64,000 nt of DNA. Origin: Escherichia coli (lineage in GTDB: Bacteria > Pseudomonadota > Gammaproteobacteria > Enterobacterales > Enterobacteriaceae). Made by a program: the position numbers and the translations under genes. The stretch lies in NCBI RefSeq assembly GCF_003334405.1, contig NZ_QOWM01000003.1. The stretch is one strand, 5' to 3'. A model generated the notes under the pieces. That model searched no databases, was not told where the DNA came from, and worked only from the letters and a program-made list of their open reading frames with translations. This document shows, piece after piece, positions 1 to 64,000 of the stretch; the stretch's first letter is position 1; each line of letters begins with the position of its first letter.

Positions 1-51080: not shown

Positions 51081-51185
51081 GTCTGACGTGCTACGCCTGT
51101 CAGGCCTATTCGACTCCTGCAATGTATTGAATTTGCATAGTTTTATAGGTCGAATAAGGCGTTCACGCCGCATCCGGCGTGAACA
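51081..51185. repeat. BIME/RIP-type repetitive element (REP - IHF-like core - REP)
   Basis: GACGTGCTACGCCTGTCAGGCCTA ... CTGCAATGTATTGAATTTGCA ... TAGGTCGAATAAGGCGTTCACGCCGCATCCGGCG between cho and nadE; about 90% similar to the copy at 58226..58325. Confidence 0.7.
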
Positions 51186-51223
51186 AATTACTCTTTTTCG
51201 CACAATCCAATATGTGCAAATTA

Positions 51224-52051
51224 TTACTTTTTCCAGAAATCATCGAAAACGGTAATTGGCGGACGGCGTTTATGTTCGGTTTTCAGATACCAGTTCTCTA
51301 TTGTTCTGGCGACCTGTTGAGGTACGTTTTTCCCTTCCAGATAGTCGTCGATATTGTCATAGGTCACGCCGAGTGCCACTTCATCTGGCAGAGAAGGGCG
51401 ATCATCTTCCAGATCGGCCGTTGGCGCTTTCTTATAAAGGTGTTCCGGGCAAGCTAATGCCGCCAGTAACTGTTTACCCTGACGTTTGTTGAGACGATAC
51501 AGCGGATTAATGTCCGTACCGCCGTCACCATATTTAGTGAAGAATCCGGTAATGGCTTCTGCTGCATGATCGGTGCCCACCACGACACCGCTGGTCATAC
51601 CCGCAATGCTATATTGTGCTTTCATCCGCTCACGCGCTTTTTCATTGCCACGGACAAAATCGCTCAGTTCAATGCCTGCTTCCCGCAATGCCTGTTCGCT
51701 GGCCAATACCGCGCCCTTGATATTAACGGTTAATACGCGATCCGGTTGAATAAAGGCAATGGCATCCTGGCAATCTTGTTCGTCGGCCTGAACACCATAG
51801 GGCAGGCGTACGGCAATAAATTGCAGTGATTCGTTGCCGGTTTCCAGGCGCAGCTCATTAATCGCCATCTGGCACAGCTTTCCGGCAAGCGTGGAGTCCT
51901 GACCGCCGCTGATCCCGAGCACCAGTGATTTAATGAACGGATAAGTTTGCAGGTAGCTTTTCAGAAAATCGACACTACGACGAATTTCCTCTTCAGCATT
52001 AATCTGCGGTTTTGCGCCCAGCGCCTTTATTATTTGTTGTTGCAATGTCAT
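51224..52051 (-). CDS. nadE: NH3-dependent NAD+ synthetase
   Basis: 275-aa ORF; PP-loop SGGQDS ([13 protein letters not shown]). Confidence 0.95.
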
Positions 52052-52252
52052 TGAACCCCTCCAGACAGAAAAGACAAAACTTCCTTAAAGCTAACCCGTT
52101 GCTACTGAAACGACAAGCGACAGCGGGCTGAATGGTGGTTAAAACGTCATACAGGAATCCTCTGAAAGCGGAGCCGTTTCGTTCACGGGCTTGAAAAAGC
52201 GCCCAATGTATTCCAGGCTTATCTAACACGCTGATAAACAAGAGGACGGAAT

Positions 52253-52591
52253 ATGAACAAGAATATGGCAGGAATTCTGAGTGCAGCGGCGGTATTAACC
52301 ATGCTGGCGGGTTGTACGGCTTATGATCGTACCAAAGACCAGTTTGTACAGCCTGTGGTGAAAGACGTCAAAAAAGGCATGAGCCGGGCGCAGGTTGCAC
52401 AAATTGCGGGTAAACCTTCGTCTGAAGTGAGCATGATCCATGCTCGCGGTACTTGCCAGACCTACATCCTGGGTCAACGTGATGGTAAAGCAGAAACCTA
52501 CTTTGTCGCGTTAGATGATACCGGACATGTCATCAACTCCGGTTATCAGACCTGTGCTGAATACGACACTGATCCACAGGCTGCGAAGTAA
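52253..52591 (+). CDS. osmE: osmotically inducible lipoprotein OsmE
   Basis: 112-aa ORF; lipobox LAGC ([13 protein letters not shown]). Confidence 0.92.
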
Positions 52592-52622
52592 TCAATTCGT
52601 CTGAAAGCTTGAGTAACAACGG

Positions 52623-52649
52623 AAACCGGCCATTGCGCCGGTTTTTTTT
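52623..52649 (+). terminator. intrinsic terminator of osmE
   Basis: AAACCGGC-cattgc-GCCGGTTT followed by a run of 8 T. Confidence 0.7.
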
Positions 52650-52691
52650 GGCCTGAGTTCTTAATTATCTTCGCGAATTATTTGCCCGAAA

Positions 52692-52707
52692 TGTGAAGAG
52701 GGTCATA
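52692..52707. promoter_or_regulatory. CRP-like site in the chb promoter region
   Basis: TGTGA-agaggg-TCATA matches TGTGA-N6-TCACA at 9 of 10 positions, about 190 bp upstream of chbB. Confidence 0.4.
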
Positions 52708-52889
52708 ACCACAGGTCAAGGAGAAACAATTTATAAGGTCAAAGAAATACTATTGCTCAGGTCTATACCGTATACTCCTTTCAGCCACAAAAAAAGTCAT
52801 GTTGGTTTCGCAAGTTACCCAGAGCATGGAAGCAGGTTAAGGCTTGCGGAGTGTCTGGCTGACAGATAATCGTCGATGAGGGCAGTTTT

Positions 52890-53210
52890 ATGGAAAAGAA
52901 ACACATTTATCTGTTTTGTTCTGCGGGCATGTCTACCTCTTTACTGGTATCAAAAATGCGCGCACAGGCAGAAAAATATGAAGTTCCGGTCATTATTGAA
53001 GCATTTCCGGAAACACTGGCTGGTGAAAAAGGTCAGAATGCCGATGTCGTGTTATTAGGGCCGCAGATTGCTTATATGTTGCCCGAAATCCAGCGTTTGT
53101 TACCCAACAAACCGGTTGAAGTAATTGACTCGCTGCTTTATGGCAAAGTCGATGGTTTAGGCGTGCTTAAGGCTGCGGTTGCAGCGATTAAAAAAGCCGC
53201 AGCAAATTAA
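52890..53210 (+). CDS. chbB: PTS chitobiose-specific EIIB
   Basis: 106-aa ORF; phospho-cysteine loop [11 protein letters not shown]. Confidence 0.93.
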
Positions 53211-53294
53211 TTTATTTTAAATTTTCCCGTCAAAGAGTTATTTCATAAATCAATACCGCAATATTTAAATTGCGGTTTTTAAGGGTATTTTTCT

Positions 53295-54653
53295 ATGAGT
53301 AATGTTATTGCATCGCTTGAAAAGGTACTCCTCCCTTTTGCAGTTAAAATAGGAAAGCAGCCACACGTTAATGCAATCAAAAATGGCTTTATTCGCTTAA
53401 TGCCGTTAACCCTTGCGGGGGCCATGTTTGTATTAATTAACAACGTTTTTCTAAGCTTTGGGGAGGGGTCGTTTTTTTATTCCTTAGGTATTCGCCTCGA
53501 CGCCTCAACCATTGAAACACTTAATGGTCTGAAAGGTATTGGCGGCAACGTATATAACGGAACATTAGGAATAATGTCTTTAATGGCACCGTTCTTTATT
53601 GGCATGGCGCTGGCAGAAGAGCGTAAAGTCGATGCGCTGGCGGCTGGGTTGTTATCCGTTGCAGCATTTATGACCGTCACCCCATATAGTGTCGGTGAGG
53701 CCTATGCGGTTGGTGCAAACTGGTTAGGTGGGGCGAATATCATCTCCGGGATTATTATTGGCCTGGTGGTGGCAGAAATGTTTACCTTTATTGTCCGCCG
53801 CAATTGGGTCATTAAACTGCCCGACAGCGTACCTGCTTCAGTATCGCGTTCCTTCTCGGCATTAATTCCCGGCTTTATTATTCTTTCCGTGATGGGGATT
53901 ATTGCCTGGGCGTTGAATACCTGGGGCACCAACTTCCATCAGATCATTATGGATACCATCTCAACCCCACTGGCATCGTTGGGTAGCGTGGTGGGCTGGG
54001 CCTATGTGATCTTTGTTCCACTGCTCTGGTTCTTCGGTATTCATGGCGCGCTGGCGCTGACCGCACTGGACAACGGCATTATGACGCCGTGGGCACTGGA
54101 AAATATCGCGACCTATCAGCAATATGGTTCCGTCGAAGCGGCGCTGGCAGCCGGTAAGACCTTCCATATCTGGGCCAAGCCGATGCTGGACTCCTTTATT
54201 TTCCTTGGGGGCAGTGGTGCGACTTTAGGCCTGATTCTGGCTATCTTTATCGCCTCTCGCCGTGCTGATTATCGTCAGGTGGCAAAACTGGCGCTGCCGT
54301 CCGGCATCTTCCAGATTAACGAACCGATTCTGTTTGGTCTGCCAATTATCATGAACCCGGTGATGTTTATCCCGTTTGTACTGGTACAACCGATTCTGGC
54401 GGCAATCACCCTCGCAGCGTACTACATGGGCATTATTCCTCCGGTGACCAATATTGCACCGTGGACCATGCCAACCGGTCTGGGAGCCTTCTTTAACACC
54501 AACGGTAGCGTCGCCGCATTGCTGGTCGCACTCTTCAACCTTGGCATCGCAACGTTAATTTATCTGCCCTTTGTTGTGGTGGCTAACAAAGCACAAAATG
54601 CGATTGATAAAGAAGAGAGCGAAGAAGATATCGCTAACGCCCTGAAATTTTAA
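53295..54653 (+). CDS. chbC: PTS chitobiose-specific EIIC permease
   Basis: 452-aa ORF; multi-pass membrane protein of the lactose/cellobiose EIIC family. Confidence 0.93.
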
Positions 54654-54703
54654 TCGATGCCGGTACGGGTAATCGTGCCGGTAAGAAAAGAGAGGAACGA
54701 TGT

Positions 54704-55054
54704 ATGATGGATCTCGATAACATTCCCGATACGCAAACGGAAGTTGAAGAGCTGGAAGAAGTGGTGATGGGGCTGATCATCAACTCCGGACAAGCGCGCA
54801 GCCTGGCGTATGCGGCACTGAAACAGGCGAAGCAGGGCGATTTTGCCGCAGCAAAAGCCATGATGGATCAGTCACGGATGGCATTGAATGAAGCGCATCT
54901 GGTACAGACGAAACTGATTGAAGGCGATGCGGGCGAAGGTAAGATGAAAGTGAGTCTGGTGCTGGTCCACGCTCAGGATCATTTAATGACGTCCATGCTT
55001 GCGCGTGAACTGATTACTGAATTAATTGAGCTTCATGAAAAACTGAAGGCATAA
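54704..55054 (+). CDS. chbA: PTS chitobiose-specific EIIA
   Basis: 116-aa ORF with helical EIIA (Lac family) profile. Confidence 0.93.
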
Positions 55055-55061
55055 GGAGTCG

Positions 55062-55904
55062 ATGATGCAGCCAGTGATTAACGCGCCGGAAATTGCCACT
55101 GCCCGAGAACAGCAGTTGTTTAATGGCAAAAACTTCCATGTGTTTATCTATAACAAAACTGAGAGTATCAGCGGACTGCATCAGCACGACTATTATGAAT
55201 TTACTCTGGTATTAACCGGGCGTTATTTCCAGGAGATTAACGGTAAGCGCGTGTTACTGGAACGGGGCGATTTTGTTTTTATTCCGTTAGGTTCGCACCA
55301 TCAAAGTTTTTATGAGTTTGGTGCCACGCGCATATTGAACGTTGGGATCAGTAAACGCTTTTTTGAGCAGCATTACCTGCCATTGTTGCCTTATTGCTTT
55401 GTCGCTTCGCAGGTATACCGGACCAATAACGCTTTTCTCACCTATGTGGAAACAGTGATTTCTTCATTGAATTTCCGCGAAACAGGGCTGGAAGAGTTTG
55501 TTGAGATGGTTACTTTTTATGTCATTAACCGTTTACGTCATTACCGCGAAGAACAGGTGATTGATGATGTACCGCAGTGGCTGAAAAGTACGGTAGAAAA
55601 GATGCATGATAAAGAGCAGTTTAGTGAATCGGCGCTGGAGAATATGGTGGCGTTGTCAGCCAAATCACAGGAATATTTGACGCGAGCGACTCAACGATAT
55701 TATGGCAAAACGCCAATGCAGATTATTAATGAAATCCGTATTAATTTTGCCAAAAAACAACTGGAAATGACCAACTATTCAGTGACGGATATTGCGTTTG
55801 AGGCCGGTTATAGTAGCCCGAGTTTGTTTATTAAAACGTTTAAGAAATTAACGTCCTTTACGCCTAAGAGCTATCGTAAGAAATTGACTGAATTTAATCA
55901 GTAA
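55062..55904 (+). CDS. chbR: AraC-family dual regulator ChbR
   Basis: 280-aa ORF; N-terminal cupin, C-terminal AraC HTH. Confidence 0.93.
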
Positions 55905-56008
55905 GTCGTTATACCTGACAATTCACATATCTGTCCTGTTGCTGGATTATTTATGTCCGGGGGGGCAGATATGCCAGATATCAGTATTCTGTACTGAAGG
56001 GAGAAATT

Positions 56009-57361
56009 ATGAGCCAGAAATTAAAAGTCGTCACTATTGGTGGCGGGAGCAGCTATACCCCGGAGTTACTGGAAGGATTTATTAAGCGTTATCACGAATT
56101 GCCGGTCAGCGAATTATGGCTGGTGGATGTCGAAGGTGGTAAAGCGAAACTGGATATTATTTTCGATCTCTGCCAACGGATGATTGATAACGCTGGCGTC
56201 CCGATGAAGCTTTATAAAACGCTGGATCGCCGCGAAGCATTGAAAGATGCTGATTTCGTTACTACCCAACTGCGCGTTGGCCAATTACCGGCGCGTGAAC
56301 TGGATGAACGTATTCCATTAAGTCATGGTTATCTTGGTCAGGAAACCAACGGCGCGGGCGGTTTGTTTAAAGGTCTGCGTACCATTCCGGTGATTTTTGA
56401 CATCGTAAAAGATGTCGAAGAACTTTGTCCGAATGCATGGGTGATTAACTTCACTAACCCGGCGGGAATGGTCACTGAAGCCGTTTATCGTCATACCGGA
56501 TTTAAACGCTTTATCGGCGTGTGTAATATTCCGATCGGCATGAAGATGTTTATTCGCGATGTTCTGATGCTGAAAGACAGCGATGATTTATCTATCGATT
56601 TGTTCGGCCTCAACCATATGGTGTTCATTAAGGATGTGCTGGTAAATGGCAAGTCGCGCTTTGCCGAATTGCTTGATGGTGTGGCGTCAGGGCAGTTAAA
56701 AGCGTCCTCTGTAAAAAATATTTTCGATCTGCCATTTAGTGAGGGCTTAATTCGTTCGTTGAATCTGCTGCCATGTTCTTATCTGCTGTATTACTTCAAG
56801 CAGAAAGAGATGCTGGCTATTGAAATGGGCGAATACTACAAAGGCGGCGCACGAGCGCAGGTAGTACAGAAAGTCGAGAAACAACTTTTTGAGCTGTATA
56901 AAAATCCTGAGCTGAAAGTTAAGCCGAAAGAACTGGAACAGCGCGGTGGGGCTTATTACTCTGATGCAGCATGCGAAGTGATCAACGCTATCTACAACGA
57001 CAAGCAAGCAGAACATTACGTTAATATCCCGCATCATGGGCAGATTGATAATATTCCGGCAGACTGGGCAGTAGAAATGACCTGTAAGCTGGGGCGCGAT
57101 GGCGCGACGCCACATCCGCGCATTACGCATTTCGATGATAAAGTAATGGGGCTGATTCACACCATTAAAGGCTTCGAGATTGCTGCCAGTAACGCCGCAC
57201 TTAGCGGAGAATTTAACGATGTGTTACTGGCGCTAAACCTTAGTCCGTTGGTGCATTCCGATCGCGATGCTGAGCTGCTGGCACGCGAGATGATTCTGGC
57301 GCACGAGAAATGGCTGCCAAACTTTGCCGACTGCATCGCAGAGCTTAAAAAAGCACATTAA
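56009..57361 (+). CDS. chbF: GH4-family 6-phospho-beta-glucosidase ChbF
   Basis: 450-aa ORF; N-terminal NAD-binding VVTIGGGSSYTP. Confidence 0.93.
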   Translation: MSQKLKVVTIGGGSSYTPELLEGFIKRYHELPVSELWLVDVEGGKAKLDIIFDLCQRMIDNAGVPMKLYKTLDRREALKDADFVTTQLRVGQLPARELDERIPLSHGYLGQETNGAGGLFKGLRTIPVIFDIVKDVEELCPNAWVINFTNPAGMVTEAVYRHTGFKRFIGVCNIPIGMKMFIRDVLMLKDSDDLSIDLFGLNHMVFIKDVLVNGKSRFAELLDGVASGQLKASSVKNIFDLPFSEGLIRSLNLLPCSYLLYYFKQKEMLAIEMGEYYKGGARAQVVQKVEKQLFELYKNPELKVKPKELEQRGGAYYSDAACEVINAIYNDKQAEHYVNIPHHGQIDNIPADWAVEMTCKLGRDGATPHPRITHFDDKVMGLIHTIKGFEIAASNAALSGEFNDVLLALNLSPLVHSDRDAELLAREMILAHEKWLPNFADCIAELKKAH

Positions 57362-58123
<762 letters not shown>

Positions 58124-58138
58124 GTGAGGATGTTTGCC

Positions 58139-58325
58139 AGATGCGGCGTGAACCTTGCATCCGGCGATTAATTCCTACAAAGGCGGCGTAACTGCGCCGC
58201 TTGAGACTGCTGACAAACGCAAAACTGCCTGATGCGCTTCGCTTATCAGGCCTACGTGTTTCCTGCAATATATTGAATTTGCACAGTTTTGTAGGCCGGA
58301 TAAGGCGTTCACGCCGCATCCGGCA
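58139..58325. repeat. cluster of REP/BIME elements (at least three REP palindromes with an IHF-like core)
   Basis: GATGCGGCGTGAACCTTGCATCCGGCG; CTGCCTGATGCGCTTCGCTTATCAGGCCTAC; CTGCAATATATTGAATTTGCA; TTGTAGGCCGGATAAGGCGTTCACGCCGCATCCGGCA, between convergent chbG and katE. Confidence 0.75.
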
Positions 58326-58380
58326 TAAACAAAGCGCACTATGTAAATCATTTGAGGCGGCGCAATTGCGCCGCCTCCCA

Positions 58381-60642
58381 TCAGGCAGGAATTTTGTCAA
58401 TCTTAGGAATGCGTGACCACACGCGGTGTGCTGCCATCAGCGTTAGCAGTTCATCCATAAAACTACCGTCAGCGCTGTCAGCTTCCACAATCCCTTCTTC
58501 ACCCTGGTCAGCGACCTTGATTGTTGCTTTAAACTTGCGCGCGTCACCCGCCAGCGCAATCGGTTTAAGGTGTTTGTAGGCTTCCATCAGGTAGTAGTTG
58601 GCATCGCCGTTGTCAGCGATATCCGCGATATTGCCGCAAGGGACAATGACCGCATCGACCGTCAGCGAAGGTGCACCGGCAAAGGTAGCGGCTATAGGCA
58701 ACACCGTACCGTCATCCGCAGTCACTTCACCCATTCGGGAGTAGAGCAGTTTGGCATGAACGCCTTTGGCCTTCAGCGCCTTGAGAATGGCCAGAAGGTC
58801 TGCCGATCTCACTTCATCATTAAGTAAAATCGCTACCACGCGACCTTTCACATCACCGTCAGGAATGGCGTACAAACTTAAGGATGGATCCTTTTTCAGA
58901 CCGTTGACGTCCGGAGGTGGGGTGATATTCAGCTGGTCGTCAGTCAGTTCGATACCGAGATTTTTCGCCACCGCCTGGGCCAGAGTGAGATCAATATGCG
59001 CCAGCTGGTCAACAACGCGCTCACGAATATACGGACGAACGACTTTGCTTAACTCAAAACTGAAACCATCGACAATATGGCGCTGCTCAAATGGCGTCTG
59101 ACTTAGCCAGAACAGACGCGGATGGGAATAATATTCGCCAAACGATGGGCTGCGCTCGCGAACTTTATTGCCTTCCACGCGCTCCTGGTATGATTCAAAA
59201 CCGCCGCGTTTCGGCCCCGGCGGTGTTTCGCGCGGCCAGTTATCGTTAATCGAGTTCGGTTCGTAATTCGCCGGGTTAGTGTCGATCCCCATGCGATGCA
59301 TGCCGTCACGCTGGAAATTATGGTAAGGGCAGGTCGGACGGTTAATCGGAATCTCATGGAAATTCGGCCCACCAAGACGACTGATTTGTGTATCGGTATA
59401 GGAGAACAAACGTCCCTGCAACAGCGGATCGTTGGTGAAGTCCAGTCCCGGCACGATATGCCCAGGATGGAAAGCCGCCTGTTCGTTTTCAGCAAAGAAG
59501 TTATCCGGGTTGCGATTGAGCACCATTTTGCCGACACGCTGAACGGGCACCAGTTCTTCCGGGATAAGTTTGGTTGGATCGAGAAGATCGAAGTCGAACT
59601 TGAATTCATCTTCTTCAGGAATCAACTGGAAGCCCAGTTCGTATTCCGGAAAATCGCCTGCTTCAATGGCTTCCCACAACTCGCGGCGGTGGAAGTCCGG
59701 GTCACGTCCGGTGAGTTTTTGTGCTTCATCCCAAACGAGTGAGGCTTTACCTGCCAGTGGTTTCCAGTGGAAACGTACAAACGTTGCCTTCCCTTCGGCA
59801 TTAATCAGGCGGAAGGTGTGAATACCGAAGCCTTCCATGGTGCGGTAACTGCGGGGGATGCCGCGATCCGACATCGCCCACATCACGTTGTGCAGAGTTT
59901 CAGGTTGCAGAGAAACATAATCCCAGAAAGTATCGTGGGCACTTTGCCCTTGTGGAATTGCCCAGTGCGGTTCTGGTTTTACCGCATGAACAAAATCGGG
60001 GAATTTATGCGCATCCTGGATAAAGAAGATTGGCGTGTTATTGCCAACGAGGTCAAAAATACCCTCTTCGGTATAGAACTTGGTGGCAAAGCCACGGATA
60101 TCACGCACGGTATCAGCAGAGCCAGCACCACCCTGAACGGTAGAGAAACGTACAAATACTGGGGTGATTTTGTTCGGATCTGAGAGGAAATCCGCTTTGG
60201 TAATATCGCTTAAGCTTTTATATGGCTGGAAATAACCGTGAGCGGCTGATCCGCGTGCATGAACAATACGTTCCGGAATGCGCTCATGGTCAAAGTGGGT
60301 GATTTTCTCGCGCAGAATAAAATCTTCCAGCAGCGTTGGACCACGGCTACCGGCACGCAGTGAGTTTTGATCGTCGGCGATGCGCACGCCCTGATTAGTG
60401 GTCAGCGCATAATTTTCACTGCCTTTGCGTACGTCTTCCAGAGAATTAAGTTTTTCGTTACGCGTATCAGGGGCTTTCAGGCTCCCTGGGGCGGTAGGTT
60501 GTGCACCTGGCGGTGTTGGTTCAGCCGCTGGACGATGAGAGCCGTCCTCAGGTGCCAGTGAGTCCATCCCCGGTTTCGCTTCGCTGGAATCGTGTAGTGG
60601 TGACTGGTGCTGATGTGGGTTCTTTTCGTTATGTTGCGACAT
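58381..60642 (-). CDS. katE: catalase HPII (large-subunit monofunctional catalase)
   Basis: 753-aa ORF with catalase core (FDRERIPERVVHARG-like) and C-terminal flavodoxin-like extension. Confidence 0.96.
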
Positions 60643-60845
60643 TGAACTCGTCTCCTTAATTTATTACTGAAAGGGCCGCTGTTTTGGTCAAAAAACTCTC
60701 TAACTATAGACCACCAGCCAGATCCCGCTTCGGAGACTATTCTGGAAACGGTGTTATGAAATACACGCAAAGCGGGACGTACAGGGGCTAAATCGGCTAA
60801 ACTACAGTTTTTCTGATTTTTAATATGCGTTTAGTGAAGCCAGTA

Positions 60846-61088
60846 ATGAAGAAACCGCTCCGCCAGCAAAACCGCCAGATTATTAGCTATGTCCCACGCA
60901 CGGAACCCGCGCCGCCAGAACATGCGATAAAGATGGATTCGTTTCGTGATGTCTGGATGCTGCGTGGCAAATATGTTGCGTTTGTACTGATGGGAGAGTC
61001 ATTACTGCGCTCACCGGCGTTTACTGTGCCTGAATCTGCCCAACGTTGGGCAAATCAGATCCGCCAGGAAGGGGAAGTGACTGAGTAA
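60846..61088 (+). CDS. cedA: cell division activator CedA
   Basis: ORF 60825..61088 (87 aa); 80-aa form from ATG 60846 (MKKPLRQQNRQ) chosen by recall; either start is possible. Confidence 0.8.
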   Translation: MKKPLRQQNRQIISYVPRTEPAPPEHAIKMDSFRDVWMLRGKYVAFVLMGESLLRSPAFTVPESAQRWANQIRQEGEVTE

Positions 61089-61376
61089 GGATTACATACC
61101 TCCCGGTTTTGCCGGGAGTTACATGACCTGAAATTCTGTATTTCGTTGCTACATTCATTCAAACCACCTGTAACAAAAAGCTGCCTTTGACGATCTATTG
61201 CTATAAATAAGTGATCTTTTTTCTTTAATTGTTTATTTATTTTAAAATGGTTAAGTTTTGCTAATCATGATGAGCTATTTTTGATAGTTCATCCTGTGGC
61301 GTCGCTCTTAAACTTATATTGTAAATGACTTAGATTTAAATGAGATAATAATTTTGTTAACAATATGAGGCGGGAG

Positions 61377-62180
61377 ATGTTTTCTACAAACTTAATACAG
61401 AGTAATTATGGTGATTTAAATATTAAAAGCCTGGCTTTCGACTCTTTTAAAGAAAGGCTGCAGTCTACTATGACAGCACTCACTTTCTTTATATCAACGG
61501 GTCAATGTGACTGCGATGAAATAGCAGAATCAAACTTTAATTATATGATTGCCTATATGTCTAACATTAACTATGATGCCTCAAAGCCAGGAGCGCCAGC
61601 ACTTAGTTTTGATACATATCTGCAGGACAATGTTAAATATAGAGTAATAATTAATAATCTTTATGGTAGTGAAATTCGGATAAGAGGTATAAATAAAGAT
61701 TTTATTGGAATGGATGTCACTTCTGTATTTCGCCCAGAAAAAATGACCAATTTGATCAGTATAAAAAACAGGTTGGTTATTCACTATTTAAGGACTATAT
61801 ACTATGAACAAAATTATATACATCCTGTCGGGAGCATTTTTGCTGCGATTCAAAAAAATGAGAGTCTCCTAAAGTTTCCTTCGATAATATCAATGCTTAA
61901 TATCAATCTTCTTTTTAATCCACTAAATCTTCCGGGAATGGGAAGTGGTGTGCTTGAAGATATTATGAGTATTCCAGATAGTTCACTTAGAAAACGTCTC
62001 GGGTATGAGGTTTTAAGCTTCTCGCTACAGGCACATTCATTGAGCCAGGAATGTATTGATAAGTTGGACATTTTTTTCGCTGACGATCTGTTTAAATATG
62101 AGTCAGTATGCATCGCCGCGATGGAACATTTAAAAAGTAAGGCAACGGCCCCTATACAAAACGGACCGTTGCCAGCATAA
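61377..62180 (+). CDS. ydjO: uncharacterized protein YdjO
   Basis: ORF 61365..62180 trimmed to ATG 61377 (267 aa); strongly AT-rich gene and upstream region. Confidence 0.75.
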   Translation: MFSTNLIQSNYGDLNIKSLAFDSFKERLQSTMTALTFFISTGQCDCDEIAESNFNYMIAYMSNINYDASKPGAPALSFDTYLQDNVKYRVIINNLYGSEIRIRGINKDFIGMDVTSVFRPEKMTNLISIKNRLVIHYLRTIYYEQNYIHPVGSIFAAIQKNESLLKFPSIISMLNINLLFNPLNLPGMGSGVLEDIMSIPDSSLRKRLGYEVLSFSLQAHSLSQECIDKLDIFFADDLFKYESVCIAAMEHLKSKATAPIQNGPLPA

Positions 62181-62183
62181 GAA

Positions 62184-63575
62184 TTAATGGTGTGCCAGTT
62201 CGGCGTCGTCTTCGCTATCCAGAATGGCTTTATCGGTTTGCTTCAGCCACTGGCTGGTCAGCGTGCCAGCTGTCATCGAGCCACTAACGTTTAACGCCGT
62301 ACGGCCCATGTCGATAAGCGGTTCAACGGAGATTAACAGCGCCACCAGGGTTACTGGCAGGCCCATCGCAGGCAGTACAATCAGTGCGGCGAAAGTTGCA
62401 CCACCACCGACACCGGCAACGCCTGCGGAACTAACGGTAACAATACCGACCAGCGTCGCAATCCACATCGGGTCCAGCGGGTTAATGCCAACCGTAGGCG
62501 CAACCATCACCGCCAGCATTGCCGGATACAAACCGGCGCAGCCGTTCTGACCAATGGTTGCACCGAAAGAGGCGGCGAAACTGGCGATGGATTCAGGAAC
62601 GCCCAGACGACGCGTTTGTGCTTCCACATTCAGTGGGATAGACGCAGCACTGGAACGGCTGGTAAAGGCAAACGTCAGCACAGGCCATACCTTACGGAAG
62701 TACTTCAGCGGACTCACGCCATTAATGCCCAGCAGAATGCCATGCACTGCAAACATAATCAGCAGACCGAGGTAGGACGCGACAACGAAACTTCCCAGTT
62801 TGATGATGTCTTGCAAGTTAGAACCTGCAACCACTTTGGTCATTAGAGCCAGAACGCCGTAAGGGGTCAACTGCATGACCAGGCGAACCAGTTTCATCAC
62901 CCAGCTTTGTAGGGTATCGATAGCGGCTAAGACGCGTTCACCTTTCGGCGCATCATCCTTCAGCAGTTTCAATGCAGCTACGCCGAGGAATGCGGCAAAA
63001 ATTACCACGCTGATAATTGACGTCGGATTGGCTCCGGTAAGATCGGCAAACGGGTTTTTCGGGATAAAGGACAAGACCAGCTGCGGAACGCTCAGATCAG
63101 AGACTTTACCAACATAGTTACTTTCAATGGCGTTCAGACGTGCAGTTTCTGCACCACCCTGAACCAGACCTTCAGCCGTCAAACCAAACAGGTTGGTGAC
63201 CAGCACACCGACCAGCGCCGCAATCAGCGTGGTAAACAAAAGCGTACCGATGGTCAGAAAACTGATTTTGCCTAACTGAGATGCGTTATGCAGACGGGCA
63301 ACCGCGCTCAGAATAGAGGCGAAGACTAACGGCATAACGATCATTTGCAGCAGTTGAACATAGCCGTTACCAACGATGTTAAACCACTGTACAGAATCTT
63401 TAAGTACCTGGCTGTCAGAACCATAAATGGTATGCAGGGCAAGGCCAAAAACCACACCCATCACCAGACCCACCAGCACTTTTTTCGCCAGACTCCACTG
63501 TTTATGGCGGGTCTGAGCCAGCGCAAACAGCAGTACAACGAACACCACGATGTTCGCAATTAATGGAAAGTTCAT
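62184..63575 (-). CDS. tcyP: L-cystine transporter TcyP (YdjN), dicarboxylate/amino acid:cation symporter family
   Basis: 463-aa ORF; multi-pass membrane protein with DAACS-family profile. Confidence 0.9.
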
Positions 63576-63707
63576 CCCCGTTCTCCTGATCTTATTATTT
63601 CTATCACTGCGTAGCAGTCATAGTGTTGGCGCAAGATTAACAGAACTGTGAGCTGGCTCTTATATTCAAATGGAATTGCTTATTCCAGAAAGGTGATTTT
63701 TGCCTTT

Positions 63708-64000: not shown

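What the first reader, a model, noticed from the sequence alone, without database searches (positions are those of the whole stretch)
51081..51185. Three copies of a RIP/BIME-1-like composite repeat (also at 30691..30785 and 58226..58325)
Each copy has two REP palindromes flanking a CTGCAAT(G/A)(A/T)ATTGAATTTGCA-like core that resembles an IHF site. The 51.1 kb and 58.3 kb copies are about 90% identical over roughly 90 bp, in the same orientation, and all three sit between convergent or tandem gene ends. They are likely sites of IHF/gyrase binding and mRNA 3'-end stabilisation, and they generate the spurious hypothetical ORFs at 51064..51255 and 58201..58416.
Basis: seen in the sequence. Interest (0 to 1): 0.3.

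Follow-up and report, generated by a model that had tools for sequence, protein, structure and literature searches.

The report
Two known E. coli BIME-1 repeats
Two of the three sites are ordinary copies of a long-known 154-bp E. coli intergenic repeat (BIME-1/RIP) that carries a binding site for the DNA-bending protein IHF, the third is a different REP pair, and the one point of wider interest is that such copies sit between duplicated copies of a host terminator hairpin.

Summary
The window is E. coli K-12-like DNA, the reverse of MG1655 1.81-1.87 Mb.

- **nadE-cho (51055-51209) and chbG-katE (58202-58355):** both are genuine BIME-1 (= RIP/RIB) elements. Each has outer inverted motifs, a z1 REP, the 35-nt L linker with a one-mismatch IHF consensus, and an inverted y REP. 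They score 126 and 189 bits on a family HMM. A published catalogue lists both as BIME-1.
- **ynjI-gdhA (30692-30786):** this copy is not BIME-1. It has two z1-like REPs, a linker found once per genome, and no IHF consensus. The same catalogue does not list it as BIME-1.
- **Identity and ORFs:** the two true copies are 84-86% identical, not about 90%. The two ORFs are repeat-derived and have been deposited as hypothetical proteins.
- **Gyrase:** not supported. All three loci have zero mapped cleavage sites.
- **Age:** the nadE-cho copy is fixed in 5,426 of 5,426 genomes and shared with other Escherichia species. The chbG-katE copy is present in 36% of genomes.
- **By-product:** 23 of 43 BIME-1 copies, including the chbG-katE one, are flanked by direct repeats of a locus-specific terminator-like hairpin. 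Exact empty, single and double alleles exist. This points to insertion with duplication of the whole hairpin. I found no description of it in the literature I could search.

The parts
51055..51209 (+). BIME-1 (RIP) element between the nadE stop (51224, - strand) and the cho start (50994, - strand). It is old and degenerate: about 75% identical to the family consensus.
   Evidence: Family HMM 126.1 bits, E 1.6e-38, aligned 51058-51222. 116/155 identical to the consensus. Present in 5,426 of 5,426 complete E. coli genomes. Orthologous copies in E. whittamii and Escherichia sp. E1V33. Listed as BIMEs1 1826168-1826265 in PMC6379681 sheet DS3.
51080..51109 (+). z1-type REP, degenerate (CGTCTGACGTGCTACGCCTGTCAGGCCTAT). 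The stem is kept by paired changes relative to the consensus GCCTGATGCGCTACGCTTATCAGGCCTAC.
   Evidence: Read. REP reference sequences from PMC11208160. The short type is called z1 by elimination, because the Rfam naRNA4 consensus shows Y plus the long Z2. The hairpin is predicted in RNA.
51110..51144 (+). L linker, 35 nt, with CTGCAATGTATTGAATTTGCA at 51117-51137.
   Evidence: Exact core match. Rfam RF02751 42.9 bits on the - strand at 51102-51144.
51120..51132 (-). IHF consensus match ATTCAATACATTG (WATCAANNNNTTR, 1 mismatch).
   Evidence: Consensus scan. The consensus itself is from established knowledge. Binding was not tested.
51145..51179 (+). Inverted y-type REP (ATAGGTCGAATAAGGCGTTCACGCCGCATCCGGCG).
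   Evidence: y consensus GCCGGATGCGGCGTGAACGCCTTATCCGGCCTAC quoted in PMC12306157.
58202..58355 (+). BIME-1 (RIP) element between convergent chbG (stop 58123, +) and katE (stop 58381, -). It is near-consensus (137/154) and strain-variable.
   Evidence: Family HMM 189.0 bits, E 9e-58. Identity to consensus. Full allele in 1,931 of 5,426 genomes. Precise empty allele in strain 63-2 and others. Listed as BIMEs1 1819022-1819210.
58202..58225 (+). Left outer motif (TGAGACTGCTGACAAACGCAAAAC), an inverted repeat of the right outer motif.
   Evidence: Family consensus from 53 copies. 1 mismatch to TGAGACTGATGACAAACGC.
58226..58255 (+). z1-type REP (TGCCTGATGCGCTTCGCTTATCAGGCCTAC). It contains the natural IS621 target ATCAGGCCTAC.
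   Evidence: IS621 is inserted exactly after ...ATCAGGCCT in strain HB-Coli0.
58256..58290 (+). L linker, 35 nt, with CTGCAATATATTGAATTTGCA at 58263-58283.
   Evidence: Rfam RF02751 55.5 bits on the - strand at 58248-58290. The 45-nt L query has a median of 25 places per E. coli genome.
58266..58278 (-). IHF consensus match ATTCAATATATTG (1 mismatch).
58291..58325 (+). Inverted y-type REP (GTAGGCCGGATAAGGCGTTCACGCCGCATCCGGCA).
58326..58355 (+). Right outer motif (TAAACAAAGCGCACTATGTAAATCATTTGA).
58182..58200 (.). Left copy of the duplicated host hairpin (GGCGGCGTAACTGCGCCGC), abutting the element.
   Evidence: 17/19 identical to 58356-58374. Direct-repeat score 15 against a control 99th percentile of 9. 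The empty allele keeps one copy only.
58356..58374 (.). Right copy of the duplicated hairpin (GGCGGCGCAATTGCGCCGC). It lies next to the katE stop codon and is the likely katE terminator stem.
   Evidence: Predicted as a separate hairpin on both strands.
58134..58178 (+). Extra degenerate y-type REP downstream of chbG. It can pair with the element's y REP in RNA.
   Evidence: HMM hit 58182-58134 on the - strand, 15.8 bits. Long-range pairing in the minimum-energy fold. Explains the 188-nt catalogue interval.
30692..30786 (.). REP doublet that is not BIME-1: REP variant (30692-30721), unique 34-nt linker (30722-30755), z1-type REP (30756-30786). It lies between convergent ynjI and gdhA.
   Evidence: HMM 38.8 / 34.0 bits on the two strands. 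Linker found once per genome, in 3,503 of 5,426 genomes. No IHF consensus in the linker. Listed as BIMEs2 1846561-1846653. Absent together with ynjI in about 36% of genomes.
51064..51255 (+). Repeat-derived ORF (63 aa), not a gene.
   Evidence: The exact product is deposited as 'hypothetical protein' on 343 contigs. No Pfam match for the 85-aa member of its 90% cluster (P0010), the protein actually scanned. Not annotated in current RefSeq records. It overlaps the nadE 3' end on the other strand.
58201..58416 (+). Repeat-derived ORF (71 aa, TTG start), not a gene.
   Evidence: It shares ...LRLSGL..SCN.LNLHSF.GRIRRSRRIR... with the other ORF because both read the repeat in the same frame.

Best explanation
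**What the sites are.**
- The nadE-cho and chbG-katE sites are copies of the E. coli BIME-1 repeat, also called RIP or RIB. It is a palindromic element of about 154 bp resembling a miniature transposon.
- Its parts are outer inverted motifs, a short z1-type REP, a conserved 35-bp L linker with an IHF consensus, and an inverted y-type REP.
- The ynjI-gdhA site is a separate, single-locus REP doublet without an IHF site.

**How it most likely works (inferred from family-level knowledge; only the sequence anatomy is shown here).**
- On DNA, IHF binds the L linker and bends it sharply.
- On RNA, the element is transcribed as part of the 3' untranslated regions of nadE, katE and chbG. There its REP hairpins slow 3' exonucleases and modulate termination.
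- It is not a preferred gyrase site.

**History (shown here).**
- The nadE-cho copy is ancient, fixed and decaying.
- The chbG-katE copy is a strain-variable insertion next to the katE terminator hairpin, with that hairpin duplicated on both sides. Rare strains have lost it precisely.
For: **Anatomy and family membership.**
-.
- 53 independent copies from Escherichia and Pseudocitrobacter give a 154-nt consensus. The two window copies score 189 and 126 bits against it.

**IHF consensus.** One mismatch in both copies, none in the 30k linker.

**Dispersed family.** At least 25-40 places per E. coli genome.

**Definition of BIME-1.** z1 + y + L with an IHF site, about 140 bp, present or absent among isolates: PMC3333891 and PMC1187871.

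**Independent catalogue.** The two loci are listed as BIME-1 and the third as non-BIME-1.

**RNA structure.** z-scores -4.1 to -8.2. No canonical intrinsic terminator in either intergenic region.

**Age.**
- Fixation in 5,426 of 5,426 genomes, with orthologues in E. whittamii and Escherichia sp. E1V33.
- By contrast, 1,931 of 5,426 genomes carry the chbG-katE copy.

**Insertion and excision.** Duplicated hairpin and precise empty allele.

**Gyrase.**
Against: - IHF binding at these two loci was not tested. No ChIP peak list could be read.
- The IHF match has one mismatch to WATCAANNNNTTR.
- The family set was collected with an exact L-core pattern, so conservation of the core within that set is circular. 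Only the flanks, 24 extra copies found by HMM and the Rfam consensus are independent.
- Calling the short REP 'z1' is by elimination, because the figure giving the three consensus sequences is not held.
- A 2026 preprint reports that REP effects are local and context-dependent, so the effect on nadE, cho or katE expression may be small or nil.
Confidence: 0.88

Rival explanations
1. All three sites are RIP/BIME-1 elements with functional IHF sites. The 30.7 kb copy is simply a diverged member.
For: - The 30k linker is 34 nt, against 35 nt for L.
- It contains CTGCAATGAATTG. This aligns to the L core with a 4-nt deletion.
- It lies tail-to-tail between two REPs, as L does.
Against: - Linker similarity is not beyond chance (1,323 of 20,000 shuffles).
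- No IHF consensus within 2 mismatches in the linker.
- No RF02751 hit at E<=10.
- The HMM score is equal on both strands and below that of plain y-z2 pairs.
- The REP types are wrong: z1-like plus z1, not z1 plus y.
- The outer motifs are absent.
- The linker is unique in the genome.
- It is catalogued outside BIME-1.
Confidence: 0.06
2. The L-motif region is an independent small-RNA gene (Rfam ES036 / CssrF) rather than part of a DNA repeat.
For: - Both copies pass the RF02751 gathering score on the - strand.
- CssrF was seen as a transcript of about 290 nt by northern blot in Shigella, between dacB and yhbZ.
Against: - The 43-nt model consensus ends in GUAGGCCU, a REP tail, and contains the IHF core. 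It is therefore the repeat itself.
- There are 25-40 or more copies per genome.
- No promoter-like site in either region.
- The - strand is simply the sense strand of nadE and katE, so transcription is expected as 3' UTR read-through.
Confidence: 0.05
3. The duplicated hairpins flanking BIME-1 do not come from insertion. They are recombination or assembly artefacts, or two independent terminators of convergent genes that happen to be alike.
For: - Convergent genes each need a terminator.
- Hairpins are palindromic, so some similarity between flanks is expected. The inverted score is also raised: 8.6 against 5.3.
Against: - 23 of 43 loci exceed the 99th percentile of mismatched-locus controls in direct orientation. 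Asymmetric loops are preserved in direct, not inverted, register.
- Repeats abut the element ends within +/-1 nt in most cases.
- Alleles at two loci differ by exactly element plus one hairpin, 174 nt. They include a double allele: hairpin-element-hairpin-element-hairpin.
- These alleles are seen in many independent complete genomes.
Confidence: 0.05
4. ORFs 51064..51255 and 58201..58416 encode real small proteins.
For: Exact products are in GenBank. One cluster member is named DUF3521.
Against: - The shared peptide is the translation of the repeat in one frame.
- No Pfam match.
- Dropped from current RefSeq annotation.
- They overlap the nadE and katE 3' ends on the opposite strand.
- The second has a TTG start.
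- The chbG-katE ORF is absent from 64% of genomes.
Confidence: 0.02

Closest known systems
BIME-1 = RIP (repetitive IHF-binding palindromic element, Oppenheim et al. 1993) = RIB (Boccard & Prentki 1993)
   Same: The 51k and 58k copies share these features with it:
- z1 + L + y architecture;
- an IHF consensus in L;
- outer motifs, with a total length of about 140-154 bp;
- extragenic location at 3' ends;
- about 78 copies in K-12;
- presence/absence polymorphism.

Sources.
   Different: Nothing essential differs for these two copies. The 51k copy is unusually degenerate (75% to consensus) and fixed. The 30k copy is not a member.
BIME-2 / atypical BIMEs (y + z2 REPs with short S, s, l, r linkers; preferred gyrase cleavage sites)
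   Same: The 30k copy is a REP cluster with no L motif and no IHF site. It is filed under 'BIMEs2' in the catalogue used by PMC6379681.
   Different: - Its two REPs are z1-like, not y and z2.
- It is a single doublet with a unique 34-nt linker.
- It has no gyrase cleavage sites.

'Atypical BIME' fits best.
REPINs mobilised by RAYT / TnpA-REP (Bertels & Rainey 2011; Nunvar 2010; Ton-Hoang 2012)
   Same: - Two inverted REPs that form a long hairpin.
- A non-autonomous element.
- Presence/absence among strains.
   Different: - IS200/IS605-type Y1 transposition makes no target duplication.
- BIME-1 copies here are flanked by 13-30-nt duplicated host hairpins. The accepted model does not predict this.
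Neisseria Correia elements (miniature transposon of about 150 bp with terminal inverted repeats and a central IHF site)
   Same: - Similar size.
- Terminal inverted repeats.
- A central IHF consensus.
- Intergenic and co-transcribed (Delihas 2011 review).
   Different: - No sequence relationship.
- Correia elements make a short TA duplication (my own knowledge).
- BIME-1 is flanked by a duplicated whole hairpin.
Rfam RF02751 ES036 (CssrF) sRNA
   Same: The 43-nt model is the L motif plus the REP tail, on the - strand. Both true copies pass the threshold.
   Different: Filed in Rfam as an sRNA gene. Here it is a multi-copy DNA repeat transcribed within 3' UTRs.

Membership tests
BIME-1 / RIP (51k and 58k copies) | One z1 and one y REP in inverted, tail-to-tail orientation | tested here: met
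   REP reference sequences. The z1 label is by elimination.
BIME-1 / RIP (51k and 58k copies) | Conserved long (L) linker between the REP tails | tested here: met
   35-nt linkers. Exact CTGCAATRTATTGAATTTGCA. RF02751 above threshold. Family HMM 126 and 189 bits.
BIME-1 / RIP (51k and 58k copies) | IHF consensus (WATCAANNNNTTR) inside L | tested here: met
   ATTCAATACATTG and ATTCAATATATTG, one mismatch each.
BIME-1 / RIP (51k and 58k copies) | IHF actually binds | not testable with these tools
   ChIP supplements are not held or contain no such loci. Binding is known only for the family.
BIME-1 / RIP (51k and 58k copies) | Dispersed multi-copy family, extragenic, at 3' ends of transcription units | tested here: met
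   Median 25, up to 40 or more, L-motif places per genome. Gene context.
BIME-1 / RIP (51k and 58k copies) | Listed in a published BIME-1 catalogue of K-12 | tested here: met
   PMC6379681 sheet DS3: BIMEs1 1819022-1819210 and 1826168-1826265. The coordinate offset of 2,837-2,844 nt from MG1655 is consistent across all three loci.
BIME-1 / RIP (30k copy) | z1 + y REP pair | tested here: not met
   The left REP is a GCCGGGGGCGCTGCGCTTGCCCGGCCTAC variant and the right REP is z1. There is no y REP.
BIME-1 / RIP (30k copy) | L linker with IHF consensus | tested here: not met
   No RF02751 hit. Shuffle P about 0.04-0.07. No IHF match within 2 mismatches in the linker. The linker is unique in the genome.
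BIME-2 (30k copy) | Alternating y and z2 REPs with short S / s, l, r linkers, usually in tandem | tested here: not met
   No y or z2 REP. A single doublet with a 34-nt linker. It is nevertheless filed as 'BIMEs2' in DS3, which appears to hold every REP cluster that is not BIME-1.
Preferred gyrase site (all three) | Gyrase cleavage in vivo | tested here: not met
   0 cleavage sites at all three intervals in Cfx, RifCfx, microcin B17 and oxolinic acid Topo-seq. The BIME-1 class is depleted. Cleavage is concentrated in BIME-2.
Classical miniature inverted-repeat transposable element (58k copy) | Terminal inverted repeats plus flanking direct target duplication, with empty sites holding one target copy | tested here: met
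   Outer inverted motifs. 19-nt flanking direct repeat, 17/19 identical. Empty allele with one copy. Unlike classical cases, the duplication is a whole hairpin of variable length (13-30 nt).

The most novel reading that the evidence does not exclude
BIME-1 is a 152-155-bp element resembling a miniature transposon. It inserts at intrinsic-terminator-like hairpins and duplicates the entire hairpin. The duplication is 13-30 nt, so its length is set by the structure rather than fixed.

- **After insertion:** the layout is A-tract, hairpin, element, hairpin, T-tract. The element is therefore always transcribed upstream of the surviving terminator of both flanking genes.
- **Later change:** the direct repeats then allow precise loss and tandem amplification.
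- **Why it would matter:** the accepted RAYT/TnpA-REP (IS200/IS605-like, no target duplication) model does not predict this. It would constrain the long-unknown insertion mechanism of REP/BIME repeats.
- **Novelty is unverified:** I could not read the older papers that may already describe it (Boccard & Prentki 1993; Oppenheim 1993; Bachellier 1997).
Probability: 0.4. Interest if true: 0.65.

Novelty: already known. Interest (0 to 1): 0.3.

Why it matters
**The reported finding.** It matters little. BIME-1/RIP elements have been known since 1991-1993, and these two loci are already catalogued. The practical value lies in four corrections:
- the third site is not a RIP;
- gyrase is not attracted to these sites in vivo;
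- the Rfam 'sRNA' ES036 is the L motif of this repeat;
- the two ORFs are repeat translations that still sit in protein databases.

**The by-product.** Duplicated terminator hairpins flank half of the BIME-1 copies examined, and alleles differ by exactly one unit of element plus hairpin. This bears on an open question. [quoted passage not shown] The observation gives a concrete, testable target rule.

Tried and rejected
- **REP/RIP features in RefSeq.** I looked for them in MG1655 (NC_000913.3) and W3110. Neither record carries any.
- **IHF ChIP peak lists.** Prieto 2012 has no supplement held as text. Kasho 2021 supplements do not mention these genes.
- **Original papers.** Boccard & Prentki 1993, Gilson 1991 and Bachellier 1997 are not held.
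- **Literature search for 'repetitive IHF-binding palindromic'.** No hits.
- **Simple promoter and terminator scans of both intergenic regions.** Nothing found.
- **Pfam on the repeat ORFs.** I scanned the 71-aa 58k ORF product (P0001) and P0010, the 85-aa member of the 51k ORF's cluster that carries the name 'DUF3521'. Neither matched anything.
- **Hairpin duplication at the 51k copy.** I looked for a remnant. Only a weak AGGCGGG match appears in the E1V33 orthologue, so I make no claim.
- **Scan of genome contigs.** Absence of BIME-1 from Salmonella, Klebsiella and others cannot be concluded. Of the 30 hits outside Enterobacteriaceae, 26 are chance matches without REP tails. The other 4 are short contigs that look like Escherichia contamination.
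- **Rejected ideas.** Chance similarity between the 51k and 58k copies. An independent sRNA gene. Real small proteins.
Full report
**Where the window comes from**

- The region around the finding is 100% identical to many E. coli genomes, including K-12.
- The window is collinear with the reverse complement of MG1655. The mapping is MG1655 coordinate = 1,874,509 minus window position. A few SNPs separate the two.
- With the MG1655 annotation, the three sites fall as follows:
  - between the nadE stop and the cho start, both on the window's - strand (51k);
  - between convergent chbG and katE (58k);
  - between convergent ynjI and gdhA (30k).

**Checking the observation**

- The 51k and 58k copies align without gaps in the same orientation. 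Identity is 77/90, 84/100 and 69/80, i.e. 84-86% rather than about 90%.
- Both carry CTGCAAT(G/A)TATTGAATTTGCA exactly. No other place in the window matches it within 4 mismatches.
- Both pass the gathering score of Rfam RF02751 (ES036/CssrF) on the - strand. That 43-nt consensus (AAAuUUGUGCAAAUUCAAUAAAUUGCAGGAaAUACGUAGGCCU) is the linker plus a REP tail.
- The 30k copy has two REPs, but only CTGCAATGAATTG of the core. Four further tests separate it from the other two:
  - It has no RF02751 match even at E<=10.
  - Its linker's similarity to the L consensus is reached by 1,323 of 20,000 shuffles and 790 of 20,000 random window 34-mers.
  - A 44-nt query of its linker finds exactly one place per genome, in 3,503 of 5,426 genomes.
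  - The equivalent 45-nt query from the 58k copy finds a median of 25 places per genome, capped at 40.

**Anatomy of the family**

- An exact-pattern scan of species-representative genomes returned many copies from Escherichia coli, E. albertii, E. whittamii, unnamed Escherichia species and Pseudocitrobacter.
- Fifty-three distinct copies align to a consensus of about 154 nt: TgAgactGATgaCAAAcGCAAnAT, then TGCCTGATGCGCTACGCTTATCAGGCCTAC, then a 35-nt linker, then GTAGGCCGGATAAGGCGTTnACGCCGCATCCGGCA, then nGAACAAaGCGCACTTTGTCAgcAATctga.
- The outer motifs are inverted repeats of each other.
- The scan pattern fixed the linker core, so conservation of the core in this set is circular. The REPs and outer motifs are independent evidence. 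So are 24 further copies found by HMM that do not match the pattern.
- An HMM built from this set scores as follows:

| Sequence | Score |
|---|---|
| 58k copy | 189.0 bits |
| 51k copy | 126.1 bits |
| 30k copy | 38.8 bits (+ strand), 34.0 bits (- strand) |
| 58k copy read backwards | 21.6 bits |
| Plain y-z2 REP pairs with unrelated short linkers | 46-63 bits |

- The 30k score is therefore what any REP pair obtains.
- The REP types follow the three reference sequences quoted in PMC11208160.
- The Rfam naRNA4 consensus shows Y plus the long Z2. The short type is therefore z1, by elimination.
[quoted passage not shown] It is about 140 bp long (PMC1187871).
- Both true copies match WATCAANNNNTTR with one mismatch on the - strand, at 51120-51132 and 58266-58278. 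The 30k linker has no match within two mismatches.

**Independent catalogue and gyrase**

Sheet DS3 of the supplement to Sutormin et al. 2019 lists 78 BIME-1 intervals in a W3110 derivative. The coordinate offset from MG1655 is 2,837-2,844 nt and is consistent across all three loci.

| Window site | DS3 class | DS3 interval |
|---|---|---|
| chbG-katE | BIMEs1 | 1819022-1819210 (188 nt, includes the extra y REP at window 58134-58178) |
| nadE-cho | BIMEs1 | 1826168-1826265 |
| ynjI-gdhA | BIMEs2 | 1846561-1846653 |

- This agrees with my classification.
- All three intervals have zero gyrase cleavage sites under four drug conditions.
- BIME-1 as a class is depleted (3 observed, 9.0 expected, P = 0.02 with ciprofloxacin).
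- Cleavage is enriched in BIME-2, mainly in y REPs. Cleavage sites are slightly under-represented at IHF sites.

**RNA level and ORFs**

- The intergenic RNAs are predicted to be strongly structured:
  - 51k: -51.4 kcal/mol, z = -4.1;
  - 58k: about -117 kcal/mol, z about -8 on either strand;
  - 30k: -49.5 kcal/mol, z = -4.0.
- Neither the 51k nor the 58k region has a canonical hairpin-plus-T-run terminator or a sigma-70-like promoter.
- The - strand hit by RF02751 is the sense strand of nadE and katE. The element is therefore expected to be transcribed as 3' UTR.
- CssrF, the source of that Rfam family, was a northern-blot band of about 290 nt from another locus in Shigella. I take the Rfam family to be this repeat rather than a gene. 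This is an inference.
- The two ORFs exist. They translate the repeat in the same frame, giving ...LRLSGL..SCN.LNLHSF.GRIRRSRRIR....
- Their exact sequences are in GenBank as 'hypothetical protein', on 343 and 2 contigs.
- Pfam gave no match for the 58k ORF product (P0001) or for P0010, the 85-aa member of the 51k ORF's cluster; the 63-aa ORF itself was not scanned.
- Current RefSeq records annotate nothing there.

**History of the three sites**

*The nadE-cho copy*
- It is in all 5,426 complete E. coli genomes, at 95% identity or better in 5,417.
- It is orthologously present in E. whittamii and Escherichia sp. E1V33. In Escherichia sp. MOD1-EC7003 its z1 half and half of cho are deleted.
- It is only about 75% identical to the consensus. 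Its z1 stem keeps pairing through paired changes.
- It lies 33 nt from a CTG-N10-CAG LexA-type box (51010-51025) upstream of cho. I identify that box from the sequence and from memory of the SOS literature.

*The chbG-katE copy*
- It is 89% identical to the consensus.
- It is present with its K-12-type intergenic region in only 1,931 of 5,426 genomes.
- Most other genomes, e.g. O157:H7, have an unrelated 46-nt spacer with a plain hairpin.

*The ynjI-gdhA doublet*
- It is missing together with ynjI in about 36% of genomes. There, a single y REP separates topB from gdhA.

**The duplicated hairpin**

This was not part of the finding, but it concerns the 58k copy directly.

- *The 58k copy.* The element is abutted on the left by GGCGGCGTAACTGCGCCGC (58182-58200). 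On the right it is abutted by GGCGGCGCAATTGCGCCGC (58356-58374).
- *Test across the family.* I took 43 copies that have both outer motifs. I compared the 32 nt outside the left end with the 32 nt outside the right end.
  - In direct orientation the mean local score is 11.8. Mismatched-locus controls give 5.1 (sd 1.2).
  - 23 of 43 copies exceed the control 99th percentile.
- *Nature of the repeats*.
  - They are locus-specific and 13-30 nt long (median about 20).
  - They lie within about 1 nt of the element ends in most cases.
  - 22 of 23 fold as stable stem-loops (-1.4 to -18.3 kcal/mol; all but two at or below -6).
  - The left copy is preceded by an A-rich run. The right copy is followed by a T-rich run.
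  - Asymmetric loops are kept in direct register.
- *Hairpins at the ends.* A stable hairpin abuts at least one end in 33 of 39 elements and both ends in 19 of 39. At control positions 130-160 nt away the figure is 4-6 of 39.
- *Allele series at the tkt locus* (prohibitin-family gene / tkt). E. coli genomes carry an empty allele, a single allele and a double allele.
  - Empty: ...AAAAAAAGGGCCGCTTTCGCGGCCCTTCTCAC...
  - Single: hairpin, element, hairpin.
  - Double: hairpin, element, hairpin, element, hairpin.
  - The alleles differ by exactly 174 nt, which is the 153-nt element plus the 21-nt hairpin.
- *Allele series at chbG-katE.*
  - I built the predicted empty site from the window sequence.
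  - It matches strain 63-2 at 100% over 607 nt in one piece. The genome reads ...CCTACAAAGGCGGCGTAACTGCGCCGCCTCCCATCA....
  - At least seven records have this junction exactly.
  - K-12-type flanks occur in 1,940 genomes and the full element in 1,931. The empty form is therefore rare and nested among filled ones. This points to precise loss between the direct repeats.
- *Direction of the event.* Loss cannot create the repeats. Their presence at many independent loci, each with its own hairpin, is the signature of insertion with target duplication.
- *Consequence (inferred).* After insertion the upstream hairpin copy has lost its T run and the downstream copy keeps it. Transcripts from either side would then read through the element and end at the far hairpin. 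This would explain why these repeats are found transcribed at the 3' ends of transcription units.
- *Mechanism.* It is unknown.
  - IS200/IS605-type Y1 transposases, the relatives of TnpA-REP, do not make target duplications.
  - A stagger set by nicks at the two feet of an extruded hairpin, or template switching at the hairpin, are speculations.
- *Prior description.* I found none in the searchable literature.
  - Ton-Hoang 2012 contains no 'duplicat' or 'direct repeat'.
  - The REPIN papers do not mention it.
  - Delihas 2011 states that REP sequences lack the signatures of miniature transposons.
  - A 2026 preprint calls the insertion mechanism unestablished.
  - The 1990s papers that sequenced 'excisions of a whole BIME-1' are not held. 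Novelty is therefore unverified.

**Verdict**

- The finding is real but ordinary. Two catalogued BIME-1/RIP elements are correctly recognised. The third site is wrongly included, and the gyrase claim fails against published data.
- IHF binding and mRNA stabilisation remain family-level inferences for these loci.
- Interest is low for the finding itself. It is raised somewhat by the hairpin-duplication pattern, which deserves a genome-wide census and a check against the older literature.

Noticed in passing
window 58182-58200 and 58356-58374; loci L004, L128, L129, L130; 43 elements in L007-L125: BIME-1 copies are flanked by direct repeats of a locus-specific terminator-like hairpin: 13-30 nt, in 23 of 43 copies. 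Empty, single and double alleles differ by exactly element plus one hairpin (174 nt). This looks like a target-site duplication whose length is set by the hairpin structure.
   Followed up: yes
L002 (E. coli HB-Coli0, NZ_CP020933.1) 893/894, equivalent to window 58253: An IS621 copy (IS110 family, the bridge-RNA recombinase element) is inserted in the z1 REP of this very BIME-1, right after ...TTATCAGGCCT. That is its published natural target ATCAGGCCTAC. The 30k right REP also carries this target. The 51k copy does not (GTCAGGCCTAT).
   Followed up: partly
L127 (E. coli cS100a, NZ_CM176582.1), equivalent to window 51126: A 263-bp fragment annotated as a partial 'E3 binding domain-containing protein' gene sits inside the IHF core of the nadE-cho element. 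It is flanked by a 5-bp duplication (ATGTA). Seen in a single genome. The origin is unknown and it could be an assembly artefact.
   Followed up: partly
window 29638-30794; L003 (E. coli W224N): ynjI and the adjacent REP doublet are present or absent together. About 36% of complete E. coli genomes have topB followed by a single y REP and then gdhA. The breakpoint lies exactly at the gdhA stop codon.
   Followed up: partly
window 58124-58380; L005 (O157:H7): About 64% of E. coli genomes have a completely different 46-nt chbG-katE spacer with a plain hairpin and a different katE 3' end. The K-12-type region (257 nt: extra y REP, hairpin, BIME-1, hairpin) is a minority haplotype.
   Followed up: partly
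L077, L079, L080, L085, L086 (Escherichia sp. MOD1-EC7003): z1-L-y units occur in tandem arrays of up to 7 copies or more, with periods of 107, about 115-120 and 162 nt. BIME-1 is described as single-copy, so these are atypical amplified forms.
   Followed up: no
L020, L022, L064, L070: Short contigs (261-3,920 nt) carry BIME-1 with REP tails. They sit in assemblies labelled Desulfosporosinus sp. OT, Alkalicoccobacillus porphyridii, Methylobacterium frigidaeris and a Collinsella metagenome-assembled genome. L020 is 99.2% identical to window 58235-58496. They are probably Escherichia contamination.
   Followed up: partly
window 51102-51144 and 58248-58290 (- strand); 58294-58382: Rfam RF02751 (ES036/CssrF 'sRNA') is in effect a model of the BIME-1 L motif plus a REP tail, so it will hit dozens of sites per E. 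coli genome. RF02564 (naRNA4) gives a sub-threshold hit (39.7 bits against 59.5) on the y REP plus the katE hairpin.
   Followed up: partly
window 51010-51025: CTGGTTATCTATCCAG is a CTG-N10-CAG LexA-box-like site upstream of cho. It lies only about 33 nt from the left end of the BIME-1 element. An IHF-induced bend would therefore sit close to the SOS-regulated cho promoter.
   Followed up: no
window 21941-21975: A perfect 10-bp inverted repeat, GGCCTACAAT...ATTGTAGGCC, looks like two REP tails facing each other without REP bodies. It scored only 1.2 bits on the BIME-1 HMM.
   Followed up: no
window 5590-5660: REP-like G+C-rich hairpins (…TCTCAGGCCCAC… and GTAGGCCCGGTAACATGTGTACCGGGCC) with variant tails. 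Not classified.
   Followed up: no
window 51064-51255: One database member of this ORF's cluster is named 'Protein of uncharacterised function (DUF3521)'. That member (P0010, 85 aa) matches nothing in current Pfam-A. The name may survive from a family built on repeat translations.
   Followed up: partly

Follow-up and report, generated by a model that had tools for sequence, protein, structure and literature searches.

What is ydjO, and why do this gene and the spacer upstream of it differ so strongly in base composition from their neighbours? We addressed this question in a window of 64,000 nucleotides of Escherichia coli DNA (the window being the whole stretch analysed) and came to the view that ydjO is very probably a silenced, dispensable and lineage-restricted accessory gene carried on an AT-rich islet of about 1.1 kb. 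The analysed sequence is that of K-12 MG1655 on the reverse strand, with one base differing in 3992, and its YdjO is 100% identical to the MG1655 protein b1730. The coordinates and gene names proposed for the cedA–ydjO locus in an earlier note, made from the letters of the sequence, were correct, and the locus is laid out as follows.

60825–61088, plus strand: cedA, the left flank
61089–61376: spacer between cedA and ydjO, 288 bp
61367–61370: GAGG, a plausible Shine-Dalgarno sequence of ydjO
61377–62180, plus strand: ydjO coding sequence, 267 aa
62184–63575, minus strand: tcyP (ydjN), the convergent right flank

The stop codons of ydjO and tcyP are 3 bp apart, and the ydjO frame stays open upstream as far as an ATG at 61365.

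The GC content of 61089–62180 was 34.4%, compared with 49.5% for the whole window (z = -3.33). It was 32.6% in the spacer and 35.1% in the ydjO coding sequence, and only 0.13% of sliding windows of the same length (1092 bp) were as low; the minimum among them (34.3%) starts at 61051. At 100-bp resolution, the GC fraction fell from about 0.5 to 0.25–0.30 at about 61150 and rose again at about 62100. Among the 47 ORFs, ydjO had the lowest GC3 (31.5%, z = -3.3) and ranked last in window-relative codon adaptation. A/T-only runs reached 17 nt, and TTTAAA and ATAAT occurred six and five times, respectively. The AT-richness relative to the neighbouring genes, the long A/T runs and the two motifs that the earlier note had described are thus all borne out by calculation, and the GC content lies below the window average, a point on which that note had let its reading depend. 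The only other part of the window that was similarly AT-rich was about 2750–4930 (cdgI).

Comparison with other genomes indicated how the segment came to lie between cedA and tcyP. These two genes are adjacent in about 45–50 loci of other Enterobacteriaceae genera (Citrobacter, Salmonella, Enterobacter, Kluyvera and others) and in four non-coli Escherichia lineages, E. whittamii among them. The gaps at such empty sites are mostly 50–110 bp long and contain a single hairpin between A and T runs. The 5426 complete E. coli genomes likewise included 1124 (20.7%) with a spacer of this ancestral type, CFT073 and ATCC 25922 among them, and 4296 (79%) with ydjO DNA. Because the short terminator spacer is shared by other genera, other Escherichia lineages and a fifth of E. 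coli, the AT-rich segment is the derived state. Its boundaries were placed by aligning K-12 with an empty E. coli allele (L001): on the left, SNPs occurred at ordinary density up to 61071, after which 9 of 15 positions mismatched (61071–61085), and on the right the first mismatch was at 62188. The derived segment and the features inside it that concern its history are listed below.

61071–62188: derived "filled" haplotype segment, about 1.1 kb, spanning cedA codon 83 through the final tcyP codon
61130–61376: AT-rich part of the cedA–ydjO spacer, 25–30% GC, published as promoter island 1811053_320
61188–61199, plus strand: TGACGATCT[A/G]TT, the left one of two direct-repeat copies
62081–62092, plus strand: TGACGATCT[A/G]TT, the right one of these copies

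The filled segment stands in for about 64 bp comprising the ancestral end of cedA and the terminator spacer. Consequently, the last five codons of cedA depend on the haplotype, the protein ending in QEGEVTE with ydjO and in QENEVEE at the empty site.

The occurrence of ydjO at the same site in at least two Escherichia species might suggest an old Enterobacteriaceae gene that was repeatedly lost, its AT-richness being a functional or mutational peculiarity rather than a mark of foreign origin. However, the gene is absent from all of the approximately 45 non-Escherichia loci; nearly all of these have a spacer of the same design, which independent deletions could not have regenerated, and those genera have no protein homologue. 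We therefore consider an old, repeatedly lost gene extremely unlikely. As for a source of the islet, the phage search yielded no match to ydjO, and neither target duplications or terminal repeats flanking the islet nor an integrase or tRNA site was found. Plasmid matches obtained by tblastn were discarded, as they were mislabelled chromosomes of 4.8–4.9 Mb. With no donor or mobility signature, horizontal acquisition is argued from the phyletic pattern and the composition only.

We searched for homologues of YdjO at two database scales. An exhaustive HMMER search of 1.84 billion representative proteins detected no homologue outside Escherichia, its matches being fragments from E. coli, a single sequencing artefact and a single repeat protein, and a search of 5.8 billion proteins gave 23 matches, all from E. 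coli. The artefact (P0038, 299 aa, E = 7e-33) had been a candidate distant homologue and was rejected as an E. coli sequence with A and G interchanged: in its contig, 588 of 595 A were replaced by G and 450 of 453 G by A, with the pyrimidines unchanged, an error of base calling or of the data in run SRR33321306. The 1125-aa repeat protein (P0065) matched YdjO residues 161–193 with E = 8e-5 over six repeats, which we take to be a chance similarity inflated by repetition. Paralogy with YahL and YjfZ (DUF2686), E. coli orphans of the same size, was likewise rejected (BLASTP E = 0.22 and 2.1, respectively).

Within the genus, E. albertii NBRC 107761 carries a divergent ydjO copy at the same site, in which 132 or more codons are open, with 38% identity (chance probability about 4e-5). 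The E. albertii entry A0ABD7EEI9 (257 aa) of the AlphaFold database is 30% identical to YdjO, the range in that species being 30–39%, and searching 5.8 billion proteins with the full-length E. albertii protein gave only a 79-aa fragment. Furthermore, Escherichia sp. MOD1-EC7003 (L010) has a ydjO remnant in which the 893 bp between the direct-repeat copies are deleted. Thus, the description of ydjO as an orphan holds with respect to other genera, but not in the strict sense of an E. coli orphan.

The protein itself also lacks recognisable motifs, as the earlier note had stated. Searches against Pfam-A, NCBIfam, PADLOC and PHROGs gave no significant family match (best E = 0.37, in PHROGs), and a profile search against PDB sequences gave nothing significant (best E = 1). 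YdjO is predicted to be soluble, with a mass of 30 kDa and a pI of 5.6. AlphaFold2, run with a three-sequence alignment, produced no usable fold (pLDDT 49, pTM 0.39), and Foldseek against AFDB50 gave no fold assignment, entries with E < 0.1 being Escherichia YdjO only. An Rfam search returned only a sub-threshold snoRNA match.

These negative results could be taken to mean that the reading frame is a chance one or was born de novo, and that the importance of the locus lies in its AT-rich DNA, which would nucleate H-NS or act as a promoter island, and in the spacer and terminator placed between the convergent cedA and tcyP. Such a view would agree with the lack of homologues outside the genus, the poor AlphaFold model, the loss of the ORF that many lineages tolerate, and the fact that the only conserved and evidently functional piece, the tcyP terminator described below, survived the deletion in L010. 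The coding evidence, however, speaks against it. The chance of a 267-codon ORF in DNA of 35% GC is about 1e-9. Between K-12 and a divergent allele (L005), a 600-bp block of 70–85% identity contains no indel, so that the frame is kept over 25% nucleotide divergence, and it is further retained in E. albertii at the protein identities given above. Synonymous changes per site in ydjO exceeded non-synonymous ones 4- to 5-fold, with dN/dS of 0.23–0.27 (K-12 versus L005: omega = 0.23 with dS = 0.75, Fisher p = 3e-11) and a range of 0.2–0.37 across comparisons. Moreover, the ancestral spacer was only about 50 bp, and 1.1 kb of new DNA needed a source. We accordingly judge an incidental ORF to be very unlikely. 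The dN/dS of about 0.25 indicates that ydjO was a real, fast-evolving protein gene, its dN being about 13 times that of the neighbouring cedA.

Taxonomically restricted (ORFan) genes of enterobacteria are short, AT-rich, fast-evolving and often transient. ydjO resembles them in low GC3, poor codon adaptation, high evolutionary rate and weak purifying selection, and it has often been lost or turned into a pseudogene. It differs from typical ORFans in that the empty ancestral allele is still segregating within the species and that the junctions can be located with single-base precision.

Decay of ydjO was evident at the following sites.

61731–61733, plus strand: codon 119, CGC in K-12 and CGA in the allele group of about 94% identity
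61852–61858, plus strand: A7 homopolymer in codons 159–161, a recurrent frameshift site
62071–62077, plus strand: T7 homopolymer, shortened to T6 with a frameshift in O157:H7-type genomes

Codon 119 is TGA (R119*) in a large E. coli lineage, found by an exact 61-mer in at least 932 genomes, and the T6 frameshift allele was found in the same way in at least 305. When these two alleles are subtracted, an intact YdjO is possible in at most 56% of genomes. Variants of the A tract included A8 (P0011, with 2273 member sequences, and L065), A6 (P0012) and A9 (L003 and L067). In addition, ydjO is annotated as a pseudogene in some genomes, IS1 and IS5 insertions were found, and an IS10 insertion in ydjO of a laboratory strain has been described (PMC10044804).

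A rival reading is that ydjO is actively maintained as a conditionally useful gene, its presence or absence and its allele divergence being under balancing or frequency-dependent selection and H-NS providing the normal "off" state. The product might be, for example, a type III secreted substrate or a factor interacting with phages, competitors or hosts. Several observations fit this. The filled haplotype occurs in E. coli, in E. albertii and as the MOD1-EC7003 remnant, and the empty one in E. coli, E. whittamii and others; the N-terminal 170 codons of ydjO reach a dS of 0.75 between genomes labelled E. coli, compared with 0.05–0.2 for the flanking genes; and purifying selection is still detectable (omega 0.2–0.37). 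At the N-terminus of YdjO (MFSTNLIQSNYG...) and of its E. albertii counterpart (MIPNISLQ...), Ser, Thr, Asn and Ile appear abundant, as they are in type III secretion signals. Genomes without ydjO include known strains of phylogroup B2, which is not known to carry the ETT2 secretion system either. On the other hand, the variable block too has an omega far below 1 and thus shows no diversifying selection. Null alleles of four or more independent kinds are common, and one of them occurs in O157:H7, whose type III system is active. The product matched no PADLOC or PHROG family, and Foldseek matched "type III effector" entries only at E > 2, with the low-confidence model (pLDDT 49). Recombination between lineages also accounts for the shared haplotypes without selection. 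Active maintenance is therefore unlikely. A more elaborate form, in which YdjO is a rapidly evolving, Escherichia-specific protein and frequency-dependent selection preserves, in several species, the polymorphism in its presence or absence and in its deeply diverged N-terminal alleles, perhaps as an ETT2/LEE substrate or a phage or competitor factor, with the H-NS-bound promoter as an inducible switch and A7 and T7 as crude on/off sites, seems to us quite improbable. Nevertheless, given the omega values and the intact alleles in at most about half of the genomes, selection may still be maintaining some function of YdjO in certain lineages.

Returning to ydjO as a silenced accessory gene, we considered the published evidence for H-NS at the locus. 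The cedA–ydjO spacer is catalogued as promoter island 1811053_320, ydjO(-)/cedA(-), and assigned to H-NS class "K" on the ChIP-chip sets of Kahramanoglou and Oshima (PMC3661553 Table 1); our conversion from the U00096.2 coordinates places the island at about 61160–61480 of the window. The spacer also carries an "HNS" mark from genomic SELEX (PMC3946193 Table 2), and codon-based methods call the locus foreign (PMC3661553 Table 1; PMC3946193 Table 2). Binding of H-NS, for which the earlier note had proposed to consult ChIP data, is thus documented by two methods. Promoter islands as defined by the Ozoline group are regions of at least 300 bp with unusually dense promoter-like sites. A simple -35/-10 scan, which is not PlatProm, found five promoter-like sites in 60600–62400, against 4.9 ± 2.2 in shuffled sequences. 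The H-NS high-affinity 10-mer TCGATAAATT (up to two mismatches) was not enriched, with three matches in ydjO and none in the spacer. The scan identified a putative promoter of ydjO, given here.

61325–61352, plus strand: sigma-70 promoter-like ATGACT-16-AATAAT, the same as the SELEX-peak sequence of PMC3946193

At this sequence, sigma-70 RNA polymerase binds the spacer in vitro (RpoD-holoenzyme SELEX; Shimada et al., PMC3946193). A promoter that is "constitutive" in vitro means that ydjO could be expressed, which counts against silencing. The published H-NS binding suggests that ydjO is silenced, and the accessible literature mentioning ydjO does not document its derepression in an hns mutant. 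Hence, of the earlier description of ydjO as horizontally acquired and H-NS-silenced, the derived insertion and the H-NS binding stand; the silencing itself would follow from the binding, and no donor or mobility signature accompanies the insertion. Among the H-NS-bound promoter islands and silenced islets of K-12 (PMC3661553, PMC3946193), the ydjO spacer is itself an entry and adjoins an AT-rich gene predicted to be foreign. It differs from the others in being a single-gene islet without mobility genes, and IslandViewer and GIST do not call it.

Two hairpins were found at the ends of the islet.

61100–61118, plus strand: hairpin CTCCCGG-TTTTG-CCGGGAG right after cedA, fold -17.9 kcal/mol, z = -3.8
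62128–62173, minus strand: intrinsic-terminator-like hairpin of tcyP, an 11-bp stem followed by UUACUUUUUAAAU, detected by folding, scan and inverted repeat

The first lies where the ancestral bidirectional terminator stood and is unlike it in sequence; it was rejected as a canonical terminator, having no U-tract on either strand. The second (-22.4 kcal/mol, z = -3.96, with none of 200 shuffles as stable) was the sole terminator-like match of the scan in 60600–62400 and lies on the opposite strand within ydjO codons about 251–266. The 3' end of ydjO is thus predicted to supply the terminator of tcyP, and no other part of the islet has a role today that would be evident. The L010 remnant retains everything to the right of its deletion, namely the last 32 ydjO codons including this terminator. 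With the tcyP terminator inside ydjO, unstranded expression data would show "ydjO" co-varying with tcyP, which CysB regulates, and deletions of ydjO could affect 3' end formation of tcyP.

Based on these results and the published binding data, we propose the following course of events. In an ancestor of Escherichia or a lost relative, the islet would have replaced the bidirectional-terminator spacer between the convergent cedA and tcyP, and homologous recombination in the conserved flanks probably carried it later from one Escherichia lineage to another. H-NS, bound to DNA of 25–30% GC, would presumably form polymers across the spacer and into the beginning of ydjO and thereby occlude the intrinsically competent sigma-70 promoter, so that ydjO would be nearly silent during ordinary growth. 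YdjO appears to be a real, soluble and fast-evolving protein under weak purifying selection that is now dispensable.

ydjO is probably an ordinary silenced accessory gene and no new kind of system. The conspicuous AT-rich locus is a textbook H-NS-bound xenogeneic islet already present in published catalogues; the reading of it as an H-NS-bound foreign islet is largely right and mostly published. New here are the empty-site comparison, the boundaries of the segment, the genome counts, the null alleles, the restriction to Escherichia among 1.84 billion representative proteins with the E. albertii copy, the dN/dS and the tcyP terminator in ydjO. The locus displays the life cycle of an orphan gene within one genus, as empty, intact fast-evolving, putatively introgressed mosaic, nonsense, frameshift, IS and deletion alleles segregate together. 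A role of ydjO suggested in an LTEE study of H2 production (PMC10997342) was not adopted, as it rests on two SNPs in two strains.

YdjO, together with YahL and YjfZ, has been proposed as a "conserved signature protein" of E. coli/Shigella (PMC11057252). The narrow clade restriction agrees with our searches, which were made at a far larger database scale. Conservation fails, in contrast, as ydjO is inactivated in at least 23% of genomes besides those that lack it, and so does exclusivity, given the E. albertii copy and the MOD1-EC7003 remnant. A YdjO qPCR has been proposed for water monitoring and had the lowest detection (93%) and the weakest CFU correlation (PMC11057252). Its primers correspond to 62019–62038 and 62098–62117 of the window. 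Because ydjO is absent in 20.7% of genomes, including extraintestinal pathogens of the CFT073/ATCC 25922 type, such an assay must under-count those strains.

The window matched K-12 MG1655 (NC_000913.3, reverse strand) with 1 mismatch in 3992 bases, and its YdjO was 100% identical to the b1730 protein. The features are as follows.

58381–60642, minus strand: katE
60825–61088, plus strand: cedA
61377–62180, plus strand: ydjO/b1730 (267 aa)
62173–62141, then UUACUUUUUAAAU, minus strand (tcyP sense): predicted tcyP terminator hairpin, from folding and a terminator scan
62184–63575, minus strand: tcyP/ydjN

The AT-richness reported for 61089–62180 in the earlier note was confirmed: the GC content was 34.4% (spacer 32.6%, coding sequence 35.1%), compared with 49.5% over the whole window (z = −3.33), and a value this low was reached by only 0.13% of segments of the same length. 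In 100-bp steps, the GC fraction fell to 0.25–0.30 from ~61150 and rose again at ~62100–62200; the lowest-GC 1092-bp stretch of the entire window begins at 61051. Of the 47 ORFs with 150 aa or more, ydjO ranked last for GC3 (31.5%, z = −3.3) and for window-relative codon adaptation. The long A/T runs and motifs mentioned in the same note were also found (A/T-only runs of up to 17 nt, six TTTAAA and five ATAAT). The ORF is open upstream to an ATG at 61365; since GAGG (61367–61370) lies 6 nt upstream of the annotated ATG (61377), the annotated start is supported and the reported 288-bp cedA–ydjO spacer is correct. The only other equally AT-rich stretch was 2649–4930, with cdgI/yeaI (b1785; 2649–4124, minus strand) and its upstream region (GC 33–37%; minimum 34.7% over 1092 bp). 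GC content also dropped sharply, to 37% in 29501–30000, where a 346-aa ORF begins (29638–30678, plus strand); this ORF has the second-lowest GC3 in the window (0.42) and, judging by its length, may be ynjI.

The interpretation of this locus, an annotated K-12 gene, as horizontally acquired and H-NS-silenced is largely correct and mostly already published. The ydjO/cedA spacer is entry 1811053_320 among catalogued 'promoter islands'; its associated gene was predicted to be foreign by two codon/composition methods, and it was bound by H-NS in the ChIP-chip data of Kahramanoglou (MG1655) and Oshima (W3110) (PMC3661553 Table 1). yeaI is another H-NS-bound promoter island (PMC3661553). Genomic SELEX located an H-NS site and an RpoD-holoenzyme site in the same spacer, with a predicted promoter, ATGACT-16-AATAAT, toward ydjO (PMC3946193 Table 2), which our scan recovered at 61325–61352. 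Binding of H-NS and RNA polymerase at the spacer has thus been shown by others. H-NS filaments would nucleate on the 25–30% GC spacer and occlude a competent sigma-70 promoter, keeping ydjO off. No function has been assigned to YdjO in the published literature. Added here are the resolved evolutionary history of the locus, a correction of the claim that ydjO is a 'conserved signature', and its overlap with a predicted tcyP terminator.

For outgroup comparison, 54 cedA loci from species-representative genomes were used. cedA and tcyP were convergent neighbours in Citrobacter, Salmonella, Enterobacter, Kluyvera, Leclercia, Atlantibacter, and other genera, mostly with a gap of 50–110 bp containing a single hairpin with an A-run on one side and a T-run on the other, which makes it a bidirectional terminator. 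The same type of spacer, AAAAAACGCCTGTC-GGGAT-GACAGGCGTTTT, was present in E. whittamii, Escherichia sp. E1V33, and another two non-coli lineages (CedA ~90% identical to K-12). E. coli TO217 (locus L001) also has this empty spacer. Compared with L001, K-12 showed ordinary SNP density through 61070 and was essentially unrelated from 61071 (cedA codon 83); on the right side, the first mismatch was at 62188, in the last codon of tcyP. These junctions indicate that the segment replaces the last five cedA codons, the terminator, and the remaining spacer. CedA ends in QEGEVTE in the filled haplotype versus the ancestral-type QENEVEE. The short spacers of the outgroups and of empty E. coli and the sharp junctions bear out a derived segment, and the phyletic pattern and foreign-type composition support its horizontal acquisition. 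That ydjO is instead an ancient gene lost repeatedly is contradicted by the outgroup spacers and the codon-level data, and we regard it as very improbable.

The segment was not flanked by a target-site duplication, terminal inverted repeat, integrase, or tRNA, and neither 50,697 phage records nor genuine plasmids contained anything similar. Most simply, the segment would have come from a relative and entered through homologous recombination of its flanks; such recombination may also have spread the islet and replaced it. The only 'plasmid' matches of YdjO were rejected, as they came from three PLSDB records (NZ_CP134663.1, NZ_CP141089.1, and NZ_OL790696.1; 4.8–4.9 Mb) that are clearly misfiled chromosomes. 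A 21-nt direct repeat (61059–61079 and 61927–61947; 81% identical; ATCCGCCAGGAAGGGGAAGTG and ATCTTCCGGGAATGGGAAGTG) has its left copy across the haplotype junction in cedA and its second copy inside ydjO; it could be due to chance or a trace of junction formation.

Filled and empty haplotypes were each present in more than one Escherichia species. In Escherichia sp. MOD1-EC7003, the haplotype is filled but has lost 893 bp exactly between direct repeats TGACGATCT[A/G]TT (61188–61199 and 62081–62092), so that only the last 32 ydjO codons are left. In the E. albertii type strain, a 32% GC segment 3′ of cedA contains a frame of at least 132 open codons, 38% identical to YdjO, that runs off the contig end, and Foldseek detected a 257-aa E. 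albertii AFDB entry (30% identity). The E. albertii copy and the MOD1-EC7003 remnant indicate that the range of ydjO extends beyond E. coli/Shigella but stays within the genus Escherichia; it is not strictly an E. coli orphan. A search of 5.8 billion proteins gave 23 YdjO matches, all of them E. coli sequences with 74% identity or more. When a three-sequence profile was run exhaustively with HMMER against 1.84 billion cluster representatives, the only matches were fragments of the same gene and two oddities. As the earlier note had stated, no recognisable motif was found: YdjO had no match in Pfam, NCBIfam, PADLOC, or PDB sequences, and a PHROGs match was non-significant. YahL and YjfZ are likewise 'signature' orphans of similar length, but are unrelated to YdjO.

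Two candidate homologues were rejected. Protein P0038 (E = 7e-33) is encoded on contig L004 (Logan SRR33321306_56313), a K-12-like E. coli sequence in which A and G are swapped almost throughout: aligned to 60774–62815, 588/595 A were G and 450/453 G were A, with C and T unchanged. Such artefacts could seed false remote homologues of other genes. P0065, an unannotated 1125-aa protein with a ~40-residue unit (GFGSLLGFTNVNLxLDPKNLxGSGSGxL) repeated at least six times, gave six weak matches summing to E = 8e-5, which were treated as chance. YdjO residues 161–193 (61857–61955; ESLLKFPSIISMLNINLLFNPLNLPGMGSGVLE) weakly resemble this unit, probably by chance.

Only 3 bp separate the ydjO and tcyP stop codons, and the tcyP side has therefore lost the ancestral shared terminator. 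In empty genomes, U7 follows the ancestral hairpin when read from tcyP. The predicted tcyP terminator of K-12 occupies ydjO codons ~251–266, and its hairpin has an 11-bp stem (−22.4 kcal/mol, z = −3.96; 0/200 shuffles as stable). It would explain why the MOD1-EC7003 deletion spares exactly this 3′ end. It probably also accounts for a result of unstranded RNA-seq in an ExPEC strain, in which ydjN, the CysB regulon, and ydjO were all listed as down-regulated (PMC4145685 Table 1). Because the K-12 hairpin adjoining cedA (61100–61118) has no U-tract on either strand, read-through from cedA into the islet is possible.

ydjO DNA was present in 4296 of 5426 complete E. coli genomes (79.2%), at identities to K-12 of ≥99% (n = 1689), 95–99% (n = 1089), and 90–95% (n = 1518). 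An intact ancestral-type empty spacer was present in 1124 (20.7%), including CFT073, ATCC 25922, and the APEC strains O1:K1:H7 and O2-211, which we take to be phylogroup B2. In the ~94–95%-identity allele group, five of six inspected loci had CGA changed to TGA at codon 119, some also with an expanded poly-A tract, and RefSeq annotates them as pseudogenes; the sixth (94.9%) was intact. The exact 61-mer with this stop occurred in at least 932 genomes. O157:H7-type genomes have T7 shortened to T6 at 62071–62077, annotated as 'frameshifted' (exact 61-mer in at least 305 genomes). The A7 tract at 61852–61858 also occurs as A6, A8, and A9, and the truncated A8 product on its own accounts for 2273 database sequences. 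IS1 and IS5 insertions were seen, and one laboratory lineage acquired an IS10 insertion (PMC10044804). Full-length YdjO is thus encodable in at most 56% of genomes ((5426 − 1124 − 6 − 932 − 305)/5426), the real value being lower. ydjO would appear to be dispensable and under loss through drift in many lineages. The alternative of a polymorphism under selection, perhaps involving a secreted or interaction factor, draws positive support from the phyletic pattern only and seems unlikely. The genome labelled 'E. coli strain DH5alpha' (NZ_CP026085.1; 4.83 Mb) is 96.7% identical to K-12 over cedA–ydjO–tcyP and bears the R119* allele of another lineage; its label looks wrong.

ydjO is a real gene, at least historically. 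At this composition, the chance probability of a 267-codon ORF is ~1e-9, and that of 132 codons is ~4e-5. A divergent E. coli-labelled allele (P0006, locus L005) is a mosaic relative to K-12, 70–85% identical with zero indels over 61300–61900 and 93–100% in the flanks. The block had dS = 0.75 and omega = 0.23 (50 synonymous versus 64 non-synonymous differences, Fisher p = 3e-11). Omega between K-12 and L005 was 0.27 for the whole of ydjO, 0.095 for cedA, 0.027 for tcyP, and 0.008 for katE. Against E. albertii, YdjO showed dN = 0.55 and dS ~1.5, compared with 0.04 and 0.69 for the adjacent cedA. The protein therefore evolves more than 10 times faster than its neighbour, yet not neutrally. These codon-level data and the outgroup spacers contradict an incidental or de novo ORF, to which we give slightly less credence than to the selected polymorphism. 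In dS, the mosaic block is as diverged as cedA is between species, which suggests introgression from another Escherichia lineage. The AlphaFold2 model of YdjO was of low confidence (pLDDT 49), with helices at 18–62, four strands at 74–117, and helices at 124–255, and Foldseek found no meaningful structural neighbour for it. The 30-kDa protein (pI 5.6) was predicted to be soluble (maximum 19-residue hydropathy 1.1). In katE, L005 (GCA_025283635.1) showed 90–93% identity to the window over ~700 bp (59400–60100), with 96–100% in the surroundings (dS 0.21 for katE and 0.05 for cedA), suggesting a second recombination tract near the locus.
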